Notes under the pieces: model-generated
Databases searched by the model: none
Seen by the model: only the letters and a program-made list of their open reading frames with translations
What the model was told of the DNA's origin: nothing
Source: Basidiobolus meristosporus CBS 931.73
Lineage: Eukaryota; Fungi; Basidiobolomycota
Reading direction: 5' to 3'
Length of the DNA stretch: 61,650 bases
NCBI GenBank assembly: GCA_002104905.1
Contig: MCFE01000533.1
Span: 1-61,650, forward strand
In this document: piece after piece, positions 1 to 61,650 of the stretch
How positions within the stretch are numbered: position 1 is the first letter of the stretch
Layout: every line of letters begins with the position of its first letter
Made by a program: the position numbers and the translations under genes

Positions 1-252
1 GAACGAATACAACCACAGCCTTCTTTCCAGCGCCGATCTCGATCTACGGGGAACACTAGGTCAATACATCACACGGGAATCGACACATAACTGATGAACT
101 ACCTCCTTGGCAGCGGAGATTTGGACGGGGCGAAGCTCCTTCTTCAACTCGGGGACGTTGTTCTCCAAGTCGAAGAGTGCTTGAGCGACCATGAGCTCAG
201 TTTCATCGGGGGCAGCACCAGCTGGTTTCACGATTTTGTTGGAGGCAGACAT
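1..252 (-). CDS. RPS7: 40S ribosomal protein S7 (eS7), 5' part; runs off the window
   Basis: MSASNKIVKPAGAAPDETELMVAQALFDLENNVPELKKELRPVQISAAKE, then a GT-AG intron at 102-44, then IEIGAGKKAVVVFV. A 5'UTR intron also appears just upstream of the ATG. Confidence 0.92.
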
Positions 253-599
253 GGTTACTACGGTTATCGAAAGGGGGAATTAGAGAACATGTCATTGAGC
301 ATCCATATTGTGCCATCATTCATCCATTCGAGGTGGCGATTCGTGTTGGCGACGGTACATACCCTTGGAACTGGCTGGAATGATGAAAAGGGTGATGCCG
401 AGTACTCCAGCTGCCATTTATTTTCGGGGGTATCATGTGACTCGGGATCGGTTGATTTACCCACTCACTAAGCCAGCATTAAGCAAGCACTAAACCAGCT
501 AAAATTTCAATCGAACCTTACGTAAAAACGTTGATTTGAGGCTGGCGTGAACTTATCTCTTGAATCGGTGTTTGTTTATCCAGAGGCCTGCTGTACATT

Positions 600-1521
600 A
601 TGGAAACTGCTCAGAAACCCAAGAATCCCCCCTCCAACGCAGGTAATTAGAACGCTACCCAATGGTATAGAAGCCCTGCTCGCCCTAACGCTGCTCCTTT
701 AGGGCCAGCCCAAAGCCCACAACCTGCTCAGAACTCTTCGGAATGGGTGCTTGGTAAAAGAGTACGGGTCAAGACAGCGACCGACGAGGATTACGAGGGT
801 CAAATATACGCCTACGATCCGATCACCAACTGTGTTGTACTTCATATCCTTTGGAACAAACATCTGGTCGTTTATTAAGCTCATCTTTCGAGTGGTCCGC
901 ATCTTCACCATAAACCCTTAACTTAAGCCTTACAATGTTCAGCCAAACCAGTTGAATCTTCACTTCTGAAGATTTTCCAATCCACCGCCTCTCGTTACGA
1001 CTTTCGTATCCTGAAAATCAGCCACCTCAAAGACATCGTTCAGCTGGATACGAACGAAGACAAAAAGTGCGAGGATACCGAACCCTCGGTTGGCTTTGCC
1101 AACATAGATAAGATCAATACCCGTCAAACACAGGCGTTCCGCGAGACCCAGGCGAACATCGCAAGGATCGGTGTTGGGGTCGGTCAGGAAGGACAAGATA
1201 TATTTGATGCACTTAGCAAGACGTAAGTCCTGCTCCCAATATGGCTGTTGACATGGCTACTAACCACTGCTTCGCACGAAGGTTACCTTGTCGCTGGGTC
1301 AAGAACCAGATTATTGTATTGGAGGAGATATCCATCAGCCCACCGTACGATAGCGAAAGCTGTAAACCACTACGCGATCAATCGAACTCCTTGGCCAGAG
1401 TCAAGAGAGTGGTACGTGTATAGTTTGTTTGAGCTTCAGCAATATCCTTGGATGCTAACCAGATTGCCATTCATTCCTAAAGTTAGAAGGAGAGCGACGC
1501 CGCTTGGGACTTGATAAATGA
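600..1521 (+). CDS. LSM12: LSM12-like protein (Lsm domain plus C-terminal AD domain), multi-exon, head-to-head with RPS7
   Basis: Spliced translation includes WVLGKRVRVKTATDEDYEGQIYAYDPITNCVVL, RIGVGVGQEGQDIFDALSKT, LPCRWVKNQIIVLEEISISPPY and LEGERRRLGLDK*. Exon boundaries were inferred by eye. Confidence 0.8.
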
Positions 1522-1971
1522 TAATAAATTGAAATTCAATCAACCCACATTTCCTGGAATTGCCAATTTTCTCGTGAGGTATATTTGGAGCAACTCGTGG
1601 TGCATCTAAAACCCCACATAATGTTGGGAGGTTGAATGCTCATGTTTGAGGGTGTTTCACTCCAGCTCATCCCTCGCATCTACACCTGCATCCGCCCCCC
1701 GCCCTCGAAACAAAACTTTGCCTTATTTACCTCGGCAGACTTGCGACAAATGGGGAATTCATTTTGTCTGATCTCCACCGACATTCATATCTACTAAAGG
1801 AGCTCCAGTAATGATGAGTCAAGCCATTCACGAGCCAATGGTAGCAGATGGCGCATCAACAACCCATTCATCTAGAATCAACAAATTGATGCTTCCAGCC
1901 CGGCATCTGCATATAAGAAGCGCATTGCTCGGAAGCCCCCATTCCCCAAATCCACTCGATCTCCACCAGGA

Positions 1972-2780
1972 ATGTCCGAAGGCGTGGCTTTTCAAGCGGG
2001 AGCGATTTGGTCGCTCTTTATGGGTGATTACGACGGCGAAACGAAGATTCAAGAGTTATTGCAACACGGGGATTTCGGCATAGGGACCTTTCAGGTATTC
2101 AAGCTAGGCTTTTGAGAAATGCCCCGTTCTCCTCGCGCTTACCCCGCAATTCATAGGGTTTGGATGGAGAGCTAGTAGCCCTGGATTCCAAGATATATCA
2201 AGTTCCCATCAGTGGCTGCGCAATTGACGTTACTGAGGCAAAAAATACAGTACCGTTTGCGGTATTCACGAAGTTTGACTCCTCGATCGAACCTACTGAA
2301 CATACCTCAGACGTCGCTAGCTTCGAGGAGTTTGAGACAGCCATGGATGAGCTGCTTTTGAAGGAGTACGGCACCTTGAACTTCTACTACTTCATCAGAG
2401 TAGACGGCACGTTCCCAACTATGAAAGTGCGCTCGCTGTGCAAGCAAGCACGTCCGTACGAGCGTCTTTCCAAGGTGCAGAAGGAGGCCCAGGTAGAATT
2501 CACTTACGAGAATACCAAGGGCACTCTCGTGATCACCCGTTTTCCAGGGTACATGAAAACGTTGACCGTACCTGGTTATCACGTTCACTACATTAACGAT
2601 GAAAGAAGCATTGGTGGCCATGTACTTGGCTTCTCGATGGCACAGTCAGCTCAGGTGCGCACCGTTCAATGCAAAAAGTTCAATTTGGATCTCAGCCAGT
2701 CGGTTGATTTCGGAAATCTTGCCACAGATGATACTTCATTAGACAATGATTTAGTTACCATCGAGAAAAGTCGCCAATAA
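1972..2780 (+). CDS. alsD: Alpha-acetolactate decarboxylase (AlsD/BudA family) with one intron
   Basis: Exon 1 reads MSEGVAFQAGAIWSLFMGDYDGETKIQELLQHGDFGIGTFQ. After an intron (gtattc..tcatag) it continues GLDGELVALD...GYHVHYINDERSIGGHVL, with the three Zn-binding His. The start codon is uncertain and there may be an upstream exon. Confidence 0.85.
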
Positions 2781-3147
2781 ACCTAAATGTAGATTTACGT
2801 GTAACATTCCATTTAGCCATTGGCGCTAATGTGTACCTGAGGATCATTGCGGGTGCCTGAAAGTTAAGCTGTCAAATGTTGATTTATTTGCTGTATGGAT
2901 GCCGATGACATGAAGTCTAAGTGTTATCTATGCTCTAGTTTAACCTACTCTCTAGCCTAGTGTATCAACTTGCATACCAATATTATAGTTTACAGTTTTA
3001 GGTGTATAGCTAGTACCTTAAGCGAAGGCGAGGGGATATTCAACGATTATGAGTGCAGCGACACGTCAAAAGCTCATAAGGAGTGTCCGAAAGACACGAT
3101 GTTGGAAAGAACTATGGAATCGGAGATTTGGTCCAAACGTCCATCAT

Positions 3148-4581
3148 TTATACGTATAAGTCATTCTTGCCCTCCCAGTCAACACGCTTGGTCTTGACAT
3201 GTGCAAGGTAACGCAGATAGGTGTTCCGAAACATTAGCATCTTGATCTCCTCCGCAGCTTGGTCATACATGTCTACAGTAAACTGGTTCTTCTTTGCTTT
3301 ATCGACCAAGGCTCTACGCGTATTCGCTTCCAAGTTTACTTGAAACTCTGCGGAGTTTTTGATGAAGGTGTTGTAGATCTCTTGTAGCTCTGGGACCAGA
3401 TTTATTCTGTTCCCATTCAACTCTGCCTCACGCGTGTTCAAGGTGACATTTCGACAACGTTCATAGAATAGGACGTTCTCAACGGTGAAGTCAGATACGG
3501 TGAACAATTTGAAGTTTTCAAAATAAATTGGATTGCTAAGAAGGGACTCGAAGGCCTCCATGCTGAATTCGGTTTCTGCGGAGGTGCGCCGAGAGAAGGA
3601 GAACGTATGACGTAATGCGTTGATCAACGGATAGGTGACAGCAAAGAAGCTAGTCACCATCAGGGGAAGGCCCCACCACAGACTATTGGGAACATACTGG
3701 TTTAGCGTGCCGTTTTTGTCAATGTTGAGGGAAATGAGGAAGATGCAGAACCCAACGCACGACACAAGTGAAGTGACTATGAGTTCTATACGAATTCCGT
3801 AAGCGTCCTTGACCGTCCACAGCTGATAAACAAGGTATGGGAAGCATATCAAGATATAGATACAGGCAAACACATCATGCGGGTAATATTCCCAACCTTT
3901 CATGCAGTCTTCCGAGACCGCGGCAAAATTCATCACGAAGCGGGTGCTTAAAAGCTGGACGACAAACGCCACCCCTAGATGAAACATCAGGATAATAGAA
4001 ATAACGGTGCTAATGTATTGGCCAGAGAGCATGTAGCGACGGCGGTAGTACCAATTTTGGGTCAAATCGTTTCCTTTGAATCCCCACAGTTGTGGACGGG
4101 CATCCTGAAGAACTGAACCAGGATCGGAGGGGGCGCTCTGGGAGTGGGAATCCGTAAGGCCGTGCAATTCGTATGACGATCCATTGCTCTTCCTTCGGCT
4201 CCCAGTGAACAGCTTAATCAGGGATTTTGGTCGGTAGTCGGATTTCTCGGTTTGATTCAAAGCCACCGCTAACCTTGCTTCGCTAAATTTGTAATAGAAC
4301 AGTAGCCGTAGAGCTCGCGCCAAAATCGACAGGTACAGCAAGGGTTGTGCCAGAGAAGCAATCCACAGGTTTAAGAAGCAGGGAAGCTTCTCAGATGGTA
4401 GCAGTGCGACATAATTGATTATAAGGATAATGGAGGAGATGGCGCTAACGATGGTCAGACCTGGAGAACGATATCTGATGGTGTCTAAGTATCTCTTTCG
4501 CCACAGCAAAATCAGCGCGATGATGATGTGCACACTCCATACGATGGATACAGTGAGAAGAATTACCTCTCGAGTCTCCAT
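3148..4581 (-). CDS. 7TM-RGS protein (multi-pass membrane domain plus C-terminal RGS domain)
   Basis: Several hydrophobic segments, then RGS motifs FKLFTVSDFTVENVLFY, EIYNTFIKNSAEFQVNL and YDQAAEEIKMLMFRNTYLRYL. First ATG is at 4581; the open frame extends to 4683. Confidence 0.85.
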   Translation of the reverse strand: METREVILLTVSIVWSVHIIIALILLWRKRYLDTIRYRSPGLTIVSAISSIILIINYVALLPSEKLPCFLNLWIASLAQPLLYLSILARALRLLFYYKFSEARLAVALNQTEKSDYRPKSLIKLFTGSRRKSNGSSYELHGLTDSHSQSAPSDPGSVLQDARPQLWGFKGNDLTQNWYYRRRYMLSGQYISTVISIILMFHLGVAFVVQLLSTRFVMNFAAVSEDCMKGWEYYPHDVFACIYILICFPYLVYQLWTVKDAYGIRIELIVTSLVSCVGFCIFLISLNIDKNGTLNQYVPNSLWWGLPLMVTSFFAVTYPLINALRHTFSFSRRTSAETEFSMEAFESLLSNPIYFENFKLFTVSDFTVENVLFYERCRNVTLNTREAELNGNRINLVPELQEIYNTFIKNSAEFQVNLEANTRRALVDKAKKNQFTVDMYDQAAEEIKMLMFRNTYLRYLAHVKTKRVDWEGKNDLYV

Positions 4582-5545
4582 AACGTAGCAACGACTATTC
4601 CAGAGGAATAATCCAGCTATTTTCCTCTCATCACCGCCTTTTAATATTAATTCACGTAGTACGGTGACTGCAAAAAAGCTCACCTGAGGGTAGATCTTGA
4701 TTCCATCGGATCAAAGATAATTCCTTATCTCCTCTTTACTAGAACTTGTACGGCATGTAGGACACCTCAGCATCTCGAGCAAGGGCAGAGGCTATCGATG
4801 GAATCACTAGTCTATACGGAACATACTAATCCTGTTCGCCGCACTTGTCAAACGGGTTTTTTCTCAAGCTTTAGAGTTCAGCAAGGGTGGAGAGGGTAAC
4901 CAAATTTTTAGCCTAGAGCGACACTACCAAATACTGGGGATTGGCATGAAACAAACGATATGCTAACGGGTTGGCAGGAAGCAGATATAACACTGATTTT
5001 CCTTGTGCCACGACCCCATCTTTGCACCCGTAGATTATCAAATGACTACCAGATATGGAAGCTATATCTGTACGGGCGATTGACGAGTAGCACTGCAATA
5101 CATCCAGTCGACCATTTGAGCTGTGATTATCAACGATTCGAGATCTTCTCACCGGATATTGGCGAGGTCCCTCACACAATTGCCACATCTTTCTCCACTT
5201 TCTAATGGATGTGCTCGGAAATTAACCTTCTCCGGTTGTGGATGGCATAGCGTGCGGTGTACTTAATCGACAATATCCTTCAGGTATTTATGAGGGGCTC
5301 AGCCATTTTCATATCTATGGTTACGGTGTGGTCACATTCATATCGATAGTTGCCACAGAGACCATTTGTAACCGCCTTCACATTGATGAGGCCAAGAAAG
5401 GTAAATGGCAAATCATATGGGCTGATTTATATATTAAGTTCTAGTCAGGCGGGTAGCTTAGGAATTATACAAAAGAGAAATAGGGGATATTTGGGTGGTT
5501 CCTAGGGCGGTTCCTAGGGCGGTTCCTAATTTTACAGATGCTTTC

Positions 5546-5818
5546 TCAATTGCGAAGCATAGTTGGGGTTAACGTGAACCGTAACGTAACAACATGGTGG
5601 TTGAGGTTCTCCAGGGGAAACCCATCTTCGATAACTTGCTCGAAGTCTGGCGATTTCCTCATCACATCCAGCGCCTCGTCGAGGGGGAACTGGTATTCCT
5701 TCTCCTTCGATAAGAAGGATTTCCGGGATTTTCGCGCGAGGATTTGGAGGTGCTTACGAAGAAGTAGTTTTATGGTGACACCCTTGGAGCTTGTGCTGCC
5801 TTCGCTAAACCGATTCAT
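5546..5818 (-). CDS. Small hypothetical protein (90 aa)
   Basis: ATG-initiated ORF with protein-like composition and TATAAAAGCGA about 55 nt upstream. No family recognised. Confidence 0.45.
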   Translation of the reverse strand: MNRFSEGSTSSKGVTIKLLLRKHLQILARKSRKSFLSKEKEYQFPLDEALDVMRKSPDFEQVIEDGFPLENLNHHVVTLRFTLTPTMLRN

Positions 5819-6501
5819 TGATGTGAGTGGATGGTGTGCGATGTCAACTCATCACCGTGCGAATCGCTTTTATATCCGAGGTTGTTGCGGTGGTGCTGCA
5901 TGGGCTTGGAGCACACCTGTCGCCCAAGAGATTGTTTAGGGAACAGGAACCGGATCTTCCCTGGCCACCAATAGGGAGATGCGACCAAGCCAACTTGCTC
6001 AGGCCTATTGCAGACCGATCTGTTGATCAGTCAAGCGGATGGGCATTTCCATTACAATGCTAGTGATAGGTAATCGACAAACACAAAGTTGGATGGTATA
6101 TGGCTAAACAGGGAGTGGCCTCACCCATACGATGGAGATGCCACGCATGTCAGTTACTGATGGTCCATCCGGAACCCCCATGCTGTTAGTCCCTTTTGTC
6201 TCAGTCATGTAGTGGGATTCCGTTGGTCCACTGCAGAATGTTCTCGTCAATGAGGGTAATATTCGGCCAATGCATCGGTGGGCTACCATCGACAACCCTC
6301 AGAATATCCACTGATTAGCCGTGAAACAACCCTGAACTCACACTCTTGGCAGGTCGGCTTCTTTAGAACCCCTCCCCAAGACAATGTTTTAAACTCGTGA
6401 TACATCAGCCAATCCACCATATCCACCCTCCCACCACACTGACCAGAGTCGCCTCGCGTAAATCGGGAAATTTATTTCTATCAAACCAAGCCAAAGACCA
6501 A

Positions 6502-6723
6502 TCAATTCTTCAGGTAGTTCCGGTTCCGGTCTTCCAGCTTGGGTTCGCTCACGGATGGATTCTGAGCGCGTCCAGCGGACCCGCCCTCTTTAGGGTTCCC
6601 ATGCTCGTTGAGATTCGAGAGCCGTTGTGCTTCACGTTCGGCCACTTCTTGTTGGGTGGGTGGCTGAACGTTGCGGATCTCCTCATTGCTAGCCAGGTTG
6701 TCTCCGATGAAGTTACGTTCCAT
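6502..6723 (-). CDS. Small hydrophilic hypothetical protein (73 aa)
   Basis: ATG in an ACCACCATGG context, TATAAAAGCGA about 100 nt upstream, hydrophilin-like composition. Confidence 0.5.
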   Translation of the reverse strand: MERNFIGDNLASNEEIRNVQPPTQQEVAEREAQRLSNLNEHGNPKEGGSAGRAQNPSVSEPKLEDRNRNYLKN

Positions 6724-7388
6724 GGTGGTTTGTTTCTATTGGATCAGGTGTTGTTGTGAAGTTGGGGTGAATGCAGTGAGACACTTGCTCAGATGGTTGA
6801 AACCGCAGGCTTGCGTTCGCTTTTATAATGCGTGGATGTCAGTGCCGCACCAAGTAGGCAGTAATAGCCAAGGACCAGATAAGGAAATGAAGATCGTAAT
6901 GGTGATTTCAGGTTGACGACAATCCCACTGTGACGATGACATACACCACCATGATCCCAATCCTACAGCTGTTCCTCCGCTCGACGCGCGGTTGGCCGAA
7001 ATTCATGTCATTGTGCTCCGCCATGAAATCAATCATGGAGATTAGAAATGCTCGCTCCCACATCCCCATTAAATCCCACGCCCAATCCTGTACCTTCCCC
7101 AACCGGTTCGAGTCAAGAATAGGGAGCCGTTCCAGATTCATCAGTGCCAACGTCCTCAAGAGAAAAGGATTCGATTCCGGCGGTCAGGCTAAAATCTGAT
7201 TGGGATTCGACTTGATTTATTTCTCTATACCTTGGCCATGACCGTTGGTATTCACATATTAGATTGGCTTACTAGGTGATGGATTTCATTAAGTTCATGT
7301 CTGTTGGGGAAATATACTATTATGGCTTATGTACATTGCTTCTAATGGATGCTCTACTGAATCCCTCTATCTTGACTTCCCGGCTTGT

Positions 7389-8435
7389 TCCATGCTCACC
7401 TTAGTCAGCACTCTGGAGAGAAGAAAAGAGGGGCATGGTGACGCCTTTCTTCTATCGCTTGGACTGAGCCCCTTCACTTCCTGGGACTCGCTCAGAACGT
7501 CAGATCCTCCATCGAGTTGATCAGGTACATGGATACCTCTCTCTCCGAGAGAAACTCGTTGCTCGGCTCGATCGGTAGTGCTGTGACACTGCCGAGAATG
7601 AGCACGGCCACAGTGAATGCAACTTGGACAGAGATGGTGACTTTCATGTTGGATGTGGTGGTTGATGGAAGCTAGAACACCCGGATATAGTGGCTAGTGC
7701 TTGGTTGTTTGCTTGCTTGCTTGCTTAGTTGATTTACGTAGGTGTAGGTGTAGGTGTGTGAGTATGCGTTCGCGAGTGTGAGTGTGAGTGTGAGTGCGAG
7801 TGCGAGTAGGTGGATGAATGGGTAGATAGGTGGGTGTGTACGGATGAGATGTGCTGGAGTTGGCCCACAGTAAGTAACCGGTTGTGGCAATGGTGGTGGC
7901 AACGGTGGTGCTCTGAAATCACAAGCAGTGTGGATGATGATGACGGTGGTGGTGGTGGTGGATCACTTGGTCTTGCTCAAGTCTACTCTATACGATGAGC
8001 AATCCTTTCGACTGATGGCGGCGTCAGTGACAGGTGCGGTTGTTGTTGGGATGTACTCAACTGGCTTGTCTGGCCACACCAACCTCGAGGGCGCATTTAT
8101 ATCCACACTCAACATCAGGATTCCAGGTAGGTCGGCCGTTTCAGGAGCCGAGTATATCCATATTAGCTAATTTCCTGTCTCATCAACATTGTCGAGCATA
8201 AGTGGAATGTCATTAGTGTTCTATTCGCTATTCGCCGTTTTCCATTCACCATTCACCGTCACCACCAGCCTCTCCCCTTATCCGCTTGCTTCTTTCCCCA
8301 TCCAGTTCATCTATCGTTTACCATCTCCCCTCCCCCCTCCCTTCAGCACCCCCTTTTTTTGCTTAGAGTTGCATTGATACGAGTACGAATCCAGGCACCC
8401 TACGGATCTCTCTATATGGTAATCAACATGTAACT
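7389..8435 (-). repeat. Inverted duplication, left arm (~1.05 kb)
   Basis: Reverse complement of 10457-11507 at high identity. Differences are mainly microsatellite length changes (GGT, GTGA, TTGC) and a few substitutions. Confidence 0.95.
7401..7647 (-). CDS. Small secreted peptide precursor, copy 1 (3' end unresolved)
   Basis: MKVTISVQVAFTVAVLILGSVTA-LPIEPSNEFLSERE (signal-peptide-like), a probable 56-nt intron, then EVKGLSPSDRRKASPCPSFLLSRVLTK. Confidence 0.55.
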
Positions 8436-8836
8436 CTATAGAGCGATCAAGGAGCGCTTTTCTAGCTTCTTGCATACGCTTATATATGCCGGAGCTGACC
8501 GATATTTATCAAGATTTGATCAGAGTTTTTGGTTTGTATTCTCGTGTTGCTTGCCCTCAGATTCTCATCGAAACAAGCGGGCACATAAGCTATGTTGCGG
8601 TTACGCAAAATTGTATAGCATTCACAACATTGCCAGACACTCATGAGAAATTGAAGAAATGAAACCCATTTTTAGCATTGCATTCAAGTAGTGGATGCTG
8701 AATGCTCATCGCGGTCCAATCAGCAATCTCACGCAAGGATCATTTTTGATTCATCCTTTACCAAGCATATACAACGCAACACCACGACTTCACAGTAGTA
8801 AACGAGTAGAGGTGATCGCGACGAGCTTACACAACC

Positions 8837-10272
8837 ATGGCACCACTCGACAACAAAACTTTACAGACCAAACTCCATATCGACTACATCAAAAGCCTTG
8901 ATACGGTGCGTATTGGGATTTACCCCTTTTGAACTGGCGCAGAAGTTGGTGTCTAGGCAACAACCCACCCACCACTCGCCCGTAACTAGTGTACAGCGAT
9001 AGTAATATTTGTTCGTTAATATGATATAGAGAAAGGATGATCTTGAGTACTGGATGACGGAACATCTCCGGGTGAACGGCATCTACTGGGGTCTGACCGC
9101 TCTGTCGCTCTTGGATTCTATCGAGACCCTTGATAGAGAAGAGGTGATAAAATTGCTTCAACAATGTCAACATGAAAATGGTAACCAAAACTGGCCCGCC
9201 CTTCCACCCACTTTCTTCGGACTAAACCCCATTCTCAACGTACAAGGTGGCTTTGGTGGATATCTTGGCCACGATCCTCACTTGATATACACTCTGAGCG
9301 CAGTTCAGGTGCTGGTGATCTATGGAGCACTGGATTCGGTGAACGTTGACAAGATTGTGGAATGTACGTGGACATGTTGCGTTCCCTCGCGGGGCCTACG
9401 GACTCAACTTTCTTCTAGACGTCTCCGGTTTACAGAACGAAGACGGCTCTTTTTGCGGAGACCAGTGGGGCGAAATCGATAGCCGGTTTTCCTACTGCGC
9501 GATCTCCTGCCTGTCTCTCCTAGGAAGACTGGATGTCATCGACGTGGAGAAAGCGGCGGATTTTGTCAACCAGTGTAAAAACTTCGATGGTGGCTATGGC
9601 AGTGTCCCTGGAGCCGAGTCCCACGCCGCCCAAGGTAAATCCAGTTTCGTTTGCTCTCATCGCACCCAGGGCTGATCTAATATGTTGTTTTGCAGTGTTT
9701 TGTTGTGTCGGTGCTTTATCCATCACTAAGAGGCTGGATTTGGTCGATTCGGAGCTGCTTGGATGGTGGCTAAGCGAACGTCAACTTAAAAACGGTGGAT
9801 TAAATGGCAGACCACAGAAACTGGAAGATGTAAGAGCACTGATTCCTAGCCCAGCTTACTCGATGAGACCCACTAACCCCGCCAATAGGTGTGCTACTCC
9901 TGGTGGGTTCTATCCTCCATGAGTATGATCGGGCGCTTGCATTGGATTGACAAAGACTCTCTGATAGCCTTCATTCTGGGAACACAGGTATTTGTATAAC
10001 CGTATTCGTTTCGATCTTCCAGCTAATCTCCATTCGGGCAGGATTTGGAGACGGGAGGGTTTGCTGATCGTTCAGGGAATATGCCTGACGTTTATCATAC
10101 AGTATTTGGCCTTTGCGGTAATTTCATCAATCCCCTGAACCTTGTGTTGCTTTCTTATAATCTAACTCGTAATCCCATGTCAGGCCTCTCGCTTCTGGGT
10201 TATCCTGGGCTTCAGGAAGTGGATCCAGTATATTGCATGCCAAAGCGGGTCATGGACAAACTATTAAACTAA
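8837..10272 (+). CDS. BET2: Geranylgeranyltransferase type II (Rab GGTase) beta subunit, multi-exon
   Basis: [101 protein letters not shown]. Confidence 0.93.
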
Positions 10273-10456
10273 GCAGCCATTGCTTGTTTAATAAACTATG
10301 CAGTTGGAAACAACAGTATTACTCGTCATGGATAAGTTAAAAGACAGCAATATCTATCATTTATTGTAGCATGGCACATATATGAAGACAGCCAGCAAAT
10401 AGAAGCAACTACATTAAAAGGGCTGTTAGTCGGAATGTCCTCACTGATGATTCTTT

Positions 10457-11507
10457 AGTTACATGTTGATTACCATATAGAGAGATCCGTAGGGTGCCTG
10501 GATTCGTACTCGTATCAATGCAACTCTAAGCAAAAAAAAGGGGGTACTGAAGGGAGGGGGGAGGGGAGATGGTAAACGATAGATGAACTGGATGGGGAAA
10601 GAAGCAAGCGGATAAGGGGAGAGGCTGGTGGTGACGGTGAATGGTGAATGGCAAATGACGAATAGCGAATAGAACACTAATGACATTCCACTTATGCTCG
10701 ACAATGTTGATGAGACAGGAAATTAGCTAATATGGATATACTCGGCTCCTGAAACGGCCGACCTACCTGGAATCCTGATGTTGAGTGTGGATATAAATGC
10801 GCCCTCGAGGTTGGTGTGGCCAGACAAGCCAGCTGAGTACATCCCAACAACAACCGCACCTGTCACTGACACCGCCATCAGTCGGAAAGGATTGCTCATC
10901 AAATAGAGTAGACTTGAGCAAGACCAAGTGATCCACCACCACCACCACCACCACCACCACCGTCATCATCGTCCACACTGCTTGTGATTTCAGAGCACCA
11001 CCGTTGCCACCACCATTGCCACAACCGGTTACTTACTGTGGGCCAACTCCAGCACATCTCATCCGTACACACCCACCTATCTACCCATTCATCCACCTAC
11101 TCGCACTCACACTCACACTCACACTTGCGAACGCATACTCACACACATACACCTACACCTACGTAAATCAACTAAGCAAGCAAGCAAACAACCAAGCACT
11201 AGCCACTATATCCGGGTGTTCTAGCTTCCATCAACCACCACATCCAACATGAAAGTCACCATCTCTGTCCAAGTTGCATTCACTGTGGCCGTGCTCATTC
11301 TCGGCAGTGTCACAGCACTACCGATCGAGCCGAGCAACGAGTTTCTCTCGGAGAGAGAGGTATCCATGTACCTGATCAACTCGATGGAGGATCTGACGTT
11401 CTGAGCGAGTCCCAGGAAGTGGAGGGGCTCAGTCCAAGCGATAGAAGAAAGGTGACACCATGCCCCTCTTTTCTTCTCTCCAGAGTGCTGACTAAGGTGA
11501 GCATGGA
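10457..11507 (+). repeat. Inverted duplication, right arm (~1.05 kb)
   Basis: Reverse complement of 7389-8435. Confidence 0.95.
11249..11496 (+). CDS. Small secreted peptide precursor, copy 2 (3' end unresolved)
   Basis: Same signal peptide as copy 1, probable intron 11360-11415, then EVEGLSPSDRRKVTPCPSFLLSRVLTK. Without further splicing the frame stays open to 11619. Confidence 0.55.
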
Positions 11508-12145
11508 GTACGATAACCCAAAAGGTAGTGAACTGAGGCCAAAGTGGCGACTAGCAAGCATCGGGATGAAGGAAGCAAGCAAGCCAGATGGCAATGTAGA
11601 TAAGCAAACGATATTATAAATCCCCACCAGAAATCCGGACGATGTAATGTAACAATACCCAACAGCCTAGAATACTTAGCAAAATTAAAAATAAAAAGGG
11701 GATCAGGATTGGAATGCGATTGATTGGTATGACCGGTATATCTTTTCCTCAGTTGCGCCTACAACCAAAGGAGAATCCCCAAGTAACATGGGCTGATGGA
11801 AATCAATCTACATGACCGTGCCAACGGAGGATGATTTCATCCCGGCGAAAATCGAATGGATGGCTGCTATTTTAAATGAGCGGTGTACCAATCACGAAGG
11901 GAATCCCAAATGAATTTAAAACATACCAAGTGTGCCATCCATGTGACCTGTTGATCGGCATTTGCTGGAGCATTTCCCAAGCAATGGCAGGGACTTATTT
12001 TTAATCCCACCTCGACGCCGCCTCGCCAATCTCGGCCAGACCCATTTCCCCCTTCCCCATATATAGATGGCCACTCTCTAGCCGGCGGGGTTTTCGAATC
12101 TGATTTTTCCAAATAAACCCCGGCAGCACCCATTCTCTTCTAGCC

Positions 12146-13158
12146 ATGCGCTATGACACGGACAAGTTCATCAAGGAGATCAACTTCCCACGGCCCAAAG
12201 GTAAGCAAGCGCAAAGACACGTATCGTCCACCACCCCGCACCCTAACCTTTCCCAGTCACCTATGTGACGTTCGACCGAGCCCAGAAACAGGTGTCCGAA
12301 TTCGGGGATTGTGGAATAACCGAGGAGACGGTGATCGAGCTGAACGATTTTCTGGATGAGGTGCTGGAGCAATTGGTCCATATCGCGGGGCCTGAGCTCT
12401 TGAAGATGGATCGGCTGTGCACCTACGTCGCATTTCTGTTCGCCTTCAACCCTCTGGGGCGGCGATGCGTCGAGGAAGGGAAGAGGTCGGTGAAATGGCA
12501 TCGGTTAAATGAGCGCACCAATCAACAAAGCCCAAGACCCTTGGACTGTGAAGATCAGCTGTTCGAGGTTATGAGAAGTATCTGCGCAGTGGAGTCGGTG
12601 ACAATCCCACCAGTGGAAGCCTCATATTTGAGCGACTCTATTCAATGCTTTGTCAAGGTGGTGATCACAACGCTTGGCCAGTACGTCATCCACTCCATGA
12701 TCCTGATGGCCGGGAAACAATCCGACGAAACACTGGATCTGATTGACTTGTACCGAGCCTTGTCCGAAGATGACCAGGTGAAAGGGGTGTTTGTAAGGAT
12801 GAAGATGAAACGACATCTCGAGGTATTGCGATGTTCGCCATGGTTGCACTGAAACAGCCCCACTGAGCTCTTGATAAAACCAGGTGCAGTTTGAGTATGA
12901 AAAGCTGGCCCAGTTGAATGAGAGAGCCCTTCTACTGGCCACCTCAATACCATCTAGAAGTAAGTTGACCGTTCAAGATCATGGTTTCATTCTAATATTT
13001 ACTCGGATTGGTAGAGCCCAGAGTACACTTCATTCAAGATCCACCTAGCCGACGCAAAGGATTGGGGAAGGTACTTCGAGCCGTACGAGATAATGTTCAA
13101 CTTGTATATGTGAATTGTACCAAGATTGTATGTTTAGATCCAACTTCAAATCATTAAT
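12146..13158 (+). CDS. Hypothetical helical protein, multi-exon
   Basis: MRYDTDKFIKEINFPRPK followed by a gtaagc donor, a long central exon (12265-12852 frame), and further GT-AG introns. No family recognised; the 3' end is approximate. Confidence 0.55.
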
Positions 13159-13546
13159 ATGTTTCTTAACTGTCTATATATATATGTATGTATGTATGTA
13201 TCCGAAAATAAATGTAAAGATGGTTGAATATTTGCGAATATATCTAACGCCAGGTTACAGGCTTCTTCATCAAGGAGCAGAAGTATAATGCGTTTGTGAA
13301 CGAGCCATTGAGCCATCTACATTTAGGGGAGAACGGCTGGTATCTGTATCAGCTATTGTATGTGGTGCAACCACCTGCAACCACCTCTATCCAGAAAGGA
13401 GAATTCCGATGATTCAAGCTACAAGCTGGTAAGTGACAATGCTATTCTTTCATCGATAATGGTCATTGTAGGTCAGAACTATAAAAATGAGGATTTAAAG
13501 TAGGACGTGCTTCGTAACCGTAACCCATCCTAACCTTCTAAGTAGC

Positions 13547-13942
13547 ATGCGATTCACTCATATTCTTGGAGCCGGCGTTTGCATGGCCTTAGTGCAGACA
13601 GCCCCTTTACCTAACGAGTGTCAAGGCTGGCGATTGACCGCACCGCCCAATGTTCCCGGACTCACGTGGAACACCGGTACCGAGCAAAGTATCTCCTGGG
13701 ATACTGGGAATTCTAGAGTAACCAGGATTGACTCCGTGGCGATATTCGGAGAGGATAATTCAGCACATCAGGTTGTCCATCCTAACAAGGAACCAGCGGA
13801 AACCTGGGGATCTATAGAGTTCCAAATACCTCATGGATTGACCTCTGGGATATATAGGTTCCATGTCATGGCCACCTCACTGAATGGCAGAAAATGCGCG
13901 CTCAACTCCAACATGGTGAATATTGTAAATGTCGACGAGTAA
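13547..13942 (+). CDS. Small secreted beta-rich protein (Kre9/Knh1-N-like Ig fold possible)
   Basis: Signal peptide MRFTHILGAGVCMALVQTA, W-x-x-G-x-x-Q-x-I-x-W and GIYRFHV motifs, two Cys. Confidence 0.65.
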   Translation: MRFTHILGAGVCMALVQTAPLPNECQGWRLTAPPNVPGLTWNTGTEQSISWDTGNSRVTRIDSVAIFGEDNSAHQVVHPNKEPAETWGSIEFQIPHGLTSGIYRFHVMATSLNGRKCALNSNMVNIVNVDE

Positions 13943-14081
13943 CCCCCGACAGTCAACACTAACTTGTACATAGCAACGTAAACCGCCATTTAATAAAATA
14001 AACACTTGATGTACAGATGATGCATAGCATTTCAAAGAGAATGGAGCAGGCTGAGGCGGCGTCTACAGAGGCCTTTGAGAA

Positions 14082-15008
14082 TTATTTGAAGGTTACTATA
14101 CCAGCCAATATGCCACATATCAGGAAGAGTAGGGACACCAAAAACCAAATGAACCCACACAACTGTGCAGGGAAACACTTGCTCAGCTTGGCGAATTTGG
14201 TGGCATCGCTCTCGTTGACTTTTCTCAACACCAGATCCTCCACAATATCCCACAGGCTATAAAGACAGCTCATCACACTGTAAACAAAGAGATTAGCAAC
14301 GGTCCGGGGATGCCGGTGTGATGGCTGAACGTACCCCATAAATAGGACAAAGTATCTTAGGCCCGCCCCATTCTGGAACCACCAGAGTAGCGCAATCAGT
14401 CCGATAAAGAGCACCGTGATTCCTCGGGTGAGCCAGTTCTTGGCCCAAAACAAAGTGACCAGCAAGCACACGCCAATAATGACTGACACCACTTTGGAGG
14501 CAGTTACATCAAACCCGGCAAACACCATAAGCGCACCAATAAGTGAGGAGCCCAGATACCCTAAGAAGAAGGTCAGGATAGCCCAAACCAGGCTGAGCTC
14601 CTTTCAAACTTACCTGCTGGTAGAGTACAGCATTGGTTTCCGCCTCTCTGGAGAACAAGACTGTTAATTTGGGCAGATACATACGCAGGAACCTGCCCTG
14701 AGTACTCACCATGTGTGTAACACCTCCCTCTTCGGGATCAACCTGTATGCTAATAATTTTGGCTCCAGTGCAAACACCAGCCAGTGCGTGTCCGAACTCA
14801 TGGAAAGCAACTGTGACAAGCTAAAGAACTGTTTAGAAAGAAATCCCGCTACCGAGGCGAAGTGAAATGGAACCTTGAATGGGTAGAGAATGGTGCGCAA
14901 CACCGGGGCATTCCAAAGGATTAAGATGCCGATACTATATGCGCCGATTATCCAGAGCGTCGTTTTCTGGGAATCGGTTGGTTCCAAGTCTTTAAGGGTT
15001 GGAGCCAT
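14082..15008 (-). CDS. Peptidase M50B-like membrane metalloprotease, multi-exon
   Basis: ILYPFKLVTVAFHEFGHALAG (HExxH), VDPEEGGVT, GYLGSSLIG, SCLYSLWDIVEDLV. Confidence 0.85.
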
Positions 15009-15375
15009 TCTAAGGTAGGAGTGAGAAGTAAGGGTATAGAGGAATAGAGTTGCGGTGGGGAGGGTATTCAAGAATAACGTTAGGGTGGACGCTTGTATGA
15101 GTGAACCAAAAGCGGACTGGGTTAGATACTAGGTTACCAGCTGGGAATTGCCAAGCCGGCTGTTGAGAGGGCTAAGCACTTCACTGCATAGCCTAAACCT
15201 TAGTTGTTTTGGTCACATTCCATATTTGGTAGTAATGAACATATTAAGGGAGGCCGGATCTCCTTGGCAATCAGTTTAATTAATCTTGCATTTATTGAGT
15301 TTTGGATGGGAACAATCCGTATATCTCTATTGGTTGGCATCTGTTTAGGAATAAATAACTTGGAATCGCCGCTGC

Positions 15376-16080
15376 TCACACCTCAACCTGGAACTTCTTC
15401 CCCTGCAGGACCTTGGTGAAATAGATGTAGAAGAAGTCCAGGTACAGAAGGGTTTGAACTGTGCCGGCAATCCATGCGATTGGGCTGACGTAGCCCTCGT
15501 AATAGTATCTGTACACCCAGTTTAGTAGGTAGAAGCCTCTGTAGGCGCCCAATGCGAACAGATAGTGCGTGGTGATGGTCTCTGCCTCCCCGGATTTGCT
15601 GAGCTGATATAGTTGGGGCAAAATGGCAACGGCCTCCAAGTAAATCGAGAAAGTCCACAAAACCTCCAGCACGGTGAACTCCTTGTTGAACACCAGGGCA
15701 AGCACTCCTGCGGAGACCAATAGGATTTCGATGCGGAAGGTATCTTGTGAAGAATCATAGGTGGCTTGGAGCTTCACCTTCATCAAATAGAGCACGTACA
15801 GAGCGGATCCAATGAAGAACACTTTCATGACAGTATTATATACAGAGATGAAGGAGACGAAGAGGTCCAGGTAGCGGGTAACAAACACAATGGCGTAAAG
15901 AAGTTGCGTTTTGAACGAGATACCTACAAACATCCACTTCCGGTTACGTTTCTGGTCGGTTCACCAGCGTCAAGAAATAGCCAACTTACCAGAGACCGAA
16001 TTCGAGGTCGTCATCTTCAACACCAAGATTAGAATAGACGCCAGATGCATCAGGTCTCCAAAAAATCTGAAAAGATTCAT
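15376..16080 (-). CDS. ERD2: ER lumen protein-retaining (HDEL/KDEL) receptor
   Basis: [15 protein letters not shown], intron, [55 protein letters not shown]. Confidence 0.95.
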
Positions 16081-16646
16081 CGTTCTATTTTCTACGGACA
16101 AGGACTGAGACGGAGGCAAATAGGTAGTTCGGATGGTGGTGTGTGGCCAACACCGTCAGCAAGGATTTAAATATCCCCAGGCACCAGTGCAAGCATGCTA
16201 TCTGGCTGTAGAGTTGATTGCATTTACATGTCTTATGCATATCCGTATTTACCCCCGTCAAATTTCCCATCAACAACCCTTCTGCAAGTCAGGTTTTGAC
16301 AGTCGTGAACACGTTGCCACCTTTTACTCCCCGGCTAGCATCTAGCGAGTGAGCAATATTAAACTAGCATGAATCTGCAAAAGCCCGGTTTCATGCATAC
16401 TTCATGTCTTGGTGGCTTGTATGGTTAAATCAGATTTATTGATTATGAGAATGATGCCAAGTAGCAGGATAAAAGATGCTGGTAGATGAGAGCTAGCTGC
16501 AAGCTGCTTGATTATTAGTTGGTTATATACAGTGTGCTGGTTAAATACGTATCAAACCACCAAGCAAAGGGATATAGGCTTACGTTCGACGAAGCAAGGG
16601 AATTCGGGGTAATATAAGGGACTGAGATCCGGAACTCTGGGTCGAT

Positions 16647-17484
16647 CTACCAAACGTTCAGACTGGCATCAAAGAACCCTTCTTCCATGCGAAGCTGTGA
16701 GCGGTTGGGTGTATATCTTCTCTTAGCATTCGATTTCAAGTCAGTGAGCAGCTGCGAGCCAAACAGATCTGGCTCTCCCCCAGAGACATCAACGGAATGT
16801 CGACGCATGGCTTTTAGAAGGCGTCGACGCTCGGCATTTTTCTCCAGCAACGAGCTTTGGCGCGTTTGAATCATACGGGAAAGCAACGACACTTGCGAAA
16901 CTTCGACTGGTTTGACTTTCACGAACAACGAGTCGACTGGGGAGTACATGGCAGTGGTTGGGTTAGGTTCTAGGCTACTTATAGGGCGATATTTGGATTT
17001 ATTCGGATTAAGCGATATGCTGGAGCTATATAGATAGTCGGGGCGGTCTTGAGGAGTTTGGAGTGAGCCTGAAGCAAAGAGCGTAAGAACATCATCCATG
17101 TAGGCTTGGTTGGGGAGGGAGATGGGGCCTTACCTGCTTGGGACTCGACAAGAACTTTTAGGTTTGAACGAATGGCACGTTTACTGAATTTCTCAAGCGA
17201 ATACAAGAGCAACTCGGAGCTGAACCGACGTTTCCGGGTCTGCTTTAAAGGCAATCTACTAGCTCGAGACTTTAAGTATTCAGGAGACTTTGTACGGGAG
17301 ATGATGGCTTTGCGTATGAACGCAACTCTATATCGGGTGTTGCGTGAACAGCGTCTTTCCTGTGAAATACCCCAACTACAGAAAACCTGGTCAATACTGG
17401 TCGAGCATGCTGGGGAAGAACATTGAGGACGGTCTACCTTTCTTTATCTTGGTAACGAAAAGGATCAGCCAAGCGAGCTTCCAT
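16647..17484 (-). CDS. Hypothetical basic, Ser-rich protein, multi-exon
   Basis: ATG at 17484 with plausible GT-AG introns linking the open frames seen in the ORF track (16979-17254 and 16647-17099). No family recognised. Confidence 0.5.
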
Positions 17485-18201
17485 GGTGCTCGATAAAGTA
17501 GGTATGTGTGCTGTTTGCATGATTATGTAGTCTATATTGATGGAAAGAGGAAAGGAAAATCTATATTATTTGGGGATGCCAAAGATTATGCCAAGTCGGG
17601 TTTCAGCCTTTATATACCATGGATGTTTCCATACTTCCCACTCCCAATGCACAAATCATGGTCTTGAATAAGATATTCCCGATTGTGTTAGGCCTAGTAA
17701 AAGGGGCAGGAGACATATTGATGCATACAACAATTTGCCCAAACGACCATTAATTGTGGTGGGTCATGTGGCTTGGCTTGAATCTGTGCCACTGGCAAAA
17801 CAATCACAATACTGTTAGTATCACACAATAGGCCATGTACGATGGGTTAGGTGATGTTCTGTTCTAGAACTCCCATCACGTGATAGATGGGAATACATTC
17901 ATGATGGTTTCAGGGACTGCATTTCCCATGAATGCTCTAGGGACAAATGAGATGATTAATGAGGACTGCGCATCTCATTCTAGACTGATCTAGTCACAAA
18001 TCGCTTAGGCGACCAGGGTGGCCCTCTAGGACAACATGCAAGACAACAGAGATTTCTGGGCAACATTGAGCGCAGTAAGAAATATACAAATTTATTGAGT
18101 ACGTACGTGAGGCTCTGCTTGGATGGAATAAGATATTGAGTCTATATACATGAGAAGAAAAAAACTGGCCCGTCTGCAGGTGGCAAAACGAACAAGTTTG
18201 A

Positions 18202-18438
18202 TCATTCCCCAGGGTCCTCCGAGATTGGCTCCAGCTTGCTGATACTCAATCGGTGGGAGTTACGTCGCGGACGTGTAACAAATAGATCGGGCTTCTCTGG
18301 AGGAAACTGAGCATCCACGTTAAATGTTGCTGCTTCATTCTTCGGGAACTGGGGGGAATCGGGGCACTCGGGGAAAGCTTCTGTGATGAAGCGATGGTTA
18401 GGGAAATCTTCTAGGCAGGTGTTGTAGAATTGCTCCAT
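18202..18438 (-). CDS. Small hypothetical protein (78 aa)
   Basis: ATG ORF with TATATAAAG about 50 nt upstream and an RRNS (PKA-like) motif. Confidence 0.5.
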   Translation of the reverse strand: MEQFYNTCLEDFPNHRFITEAFPECPDSPQFPKNEAATFNVDAQFPPEKPDLFVTRPRRNSHRLSISKLEPISEDPGE

Positions 18439-19153
18439 GTCGGGTGTAGAAATGCGATTTGAGCAAAGGACAGCTTCGCCCCACTTTATATAGGACTCTG
18501 TGTTAGCCTGACAAGTGAAACAGTATTCTCGGTGAAGTCAGGTGTTCTCTCACCCTATCCGCTGCATTACTCGATACAGTCGAAATATCATCTCTGAATC
18601 TTCGATAAGTCCCAAAAAGGCATTCGTTTGCTGGAAGATGTTTGCATCAATTTACATTAGCCTATCCTCCGCTCTTTACCGGAGCCATAGCTAGATTTGC
18701 GATGAAATGATCAGCTCACCACTTGCTAATGTAAATCCCCACAAATCAGATTCAGGCATCCTCAAACATACCCAATTGGTCTAGGAATCTCTACAGCTTA
18801 TTAAATGGTGTAGTAGTGTTGATTCGATCTTTCATCCATAAAGCTTGGTACAAAGAGCCAGCGTATATTGCAGTGAGCCGCTTTACTTGCCAAAGCTTTG
18901 GTTAGTTTAGTGATATTAGCTGATGCTTGGTAGAAACAGCGCAGTCATCCTGCTGCATATAGTCGCCCTCAAACCCGTTCACTTTTACAGGCGAATCATC
19001 CATAATAGGTAGTGGGCGTACTGTTCCGTACACGCAGTCTCTAATGCAGGCATATATACAGTTCACTCGAATTTATTTATACAATGAGCTGTAGTACACC
19101 CATTTTACAGATACATCAACTATGTACAAATGTTAGTGGGAAACGGCAACGGA

Positions 19154-20778
19154 TCAGGAGGTCAGTCGGATGCAGTAGAAGATCAGGAGTACACTCGTGA
19201 GACGCGGCATCAAACTACTGCCATCACTGGTATCCGCCTCCCCGGTCACTCCAGGGTGGATATATAGCAAAGGTAGCGCTGGAGAGAGAGCGGCAGCAAC
19301 GGCATTGCGATTTCCTTTTGGTGTCGCTCGGATTGCTAGACTTTGGATCATCTGGCTCATACCGAATGGGTCTAGATTTTGCTCACTAAGGATCAGAGCA
19401 ATTACCCCAGCAACCTTGTGCGAATGGAATATGGGTTTAGCTTGGATGTTCAGACAGCACTTCATTTATGGTTGGAAATTACATGCGGTGACGCCATCGA
19501 TGTACCAGATCGCACATGTGTGGAGGATGGTCCATCTTTCCAGGTTGATTTGATGTTCACACCTGGGGCATATCTATCGTAAAAGTGTGATTAGCTTCAT
19601 ACTAGTCATGAGATAGAGTGTTCACACCAACATTGATACGCAAGAGCCAAAGTTTGAGAACGGCGCGACTTCGTCCTTATCTGAAATGGCTCCGACCACC
19701 ATTGCCGATGCTACGGACGCTGGCGAATATTTGCAGGCGTCATCCTTGGCGTTTCCGGCTGGTTGGTTGAACAATGTCTCGATTAATAAACTCGCAGCTG
19801 ATCTTCATCGAAAATCAATTACCAGCAACCGCAAAGTGGATACCCAGCTTGATTGCTTCCTCAACAGCGTCATTTGCAACTTGGCTATACACCGCACCTA
19901 GCGATAGGCTAACCAAACAGGCGGCGTTAATCTTTGCTGCCAAATCAAACCTTCGGATGAACACCTACTTGACCACTGATTTGCGCGTGGGAGATTTCTT
20001 GTGTTGCTGTACTATCCAGTCCAACGCATTTAAAACATTACTCAACGAGCCGTATCCGTCGTCATCCAATGCTTTCAGCGAGACCAGACGAGCTCTTTTG
20101 GCCACACCGAACTCCCTACCTATCGCGATTCCCGCAACAAATGTCCCATGGCCATTGATATCTGCTGGGGTGCTATCTCCATTGAAGACTGGCCCGTTTG
20201 TTGCACGGCCTTCGAAATCTTCATGATCGATATTGACTCCGCTGCGGAAATTGCTTAACAAAAACGATCTCCGTGAGGTTAATGAGCATCTACTTACGTG
20301 TCAATGGAGTATATGATGACCCCCTCGCCAGCAGAGCTGGGATAATGATACTTTCCATCAGCCCCTTGGCGTTGGTCGATGCGATCAATCCCCTGTGCGT
20401 TGAAGCATTAGGATTGTATCCATTGGTATGGACTATAGTGAAATGGCCTACCCAGCTTGGTGGACTCATCTGTACGTCATATGCGGTGACCTGAGCATCG
20501 GGCTCGATGTAAGCAATTTCTGAGAGATTCTGTAGTGCCTCCAGCTCAGGGTCCTTGAAATCCCCGACCGACCACTGTAAACTCCCAATCGAGTAGACAG
20601 CAATCTCGTCTCGTTTGCTGTCCAGTTCTGAAGCCTCGAGAGTGGCATTTATAAATCTTCTTAGCAATACTTTACTCTTCGGCATTGATGTGCCCGCTTT
20701 GTATACAATAAGATGTTTTCCGTCAGCAAGTGTGATGAACACCCAGAGTAGCATTAGGGTGTGGAGGAGTCGTGTCAT
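19154..20778 (-). CDS. Secreted subtilisin-like serine protease (S8A) with I9 propeptide and hydrophobic C-terminal tail
   Basis: Signal peptide, YIEPDAQV at the propeptide end, and catalytic motifs YSIDTG (split by an intron), NGHGTFVAG and GTSMASPH|VAG. Confidence 0.92.
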
Positions 20779-21467
20779 GATTAAACGGAGGGTGAAATCG
20801 GATGGTAAAAGCCCTAACGATTACGATATTAGGATAACTGACAACATAGAGCGGCGGTTAGCCTCGAGCTTGGCATTTTATAAGACAGCACGGGGTTGGC
20901 GAGATACCTGAATGGAACCATGTTACTAGATGGATGGGTGGAGAAGCTAGATGAGTGTATGATGTCAAGCTCGTAGGCAATGGTAAAGTATCTGTCTATT
21001 CAGGCTTACCATTTGTGGGATGTCTGGTAAGAATCACAACCCACATTTAGATTGCCAGGCCAATGGTCAAGAATACGCTTATTAAATTGTGAGCAGTATG
21101 GTCTGTATTACAGCGAACACTGCCTGATCTGTACTATTCGAAACCCCCAATCCTCAAGTGTTGCGTGTAAAATAAAGTTTCCCTCCGGTCGAATGCGTTA
21201 CAACCATGACATCTACGTTAGCTGGATATGTAGCAAAGTCCGTTATTGGATGTGCCACTAAAACCTCGATACCATATCCACTAACACTCGTACTCATGCG
21301 ATATATCGAGAGTTCGATTGGTTTTCTGGTTGGAAATCAGCTACCATTTAGAATCGTTGCGCATGCTTTCGGGTGAATTTTATTGTGGCTGAAAGTCATT
21401 TGGATGAGATTGATACAATGCTAGATTGGTGTTGGGAAAATCCATAGGCTAGGACAACGAGTAAGAA

Positions 21468-22079
21468 TTAAGCCTCCCTCTTCAGGAATTTTTTGAACTC
21501 CTTTGGAATTCGATGAGCCCTGCACTTTTCACGGAACACCTTTAGACTACGCTCACGGACGATGTCCTCGACGACAAGCTCGTTGTGGATCATACGCCGC
21601 TAGAATGGCTTAGTGTGTGCCGCTCGATTGGATGATTTAAATGGTGTTTACCTTGGATTCGTCTGTAAAGATACTATCACGGATATCGTAGTCGTCGGGA
21701 TCTTCTTGCAGCTCTTTCTGCTTTTCAGTCAACTCTTCATCCAATACCTTCACGTATGGTGAGTTACGCGTCAGATATATTCGGTGTATTCTTCGCGGAA
21801 CAAACTCACCTTTAAACAATATTGTATGGTATTCTCACGTTTCCTGTACGCTTCAGAAAGCTGCCCAAAAATGGTGGCGCATGCATCTTCGGAATGGATG
21901 TTGGTGGAGTTCATTTGAAGCATGATGTTATCGTCGATTTTACGAAGTCCCTTCATCAGGTCTGCCCAAGTTGCACACAGTTAACACCCATTTTGGTCAG
22001 GAGAACTCAAAGCAACTCTACCTTTGAAGTAGGAAAGGTTGTAACACACATTTGGGTTGAGAGTTTGTTCTTCAGCCAT
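21468..22079 (-). CDS. MIX23: MIX23/CCDC58 (Cid2 family) mitochondrial intermembrane-space protein, multi-exon
   Basis: CYNLSYFKDLMKGLRKIDDNIMLQMN, RENTIQYC, ELTVEDIVRERSLKVFREKC. Confidence 0.8.
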
Positions 22080-22523
22080 GTTGGTTTTGTTGAGATAACA
22101 ATGCAAAGAGTTAAGCAAAGGTGCCACGACGAGTACCACTTGAATGAAGATCACTTATAACAAATTTTTCTCCATTCTCGGAGCGGAGTTTACTCGTTTC
22201 ATTCACTATTTTGATTGATGCGCCAATTCCATAATTTACGGGGAAATCAAAAATAAAGCATCAAGTAGCCTTAAATTCCAATGACGCACTGTGTTGACAT
22301 GATAATGCTACTCTCAATGCTCAGAAAATGCCGTGAAAATTCTGCAAATATGAACTGTAGAAGACCGGTGTCAAGATGCTGTTCAATTTGATTGTTTTTA
22401 CATTTACACGTTATGTTTATTTACCAAATATAGTAGGAATATAGATTAACGAGAAATACATCGACAGTAGTTAAGATGACGGTTTAGGTGATGAATAGAA
22501 TATACAGGTACATAACTTAATGA

Positions 22524-24050
22524 TTATACATGCACAATTTGTAACGCATTGGTATGGCCAATTCCCGGCTTGAAGCCTTGGAGAACGATGACAGCATCCC
22601 CGTGATTTAAAATATCCGATTCAATAGCTTGTTCTATAGTCCATCGGATACGCTCGTCCACATCTTGTTGCCATAAATTTCCATTCAGCTTTTCTTCCCG
22701 CGTCAATGCTCGCTTTGGATAGACAAAGGGATAGCAACCGCGATAGAGGTGGATTTGACGGGCAGTCTGCGCTTCTCTTGTGATCGTTAGGATTGGACAG
22801 TGTGGCCTATACTTAGCGACAAGTCTTGCCGAATTTCCAGAAGTCGACAAAACTACAATTGCCTTGGCACCAGACTCATAGGCGGCATTCACTGCCGAAC
22901 TGGCGATTGTCTCACTGGTGTCAATGGGGACTTCCTGGAGTGCTCTCATCTCGTTGAAAAGTGCTTGGTAGGAGATAACCGACTCGGCCAGTGCTGCAAC
23001 ATGTGCTTGCATCTCAACGGCTTGAATAGGGAATGCTCCCTTCGCCGTCTCTCCTGACAGCATCACGCAATCCGCGCCATCAAGAATCGCATTCGCCACA
23101 TCGGATACCTCTGCTCTGGTAGGTCTTGGGTTGTAGGTCATCGACTCGAGCATCTGGGTTGCACAGATCACCGGTTTACCCACCAGGTTGCACTTGGCAA
23201 TCATCGCCTTCTGTGCGATGAACACTCGTGAAACGGGAATCTCAATCCCCAAGTCTCCTCGAGCAATCATCACCCCGTCCGTCTCTGATAGGATCTCATC
23301 GAAATTGTTCACCCCCTGGAACGACTCAATCTTCGAGATAATCTTGATGTTCTTGCCCGCCTCTCCAAGCACTTTGCGGATCTGGCGCACATCCTCTCCT
23401 GACCGGATGAATGATGCAAAGATCATGTCCACCCCTTGCTCAACACCAAACTTCAAGTCACTGATGTCCTTCTCGGACAGTGCTGGTAGATCGACATCGG
23501 TCTTGGGAAGGTTCACTCCCTTGCGTGAAGCGAGCTTGCCTGCGTTCAAGGCGCGCACTCTGACTCCATCCGAAAGAATCTCAGTCACCTCAAAGGACAT
23601 GATTCCATCGTCCACGAATATCGCCTTGCCTACTTCTATCACCTTTGGCAGGTTCTTGTAGTCAACGTATATCACCTCGCCTGAGCCTGCTTCCTTGTAC
23701 TGTTCGTCGGTAGAGAAGGTCATCTCGTGACCCGCCTCAAACGCCACCTCTTGGTCACCCTTCATAAGACCTGTGCGAATCTCCGGGCCTTTGGTGTCCA
23801 GGGCAATAGCCACGGGTCTGCCAGGCATCTCCTCCATGGATTTGCGAATATTGGAGATAACCGAAGCGTGATATTCGTAAGAGCCGTGTGAGAAGTTCAT
23901 ACGAGCGATGTTCATACCCGCCTTTCTGAGGGCGTTCATCATAGGAACGTTGTTGGTCTTAGGGCCGATGGTACATATGATAGATGATTTGCGAAGACCA
24001 GGCTCGACGTCAACATCAAAACTTGCAAGCCAACTAAGTCCGTTGTTCAT
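22524..24050 (-). CDS. PYK: Pyruvate kinase, copy 1 (intronless)
   Basis: [56 protein letters not shown]. Start at MNNGLSW (24050). Confidence 0.97.
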
Positions 24051-24937
24051 ATTAGAGAAAGAGAAATAATAAAGATTTAATGTGAAGGTACTCTGAAATG
24101 TCAAAAATATTACTCAGTCAAGACTAGCGATTTTATAATGAAGTCTCAATAAAAGCAAAATCACAAATCACGTTTTGAAATACCAAGTCACAATTGGAAA
24201 TATATCGAAGCATGTAAACTAATCCCATAGGGAGGTCATAGTATAATACAATTAGACCTATTATAGATGACAGATAGTACTAACATCACCAATGTCACCC
24301 CACACAGAAAAATATACTCCCCCCATGGTTAAACCACGCACCACTCACCTTTCACGCTCACCAGCATCATCAGCATTGCCATCATCCACTAGTGAAATAA
24401 TTTCAACTATTGGGGACTTAATAAGATACAAAAGATAGGACATTATGGCCATAAACTGACCTAAGCATCAATCAGAACCATATTGGTTTGCTATCACATT
24501 CTATTCTACCGATAACCATCACATTGTGACGCAATCGTTCAGTCAGGGTCAAGTGGATTGGGGGAGATCCGATAAGTCGATTCCTAATCAGTAGATCTGA
24601 TGTAACCTTGGCTTTCCAAATTGGCAGTAACCAAGGATCGGCTTGTGGCAAAGATTCCTAGGGATATTGGTGGAAAGTGGCTAAACGAAGAGTCGAATTA
24701 ATCAAGGTGGCGCATGCTTATCAAGATGGTGATCACATGCACGCGTTTCTCCTTAATTTACACTTGACCTCATGTATTCACACACTGGTTTGTAAAGGAG
24801 TTTCATTAGAATCCTCGGGAAAATGCCGCTTTAGAACGATGAGAATATGTTATTAAGATGTCTATATTTTATTTGGGTAGAGTATCGATAAATATTACAA
24901 GCTAGCATAGATATTTACTTGCATCAAGCTACTGAAA

Positions 24938-26476
24938 TCAAGCAGCAATAACATGCATGGAGTTGGTATGACCAACACCGGGTTTGGCGCCTTGAACAAC
25001 AACAAGAGTATCGCCACGTTGGAGGATGTTCATGTCAATGGCTTGCTCAATACTCCATTGGATGCGCTCATCCACGTCTTGTTGCCATTTATCAGAGTCG
25101 GTTAATTCTTCAGGACTCAATGAAGCCTTGGTATATATGAATGGATAGCAACCACGATAGAGGTGGATTTGACGGGCTGTTTGTGCTTCTCTTGTAACAG
25201 TTACAATAGGACAATGAGGTCTATACTTAGCGACAAGTCTTGCCGAATTTCCAGAAGTCGACAAAACTACAATTGCCTTGGCACCAGACTCATAGGCGGC
25301 ATTCACTGCCGAACTGGCGATTGTCTCACTGGTGTCAATGGGGACTTCCTGGAGTGCTCTCATCTCGTTGAAAAGTGCTTGGTAGGAGATAACCGACTCG
25401 GCCAGTGCTGCAACATGTGCTTGCATCTCAACGGCTTGAATAGGGAATGCTCCCTTCGCCGTCTCTCCTGACAGCATCACGCAATCCGCGCCATCAAGAA
25501 TCGCATTCGCCACATCGGATACCTCTGCTCTGGTAGGTCTTGGGTTGTAGGTCATCGACTCGAGCATCTGGGTTGCACAGATCACCGGTTTACCCACCAG
25601 GTTGCACTTGGCAATCATCGCCTTCTGTGCGATGAACACTCGTGAAACGGGAATCTCAATCCCCAAGTCTCCTCGAGCAATCATCACCCCGTCCGTCTCT
25701 GATAGGATCTCATCGAAATTGTTCACCCCTTGGAACGACTCAATCTTCGAGATAATCTTGATGTTCTTGCCCGCCTCTCCAAGCACCTTGCGGATCTGGC
25801 GCACATCCTCTCCTGACCGGATGAATGATGCAAAGATCATGTCCACCCCTTGCTCAACACCAAACTTCAAGTCACTGATGTCCTTCTCGGACAGTGCTGG
25901 TAGATCGACATCGGTCTTGGGAAGGTTCACTCCCTTGCGTGAAGCGAGCTTGCCTGCGTTCAAGGCGCGCACTCTGACTCCATCCGAAAGAATCTCAGTC
26001 ACCTCAAAGGACATGATTCCATCGTCCACAAATATCGCCTTGCCTACTTCTATCACCTTTGGCAGGTTCTTGTAGTCAACGTATATCACCTCGCCTGAGC
26101 CTGCTTCCTTGTACTGTTCGTCGGTAGAGAAGGTCATCTCGTGACCCGCCTCAAACGCCACCTCTTGGTCACCCTTCATAAGACCTGTGCGAATCTCCGG
26201 GCCTTTGGTGTCCAGGGCAATAGCCACGGGTCTGCCAGGCATCTCCTCCATGGATTTGCGAATATTGGAGATAACCGAAGCGTGATATTCGTAAGAGCCG
26301 TGTGAGAAGTTCATACGAGCGATGTTCATACCCGCCTTTCTGAGGGCGTTCATCATAGGAACGTTGTTGGTCTTAGGACCGATGGTGCAGATGATGGAGG
26401 ATTTTCGGATTGAAGGACTAACATCGACGTTAAAGCTAGCCATCCAGCCAAGACTTGTGGAGTTGATATCGTTCAT
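24938..26476 (-). CDS. PYK: Pyruvate kinase, copy 2 (intronless)
   Basis: Same motifs as copy 1 in a 512-aa ORF. Confidence 0.97.
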
Positions 26477-28535
26477 ACTAAAATCGACTAGTGGGTAAGA
26501 GATAAAATATTTTGCTGTTAGCGACCATTACCAATCTTTATATAAACATTTACTCCAGCCTACTCAACAGGATTCTGTAGGTCATTGGTTGGTATCTTTC
26601 GCTTTGAAAAATGGAAACAAGCACCCCAATCATCCAGAGCTCAATCTGATAGGAGTGCCAAAACTGGTATCTGCACCATGAAGTTATTAGTTTAATCGAT
26701 TTATTTACTGTGGCGGAGCGTACTTGTATTTACTGAACCTTTGTTAGGGGTTTCGATGAAATGAACGCTCACGAACTGGCGTGGTTGGATCAGGTTTCCA
26801 TTTTGGAAATGCGGGTCGGATTCCTTTATCAACAGGGTGAAAATACGAATCTAGTGATGAAATGTGCTACCTTCGTTGCAGCCTGTCCACATGGCATGCC
26901 GAGTCCTCAATCACCAGTTTAAGTTTGGTTGTAGAGCCTCGTTCTGATGGGAAATACTGGTGTGCGTCGCACCTTCCAAGGCCAGCGAGGGTGGGAGACA
27001 GGGAGTTACATAAGATCGCGGTGATAAGGGTATCTTGTACCGTAAACCTCATCTTCCAATTCCTGCAGCTATTTGTTCATATCAAGCGGATATAGTAAGG
27101 GGCATACTAACTAAGATTCTCGTCGTTTCAAGTGTAACTCCAACAAGAATGCGAGCAGCCAAAATTTTCCATGGTATTGGCAGCATTCTTTTGACCATTC
27201 TGCTAAATGCGCCATTATCGATCGAATGAGTTCATCTTGCTTCCCTAATCATCTGTGCAACCCTGAACGCGCTGAGGCTGGCCAATACTTCTCTGGTTCA
27301 ATGCTATCAAATCGAGCAAGGATATGTCAGATTCCGGATAGCAATGTAGAAAATAGCAGTCCTATGGGCTTGCTGATTTCCAGCTTCAACTAGGGAAAAC
27401 ACACTTCATCGATTCAGAACACATCATTCTACGTCATTCCTTGAGAGAAATGTCCCCTGACTGGCCACAGGCGCTAATTATGTACGGCGTTGGGATGCAA
27501 CACGGCCATTATATAAGCAAATAGTGCTCAACATGTAAGGACTTGGAATATGTTGCATAGCGATGCCAAGCTCGGTGATTGGAAGGAACACACATCTACA
27601 TAAATGGGAATGGAAATGCCTAAATCCGGGGACTTCCTAATTGGAAGCAAGCAAATGAGTATTTGAGCACAAACTGAGCGGCCTCCAGCGCAAAGGTAAC
27701 CATTGCCTTGATCCCATTGAATGACATTGATGAATGCTGTACCATGTTATTAATGAGTGGATCGTAGCATCTACATCTATTTACTTGATAAATCTTGAAT
27801 TGTAATTAATGAGCACAATCCCCAGATTTGGCTGGAGGAGTTAAAATGATTAAGTTAATTAGACTTTCGAACAGCTTGATTTCGCTTATTTATAGTTCCT
27901 GGAAAGAGGCTATTTTCGTTGAGTGCACAATTTGCATTGGCAGTTGACGACCAACCGAATGGGATTTGAAGGAGATTTCTTTGCTCCTTGAATGCACAGG
28001 CTGTACCCAGGACACATACACAGCATACCCTTCAGCTCGATAATTAGCCATATTCCTAAAAATACCCTCAAATTCGGAAGTTTTGAATGGAATCGACCAG
28101 TTTTATTCGTTTCAATTTCATTTAGGAGTGACTAGTGGTTACATGCGGAAAAAATTGTTAAAAATAACTGTCATCCAATAGGAAGGTTACTCTTATTGCG
28201 TTGCTTTAAAAGAATGTTTACTAAATTGCTTATCCCAGTGTTTCATCTCTGCATCCTTTCCCTTCCCTTAATCACCACCATTTTTCATTTTTGGTTCTTT
28301 TGACGCCTTCACCCGAGTTTCCTGCTAGCCGAAGCTAACAACCCTCTTTGTTCCTTGTCAGCAGCCAGCTAAGACTTTGCACGCCTTTTCGCAAGCTTTT
28401 TATTTTCGTGCTGCCTTTAGAACTTGCTTTGTGGTGTGAGAACAATTCACTATAGACAATTATCTTGATAGACATACAGTCCTTTGAAACAGTGCCGTCT
28501 AAGTATTTTATCTTGCCAGACACAATATAATACAC

Positions 28536-31150
28536 ATGATGGCCGCTTCTGTTCCTATAAATCACCCTAATTTCGAAGAGCATTTTAAAACCACTTTACC
28601 CAATTCCCCTCCCCAAGAGCTACCAGCAAGCATGATGACAGACACACAAGTGGATGACCAAGCGAAAGAGAAGCAAAGACGGGATTCCAAATGCGATGCT
28701 GATATGTCAAGTGATGCATCTTTAGGCCCCGAGCTGAGTAAAGAAGACCAGGCTGCAGTTGTCAAACCAGTCTCGGTTGGTCAAGGTACTGATGAGTCCA
28801 AAAATTCTTTGGAGAAGGAAGCCATAGTTGCCCAGTCTGTGGGAGCTACAGAGACTGAGCTTAATGTAACTGAGGAGAAAACAGAGCCAGTTGCCGAGCA
28901 CGCTGAGTCGCTGTTGGCTGTAGACGAAATAGACAGCTCCTCTCAAGTTAGCGTCAATACCTTTGCAACTGCAGATGGAGACATATCAGACAACATTGAG
29001 GGAGATATCAATACTAAAACTGCCCCTGAGAATAATACCCAGCAAATGTCCATTGAAGAGGACGAAACTAAACATGCTGATATTAATGGTGAAGTTGTGG
29101 ATACAGAGAAGCCGCAACAAATTTCAATCGAAGAATCAAAAATCGAAGATAAAACCAAGGGGATTCCTGATGATGAACACGACAACGGTGATACTCATGT
29201 AGATGTAGCAAAAAGTGAATCAGAAGTGGCTGAGGTGATGTCGACTACGGTACTCGAGGTCGAGAACCTAACGTCGAGCCCCCCTAGAATTCCCGAGCGC
29301 AACTATGTTAACAGCCAAGTCAACCAGGTTGCGACTGAAGACAATTCCGCGGTTGGGATGTTCAGACGGTTTACCTCCACATTCAGCCTTCGTAATGCCC
29401 GCGGGACTTTTGGATCTCGCGAGTCGCTTAGAAATGTCGCCACTCAACCAACAGTCGGAAATCGGGACTCTACTAAAAGTAGCTTGAGCGACGATTCCAA
29501 TAATTCTGATCAATCAGTTGTCACTCCTAATGGGCTTTATGCTCGAGATATCCCCGATTCGTTCTCTATGCTCGACGATACTTCATCTATTAGGTCGTCT
29601 ATTACCGTGGACCTTCTTGTATCCAGAGTGGAGGCGCAAAACAAGGTATTCGACCCAAAGGCCACCGTTGCGCATCTCCGTTCTGGCTCCATCTCCCGAC
29701 TCAAAGGGCTGATCGACGAAGAGGCTGAGGCTAACATTGATTGGGGTATGATTCATATTGGGTGTGATTTTCTTTGACGGATTACTTACGAACACTTTTT
29801 TGCAGAATTCTGGGGCAACCTTATCAGTGACTATCCTGGGATGGTTCGTAAGAACAGTCGCCTAGTCTCGAAGAATATTCAGAACGGGATACCAGCTTCT
29901 TTGAGAGGCTCGATCTGGCAGCTGATCAGTAAGAGCAAAGACCCTCCTCTGGAGATCCTCTACACTCAATTGCTCGAACAAACATCCTCATTCGACAAGA
30001 TGATAACCCGGGATTTGTCTCGCACTTTCCCTAATCACGAATTTTTCCAAAACAACGGTGTTGGACAGGAGAGTCTATACAATGTGGTAAAAGGGTTCTC
30101 GTTATACGATACCGATGTTGGCTATTGTCAGGGTATCCCATTTATTGTCGGCCCCCTCCTCCTGCACGTAAGTATCTGGATAGAGCACGGTTGCAAAGGA
30201 CTTTCTCTAATGAACACGCAATCTAGATGCCGGAAGAAGAGGCGTTCTGCGTTCTTGTCAGATTGATGAGAGCTTATGGTCTTCGAGGCCATTTCACACC
30301 CCAAATGGAGACACTGCATCTTCGTCTATACCAATTTGACCACCTGCTAGAGGAGTATCTTCCGGCCCTTAACAAACACATGGTTGCTGAGACCATCACC
30401 TCCTCCATGTACGCCTCGCAATGGTTCATGACGTTGTTCGCATATCGATTCCCCCTTCCGCTTGTGTTCCGAATCTTTGACATCATCTTTGCGGAAGGTG
30501 TGGAGAGCCTTCTTCGATTTGCGATCGCCCTGTTGAAGGCCAATCAGGAGAAATTGCTGGAGATGCCATTTGAAACCCTGCTGGATTTCCTCAAGCATCA
30601 CCTCTACGAGATATACGAAGGGAGAATCAATCAACTGATTAGCGACGCCTACGACGTGAAGATTACCACCAAGCGCCTAGATCGCCTGTCTCGGGATTAC
30701 TATGCGGATTTGAAGAAGCAACAGGCGGAGGTGAACCTTGTCGAATCATTGAAGGGCAACAACAAACGGCTTGAGGAGGATGTGAAACGACTGGAAAACA
30801 ACGTTCAAACGCTGAACGAGGAGCATTGTGAATTGGCCAACGAGTTTGTTCAATGCAAATTGGATATTGCCCACCTCCAAGACGAGAACGAGACCCTCAA
30901 ATTCGAGGTTACCCAGCTCAAAGAGCAATTGGAGCAATCTCGTAGAGAGGCGGAGCAAGCGGTGAAGGAAGAGATGGAGCTGTTGGCCCACAAGAACTTC
31001 GAGTTGGCCGATAGAAATACCAGGTTGGAGGACCAGCTGTCGGAACTCGAGGCCCAGCTTATCGAGACCAAAATGCGGTACGCGGAGAGCGAGAATGAAA
31101 GAGTCCAGCTGCAAAAGAAGTGGGACGATCTTAGAAGAGCGTTCCACTAA
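28536..31150 (+). CDS. TBC-domain Rab GTPase-activating protein (Gyp5/EVI5/RABGAP1-like): acidic disordered N-terminus, TBC domain, C-terminal coiled coil
   Basis: DWEFWGNLISDY (across an intron), GIPASLRGSIW, ITRDLSRTFP, VGYCQG, MPEEEAFCVL, MYASQWFMTLF. Confidence 0.9.
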
Positions 31151-31816
31151 GGAGCACCCCTCAGCATCTGAATGAAGCCAACCTTTGAATGAGAGAACGC
31201 CAACCACGCATTGCTCGCCAGGGATTGGGGGAAGCCGGATGCAATGGAGAGAGATTCATTTAACTCAGCACTTTTGAAATCATTGATCAACATCAGCCAT
31301 CATTTCTATTGTATCCTGTATATAGGCCATGTATAGCTCACACAATGCCCTTGCAATAATCACTTCATTGAGTTCGAGCGTTCTTCTACCACCACGGTCA
31401 CGGTCATGCTTATCATCTACCACATCTAATTATTCTATCCTAATTGTACACTCGCTTCTTTTCGAATTCACATCTTTATAAAACTCTCCAAATCGAATCC
31501 ACTCGCGTCTCCTGCTATATGATGTGTTGTCTAGTCTAGGCCTCGTATTCACCGCTTTTTCAATAACCTTGGTCGTTTACCGCTGGTCCATACAAGCAGT
31601 GTCCAGTTCCTTGCCATCCATGCTGGATATAGAATGTAACCTATTTACGGCATGCTTTGGTAAGCGTAGTCAAGGTTGGTGGATCCTAGAAATCAATCAC
31701 CATCACAGAAATACTCAGCTACATGACAATTGGTTATAAGCAGCCGGGTATTTTATTTTGGACATGCTTAATTAGATGGATACGGATATGGGTGATGCGT
31801 GATGGGTGATGGGTGA

Positions 31817-32407
31817 TTATTGTGGGCTTAACAAGCTCAGGATTTCGGCATCATTCGATAGGTCTATGGAGGTGAGCCCCTTGCCGTTCTTGTAGGAACG
31901 GTCTGCTCCACGCTCAAGTAGGCTTTTGACCAACTCCTTGGAGTTGTAAAAGGTTGCCAGGTGGAGGGCGGTGTTGTTATCCTGTCGGAAGGTAGAGGTT
32001 GGCACAAGGATGGCTATTTCGTACATACAACTGTGGACCAACTTACCCCAAACGTGATGTCGACCTCTGTTCGTGGGTCGAGATGGAGTCAAGTGGCTGG
32101 TGAGAATACTTGGCAAGAAGCTTCAGTCCAGTTGAAACTAACCTTCGGCGAAAGTGGCATCCAGGATGTCCCGTGCGATGGATTCCTGGCCATTCAGTAT
32201 GGCCAGGTGGAGTCCCGTCATCTGGCCAATATAGGCGCCTAGGAACTTGTATGCGTCGAGCTCAAACTCGGGGTCGTACTTGTATTTTCCCCGCTTCTTC
32301 TTGGAGGTGAGCGAGCGGTCTACTGCCAGTAAGGTCCGAACCGCCTCAGCGTCACCGTTCTGAATGGCAACGAAGTATGCGTCCAGTGTCTCGCTAGGGT
32401 CCCGCAT
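31817..32407 (-). CDS. Small ankyrin-repeat protein, multi-exon
   Basis: MTGLHLAILNGQESIARDIL and NTALHLATFYNSKELVKSLLERGAD ankyrin motifs. Confidence 0.8.
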
Positions 32408-32670
32408 TCCTGTGTGGTTGAACAGCAAGGAGCCGAGCTCTCTCTAAAATAGCTCGACCATCCTGGAATTCGATTGGATGGTGGAGAGATGATGATGGCT
32501 TCATGCATATGATTTGGAACCCTTTGGATGCTATTAAATTAACTCTTTATATTGGGAAAGAGGATTGTGTGACCAGGCTCCCCGCCTGGGATGATGAACT
32601 TTACAATGAAAGGGGTATACTATAATGAACTTCTAGTGCCAACTTTAAATAAATAATACATCTATGCGGC

Positions 32671-34295
32671 TTAATTGCCTTGGACAATCTGCGCGATGGT
32701 TCCACCGGTACCTGCGGCAAGAGCGACAATTCCGAACACAAGAAGGAACGCAATACCCAAATCCTCGAGCCAGTTGGTCTTCGCCTTGGTGAAGCAGAAT
32801 CTCTCCGATGCCAGATCGGGTGCGTTCTTTCTGAACACCCTGGTGGCCCGAAGCCAGATTCCCTTCAAGTCCCAGAACACGCTCATGTAGATAAGTGCGG
32901 GGATGATGTACGAGATGCCAGATGCACACAATGCTACAAATCCAAAGGCTTGGTTAAGGTCCTGTTGCTACTGGACACTGAGAAATGCTCCCTGCTTACC
33001 TCCAATCAATTGATAGACGGTTCCCAGATTCTTCACCGGCAATCCAATCGCAAGCGTGACGAGGAAGAGACCGACGTTCACCAGAATGTGTTGCATCTTG
33101 GTGGGAGTCTTTGTCTCGGTCTCGAAGCGAAGCATGATGTTGGTTACCATACGAGCTGAATAGAACTGAAATAAAAGTTAGAATCAGGTGTTGGGTCTTT
33201 GCACTGCTGAGTACTTACCACGCAGGGATAGGTGAGGAACATGGTAATGATCAGGCACAGACGTGCGACATTGATGGCGATGTCGTCTCTGGGGAAGTTG
33301 GTGAACACGTTCGAGTCCAAGCTATTACCGAAGGATGCGAATCCGATGGCAGAGAAAGCGAGGTAAATCACGGCGGAACCACCAACCGCAGCCATGGAGG
33401 CAATGGACCACCTCTTTTGGGTGGGGTTCTTCAAGGTGCAGTAGTTCAAGAAGGTGGAGTGGCTGACGACATAGGCGAAGCTCATCACACCGATGGCAGG
33501 GAATATGTTATCTCCGAAGACGGTGTACTTGATCTCGTAGTCCTTGGCGTAGGAGGGGGCGCGGATGGCGACGATGATGCAGATGACTGGCAAGCACCCG
33601 ATAGAAATCGCCGAGAACTTGGCCAAGGGAGCCAAAGTCCTGAAGAAGAGCAGCGGGAAGATGAAGATGATTGAGCACATGACAATGCCGAAAATTCGGT
33701 TCTGCAACACTCCGAATCCTGGAACGTATTGTGCAGCGAGCAGTGGAAGAGTATCCCCGATAACTACAATGCGGTCGACTGTTAGCCACGGACACTTGAC
33801 AATCAACCCATCAAGAAACACTTACTGATCAAATAACTGATGGCGATACCGAGTCCGTTGAAGAGGATGAATATATTCAGGAAGAACGATCCAACCTTTC
33901 CCAAGGTACTGTTGGCCAGCATGGAGTAATGGTAGATCCCGGCCTGTCTGCCGCTCTTCACCAGCATTCTCAAGGAGAAGTCGGTCAATACACCGACGAA
34001 CGCTAGAACGATCAGTCCAGTCACAAATCCTGCTTGCTTGACAGCGTACGGCAGTCCAAGAATTCCGGAGCCAATGATCGTATTCAGAACATTGAAAGCA
34101 ACTGGTTCGCTGGCGTTAGTAATGGTTCAACCGTTGGATCTGCTCCCAATGCAACCCACCTCCTGATATGCTGGTGCTTCCTTCGGTCGGAGATTCCACT
34201 TCGACTTCGAGATCGGTTTTGGCGTCCTTCATCGCAGGTTCAGGACAAGTCTCCTGCAAGGCTTTGTCTTTGTCGTTGTTTGTGAGAGGCAACAT
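32671..34295 (-). CDS. Amino-acid transporter (Aa_trans; Avt2/SLC38A11-like), multi-exon
   Basis: FNVLNTIIGSGILGLPYAVKQAG, AIGVMSFAYVVSH, GFASFG...VFTNFP, multiple TM segments. Confidence 0.88.
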
Positions 34296-34921
34296 CTGAT
34301 GGGTGAGGAAGACGGACGGCGCTCGGCCGCCTTTTATACTTGACCCTCTAATGGTAATTCGCACCTAGAACGAAACGACTATTGTGGATACGGCCAAATC
34401 GGGAGGAAACAATTTAGGCATTGAAAATTTCTTTAGGTTGGCCAATCGGCTTTGCAATCAGTCACCTCGCTTCTCAGTTGAGAATGACGCTGCCAATGGA
34501 TTTGAAATGGCTTTTCTGCTTTCGAATATGGCTGTAAAGGGCTCGCGCTACAGAATATAGACCAATCTGTACCACCAGATCCTATAGAACAATGCTGAAG
34601 TGATTCTAATTTTGTTTGTGTAAGAATGGCCATCTATTACGACAATTCCTAGAGCGGCAATGGACTTTAGCTGAAATCACGATGCTTATCATTACCATCA
34701 GAGTACTTGCAAGGGTGAGCGATTTCCCCATTGAGGTGGCCTATCGTATTTACATATCATGTTGGCGACTATGACTCATGTCCCTTGGCCACAGTGTCGC
34801 GGTGTCAAGCTTCACTTTGCTCAACCAAAGGATTACTAAAAGAAGATTTAAACAACTGTGGAGGTGTCACTCTTCGCAGGAACCGACGATCAGACTATAA
34901 GCATGCTGGAAGAACTACTCA

Positions 34922-35075
34922 CCTCTTATAGTAAGAGACTTAAAGATGCGCACTTCTTATAGTAAGACACTGTGTGATGTGATATTCGCCCCTCTTTTAG
35001 TAATCAAAGAGAAACCCACACCGCTGCCTCTTATAGTAGCAGCGGTTTCCCACATTCCCCAACCCTCTTTTAGAG
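34922..35075. repeat. Motif array 1: five copies of CCTCTT(A/T)TAGTA with 30-38 nt periodicity
   Basis: Copies at 34922, 34953, 34991, 35027 and 35064, with unrelated spacers. Confidence 0.85.
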
Positions 35076-35813
35076 AGGAGTACCGTCCGTAAACTCGGAA
35101 CTGGACACTTCAGCCAGAACCTTTGGAGGAGCTCAACCACTGGAAAGCGCTCCCTTCCGTCGCACCCCTGTTGATAATCAGGCGAGGTTGGACGTGAAGA
35201 ATAGAACGAAGCTGGCCCACAATCGACAGCGACATACGAATTTAGGAGTTGCCAGCAACCTGTCTCCCATTGATTGTGTAAAAAGTGGCGGTGTTACTTA
35301 CCAAATAGGCGATAGTATCGATAAACGAATGCGGCGGCTATTTCCATTGGCCTGTCTGACTGGTAAGAGCATTAATAATAGATTGCACCATTGGATTTGT
35401 TAGGGACCATTACTATAAGGAGATTTATACAGCCCAGACAAACTTAAACCGTTTTGTGGGCAAATTTGGCTGGACTTCTCCGTGGATGGTCGAATAGCCG
35501 GCATCCCTCTACAGCTTTAGAGGGGCTGATAAGACTTGGACTGGACATGCGTGGCATCCATATTCGGATGTTATCGCGATAACGAGAGCTGCAGGTCATT
35601 GGTTAGGACCATTGAACAACATCCACCTTTCGTATTTCCAGTAGGTGCCCATGCCCCCTCGACAGAAGCAGCATCTCATTTTTGTCGTGAATATGAAAAA
35701 AATTTCTCCCGTCTCTTGAGCCACAAGATATACGACGAAAAATCGCTGAACTACGAGCTTCAAGTCCAAATGCTCGTGTATCTGAACTTTCATCGCAAAT
35801 CTTGTCCCTCTCA

Positions 35814-35990
35814 CCTCTTATAGTTAGACATCTTGCAAGCGCGCCTCTTATAGACAGTAATCTTGACAGCGCCTCTTATAGTAAAAGAATAACGTTCAAG
35901 CTCATCGCCCCTCTTTTAGTAAGCTGTATTATAGAGATTTCAGATGCCTCTTATAGTAGTGAAGGCCAAGAGACGAGCTGGTGGATTTGT
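35814..35990. repeat. Motif array 2: five copies
   Basis: Copies at 35814, 35844, 35872, 35910 and 35947. Confidence 0.85.
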
Positions 35991-36700
35991 GTATCAGCCT
36001 GGATTTCATCATGATTTCAGATGTGGCCGAAGGGATTCGGCGAATCGAACCGGGTATGATCGATACGACGCGCTGAATCGCTTTAGCTGATTACAATACG
36101 TTGCTGAGTCTAGGGCGGGCCTGCCGCAAAAAATTCAATAACGTGTAATGCTCGTGTTTGACTTGATACTCTTTGTTGTCTAGAGAGCTGTAGGCTTTTA
36201 AGAATTTTGCGCTTGTAGTATGTTTTCGCAGCTCCTCGAGAGAACTGCTATGGATATTACCTCATTCGAGAGCATATACTATGAACATTATGACAGATAC
36301 TCCCGAAAACAAGTGCTCGCACTTGTTTACAGGGAAGAAGCGGATGCATTTATTGGCTAATTGATCAACAATGAGAGTTTCAGTATCACTACACCAACAG
36401 AACAGCAAGAATAAGTCAAATCTGCTGTTTGTCCGAATTGTGTTGATTTGGAGAAGGCTCGAAGTCCAAGATAATATCCGCTACTTCGTCAACTGAATAT
36501 GTGTCGAAATACTAATTCGTTATACGGCCCGATAAGTCACAGTCAACTTGATGTATTTATGTACAGCATCTCGTATCTACAGAGATTATCGTAAATTGAT
36601 CTCGTGTTCCTAAAGTCTCAAAGTGTGCGACAGTATAGCATTGTGAGAAAACCAAAGTTTTTGTGAATCTTAACTTTAACTGCAAATCGTGTCGCTCTCG

Positions 36701-36875
36701 CCTCTTATAGTTAGACATTTTGCAAGCGCACCTCTTATAGACAGTATTCTTGACAGCACCTCTTATAGTAAAAGAGTAACGTTCAAGCCCATCGCCCCTC
36801 TTTTAGTAAGCTGTATTATAGAGATTTCAGATGCCTCTTATAGTAGTGAAGGGCAAGAGATGAGCTGGTGGTCTC
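36701..36875. repeat. Motif array 3: five copies, recent duplicate of array 2
   Basis: Copies at 36701, 36731, 36759, 36797 and 36834. Spacers are similar to those of array 2. Confidence 0.85.
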
Positions 36876-37220
36876 ATGGCAGAATTCAGGGATGGCCGAA
36901 ATCATTGGACCAACTGACCATCCAAATTAGCCGACCATGATCGAATGATTCGGCTCAGCACGATTCTGATGGATTTAGCTGATTGCAATTCCCTTTGGAA
37001 ACTAACGTTGATTACGTTGAGTGTGGGTCGTTGATAAGCAATGCAATCATTTATATGTCTATATAATAACTGTAAAAATACTTGTATGGGGTGTTGAGCT
37101 ACAGCAAAGACAAACGCTGAGGATCAATCCAGTCTCTTTTGACATGCTGAAGCTAATTAACAGTTAAGAGCATATATGTCGGACACGAATCAAAATATCC
37201 ATCGGGTAAATGTACTATTG

Positions 37221-37912
37221 CTAGTCTCGGGGAATCGCTTTGATGATCTTGGCCGGCACTCCTCCTACCAAGACATAAGGTGGGACATCCTTGGTAACCA
37301 CACTTCCAGCAGCCACGGTAACCCCGTCCCCAATGGTGACCCCTGGGCAAATGATGGCACCACCGCCGATCCACACATCATTTCCAATCTACATTCGTGA
37401 GAAATGATTAATTCAATGCATATATTGAGCCCAAAGTTAGGTGGGTTGTACCTTGATTGGATAAGCGAGCTCTGGCCCTCCGTTGGCTCTAAGCTTAGGC
37501 TCCAAGGGATGAGTGGCAGGGTAAATCTGAACATTAGGACCCATTAGCACGTTCTCACCAATATCAACTCGGTTACAGTCGAGAATGGTGCAATTGAAAT
37601 TCATGAAGCTGTTCTTTCCTATGTGAATGTTGTATCCCTACAGCAAAGTACCGTCAACAAAAGGAGAGAATAAGTTCTCAACAAGCTTCTTACATAATCG
37701 AAAAAGAACGGGGGCTCTATGAATACTCCCTCTGCGTAGGTTCCAAGTATTTTCTGTAGAAGATGTCGGCGTTCCTCAGGTTTATCAGGATCGGAGGCAT
37801 TGTACGAACGGATCAACCTGCGAGCCTCTGATCGGTCATTGGAAAGTTCTGGGTCAGAAACATAGTAAAGCTCTCCAGCTAGAGACTTCTCTCTCTCGGA
37901 TCTGACAGTCAT
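37221..37912 (-). CDS. Maltose/galactoside O-acetyltransferase (Mac domain plus hexapeptide repeats), copy 1, two introns
   Basis: [21 protein letters not shown]|[30 protein letters not shown]|[27 protein letters not shown]...GGVPAK. Confidence 0.9.
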
Positions 37913-38619
37913 TGTTATGAATAGGAGAGAAAGATGGGATGTGACCAGGTATTAATAGTCCATTCCTGAGTAACTTGTTGGCAAATGTAGTCGTATTATG
38001 AACTTTCGTATCAATTGCTAGCCATGAATGTCCGCAGCCTTAAGTGACACTAATCCTGGCCGCAGTTTATTGTATTTAGTCGGAGTTCAGCCTATCCTGT
38101 TTGCGCTGATCTGATGCTAGTTCGGGATTTTCTCGAAAATCAACCTTTCGCAGCGTGAGAACCCTTTCGGGATTGCTTTATGATCAAAGGCCTGGAGTAA
38201 GATATAGAGCCAACAATCAAGGGGTAAAATCATGCGTGAGGCAGTGGGGAGTTATTTTGATCCAATACGCCAACATAGATATGGATGAATCATAAGAAGT
38301 GTAATAGAAAGTTGAGGGCTAGGTTTGGTTGATGCTGAGCAGTTTTAAGAATTCAACCGAATCAACATACTGTTGTTAGTAAATTAACTGACTCAACACT
38401 TCTCTGTTAGCATCAAAATTAGCTCCTAGATATTTTGCTAGTCTACCTACCCTTATACTATGGGCTCATAATGGTATTCCATTCACTTGCAACCATATAT
38501 CCTCCACTGCCAGTATTGAGTAAGAATGATAGACCAGGTTTCATAACTCGCAAATGGAAATAGCATTATCTTTGATATATTGTTCCAAAGTATAATCCCC
38601 AAGAGCTTCAAGCTCAATC

Positions 38620-38865
38620 TGTTGTAAGAATTTTGGAGATATTGAAGAACAAGTAGGTTATGTGGTTTTCACTAGACAATTTAGTGAATGGAAAGTGGTA
38701 TTTATACTTTTATATGGTCTTGGCAAACTAAACACATAGAGTATGCTTAAGAAGGTTGCAAGAGCATGTGTATAGAGTTTGGGGACCTTTGGACAACTTT
38801 AACAATTTTCATGTCCTTGGTACCTGAGAATTTGGTCAAATATTCCAAGTAAATCCCAACAAATA
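38620..38865. mobile_element. Partial LTR of the Ty1/copia family
   Basis: Begins TGTTGTAAG and aligns by eye with the LTRs at 45812-46158 and 53372-53700. Confidence 0.75.
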
Positions 38866-38906
38866 ATATGGGCAGTTGATGGAATATTTCAGTGTAAGTT
38901 CTGCTC

Positions 38907-39202
38907 CTCCGTTGGCTCTAAGCTTGGGTTCCAAGGGATGAGTGGCAGGGTAAATCTGAACATTAGGACCCATTCACACGTTTTCGCCAATACCAACTCG
39001 GTTACAGTCGAGAATGGTACAGTTGAAATTCATGTAGCTATTCTTTCCTATGTGAATGTTGTATCCCCACAGCAAAGTACCGCCAATAAAAGGGAGCCTT
39101 GAGCAAATAAATTTCCAACAAGCTTCTTACATAATCGAAAAAGAACGGGGGCTCAATGTATACTCCCAGCTAGAGCTTCTCTTTGTAGAATTTTACGGTC
39201 AT
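38907..39202 (-). pseudogene. Truncated O-acetyltransferase copy (deletion in exon 1, last exon missing)
   Basis: Exon 2 and intron 1 match copies 1 and 2. Most of exon 1 is deleted and the 3' part is replaced by LTR sequence. Confidence 0.85.
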
Positions 39203-40312
39203 AATTATGAATCATTTAATAGTGAAAGATGGGATGTGACCAGGTATTAATGAACCCATTCCTGAGTAACCAAGTATTAATAGCCCAGCTGCCGAGTTGC
39301 TGGATATTAATAGATCTACGAACAAGTATCCACATGGTGTACTTTACTCTACAATATAACCAAATCTAAGGAAGACAACTTTGTGGGTTGTGGATAATTC
39401 CAAGCACGCCCAGCCATGCAATAATTCCTATACCTAGGTTAGCAATAGCCTGTGCATTCCCCAACGAATACTAATTACGAATACTAATTGCAGGTTGGAC
39501 TACAATAAATGTGAAAATCTCTGAGTACTCATCATATTCATATAATTCCGCTGATATAGCTATATGGATATCAAATACGATCTCAATGACACCAAAGAAT
39601 ACGTCAATGTGGAAATAGCCGAAATCATATGCAACTCATAGATTGAACCGAACCTCACGGTGGTAACTCTAGGACGCCAATTTTATGATTACTTCCACCA
39701 AACATCCAACTAACGGTGATAAATATGAATTCACCAAGAAGCTATGGATAGAGTTGAGAGCTTTGTAATGGGTTAAGGATTTCAGCTGGGGTTGATTATC
39801 TACTGTTGCGTAATGAGGATTTCATTTGTCATGGGAGATTTGGGTGAAACACACAGATTTGCACATTGATTTGGGTTTCGTTTGGAAGAAATCGGTGTTC
39901 ATTGAATGGCTTTGGAACTCTTGCTAGTTGCACAAACCATTTTTATCTTGGATGTGGTTTTGCGAAGTGGCCGCTAAATGAGCCAATCATCACGAAATAC
40001 GCCAATGATATCATGTCCCCTGATGTAACTAATGAAACACCATTGCGAATCTTGCTGCCTCAATCACGCCCCAAATGTTAATCGGGAATATACATCTCTG
40101 TCGCACAGCTGGTTGAATCGAGGAAAACTATACGTAATTTGCATCGATGTGTATCGCGATATGCGCCTAGTACTTAGGTAATCGTTCTACAATCCATGTT
40201 TGGCTTGGTTATCCCGTTTATTATTATGTTTTGTATTGTGTGAATGTGTGTGCGTGTATATGACTGGGTGTGTTCAATGGGTCGAAATATTCATTAGATA
40301 GGCGAGTCATTG

Positions 40313-41012
40313 CTAGTCTCGGGGAATCTCTTTGATGATCTTGGCTGGCACTCCTCCTACCAGGACATAGGGTGGGACATCCTTGGTAACCACACTTCCA
40401 GCAGCCACAGTAACTCCGTCCCCAATGGTGACCCCTGGGCAAATGGTGGCACCACCGCCGATCCACACGTCGTTTCCAATCTACATTCGTGAGATATGGT
40501 TAACTCAATGCATATATTGAGCCTAAAGTTAGGTGGGTTGTACCTTGATTGGATAAGCGAGTTCTGGTCCTCCGTTGGCTCTAAGCTTGGGTTCCAAGGG
40601 ATGAGTGGCAGGGTAAATCTGGACATTAGGACCCATTAGCACGTTTTCGCCAATATCAACTCGGTTACAGTCGAGAATGGTACAGTTGAAATTCATGTAG
40701 CTATTCTTTCCTATGTGAATGTTGTATCCCTACAACAAAGTGCTGTCAATAAAAGGGAGCCTTGAACAAATAAGTTCTCAACAAGCTTCTTACATAATCG
40801 AAAAAGAACGGGGGCTCAATGTAAACTCCCTCGGAGCAAGTCCCGAGGATTTTTTTAAGGAGTTGCTGGCGTTCCTCGGAGTTTTCGGGGTCGGAGGTAT
40901 TGTACAAGCGGGCTATTTTGCGAGCTTCCAAACGGTCCTTGACTAGCTCTGGATCCGAGGCGACGTAAAGCTCTCCAGCTAGGGCCTTCTCTTTCTCGGA
41001 CTTGACGGTCAT
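40313..41012 (-). CDS. Maltose/galactoside O-acetyltransferase, copy 2
   Basis: Paralog of 37221-37912 with the same intron positions. Confidence 0.9.
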
Positions 41013-42137
41013 GGTGATGAATAGGAAATTTAGTGGTGAGAGATGGGTTGTGGCTAGGTATTAATAGTCCCATTCCTGAGTAACTTGTTACGTAAGAAAG
41101 TAAATTGTCTATAATTTGAGTAGATTTGGTTATATTGTCAAGGAAAATTCACCTAGTAAATATATATTGGTTAACCTAATAATAGGTTAATGTCCATACT
41201 TATAGCAACAAAACAGCGACAAGTTCAAGGTAAATCGAACCTTCTGTATACATGACATGATATCCAGCACTGTTGGCTGCGTGGGTTCATCTTATTAGTG
41301 GATAATATAATACTTGGAGAGATCTTAGCTACCTACTTCACTAATCATGATTCGTTAACCACTAACTACTAATCATTAGCGATTGATTGCTACACCCAGG
41401 TTAACGGAAATCCATTGCAACTGATAGTAATCCTAGCCGTAGCGTATCATTTTGGGATTGGGTCCAGCCTGCCGATTTGACGCTGGTTCGAGATGATTTT
41501 CACCAACTAAACAGAGGCTGTTATTGGCGAGGTGGTCAGGACGATCGTTTGGCTTGAAGCCCGGTTGTCTGGAGAGGGAACAATTTTGGGCGCTGGATAA
41601 GGGGCCGATAATCAACGAAAAAGACCATGCTACACGTGAATGCTCGGTATTGCATTGGGAACTAATCGGTACAGTGCTCATGGTACGCTGTCCATGATGG
41701 TAGTGTTCGGGACATCGTGAACGGGTTTATTCTTTTTCTATATTAAAATTCGGTTAGCATCACGGGGTGCCGTGTCATATAAGGCAACGGGGACGGTTGC
41801 GGTTCGAGGGTGGGAAAGCCAAGGATGTCGGGAATCATCGTGTTTCGCGGAGAAAAATACCGGGAAATCCAACGAAAACTGAAAGATTCATCCCATATAT
41901 GACATGGTGTACTCCATGGGTCAATATTGTCAAATTAGAATAAGTCATGGCCCGAAAAAGAAGTTTCTTAAATTCCAAATACCATCACAGAAGATTTCCT
42001 TGGTCGAAGTGATCGGCTTTTTTATATAGTACTCATTAAATATATCTATGTCAAACACTATTTACATAACGAAAGTAGATAAGCCAAGGAAAACAATGGA
42101 TTGTTATTCAACGCGCTAGCTAAAGTCCTCTATAAAA

Positions 42138-44613
42138 TCATCTGGTGGTATTCTGGTGTCCCCATGTGCCACTGCATACTCCTTGGGTGATGGCGGATGG
42201 TTCCTCGACATCTCGGATACTGCCGGACTGGATCAGTTGCTGATTGTACACCTGGGTGATGAGATTGTTGGCTTGATTTGAATCCACCATGATGTTTCCA
42301 AAGAGGGTGTCGAAGAAGGTGTTTCCCTCGGCTATGGGTAAATCCAGCAGATTCTGAAAGCCTGTGGAGAAATCGGTGGTGCCATCTGCAATTCGAATGT
42401 TTGGGCTGTTGAGATCAGGAATCATCTGGAAGCCATTGGGAATAAAGTTGGGCGTTAGAGTCTCATTCTCCCTGTCCTTGCTCCGACCAATTCTGCCTTC
42501 TTGAGTGGGTCGGTAGAGCGGCTGTTCAAAAGCAAACCCTACTTGAACCGCGTTTTGGTTCATCTCTTGAACAAGTGAGTTGGTGTTGGGGGAGACCGCA
42601 GCTGGCTTTTGGCCGAGTGCTACGATTCCTTTAAGGATGGCGCAATACTTCTCAGCCATGATCCACACCGACTTAAGCCGTTGAAGAACTTGATAGTGGA
42701 TTTCAAGCTTAGCCTTCGCGTCCGCTATCACCTCAGCGTTCTTGCTGGAGAACAGAGTGTGAACATGGATGGTGCCCCCGTTGAAAATGCAAAAGCAAAT
42801 GTGAGGGTAGTTGTAGCACGCCGGGAACTTGTCAAAGTCCTGAATAATCGCGCTAATGGCGTTTGCGGATGAGATGCATCTTTCTAGAGACTCTGAAGCG
42901 AAGCTAGTGGCGGCGGAATAAATGGGTTGATTCTCAACTCGATCTAGGCTTGAACGATGCAATAAGATGATGGACGTGTGGTACATTATGTGAAGTGTAC
43001 AGATAAATGCCGCTTGGGCATATCCTGTCGAGGACTTGTCTGTTAGCATGTTCGTAGTGTATTGCAGGTTTTGTGGTAACGACATCGACCATGAGGTCAG
43101 CGCTGAGTCCAAAAATGCAAATTTCGAGTCACTCTCTGCCGAGTTTTCGCGGCAATCCTTAGGGCTGTTGACAAACTGGGAGGTTTTCCCCATTAATGCT
43201 GCTAAGCGAATAAAGATCGACCAAGGGCTAGCCATGTTGTTCGAAAGGGAGGATGAAGAATAGGCGGTGTTTGTTTGATCAGCTATTTCCAGTAGCTGGC
43301 CCGGTACTGGTCTCCCATTCTCCCAGTCAGAATCAAAGCTTGGGAGGAGGACCCGGCTATCATGCTCATCGATAGCCATCGGGCGGCCGGTACCTGTGCT
43401 ACCAATTCGATCTCTAATAAAGCAAGACCACCACAATCGCCGCTGGGTTTCCACCTCCACCCAGTCGGCTGAAGACTGGCCAGGTATGTTCCCGTTCTCA
43501 TCGATGCGATTGATACCTAGCTCCTGGGCCATTCTACAGCACAATAACGTAAGTCGGGATCCCGGATGCAAAAGATCGCAAGCTCGCTTACCTGATTGCC
43601 ATTCCTAGATACATCCATGCTCTCGGGTAACGTGCGTTCATGTATTCGTAATACGACACAATCAGCAACGCTTCGGTGGTGAATACACTGGGGCCATCGA
43701 GACACTTCAGGAGGATATTTCGGAAGCGGTTCGAGAATATCTCGCCACTTCGAATAATGGGATCGGCCAGGATGCCTGGATGGTTTGAGAAGCGGGAGAC
43801 GCAGGCGCATATACTCAGGATCAGGATGGGTGGAATCTCGCCGTTCTTGAATTTGGTAAAAAACGTGGGTTTGTGGATAAAGGGCATGTGTGGATGGATC
43901 GTGCTAAAGTAAACCGTCAGTAAATGCTCGGTAATTTCGGTCGGAGGGAGGGAGGTTGCTCCCAAGATGTGATTGTCACTTGAGTGTTGCTTTGGTGAAG
44001 GGGTTCCTTCATTTCCATTGTTAGGTGCAAGGGCGCTAAGACCAGATGTGTTTCCTAGATAAGAGTGTGACCAAACTTGCTCAACCTTCTCCCGTATTGT
44101 TTCCTCCTCGCCTTGTGAGCTACCACTTAAGGAACGACTAGTCGGCTTGCTTGCTTGACAAGGTGGAGTTGCTGTACTTTCTCTGGCCTTGCCGCCTTGG
44201 GACGTGTTGTTATGTGATATAAACAAATTTTCTGGGTTGTTTGAGACTCTTGGGAGATTTCTTAAATAACTGGACGAGTGTCTTGCTGTAGCCACGGGTC
44301 TTAGACTAACTGACTGTATAGTTCCATTCATCTTCAGAGGATTCGAGAAGCCAGCATTGACAGCTCCTCGGTAGCCTGGGTGTCCGCTTGACTTAACTTT
44401 GGCTTCATCAGATTGCCCTTGTCTAGGTCCACGTTTTTTTAGGCTGGGTAAATATGTACAATCAACTTTGAGTCGTGCACAGTTCGAACAGCCTGTACGA
44501 TCTCCGTCACATTTAATCTTCTTCTTTCGACAAGTGTCACAGGCCTGTGTAAGACGCTTTCTTTTGGTGGGTTTTGAAAGCTCGGGTGCCTCAGTGGAGT
44601 TAATCGCACTCAT
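42138..44613 (-). CDS. Zn(II)2Cys6 transcription factor with fungal-specific TF (Fungal_trans) middle domain
   Basis: ACDTCRKKKIKCDGDRTGCSNCARLKVDCTY, YFSTIHPHMPFIHK, AWMYLGMAIR, intron, MAQELG, ETQRRLWWSCFIRDR. Confidence 0.93.
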
Positions 44614-45811
44614 ACTTATAGTAGTGGTAGGTTAGATAGATAGATAGTTCTACCAAACTGAGGACCAAGGAACAAATGACAAGTCACAGAACGGAGAAGC
44701 TCCGAAATAGAAGCACTGAAGAGTTAAAGAAGCAAAAGACCTATTGTCCAAAATAAAGCACCGATCCCATGATCAGTGACAGTTTAATTTAATGACCACT
44801 TTGAGGTAACCTCGGGATTTGGGGGCATACTTCCTCTCAGCTTCCTTTCAGCTATACACATCAACACAAATAAAAAACCATGTAGTAAATTAGAATCGTA
44901 TTGGTAAAGATGGTATTGATTTTCGATGATGGTAGGCCCGATTTGAGACATCGCTATCGACTTACCTAATTAGGACTAGTCAATTTATCCGGAACAACAA
45001 TCCATGAGAACCTTGAAAACTATAGTGTTTCTCATGGTATGATACATCAGTCCATATTCCGTAACAATGCATTCCAGATCATAATTGCAATTCAATCAGT
45101 AGGCATAAGGCTAGCTTGCATCATCGGATCTCTTATAAAGCTGATTATATTTTCCACATCCGAGGTTATTATTAGATGTAGGAAACTCCATCATTTATGC
45201 AACTAGAAATAACTGTGTGGCACAAGCCAACATGCGAATATTTCTTCATGCTTCAAGGAGCTGACCACCAAACACATGAACCCTGTGTAAATTAAACATC
45301 TACGTAGCTGTTACACGCGGTGCATAGTGACCTTTGTAGCTCAAATCGGGGTGTATCTTATTTGCTACATACGTGGTGGAAATTGGAGAAAAATGCGTTT
45401 TTCCTTTTGAAACTTCTGATGGATACCATTCTTTGAAGAAGACCTGCAAAAATCCAACTCTGCTATAGCCTGCAGCTCTCAAAAAATCAGATTAGAGATC
45501 GTGATGATATATAGCAGTTGGCCCCTGCTAGCCCTCTGTAAATTCTTCTATAAGAATATCCCAAATGCTAATTTCCTGTAACAACAGTTGTAGACATTCT
45601 GTTGTAACTATTTAGTTTACACCTAAACCACTCATATAACATAAGAGTCTACTTTGCTTATTGCTAAGTTTTGAATTATTTACCCAAGATTTAGATCGTT
45701 AGATATTAGCTAATTCTTAGAATTAGTGAAGGTCTGGAGGTTATAGATATTTTCTGACTTGTCCAAAAGCCCTCAAGCTTTAATCACAGCTTCCTATGAT
45801 TTTCTCTAAAG

Positions 45812-46158
45812 TGTTGTAAGAGTCGTGGAGATATTGGAAGTGATTTGGAGAGCAAGTAGATTATTTGGTTTTTACTTAATGATTTATTGAATGTAAATGT
45901 AGTACTTATACTTTTACATGGTTTTAGCAAATAGCGCGTAGAATATGCTTAGAAGGATCTCAAGAACATGTGTGCAAAGCTTGGGGCAGTTTGGACAGCT
46001 TTGAGAATTTTCATGTTCTGGATACTTGATGTTTTGTTGAACATATTCTAAGTAAGTCCGGGCAAGGAGTTTGGTCAGTATTCTCTAAGACTTGTAGGTA
46101 ATGCTCCAAGTGACTAATCTAGGCCAACATTTAAGTGTAATTACAGATTTTTACAAAA
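45812..46158. mobile_element. Solo Ty1/copia LTR with 5-bp target-site duplication
   Basis: TGTTGTAAG...TTTTTACAA(A)A termini, flanked on both sides by TAAAG (45807-45811 and 46159-46163). Homologous to the LTR at 53372-53700. Confidence 0.85.
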
Positions 46159-47510
46159 TAAAGCACTACTGTCATTAGCACTACAAAGCTCCCTTAAAAG
46201 TATAAATACTTTATTTGAGCTCAATTTAAAAACAAGTAAATATCATGCAACTTTTCTAGTTCACCAAATCCCTCCCAATAGTCCCCATAATCTTGCAACA
46301 CATTACAGAGTCATAACTCAGGGCTCATAACTTATTGTAAGTATTTGGCAGAAATGGGGAGAAATAAGAGGTTTTCTGGCTTCAGTCTAATGGTATGTTG
46401 AATATAAACAGAGTATTTACTTACCTAACTTAAGAAGGGTCCGAAGTATGTGTAATGAGGTCTTAAAAGCGTGTATGCAAAGCTACATTGCCTTTGGATG
46501 GCCTTATGGTATATAATAATTTGGAGATAAGTATACCCGGTAGACCCAGACAGCCTATGAGCGGCTTACCATCTGAATTACAATTTCTGGGCAGTTCAGA
46601 ACTTCAATAGTAAGTTAGGCACAATATAACCAAGGATCCATTGCAAAAGGGTAGGCCAACAAGCAAATAATCCATTATAGCTATTTGTCTGTTGGCAGGA
46701 ATCTGATTACATGTCATATAGCTTGAAACCCATCTGCACTAGAGAAATATCCAATAGATAAAAGCCTCTGCAGGCCATTTCTCATGTACATTGTTCTAAG
46801 ATTATTAGTTATATTATGTAATAAGTTTATAAATTTACGGAGTTCCTTTACTCAGCTAATAAACGTGTTGCTGAAAGGCGTGTGCTAAGTTTGGTGGCTA
46901 TAATAATTTTCAGCACTTTGTGTGCTTGCACAGCACTTCGGAATTAAGCTAATTCCAGAGGTTAACTTGTTGCATATTTGTACAGAATAATGCCGAGGGA
47001 TTTTCACCATTCTCAAAACGCCACCGAATACGAAACAGCATGTGATAATCCCACTTCTAGATTGTGATTATGGAGAGCTTCCACCTGATGACTTTGAAAT
47101 CATGATCATCCCGATACCAGGTACCAAATACAAACAAAAAAAAGAAAATCGCCTGTTATTTACCACTCATAATTACCTAATCTGAAGATTTTTACCATTT
47201 ACAAGGCAGGCAATCGGGTTGATGCCGGGCTACCTTAAATTAGGGTTTATTGTATTGGCATTGTTATGATATAAATACCATATTTATATATATGACGAAT
47301 GGAAGCCCGATTTTTGATAGAACGATGGCCGTTTCCTTCCCAACTATGGAGAAAAAATGATACTGTTTCCAGTTTATGGGTTTGGTTTAATTGGAATTCC
47401 GGCACGGCTCCGAGCCGACCCTCCGATAGTATATAAATATGGCTCTCGGTAAGACGAATCTTCATAATCCTCCTTAAGTTTTCTAATTAGATAACTTTAA
47501 TTCCAATACC

Positions 47511-48941
47511 ATGACAAACACTACAGTAATGCAAGAAAAAGATCGGGGCCAACAGCTTAACGAATCGTTGCCCCAACTACAACGACAGGAGACTGTCGAA
47601 GAGCTTCAGGAGAGAAGCAGAAGACTCAAGCTGTCATTCAAACAACTGTTTCCGGATTACATTGTATTGCCGCACTTGATCACAAAATCCTTGGTTTTGG
47701 TTGGATTTGTTATCTTCTTGGTTACTCTCTGCTATCAGTGGATATACGCCGGCTTTCTCTGGAACCCATTGGGCCGTATTTCTCATCTAGAAGTGGCATT
47801 AGTAAATCAAGACAAGGGTTTCGATTTGTCCAACACTCCCGCTCAAATGCAGCAACTGGTCGCTGGGCTATTTGGTGGCGCTTCTGCCGGAGCAATGCTG
47901 ACAAGTACCATCATGAACCCTGAGCTTCCCTTGAACCATGTGTTTACCTGGAGCAACTTGCCCGAAGTCGGTTCTAGAGAGGAGGCCATTGATGTGGTAA
48001 ACCATGGCGATTACTGGGCAATGTTGTATATCCCTTCCAACTTCTCTCAAAACTTCCTCTCCGCCACTAGCTCTGCCGATCGTAAACCATGGGAGGTAGA
48101 GTGGATCTTCGACCAAGGAAGAAACTACAACACGCAAAGCTTTCTTCGTCAGGCCAGGACCATTGCCTTCGACACGTTTTCCTCCTCCTTAGCCAAGCAA
48201 TTCCTAACAAGCAAGGCTGGCTCGGTCATGCTCCAGACTTTCGATCCTACTTTCTGGGTGGACTTTTTCCAAATCCACGAGACGATTCTTCACCCAGTTC
48301 ATGCGTACGGGTCCAACTTTGCATCCTACGTGACCTTCATAGTCTCATACATAGGCTGCCTTCTGACCGTCACCATAGTCAGCAAGTTCTTACGTATGCG
48401 TGAGGTTTCAAGATCTTGGAGATTCCCAGCTGTGAGAGTGGTGTTGGCCTGGGGAATGTTGTCGGCTATCTTGACCTTGTTCCAAACCATTTCCATCCTG
48501 ATCCCATCCTTCGCACTGAGGAACCATCAGTTTGATTGGAAAAATGCCGGCTATGCTATCGCCTTTGTCTGGTACACAAGCTTCGCCTTCCTCAATATCC
48601 TGTTCTTGATGGTTCACCTTTTGACCGCGGAAGGCTTCCAGGTCCCCGGAACGCTCTTTTTGGTTCTACAGCTAACTACCAGTGGCGGAATCGTCAGTAA
48701 CACACTCCAACCTGGAATTGCCAAGGTGGGCGTTGCCTTTCCAATGTATTACGGTGTTCGCGGACTCCGCAGTATCTTCTACGGTTCTCTGACACATAAA
48801 ATGTGGATCAACTGGCTAGTCATCACCGGATGGATCGTTGTTCCTGGAGTCATTTCAATGTTCTGGGCTAGATACAAGATCAAGCAAATAAGAAACGAGG
48901 GCAGTGATCAGGGTCGCTCCGATGTGCGTAGCGTTGTTTAG
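47511..48941 (+). CDS. DUF3533 / YhgE-Pip-like multi-pass membrane protein (Sng1-like), intronless
   Basis: N-terminal TM followed by LWNP...LEVALVNQDKG, a lumenal domain, five to six TMs, and FPMYYGVRGLRSIFYG. TATAAATA upstream. Confidence 0.75.
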   Translation: MTNTTVMQEKDRGQQLNESLPQLQRQETVEELQERSRRLKLSFKQLFPDYIVLPHLITKSLVLVGFVIFLVTLCYQWIYAGFLWNPLGRISHLEVALVNQDKGFDLSNTPAQMQQLVAGLFGGASAGAMLTSTIMNPELPLNHVFTWSNLPEVGSREEAIDVVNHGDYWAMLYIPSNFSQNFLSATSSADRKPWEVEWIFDQGRNYNTQSFLRQARTIAFDTFSSSLAKQFLTSKAGSVMLQTFDPTFWVDFFQIHETILHPVHAYGSNFASYVTFIVSYIGCLLTVTIVSKFLRMREVSRSWRFPAVRVVLAWGMLSAILTLFQTISILIPSFALRNHQFDWKNAGYAIAFVWYTSFAFLNILFLMVHLLTAEGFQVPGTLFLVLQLTTSGGIVSNTLQPGIAKVGVAFPMYYGVRGLRSIFYGSLTHKMWINWLVITGWIVVPGVISMFWARYKIKQIRNEGSDQGRSDVRSVV

Positions 48942-49384
48942 ATGATTCCCCGCCATTACTTGTAATAATAATCTCCATTGTAAAATTTCTCACCATAATA
49001 AATCTTCACATGATTTTCACAAATTAAACTAAATGCGGTAGCTATCACGGTATGTGCGGATTGGGTAAATTTGCCCCAAACGTTGGATCGGATCTTACCT
49101 CCAGTATGCATCCCAATTAATAGTTGTATGGTTACGCATATGCCCAAATTAAGATTCAATCTCAGTCGCTCAATAAACGTTGTTTACTCGAGAGGGATAT
49201 AATTGGGTAGATGGGGTCATCCGAGGCGAATATAAAGAAAGCATGTACGTTGTCCTTGCATATACTGAGCGGTGACAAGTGGCCATATTAGGTTCGCACA
49301 TAGTGAGTTCTCTAAAATTTGTACACTATGATTTAAATAGCTAAGCTATGAGAATACCACGTGTAACTATGAAATTTACGATAT

Positions 49385-49622
49385 ACCCACTCAACTAATA
49401 ATTCATATTAACTAGGCCTAATTCTGGTCTAAGATATTCAAGTTTATCTCTAGCTAATGGTTTTATGTACATATCCGCAATCATTTCATCTTCAGCACAG
49501 TGAGCTAGGTTAACCAAGTAGTCTTCTATGGATGAAACAATGCATAATACCTATGTGCTTAGCTCTAACTTAGAAAGCTGGATTTCTACCAAATTGAACA
49601 TATTCTTGCCTATCCTGAAACA
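49385..49622 (-). mobile_element. Degenerate Ty1/copia RNase H 3' fragment
   Basis: Aligns with 53701-53945 (PPT CCCACTCA plus RNase H end). Cut off at the junction with LINE A. Confidence 0.7.
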
Positions 49623-49712
49623 CAGTAGGGGAGGGAAAGTCACCAAGTTGGTGAAATCTTTATTTGAGTTAAGAACTAATCCAAGTACAAATAAAGAAGC
49701 CAATTAAGAGGT

Positions 49713-52562
49713 CTAGAACCTCTCTAATAAGTAGTCTAATTTATGTTTTGTTTCATCTCTAATGTTTGTTTCAATAAAGTAGAGCTCATCAGGGGTAAAT
49801 ATAAAATTCAAGGGTTTTGGGGGAAGTACAAATTGTAGATGTTTCTGATCAATATAATCTAAGACTGGAACCCAGCCTAGGATTAGGTGTAGTAGGAAAG
49901 GTGTGTGGACTTGTAAGTAGTGCTGCCACATAGATCTTAGATGGTCCTGAGCCAGTAGTCTTGGTTTCTCAGCTTTTTGAAGTTTTGAAGCAAGCTCTGT
50001 TACTACAGCAGAGCCTACCAGGGCATGCCAGCAAGAAGATTTTAGGGAGGAGTTAGATTTAAGCCATTGTTTGATGGAGGGGTTATGTGATTTCTGAAGT
50101 TTCACTAGGAAGGAAGCACAGAGATAGACCATTTGGATTTGGTATGGGTAGAACCCAAAGGCTCCATTAGTTGCATGGATATAGGGAGATACTGGAAGAT
50201 ACGGTACCAAGGATCTGATACACTGATGGATAAATTTATCCAGGTGGTGAAGTTCTCTGGAGGTTAGGGGTATAATGTGGAGACCAAATTCAAGTACTGG
50301 TAGTACATACTGCTTCAGAAGTATAGGGATCTTTTGAATTGGAGTTTCCGGAGTGACTACTACCAGAAGCTTTTTAAGAGCCTGTTGGGCAAGACAGATC
50401 CTATTATTCAGGTGGAGCTTTGAGTCAATCCCATATTGACAAAATGGCAGACCCAGATATATTGCTGTTTGCTGTGGCAGAATGCTAGTGTTCTGTATAG
50501 TTGTAGTGCACCCAATTGGGACTGTCTTGGAAATTGAGAGTGAGAGGTTGTTGGCAGCCAAGTACTTCTCAATAATGGCAGTGTCTGTTATGGGATTAGG
50601 AGTTGCAATCTTGATATCATCTGCATAGAGAGTTAGTAGTGGATAGGGAGAGTCTGGTGAGGGGCCTTTTGGAAATAAAGGAAAGTCATGCAGAAATATC
50701 ACAAATAGTAAGGGACCTAGTACAGATCCTTGGACTACACCATTTGGAACCTCATAAGTCTCTGATGTGCCACTTAGATGCAAAATTTTGGCTGAGTTCT
50801 TACAAAATAGAGAACGTACAAGAAGGGTCATTGGCAGTGTGGTAACTGCTAACAGCTTTCTCCAAAGCAGGGCTCTGTCAACAGAGTCAAAGGCTTTAGT
50901 AATGGCAAACAGAATGGTTGGCAATGAGAATTGAAGTGAATGATCATGGCTTAGCACTACAGCCATATCCAAGGAGAGTTTGGGCAAGAAACCAAACTGA
51001 GAAGGATGGAATGGATATAGTGGAGATTGCAAGGATCTTGCTATTATAAGCTCAAAGATTTTCTGGCATGTTGGTAGGAGTGAAACTGGCTGGTAACAAC
51101 CTGGGAGTGAGTGTTTCCCCTTCCCTTTGTATAAGGGTATTACATTTGCCTGTGACCAGGGCTTTGGGGTAGTCAATTGTTGGGCACGGATAGAGTGGAA
51201 TGGGAGAAGTAAGTGACTCATTTTGGAGTAGCACACCCAGAGTAGATCATAGGTAATCAAGTCATGTCCAGGTGCAGTATGTGCAGGAAGCTTCTTTAAA
51301 GTTTTCTCCAGAAGCTTGGCTGAAATCAGAATTGGAGATGTTGGACTGCTGGATATGTTACCAGTATGATAGAAAGGAGGAGTGGGATGCATGGATGAAT
51401 CAAAGAAAATAGGGGCCAGTTTGTCTGGTGATGGTATACTCCTTACTTGGGGTCTCATGGCTTTGTATACTCTTGATATGGACCTTGTGGTGGCATTCAT
51501 ATTTACCAAGGGCAAGGTATCCATGATATGAGCCCATAATCTAGTATGCTTAGGGATCTGTAGTGACTTGGAGTAGGAGATTGTGCTTTCCAGGAGGTTC
51601 TGTGTTTTTGGGTTAGGGAAACATAGGTAGCTGGAATTTAAGGCAGAAATGATGGATTTCCATTTAAGCTGGTTTGCACATGGCTTTTGGTAGGACTTGG
51701 TGGGTAGGGCCAGACAGCCAGTGATTATGATGAAATGCTGGTAAAATAGCCATAATGCATTTATACCAATACAAATCCATGCAGGTAAGCTGGGAAATGC
51801 ATATTCTGTAAGCAAGGATAGGTAGTTGGCAAAGTCCTGCATCTGTGATACTGAAGCTTTGGCAGGCAGGATTGTCAATGGCTGAAGAAGGGTGCCAATT
51901 GGTAGGGTTTTTCTAGCAGAAATGATAATATGTATTGGCTTGTGATCAGATTTCTCTAGTGAACCACCGCTGATATCCTCTGGAATGCTTGTAACCTGGT
52001 GGATGTACTGTAAGGCAGCTGGAGTAGCTGTTACCCAGTCAACACAACAATGGGCTTGCTGAGTGTTTAGAGTTACCAGATGGTTTTGTTGGAGAAACTT
52101 TTTAAAGTGCTGCTCTTGGGTTCTAAGTCTGGATGAAATAGTGGTGATATTTTCAGGATGGGGAATATTTATATCTCCCACTAACATACAAGGGATTGAT
52201 GAGCTGTTAGTGAACTCTGATATGGCCAAGAAAATTGCCAGTGTTATGGAGTTAGACAGAGATGGAGGGAGATAGACAGTAATGGCTACTATAGTTGGAA
52301 GTGTTAGAGCATAACAGTAATACTCATAGATGATGGATACATTTGTTGAGGGTGCAAGCTTAGAAGATGAAAGAGCAATGAGTGCCATTGAGTGAGCTGG
52401 AAATTTTGGGTGAGCAGCTGAATATGCATTCAGTCTAGAGGGAAGTTTTGGCAACTTAACATCAATTAGTAGGAGCAAGGAATATTCCTTTTTCAGTAAG
52501 TTTTCTAATTCAGCTACTGTTGGAGTGATGGAGTTGCAATTAAGTAAGAGTATGTTCTGTAG
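49713..52562 (-). CDS. LINE A ORF2: AP endonuclease plus reverse transcriptase (no AUG start; motif-A Asp replaced by Ala)
   Basis: LLLNCNS, VYLPP, VGDINIPH, CVDWV, SDH (APE). PVSLLPT, LFAITKAFDSVDR, GVVQGSVLGPLLF, LYADDI (RT). Confidence 0.9.
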   Translation of the reverse strand, partial: LQNILLLNCNSITPTVAELENLLKKEYSLLLLIDVKLPKLPSRLNAYSAAHPKFPAHSMALIALSSSKLAPSTNVSIIYEYYCYALTLPTIVAITVYLPPSLSNSITLAIFLAISEFTNSSSIPCMLVGDINIPHPENITTISSRLRTQEQHFKKFLQQNHLVTLNTQQAHCCVDWVTATPAALQYIHQVTSIPEDISGGSLEKSDHKPIHIIISARKTLPIGTLLQPLTILPAKASVSQMQDFANYLSLLTEYAFPSLPAWICIGINALWLFYQHFIIITGCLALPTKSYQKPCANQLKWKSIISALNSSYLCFPNPKTQNLLESTISYSKSLQIPKHTRLWAHIMDTLPLVNMNATTRSISRVYKAMRPQVRSIPSPDKLAPIFFDSSMHPTPPFYHTGNISSSPTSPILISAKLLEKTLKKLPAHTAPGHDLITYDLLWVCYSKMSHLLLPFHSIRAQQLTTPKPWSQANVIPLYKGKGKHSLPGCYQPVSLLPTCQKIFELIIARSLQSPLYPFHPSQFGFLPKLSLDMAVVLSHDHSLQFSLPTILFAITKAFDSVDRALLWRKLLAVTTLPMTLLVRSLFCKNSAKILHLSGTSETYEVPNGVVQGSVLGPLLFVIFLHDFPLFPKGPSPDSPYPLLTLYADDIKIATPNPITDTAIIEKYLAANNLSLSISKTVPIGCTTTIQNTSILPQQTAIYLGLPFCQYGIDSKLHLNNRICLAQQALKKLLVVVTPETPIQKIPILLKQYVLPVLEFGLHIIPLTSRELHHLDKFIHQCIRSLVPYLPVSPYIHATNGAFGFYPYQIQMVYLCASFLVKLQKSHNPSIKQWLKSNSSLKSSCWHALVGSAVVTELASKLQKAEKPRLLAQDHLRSMWQHYLQVHTPFLLHLILGWVPVLDYIDQKHLQFVLPPKPLNFIFTPDELYFIETNIRDETKHKLDYLLERF

Positions 52563-53372
52563 TCAGGCAGACTCTGAGGTTGCCTGTTCCTGCTGAAACT
52601 CTTGCACTGCCCTTTGTAAGTTTCCAGAGTTATTCCACAACTCTTCAAATGGAGCTTGTGTAATGTCTTTCAGGATTCTAATTGCTTCCTCTTTCAAGAA
52701 GTAAGCCACATCATAGGTTGGAGCCTGTTTCTTAATGGTAGCAAAGAAAGCCATAATTGCCATGTGAGCTGGGGGCTGGTTGATTATTCCTGGCTCAGTA
52801 TCCATTGCCTCTGGTGGAATGATTGTGAATTTGGTAGGCACCCAGTTTAGATTTTTTGCCAGATACTTAGTTAGTGCAGTGGTGAAGTTTCTGTCTACAA
52901 TCATTTCTAGGATCTTTCCTCTTCTCCAAGCTAGGTTAACAATTTTTGAAGTGTCAATATTTAGAGAGCGGAATGTACGCCTGATGTTTGCTATAGTAGT
53001 CCATGGAACATTGGCAAAGTATAGCAAGGACCAATTCTGGAGCTGAGGTAGGTTTGCTGGAGGCTTATAGGTAGACTTCCTGGCAGGTTGTGTGGTAGGC
53101 TTTGGTGTTTCCAAGGTAGCAAGTTGTGGTTGAGACATTTTAGAATTACATATGACTTTGGAAAAAATTCTGCCAGCAACTGTGTCAGGAATGTTAGTAC
53201 TCATTGATGGTGCAGGGCCTGGCTCCTGGTACTCCTTTTCTAGAATACTTGAGTGTGTCTCTTTTTGTTTTCCTTTATCCAATGTGCTATGCCTTGGAGT
53301 GGGATTTTGAAGAATAGTGACTTCAGGTATCAACTCTGGGGTTTGGTGATTGTCAAACATTGTTGCTTGCAT
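52563..53372 (-). CDS. LINE A ORF1 (gag-like), N-terminus interrupted by a copia LTR
   Basis: Homologous to the ORF1 of LINE C (TYKPPANLP, VPWT.I.NIR, IVNLAWR.GKILE, PPAH.AI..FF..IK.QAP.YDVAYFLK). Confidence 0.8.
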   Translation of the reverse strand: MQATMFDNHQTPELIPEVTILQNPTPRHSTLDKGKQKETHSSILEKEYQEPGPAPSMSTNIPDTVAGRIFSKVICNSKMSQPQLATLETPKPTTQPARKSTYKPPANLPQLQNWSLLYFANVPWTTIANIRRTFRSLNIDTSKIVNLAWRRGKILEMIVDRNFTTALTKYLAKNLNWVPTKFTIIPPEAMDTEPGIINQPPAHMAIMAFFATIKKQAPTYDVAYFLKEEAIRILKDITQAPFEELWNNSGNLQRAVQEFQQEQATSESA

Positions 53373-55254
53373 TGTAAGAGTCTTGGAGATATTGGAAGTG
53401 ATTGGGAGAACAAGTATATTATGTGGTTTTCACTTAATGATTTATTCAATGTAAAAGTAGTATTTATACTTTTACCTGGTCTTGGCATTACAAACACATA
53501 GGATAGGCTAAGGAAGGTCCCAAGAGCATGTGTGAAAAGCTTGGGGCTGTTTGGACAACTTTGAGAATTTTCATGTTTTGGGTAAATATTCTAAGTAAAT
53601 CCCTACAAGGAATTTGGTCAGTATTCTCTAGGATTTAGGGTAATGATCTAAGTGACTAAGTTAGGTGAATATTTAGGTGGAATTACAAGTTTTTACAACA
53701 CTCCCACTCAGCTAAATATTTATACTGACTAGTCCTAATTCTGACCTAAGATATTCAAACTTGTCTCTAGCTAATTGTTTGGTAAATATGTCTGCAATCA
53801 TTTCATCTGTAGGACAGTAAACTAAGCTAACTAAGTTATTCCCTATAGCTTCACGTATGAAATGATGTCTAATATCTATGTGCTTGGTTCTAGCATGAAA
53901 AGTTGGATATCTACCTAATTGTATACATCCTTGATTATCCTGAAATAAAGTAATAGGCGTTTTTTGACATAGGCCTAAATCTGTAAAAAGTTTTCTTAAC
54001 CACATTGCTTCTCTTGTAGCTTCACAGGCTTCCATATACTCTGCCTCTGTAGTAGAAAGTGCTACGGTTGGTTGCTTTCTTGAATTCCATGAAATTGCTC
54101 CTTTACAGTAGAGAAAGGTGTATCCTGTGGTGGATCTTCTGTCTTCCAAATTTTGTCCCCAATCAGCATCAGAGTATCCCACAAGATCCTGTTCTGAATC
54201 CTTATAAGTGTATCTTAAGCAGATATCAGCAGTTCCTTTTAGGTATCTAAAAATTTGCTTAACTGCTGCAATATGATCAAATCCATAGTTCTGATTATGT
54301 TGGCTGACAGCTCCCACTGAATATGAGATATCTGGACGTGTTCCAAGCATGATATACATCAGACTGCCAACCATAGATTGATAAGGAAAGTCTGCTTTCA
54401 GATGGCACCAAGCTCTCTTGATTTGGTTGAGTTTTGACCAAGTTAAGGTTTGTCTCCATTGGGGTAGCTGCCGGTTTACAGTCTTCCATTTTGTACTTCT
54501 TTAGTATATCTTGAATATACTTGGATTGACTTAGGGCAATAGTCTGGGTACTTCTGTCTATGGAGAACTTAATCCCTAAGTAGTAACTAAGTTCTCCTAG
54601 ATTGGACATCTTGAACTCCTTAGATAGGCTGGATTTAGTCTCTTCCAATGTTTCTTGGTTATTGGTGGCTATAATAAGATCATCCACATATAGAGCTAAT
54701 AGAACTGGATTTGCTCTATCTGGCTTATAGTATATACTATAGTCAGCATTACTCCTTCTGAAACTCAAAGATTCCAAATAAGAATCTATCTTGCAATACC
54801 AGGCTCTTGGTGATTGTTTGAGACCATATAGTGACTTTTTAAGCTTGCAGACCAAATGAGGGTTATCTTGGTCAACAAACCTATCAGGCTGGTCCATATA
54901 CACATCCGCATCAAGTTCTCCATTCAAAAAATGCAGTTTTTACATCCATTTGATGAATAAAAAACTTATATTTGGCTGCAATAGCCAATGGTAATCTGAT
55001 GGAATTAAACTTGGTTACCGGTGCAAAGGTCTCAGTATAGTCAAGTCCTTTTGTTTGAGAGTATCCTTTGGCTACAAGTCTTGCTTTGTATCTTTCAATT
55101 GTACCATCAGCCTTGTATTTTGTCTTGAAGACCCATCTGTATCCAATTGATTTTTGGTTGATTGGAAATTTGACCAAGTCCCAAGTTTGATTTTCCATCA
55201 GGGCCTGATATTCCTCAGTCATTGCAGATCTCCAAAACTTTGTCTGAGGGCTAT
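53373..55254 (-). mobile_element. Ty1/copia element fragment: RT, RNase H, PPT and 3' LTR (53372-53700); frameshifted and 5' truncated
   Basis: WRSAMTEE, RWVFKTK...RYKARLVAKGYSQ, HQMDVKTAF, LKKSLYGLKQSPRAW, LYVDDL, GYSDADWG, VALSTTEAEY, RTKHIDIRHHF. PPT AGTGGGAG precedes TGTTG. Confidence 0.92.
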
Positions 55255-55272
55255 TTAGGGTTAGGGTTAGGG
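55255..55272 (+). repeat. Interstitial telomeric repeat (TTAGGG)3
   Basis: Perfect repeats fused directly to the truncated copia RT. Confidence 0.9.
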
Positions 55273-55273
55273 G

Positions 55274-56566
55274 TCTAAATTCTCTTATTGAATCTGATCA
55301 AGTGTAGTAATACTATATCAACTTGATTCAAGTTGAAAAGTGCATATTGTATAAAGAAGATATATCTATAGTAATGTTAAGGTAAAATACTGCTCAAGTT
55401 GAGTTGAGTTCTGAAAAGAAATTTGTCAACAAATCAGGCTAGAAAGTGAAGTAAAGCTGGGAGTTATTTGAAAGCAAAGCACTAAGGGAAAGTGTAGAGC
55501 TATACTACCACTTCCTGAAAGGCAGGGATCTCACAGGAAGGCAGAAGCTCAGGTCTAATTGCAGATATGATAGCAGTGTTGTATCCAAGAGAAAGTGTGA
55601 TAAACTCTTGAATGGTTTAACTGAACCAAAGGGACAATTAAGTGCAGAATCTTAGAATTGTCAGAGAGTGGCGGGAATATTAGCAAAAAGATTCTGATCT
55701 AAAATTGGTCTTGGATATAGCTGGGTTGGCTGTAAAGACAATGATATTTGTTTGCTAGGCAGGCTAGGCTTGGTGTTCTTTGGAGTGCTAGATGTACTAG
55801 GCTTGGATAGAAACTAGAACGGAATTGTTGGATTCTTATTTTTGCTGAGACAGAATCTTAATTTTGTTGAGACACACACTAAACCAAAAGGTTCAGTAAA
55901 CTTTATTTATACTTTTCTGATCAAGTTGAATTAGTAAGCGCCAAGGGACTGGATTGATTGAAATCAATTTGGGTGTTCATAGGTGCATAAGATAAATGAA
56001 AATTACATCATCAATCAACTGATGTCTTGGCAACTGCACAGTGGTTGGATAGATCTCAGATGACTAATCACCTGGGAAGGCTTGGCAGATAGGGTGATAA
56101 CGTAATGATCATTTGAAAATAGATCAGGTGTGATAGCTAAAAATAGATTCTGAGGTGGGATAAAATAAACTGTAACTGGGATTTGTTATGTTTGGGTTAG
56201 GGAAAATCAGTTAGGGTACTAGATTTTCAAACAGAGTAAAATTGGCTAAGTTTTAAATGTTGATGCACAACATCACTTCCTTCCGGAAGAGGAGTTTTTT
56301 GATACCTTCTGGGTTCCTCTGCGGCTACAATACTGATCAATAATGGCAACATCATCAAAGTTGGTGTAAGGTTCCCAGGTGTTGTGTTTGGCATCATAGC
56401 CTTTCCACTTGACTAAATTAAGGCAATTTGGTTCTTCTCCATCATGGTCCACAATAGCTTCAACTTCATAGGATTCCAAAGTTACTGGGTCTTGAGAAAT
56501 GAGTTTGAGTGAAGAAGGTGGAAAGTTTTTGGGTAGCAGTGCTCCAGTGTTATCCTGAAGTACGTA
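55274..56566 (-). mobile_element. Ty3/gypsy chromovirus 3' fragment: integrase chromodomain, PPT and probable 3' LTR
   Basis: YEVEAIVDH...LVKWKGYDAKHNTWEP chromodomain (56273-56479), followed by purine-rich GGAAGGAAGTGA and TGTTG at 56272. The LTR extent is not defined. Confidence 0.7.
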
Positions 56567-57603
56567 AGGGTTAGGGGATGATCATCACCAAAGGGTGAAA
56601 TCTTTATTTAAATAATAAATAAAGAAGCCAAGTTTGAATATGAATATCTGAGATGCAGGAAGCCTACAAGATAAACTTGGACTTTGCTGTATCCCAAATA
56701 TCCTCAATATCAAAGTCTAGAGGAGAGTGTAGCAAGACTGCTTGTTCACTGTAGTATTTCTTGAGGAAGTTTGTGACTTGAAGGGAAGGAGAGTTTTTCA
56801 ACAAGCTGGTAAATCTTTTGAGGAGTTCTTTTTCCAGAGAGAATGGCACAAAGAGTGGAATGTCCAAATGATATCTGAATATATGCTCTGAGAGCTCCCA
56901 ATCCAGCATATTTTTGACTTCTTCTGTAAAATCTTCAACAATATCTTTGTCAAGAATAACTTCCAAGAGATCCCTGGCAATGTACTGAATGTTAATAATC
57001 TTAGGCATATGAATTCCTAGGTCCTTGAGGTAGTTTCTTTGTTCTGATATTGGGAGATATCCTGCATTTCTGAAATAGCAAACAGTCCAGTTGGCAGTAG
57101 GAGGAGTATCAGGGCTGACAGGGAATCTTCTTCTGGCTTTAGAGTGCACTGGCTTAGGAGACTGTCTTGATGGAAGGGCAGCTGGTTTTGGATGAGCTTG
57201 AAGTGCTTGGGAGTAGGTTTGAGTACAAGTAGTAGAAGTTCCTGGTTGCTGAGAATTTTCAGATTGACTGGATGAAGAGCTAATTGATGGGCTGCAAGGT
57301 AAGGAAGAAGCCGAAAGAGAAGTGGAGAGGGCTGGGTGAAGTTCAGAAAGAGTTTTGAAAAGAATTTGGATCTGAGATTTCAACATTGAGTTTTCAGCTT
57401 CAAGAAGTGAAACTCTTTGTTCAAGGTAAGAAGTCTGTAAAGAGTGAAAGTTGGGTAAAGACATGGAAGTAGTAAATAAGAAGAAAGGAGTAGTTGGGGT
57501 GGGAGGGTGGGAAAATAGGTAAGAAGAAAAGAGAGGAAAGATCTGAAATTGAAAATCTCAGAATTTATAGATGGATGGACAAGGGTAGAGGATTGATTAA
57601 TCC
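56567..57603 (-). mobile_element. ORF1-only non-autonomous telomeric retroelement B (ORF 56664-57464, 266 aa)
   Basis: Coiled coil, then a Ser/Pro linker, then a domain homologous to LINE ORF1. No RT. Carries the shared 3' double hairpin and is bounded by AGGGTTAGGG on both sides. Confidence 0.8.
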
Positions 57604-57618
57604 AGGGTTAGGGAAAAA

Positions 57619-60600
57619 TAGGGTTAGGGGGGAGACAGTCACCAACAGGTGAAATCTTTATTTCAGTTGAAACAAAGAAGCCAGCGCTACTGTTGTAGCT
57701 TTGATACAAGTGTGTGTAGCTGAGGGGAATTTGTAGGTAAGTTAATAAGAAGTGATGATAGTTCTTCAGTGCTCAAGACACTGTTCAGTGGGAAGGGGGG
57801 TAGCAAGAGAGGTAAGAATGACTTGTGAACAACATTAATGAGGGGAATGTGATAAGGATTGATATTCATCATAAAGGGAGTGTGCTGCTGCAGATATTGC
57901 TGCCAAAGGTCTGTCAAGTACTTCAGGTAGGCCAGCTTGGGTTTTTCTGACTGCAGAATATAGTGAGCAAACTTCTTGACTTCAGGATCTCCAAGTATAG
58001 TTCTCCAGCAGGAGTCAGGTGTAGTGTGGTGTGTTCTCTTCCAGGCCTTAATCAGTGGGTTGTTGCAGTTGTGAAGTCTGAGGTATAATCTGGTTCTAAG
58101 GTAGAGAAGTCTGATCTTATAGGGCATAAGCCCAAAAGCACCAAGAATAGCATGTCTGTAGGGGCATTCAGGCAAATGAGGCACCAAGGAGGTAATGCAC
58201 CATACTGCAAACTTGTCAAGCTTAGTGCAGTCTCTAGAAGTAAGAGAGAGAAGTGGTAAGCCAAATTCCAGGACAGGGAAGACAAACTGCTTGAGTAGAA
58301 GGAGGCAGCTGGGAGCTGAAGTTGTAGGAGGAGTAACAGCCAGTAGCTTGTGGAGTGCCTGTCTTGCTAGGATAATTCTCTTCTTCAGGTGTGCTCCAGA
58401 GTCTAGTCCAGTAGGAAGGAAAGGAAAGCCAAGATATGTAGCAGAAACCTGAGCAGGTAGAGTGGAGTTCTCCAAGTTGATGGGAGAGCCCAAAGGTACT
58501 GTCTTTGCAATGGAAAGCTGGAGATTATTCTTCTGCAGATACTGGTGGATGGTCTGAGAGTCTTGTTGCACATTGGAGGAGGATATTCTGATGTCATCAG
58601 CAAAGAGAGTAACCAGGCAGTCAGCTGAGAGTCTTGGGAAATCATTCAGGAAGATGGCAAACAGTATAGGACCAAGCACAGAGCCTTGAACCACTCCATT
58701 AGGAACTGAGAACACAGCTGATTGCTCACTTGGGTGCAGAATTCTTGCTTGTGGATCCAGAAACAGAGACCTGACAAGGAGGGTGAGAGAGGTACTGGAG
58801 AAGCATTGCAACTTGGACCAAAGCAGATTTCTGTCAACTGAATCAAAGGCCTTAGTAATATCAAACAGAACAGAGGGATACTTGCACTGGAGAGAGTGAT
58901 CTTGGCTAAGTATGACTGCATATTCCAAGGAGAGGCCAGGAACAAAGCCAAACTGTGCAGGATGAAACTTGAGGGAGTCAGAGTAGAGCTCCTGAGCAAG
59001 CAGAAGCTCAAACACCTTTCTGCAGGTGGGCAGCAGAGATATTGGCCTGTAGGAGCTAGGATCCAGGTGCTTTCCTTTACCCTTGTACAGTGGCAGAACA
59101 TTTGCAAAGGACCATTCCTCAGGAGTAGAAAGCTGGGCTGAGCATTGCTGAAACAGTGGAAGCAGAAGTGCAGACATGGCCTTGGTACTAGTCTTCAGAA
59201 GCTCATAGGAGATTGTGTCCACACCTGGAGCAGTAGAGTTGGGAAGCCTCTTGAGCACATTATGGATTCTCCTTTGATCAAGTGCAAGTGGGATGGGCAG
59301 AGTCTTGAAGTCAGGATGAAAGCCAGGAGTTGAGTACTGCTTTGTAGAGAAGAAGATGTTAGCCAGCTGTTCTGTTGAAGGTAACTTCCTGGAAGAGGGC
59401 CTCATTGCCCTGTAGAGTCTTAACACTGTTCTTGTTATAGAGTTGGAAGATTGCAGAGGCAAAGAACTCATAATATGATCCCAGAGCTGAGTATGCAGAG
59501 TGTGGTGAATTGCCTTGGAGTGGTGTATTGCTGTCAGGAGGAGTTTCTCTGTTTTTGGGTTAGGGAAACTCAGGTAGCTTTGTTGCAGGGCTGAAACAAT
59601 GGATTCCCATTTTCTTGAGGTAACAGCAGTAGTCTTGCATGGCAGTGAGAGGGAGGCAGACACTAGAATCAGATGCTTTACAAGGAGCCAGGCATAGTTG
59701 AGATCATCTGGCAGAGAAAGTAGCAAACTGGCAAGCTTCAAGTAGTTCCCAAAGTCTTTCTTCTGATTCTTGGTAGCTTTGTGGGTGAGCACAGTAAGTT
59801 TTGGCAGCTTCTTCTTCACAACTGGTTGCATAGAAAGGGACCAGGCTGGGTGGTCAGAGGCTCTCAAGGATCCTAGCTCAGCTCCAGAGAATTGCTTAAC
59901 TTCATTCACAAAGTAGAGGGCAGCAGCAGAAGGGCAGATCCAGTCAACACATCTTTTCTCAGATTGAGCACCTAGTGCTAGCAGGTGGCTTTCTCTCAGG
60001 AAGTTCAGTAGGAATGTAGACCTTGGCTTCATTCTTGCAGTCAGAGTAGTCTTGTTCTCAGGATGGGGAATGTTGAGATCTCCAAGCAAGATAACAGGTG
60101 TTGATATAGATTGTTGGTATTGCTGAACCTTCTGGCATATAACTTGAACTTCCTGAAGGGCAAGACTTGGAGGCAGATAGCAGAGCACCAGACTGATAGT
60201 TGGCAACTGAAGAGCAGCACAGTAAGGGGAGTAAAGAGGAACACAGAGCTGAGGAGTATTGATGGTAGAAGAGATGAAGCAGATAGAGGAGGTATTCTTT
60301 GTTCTAGGAGTAGAAAAGCAATATAGATTAGTCAAAAGTATAGAGGGTAGCTGAACATCAATCAAACACAGGAGGGAAAATCTTGAAAGAAGTCTCTCTA
60401 GAGTTGGTCTTGATGGCTGTATGCTGTTGCAGTTAAGCAACAGAACTTCAGGTAGTCAGGCAGAGGTTGTAGCTTCTTCAGAGGCAGCATTGACAATGTG
60501 ACCTGCTGAGTCCCAGAGCTCTTCAAATGGTGCATCACTTAAGTCAGCAAGGAGGGAAATGGCATGATTCTTGAGGAAGTATGCCACATCATAGGAGGGG

Positions 60601-60971
60601 GCTTGTCTCTTGATGGCAGCAAAGAAAGACAGAATGGCAACATGGGCTGGAGGCTTGTTGAACAGTAGAGAGTCAGAGGATTCAGATTCTTCAGGCACTA
60701 TCTTGAAGTCAGTTTTCAGCCAGTTAAGGTTCTTCTCCACAAAGGCAACAAATGGGTCAGCAATGTTTTGGTCTAGGATAACCTCCAGAATCTTCCCTTT
60801 TCTCCAGGCCAGGTTGACAATTCTTGAGAGCTGAATATTGCATGCCTTGAGTGCTTTCCTGATGTTGGAAATGGGAGTCCAGGGAACTTGCTTCAAGTAC
60901 ACCACAGTCCAGGTAGAAGCTGGTGGTAGGTTTGCTGGGGGCTTGTAAGTCCTTCTGTGTTGCAATGGAGC
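57619..60971 (-). mobile_element. Telomere-associated LINE, copy C: 5'-truncated ORF1 (60456-60965) plus intact APE-RT ORF2 (57687-60455)
   Basis: LLLNCNS, CYLPP, LGDLNIPH, CVDWI, SDH; YRPISLLPT, LFDITKAFDSVDR, GVVQGSVLGPILF, LFADDI. Shared 3' motif at 57639-57683. Confidence 0.92.
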
Positions 60972-61498
60972 TTAGGGGGGGGGGAGGAAAGTCACCAAGT
61001 GGTGAAATCTTTATTTACTTATGACAAGTATCTAAAGAAGCCAAGTTAATCTGAAGTTATTCCTAGAAAGCTAGGTCTGAGAGATATCTTCCTGGTAAGC
61101 CAGGTCTGAGAGTTGAGAAGCTGAGTAGTACTATATTTCCTAGTTAGCTAGGTCTGAGAGTGGTTTCCTGGAAAGCCAGGCCTGAGAAGTGAGAATCTGA
61201 ATATATCTGAGCTAAGTTATACTGGTTTGCGGTAGCTGGATTGTGGCCGGAAAGGCCAGTAGACTGGGGGAACTGAGATGAATTTCTGGGCAATCACTGG
61301 CCAAATTTACTAGGCAAATCTGGCCATTAGCATTTCAAGGATTTCAGCCAATCAGAGCCTTTACTTTGCCCGATGGTTGATCAAGCCATCTCCCAATGAG
61401 CACACATCAATTTATTAATCAAATTTTGCTGGATCCAGGATTTGAACCCACAACCATGGGTATGGAAGGGTTAGGGATAACCACAAGGCTAAGTGTTC
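60972..61498 (-). mobile_element. Putative tRNA-derived SINE D, directly capped by the telomere
   Basis: Minus-strand A box TAGCCTTGTGG (61491-61481) and B box GGTTCAAATCC (61448-61438) at tRNA-like spacing. No long ORF. Carries the LINE-shared 3' motif at 60992-61043. Confidence 0.7.
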
Positions 61499-61650
61499 TT
61501 AGGGTTAGGGTTAGGGTTAGGGTTAGGGTTAGGGTTAGGGTTAGGGTTAGGGTTAGGGTTAGGGTTAGGGTTAGGGTTAGGGTTAGGGTTAGGGTTAGGG
61601 TTAGGGTTAGGGTTAGGGTTAGGGTTAGGGTTAGGGTTAGGGTTAGGGTT
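61499..61650 (+). repeat. Telomere (TTAGGG)n, about 25 units to the end of the window
   Basis: Perfect TTAGGG array with the G-rich strand running towards the end. Confidence 0.99.

Follow-up and report, generated by a model that had tools for sequence, protein, structure and literature searches.

A candidate UGA-CUA readthrough junction between ORF1 and ORF2 of LINEs at a Basidiobolus chromosome end

It has long been asked how LINEs make their ORF2 protein when the RNA is bicistronic. The described routes that we found are the stop-start coupling of SART1 and the unconventional reinitiation of L1; for Paramecium, sequence data have led to the proposal of readthrough. Here, we analyzed a stretch of 61,650 nt of Basidiobolus meristosporus DNA (hereafter the window) that holds two LINEs, elements C and A, in which ORF1 and ORF2 lie in one frame with a UGA followed by CUA between them, and we asked how ORF2 could be translated from such an arrangement. 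An earlier inspection of the letters without database searches (the sequence-only reading) had proposed that programmed readthrough of this UGA makes an ORF1-ORF2 fusion. We find that readthrough at a low level, which would yield an ORF1-endonuclease-reverse transcriptase (RT) fusion, is indeed the best-supported reading, with a probability of roughly 65%.

A retroelement stack next to the telomere

The window is a fungal chromosome end, in which intron-containing genes up to ~49 kb are followed by a stack of retroelements and then by the telomere (Table 1). Among the genes, two tandem pyruvate-kinase-like copies (22524-24113 and 24938-26527) have an identical long core and differ at their ends, which reflects either gene conversion or assembly collapse.

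Table 1. Features of the retroelement stack, from the telomere inward.
Feature	Position	Strand	Remarks
Telomeric (CCCTAA)n	61499..61650	minus	window end
Short module that lacks a long ORF and has the shared 3′ tail	60980..61498	minus	between telomere and element C
Element C ORF1, 3′ part only (5′-truncated)	60456..60971	minus	RRM-like and helical domains, then a disordered tail with a Ser-Ala end
Element C junction TCT GCC TGA CTA C	60452..60464	minus	UGA 60458-60456
Element C ORF2, 922 aa, APE-type endonuclease and RT	57687..60455	minus	ends TAG; no CpG
Element C 3′ tail, with two predicted hairpins ahead of C-rich telomere-like sequence	57625..57690	minus	
Element B, an ORF1-only partner of 266 aa with an ORF1 core and a coiled coil	56572..57464	minus	ends TAG-G, then shared tail
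Element A ORF1, 3′ part	52563..53371	minus	5′ part removed by copia-type LTR
Element A junction TCT GCC TGA CTA C	52559..52571	minus	UGA 52565-52563
Element A ORF2, 949 aa	49713..52562	minus	ends TAG
Element A 3′ tail, same two predicted hairpins as C	49628..49708	minus	
Shared 3′ tails	61048-60980, 57690-57625, 56636-56572, 49708-49628	minus	then C-rich, partly telomere-like sequence

Elements C and A are APE-type non-LTR retrotransposons (LINEs): They encode an RT and an APE-type endonuclease, lack LTRs, and have a shared 3′ end. The RT matched Pfam RVT_1 (E = 2.6e-25 for C and 7.4e-16 for A), with human L1 ORF2p as the best solved match (E = 1e-22). The endonuclease carries the motifs N, Y, GDxN, D, and SDH and matched Exo_endo_phos_2 at E = 3e-4, i.e., below the curated cut-off; searched alone with phmmer against the PDB sequences, it gave no match. 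A structural model of ORF2 matched L1 ORF2p, APE1, and the TRAS1 endonuclease (the latter two at E ~1e-5) and predicted the first endonuclease strand at ORF2 residues 3 to 8 with a pLDDT of ~75 (mean of the whole model, 57.8). All six aligned sequences that cover the motif read LIDV at ORF2 codon 33/34 (~60359 and ~52463), with an Asp at what we take to be the site where L1 and APE-type endonucleases usually carry the metal-binding Glu; judged by this residue, the activity of the endonuclease may be altered.

Neither window copy retains a whole ORF1, as C is truncated near 60975 against the preceding module (a 5′-truncated copy with a conserved 3′ end) and A is broken by a copia-type LTR at 53372. 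ORF1 had no Pfam match. Residues 10 to 83 of the C ORF1 model matched RRM-like folds (best Z of 8.7, rmsd of 1.9 over 69 residues), which is near the background of the tool, and the ORF1 tail was predicted to be disordered. In relatives, the full ORF1 spans 434 to 491 aa and includes a coiled-coil-like segment, as judged by eye. No protease domain was detected in the proteins of C and A. The window copy of A, which carries private changes, an altered RT motif, and CpG-type damage, is likely inactive. Element B, whose ORF1 (57464-56664) is homologous to that of A (BLASTP E = 3e-13) and has a relative (P0099) in B. ranarum, is likely a non-autonomous partner.

A self-comparison of the window found no terminal repeats around the LINEs. 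The copia-type sequence that interrupts the ORF1 of A is a 3′ part (53372-55272) with its LTR (53372-53698); it starts directly after two CCCTAA repeats, and related LTRs lie near 45814-46156 and 38622-38876. At ~56500-56300 on the minus strand, we noted by eye a chromodomain-like fragment followed by an LTR-like start, the fragment probably being the end of a gypsy-type element. Four different modules, all on the minus strand, have in common a 3′ tail that is predicted to form two hairpins (TCTTT..AAAGA and TCACC..GGTGA). Pairing holds in 58 of 60 cells of this tail, with a compensatory change in one pair, and since 49 of 500 shuffles did equally well, the covariation is weak. The orientation of the tails would fit priming at the G-rich telomere strand.

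The junction of ORF1 and ORF2

The two junctions that the sequence-only reading had quoted were recovered letter for letter: C reads ACC TCT GCC TGA CTA CCT GAA GTT CTG TTG CTT AAC TGC, and A reads GAG TCT GCC TGA CTA CAG AAC ATA CTC TTA CTT AAT TGC. Past this single in-frame UGA, with no spacer, ORF2 is open in the same frame for 922 aa in C and 949 aa in A, and the 922 codons of C contain no other stop. No ATG occurs in any frame from −30 to +48 nt around either stop, in line with the earlier statement that ORF2 continues without an AUG before the endonuclease motif LNCNS. The companion claim, that the first Met falls at or after GDxN, holds for C (codon 142) but not for A, whose first in-frame Met is codon 59; this Met, which C lacks, precedes GDxN but follows LNCNS (N8) and LIDV (D33/34). 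The in-frame near-cognate codons are not common to both elements either, being CTG at +5 and TTG at +6 in C and ATA at +4 in A.

The ORF2 proteins of C and A are 45 to 46% identical, yet both junctions read TCT GCC TGA CTA C. The sequence-only reading had pointed to this identity in otherwise diverged copies, and the 13 nt are indeed the same, although such a run is not unique: The codon alignment of C and A also contains two identical stretches in ORF2 (20 and 14 nt) and two in ORF1 (14 and 13 nt). All these other runs lie inside conserved protein motifs, whereas the junction run sits between differing codons. From the C/A codon statistics (identical codon given identical residue: Ser 17/36, Ala 10/31, Leu 24/105), the odds that all three flanking codons stay identical are ~0.035, and TGA CTA is expected from the composition of each element at ~0.012 to 0.013; because C and A are related, these are rough retention odds rather than independent draws. 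That TGA is enriched in CpG-depleted DNA, making up 65% of the off-frame stops in C, is a point against readthrough. A point in its favor is that the true terminators of the C ORF2, the A ORF2, and B are all TAG, B thereby offering an internal contrast to the junction stop.

The distance from the stop to the endonuclease motif LLLN is four codons in both elements, and that from the last LW of ORF1 to the stop is 18 residues in C versus 23 in A. The constant spacing on one side and the five-codon change on the other tie the stop to the frame of ORF2. Codons 1 to 58, which precede any Met in either element, show 50% amino-acid identity, with an identity of 0.70 at position 2 versus 0.43 at position 3, and thus the Met-less N terminus of ORF2 behaves as coding sequence. 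A stimulatory hairpin downstream, for which the sequence-only reading had suggested looking, did not emerge: No conserved hairpin was found at +4 to +63 (z of −1.7 in C and +1.1 in A), and shared long-range pairing between the 3′ tail and the sequence just past the stop was unsupported (rank 71 of 272 windows in C and 73 of 283 in A). The base following CUA is C in both elements instead of the readthrough-strengthening G. Given the lack of a conserved hairpin and of such pairing, and the C at this position, the efficiency of readthrough would probably be low.

The stop in the two families and in their relatives

The CpG observed/expected ratio is 0.00 to 0.11 in 50 to 61 kb (50001-61650) versus 0.55 to 0.97 elsewhere in the window. 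Element C has no CpG in 3285 nt and all Arg codons of its ORF2 are AGA or AGG, with the ORF still open, which suggests long selection under CpG methylation. In elements that are nearly free of CpG, a TGA could be a deaminated CGA. We surveyed variants in the contigs of the two best-matching runs (X1 and X2), which come from one sample that is possibly the source of the window itself, with floors of 80% likeness and 1% for reporting, bearing in mind that contigs drop rare variants. Neither junction showed another letter at 1% or more, though both were covered. Both families are multi-copy, as pieces of the A family appeared at 6,300- to 8,300-fold depth versus 98-fold for a 30-kb contig and the C family was deeper still in X1/X2, contig depth being only a rough guide to copy number. 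Elsewhere in C, all 6 listed variants are synonymous; in A, 4 of the 8 that we examined change a residue. At 52380-52379, the window has CTC ATT versus CTT GTT in the family, which would represent both outcomes of one ancestral CpG, and nothing comparable is seen at either junction. Hence, within this one sample, the UGA is what both multi-copy families carry at the junction as a fixed feature, which argues against the decay of a CGA. The contigs of a second sample (X5 to X7) span parts of ORF1, with the junction outside them; the stop and its context are known as DNA from two lineages.

Among protein relatives, five ORF2 clusters are close (48 to 80% identity), and the other 72 matches are distant and partial. 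In a quick RT tree of 76 of the 79 sequences (three had no spanning RT match) and no named clade references, C groups with P0002, and A falls with P0005 and P0003. Together, the five have a support of 89, such that the common ancestor of C and A covers five of the seven close ORF2 sequences, with P0001 and P0004 outside. The seven close RTs are united in one clade (100) whose stem is long (1.54), and none of the remaining 69 database RTs is well supported as its sister.

For ORF1, a protein annotated in Basidiobolus meristosporus (P0090) has a C-terminal part that is one residue off the ORF1 of element C. We compared eight close lineages (C, A, P0089, P0092 to P0095, and P0097), leaving aside P0090 as C's own family, the B-like P0099, and 12 more distant matches. 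ORF1 ends in Ser-Ala in five of the eight, in Thr-Ala in P0093, and in Ser-Ile or Thr-Asn, one each, in P0095 and P0097; none of the 12 more distant matches has a Ser-Ala end. Positions −3 to −9 vary, with agreement in at most four of the eight lineages, and the stop falls 18 to 23 residues past the last LW in all eight. The distant ORF1s suggest that the clade is wider than its ORF2 matches show. An N-terminal Cys-x2-Cys zinc-finger-like segment is found in P0092, P0094 to P0096, P0100, P0102 to P0105, and P0107 and is absent from P0089 and P0093.

Contigs of matching length among the relatives suggest the ORF1/ORF2 partner pairs P0093/P0001, P0094/P0003, and P0089/P0002. The called ORF2 starts are ragged, from codon +2 to ~+260, and such scatter is expected where no AUG is conserved. 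P0001 begins M-D-LLLLNCNS, with the M at codon +2. Gene callers write M for other start codons too (P0087 has M where P0086 has V), and P0001 may therefore have an AUG at codon +2, with GTG or TTG equally compatible with the called M. Were it a true ATG, then that lineage would have an AUG at the junction, an observation that the sequence-only reading had named as refuting its proposal; the possible AUG of P0001 is the main point against readthrough.

No fused ORF1-ORF2 protein appeared among 19 profile matches (the longest of 848 aa), nor did any fall in the range of 896 to 2555 aa, which is weak evidence. TGA-CTA occurred in none of 28 distant LINE loci on metagenome contigs, one of which (L013) has a long in-frame upstream segment of 477 codons, TGA-G, and a Met 7 codons on. 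GTDB genomes held no junction relative, the four chance pattern matches being without a tblastn match, and viral contigs held none. Two fragments of this fungal LINE family (P0078 and P0084) are annotated as Bacteroides fragilis proteins on contigs of 0.7 to 1.6 kb, probably as contamination of the bacterial assembly.

Routes to ORF2 and known systems

In the readthrough that we favor, most ribosomes would terminate at the UGA and release ORF1 protein alone, and a small fraction would pass it by near-cognate decoding to make an ORF1-endonuclease-RT fusion of roughly 1,360 to 1,420 aa. Near-cognate tRNAs for UGA are those for Trp, Cys, or Arg. The short context would work with no conserved 3′ structure to help it, ORF1 would be linked to the enzyme through its disordered tail, and readthrough would set a high ORF1:RT ratio, by analogy with gag-pol readthrough. 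This reading is favored by the fixed stop, the constant LLLN spacing, the lack of an AUG or a shared near-cognate start, and the sufficiency of UGA-CUA in a fungus. In Ustilago maydis, according to the available part of that study, UGA-CUA suffices for readthrough between two reporters, UAG and UAA reduce it, and a G after CUA strengthens it but is not required (PMC4207609). The gag-UGA-pol junction of Candida Tca2, however, failed to direct readthrough in a reporter (PMC2194720), which counts against our reading as a warning, by analogy, that the flanks of a UGA junction do not always have this effect. More tentatively, and with the odds rather against it, an unclassified telomere-stacking fungal LINE clade might translate its genes in the manner of a retrovirus. 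RT would then be made only as an uncleaved readthrough fusion, the coiled coil of ORF1 would bring the enzyme into the RNA-protein particle, elements with ORF1 alone would add shell, and TCT GCC would act as an extra upstream signal; leaky stops would be a third route to ORF2 in LINEs, so far overlooked.

In the main rival reading, which we regard as unlikely, ribosomes would instead terminate at the UGA and reinitiate next to it without an AUG, yielding a separate ORF2 protein. In the accessible portions of the literature, initiation at the L1 ORF2 is unconventional and AUG-independent (PMC5972666), and reinitiation in caliciviruses with mutated starts tolerates non-cognate codons (PMC5009743). 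P0001 may carry its AUG at codon +2, no fused relative was found, and the modeled ORF2 fold begins directly past the stop, such that the ORF1 part would be structurally unneeded. Reinitiation, however, predicts neither the same frame, nor UGA specifically, nor CUA, and C and A share no AUG or near-cognate codon from which it could start. The overlapping UAAUG and the downstream structure that SART1 requires, going by the available excerpt, are not seen in C and A, and the UGGGA ~54 nt upstream of the C stop, which A lacks, is accounted for by adjacent Trp and Asp codons.

A separate RNA for ORF2, made from an internal promoter or by splicing out the stop, appears improbable. The junction motif does contain CTGAC, the fungal branch-point consensus, and A has a CAG six bases past the stop. 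Splicing, which the sequence-only reading had listed as a possible refutation, would have no shared acceptor before the first strand, where the only candidate AGs (a CAG ending at +9 in A and a weak AAG ending at +13 in C) are in different phases; the Tca2 gag-pol junction holds a minor promoter (PMC2194720), but an internal promoter would leave no AUG before N8 and D33. We consider it more improbable still that these are dead single-ORF elements whose TGA arose by decay of a CGA or by other damage, as the near-total loss of CpG and the damaged window copy of A might suggest: Decay would yield TGA and CAA copies, a type of pair seen at 52380-52379 and at neither junction, and it sits poorly with the stop position shared by all eight close ORF1 lineages and with the intact 922 codons of C. 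Least credible of all is a UGA recoded as selenocysteine or reassigned genome-wide. LINEs need free ORF1 in excess, which counts against recoding, 3 of the 9 host-gene frames examined end in TGA, and the UGA falls in a predicted disordered linker. Selenocysteine machinery does exist in some early-diverging fungi, according to a passage on Gonapodya, but no Rfam match, SECIS included, was found in 49000-61650.

If low-level readthrough is the route, then the enzymes of LINEs can work while fused to ORF1, and such ORF2s are being truncated or discarded during automated annotation. UGA is the only stop codon in the ciliate Paramecium, and SART1 is telomere-specific. In the open-licence literature, we found no paper that describes these Basidiobolus elements, reports such a junction in a fungal LINE, or tests readthrough in a LINE by experiment. 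The claim of the sequence-only reading that such a fusion is unusual for a non-LTR element needs softening, since readthrough of the ORF1 stop was proposed in 2017 for the Group 3 non-LTR retrotransposons of Paramecium tetraurelia (PMC5405496, available in part). Like C and A, these are LINEs with an APE endonuclease and RT, ORF1 and ORF2 in the same frame, an in-frame stop, and solo-ORF1 partner elements; unlike C and A, they are from a ciliate, and the proposal comes from consensus sequences; our comparison covers the shared in-frame-stop layout.

Other systems, again as far as the excerpts go, share single parts of the arrangement. Tpi1 of U. maydis has the identical six-base signal, sufficient without further structure and already validated in a fungal reporter system, but the UGA-CU(A) metabolic genes of fungi and animals gain short peroxisomal extensions (PMC4207609). 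In C and A, which reside in an early-diverging fungus, the extension would be an enzyme of 920 to 950 aa, and CUA is followed by C instead of G. MuLV (PMC5009743) and Tca2 (PMC2194720) likewise place a structural protein and a polymerase in one frame with one stop, but they are LTR elements with a protease, and MuLV uses UAG and a pseudoknot. SART1, through UAAUG coupling, and L1, through termination-reinitiation, also make ORF2 after ORF1 from bicistronic non-LTR RNAs (PMC5972666), and Candida Zorro3 has four in-phase stops (PMC3956500). Where these three have an AUG, a spacer, or several stops, and where the overlapping stop-start with AUG of the SART1 type is absent from both junctions, C and A have a minimal one (one stop, a six-base signal, no spacer, and no AUG) in a multi-copy family with an intact-looking member. 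Overall, the comparison makes this a likely case of gag-pol-like readthrough with a UGA-CUA signal in an APE-type LINE of an unplaced clade.
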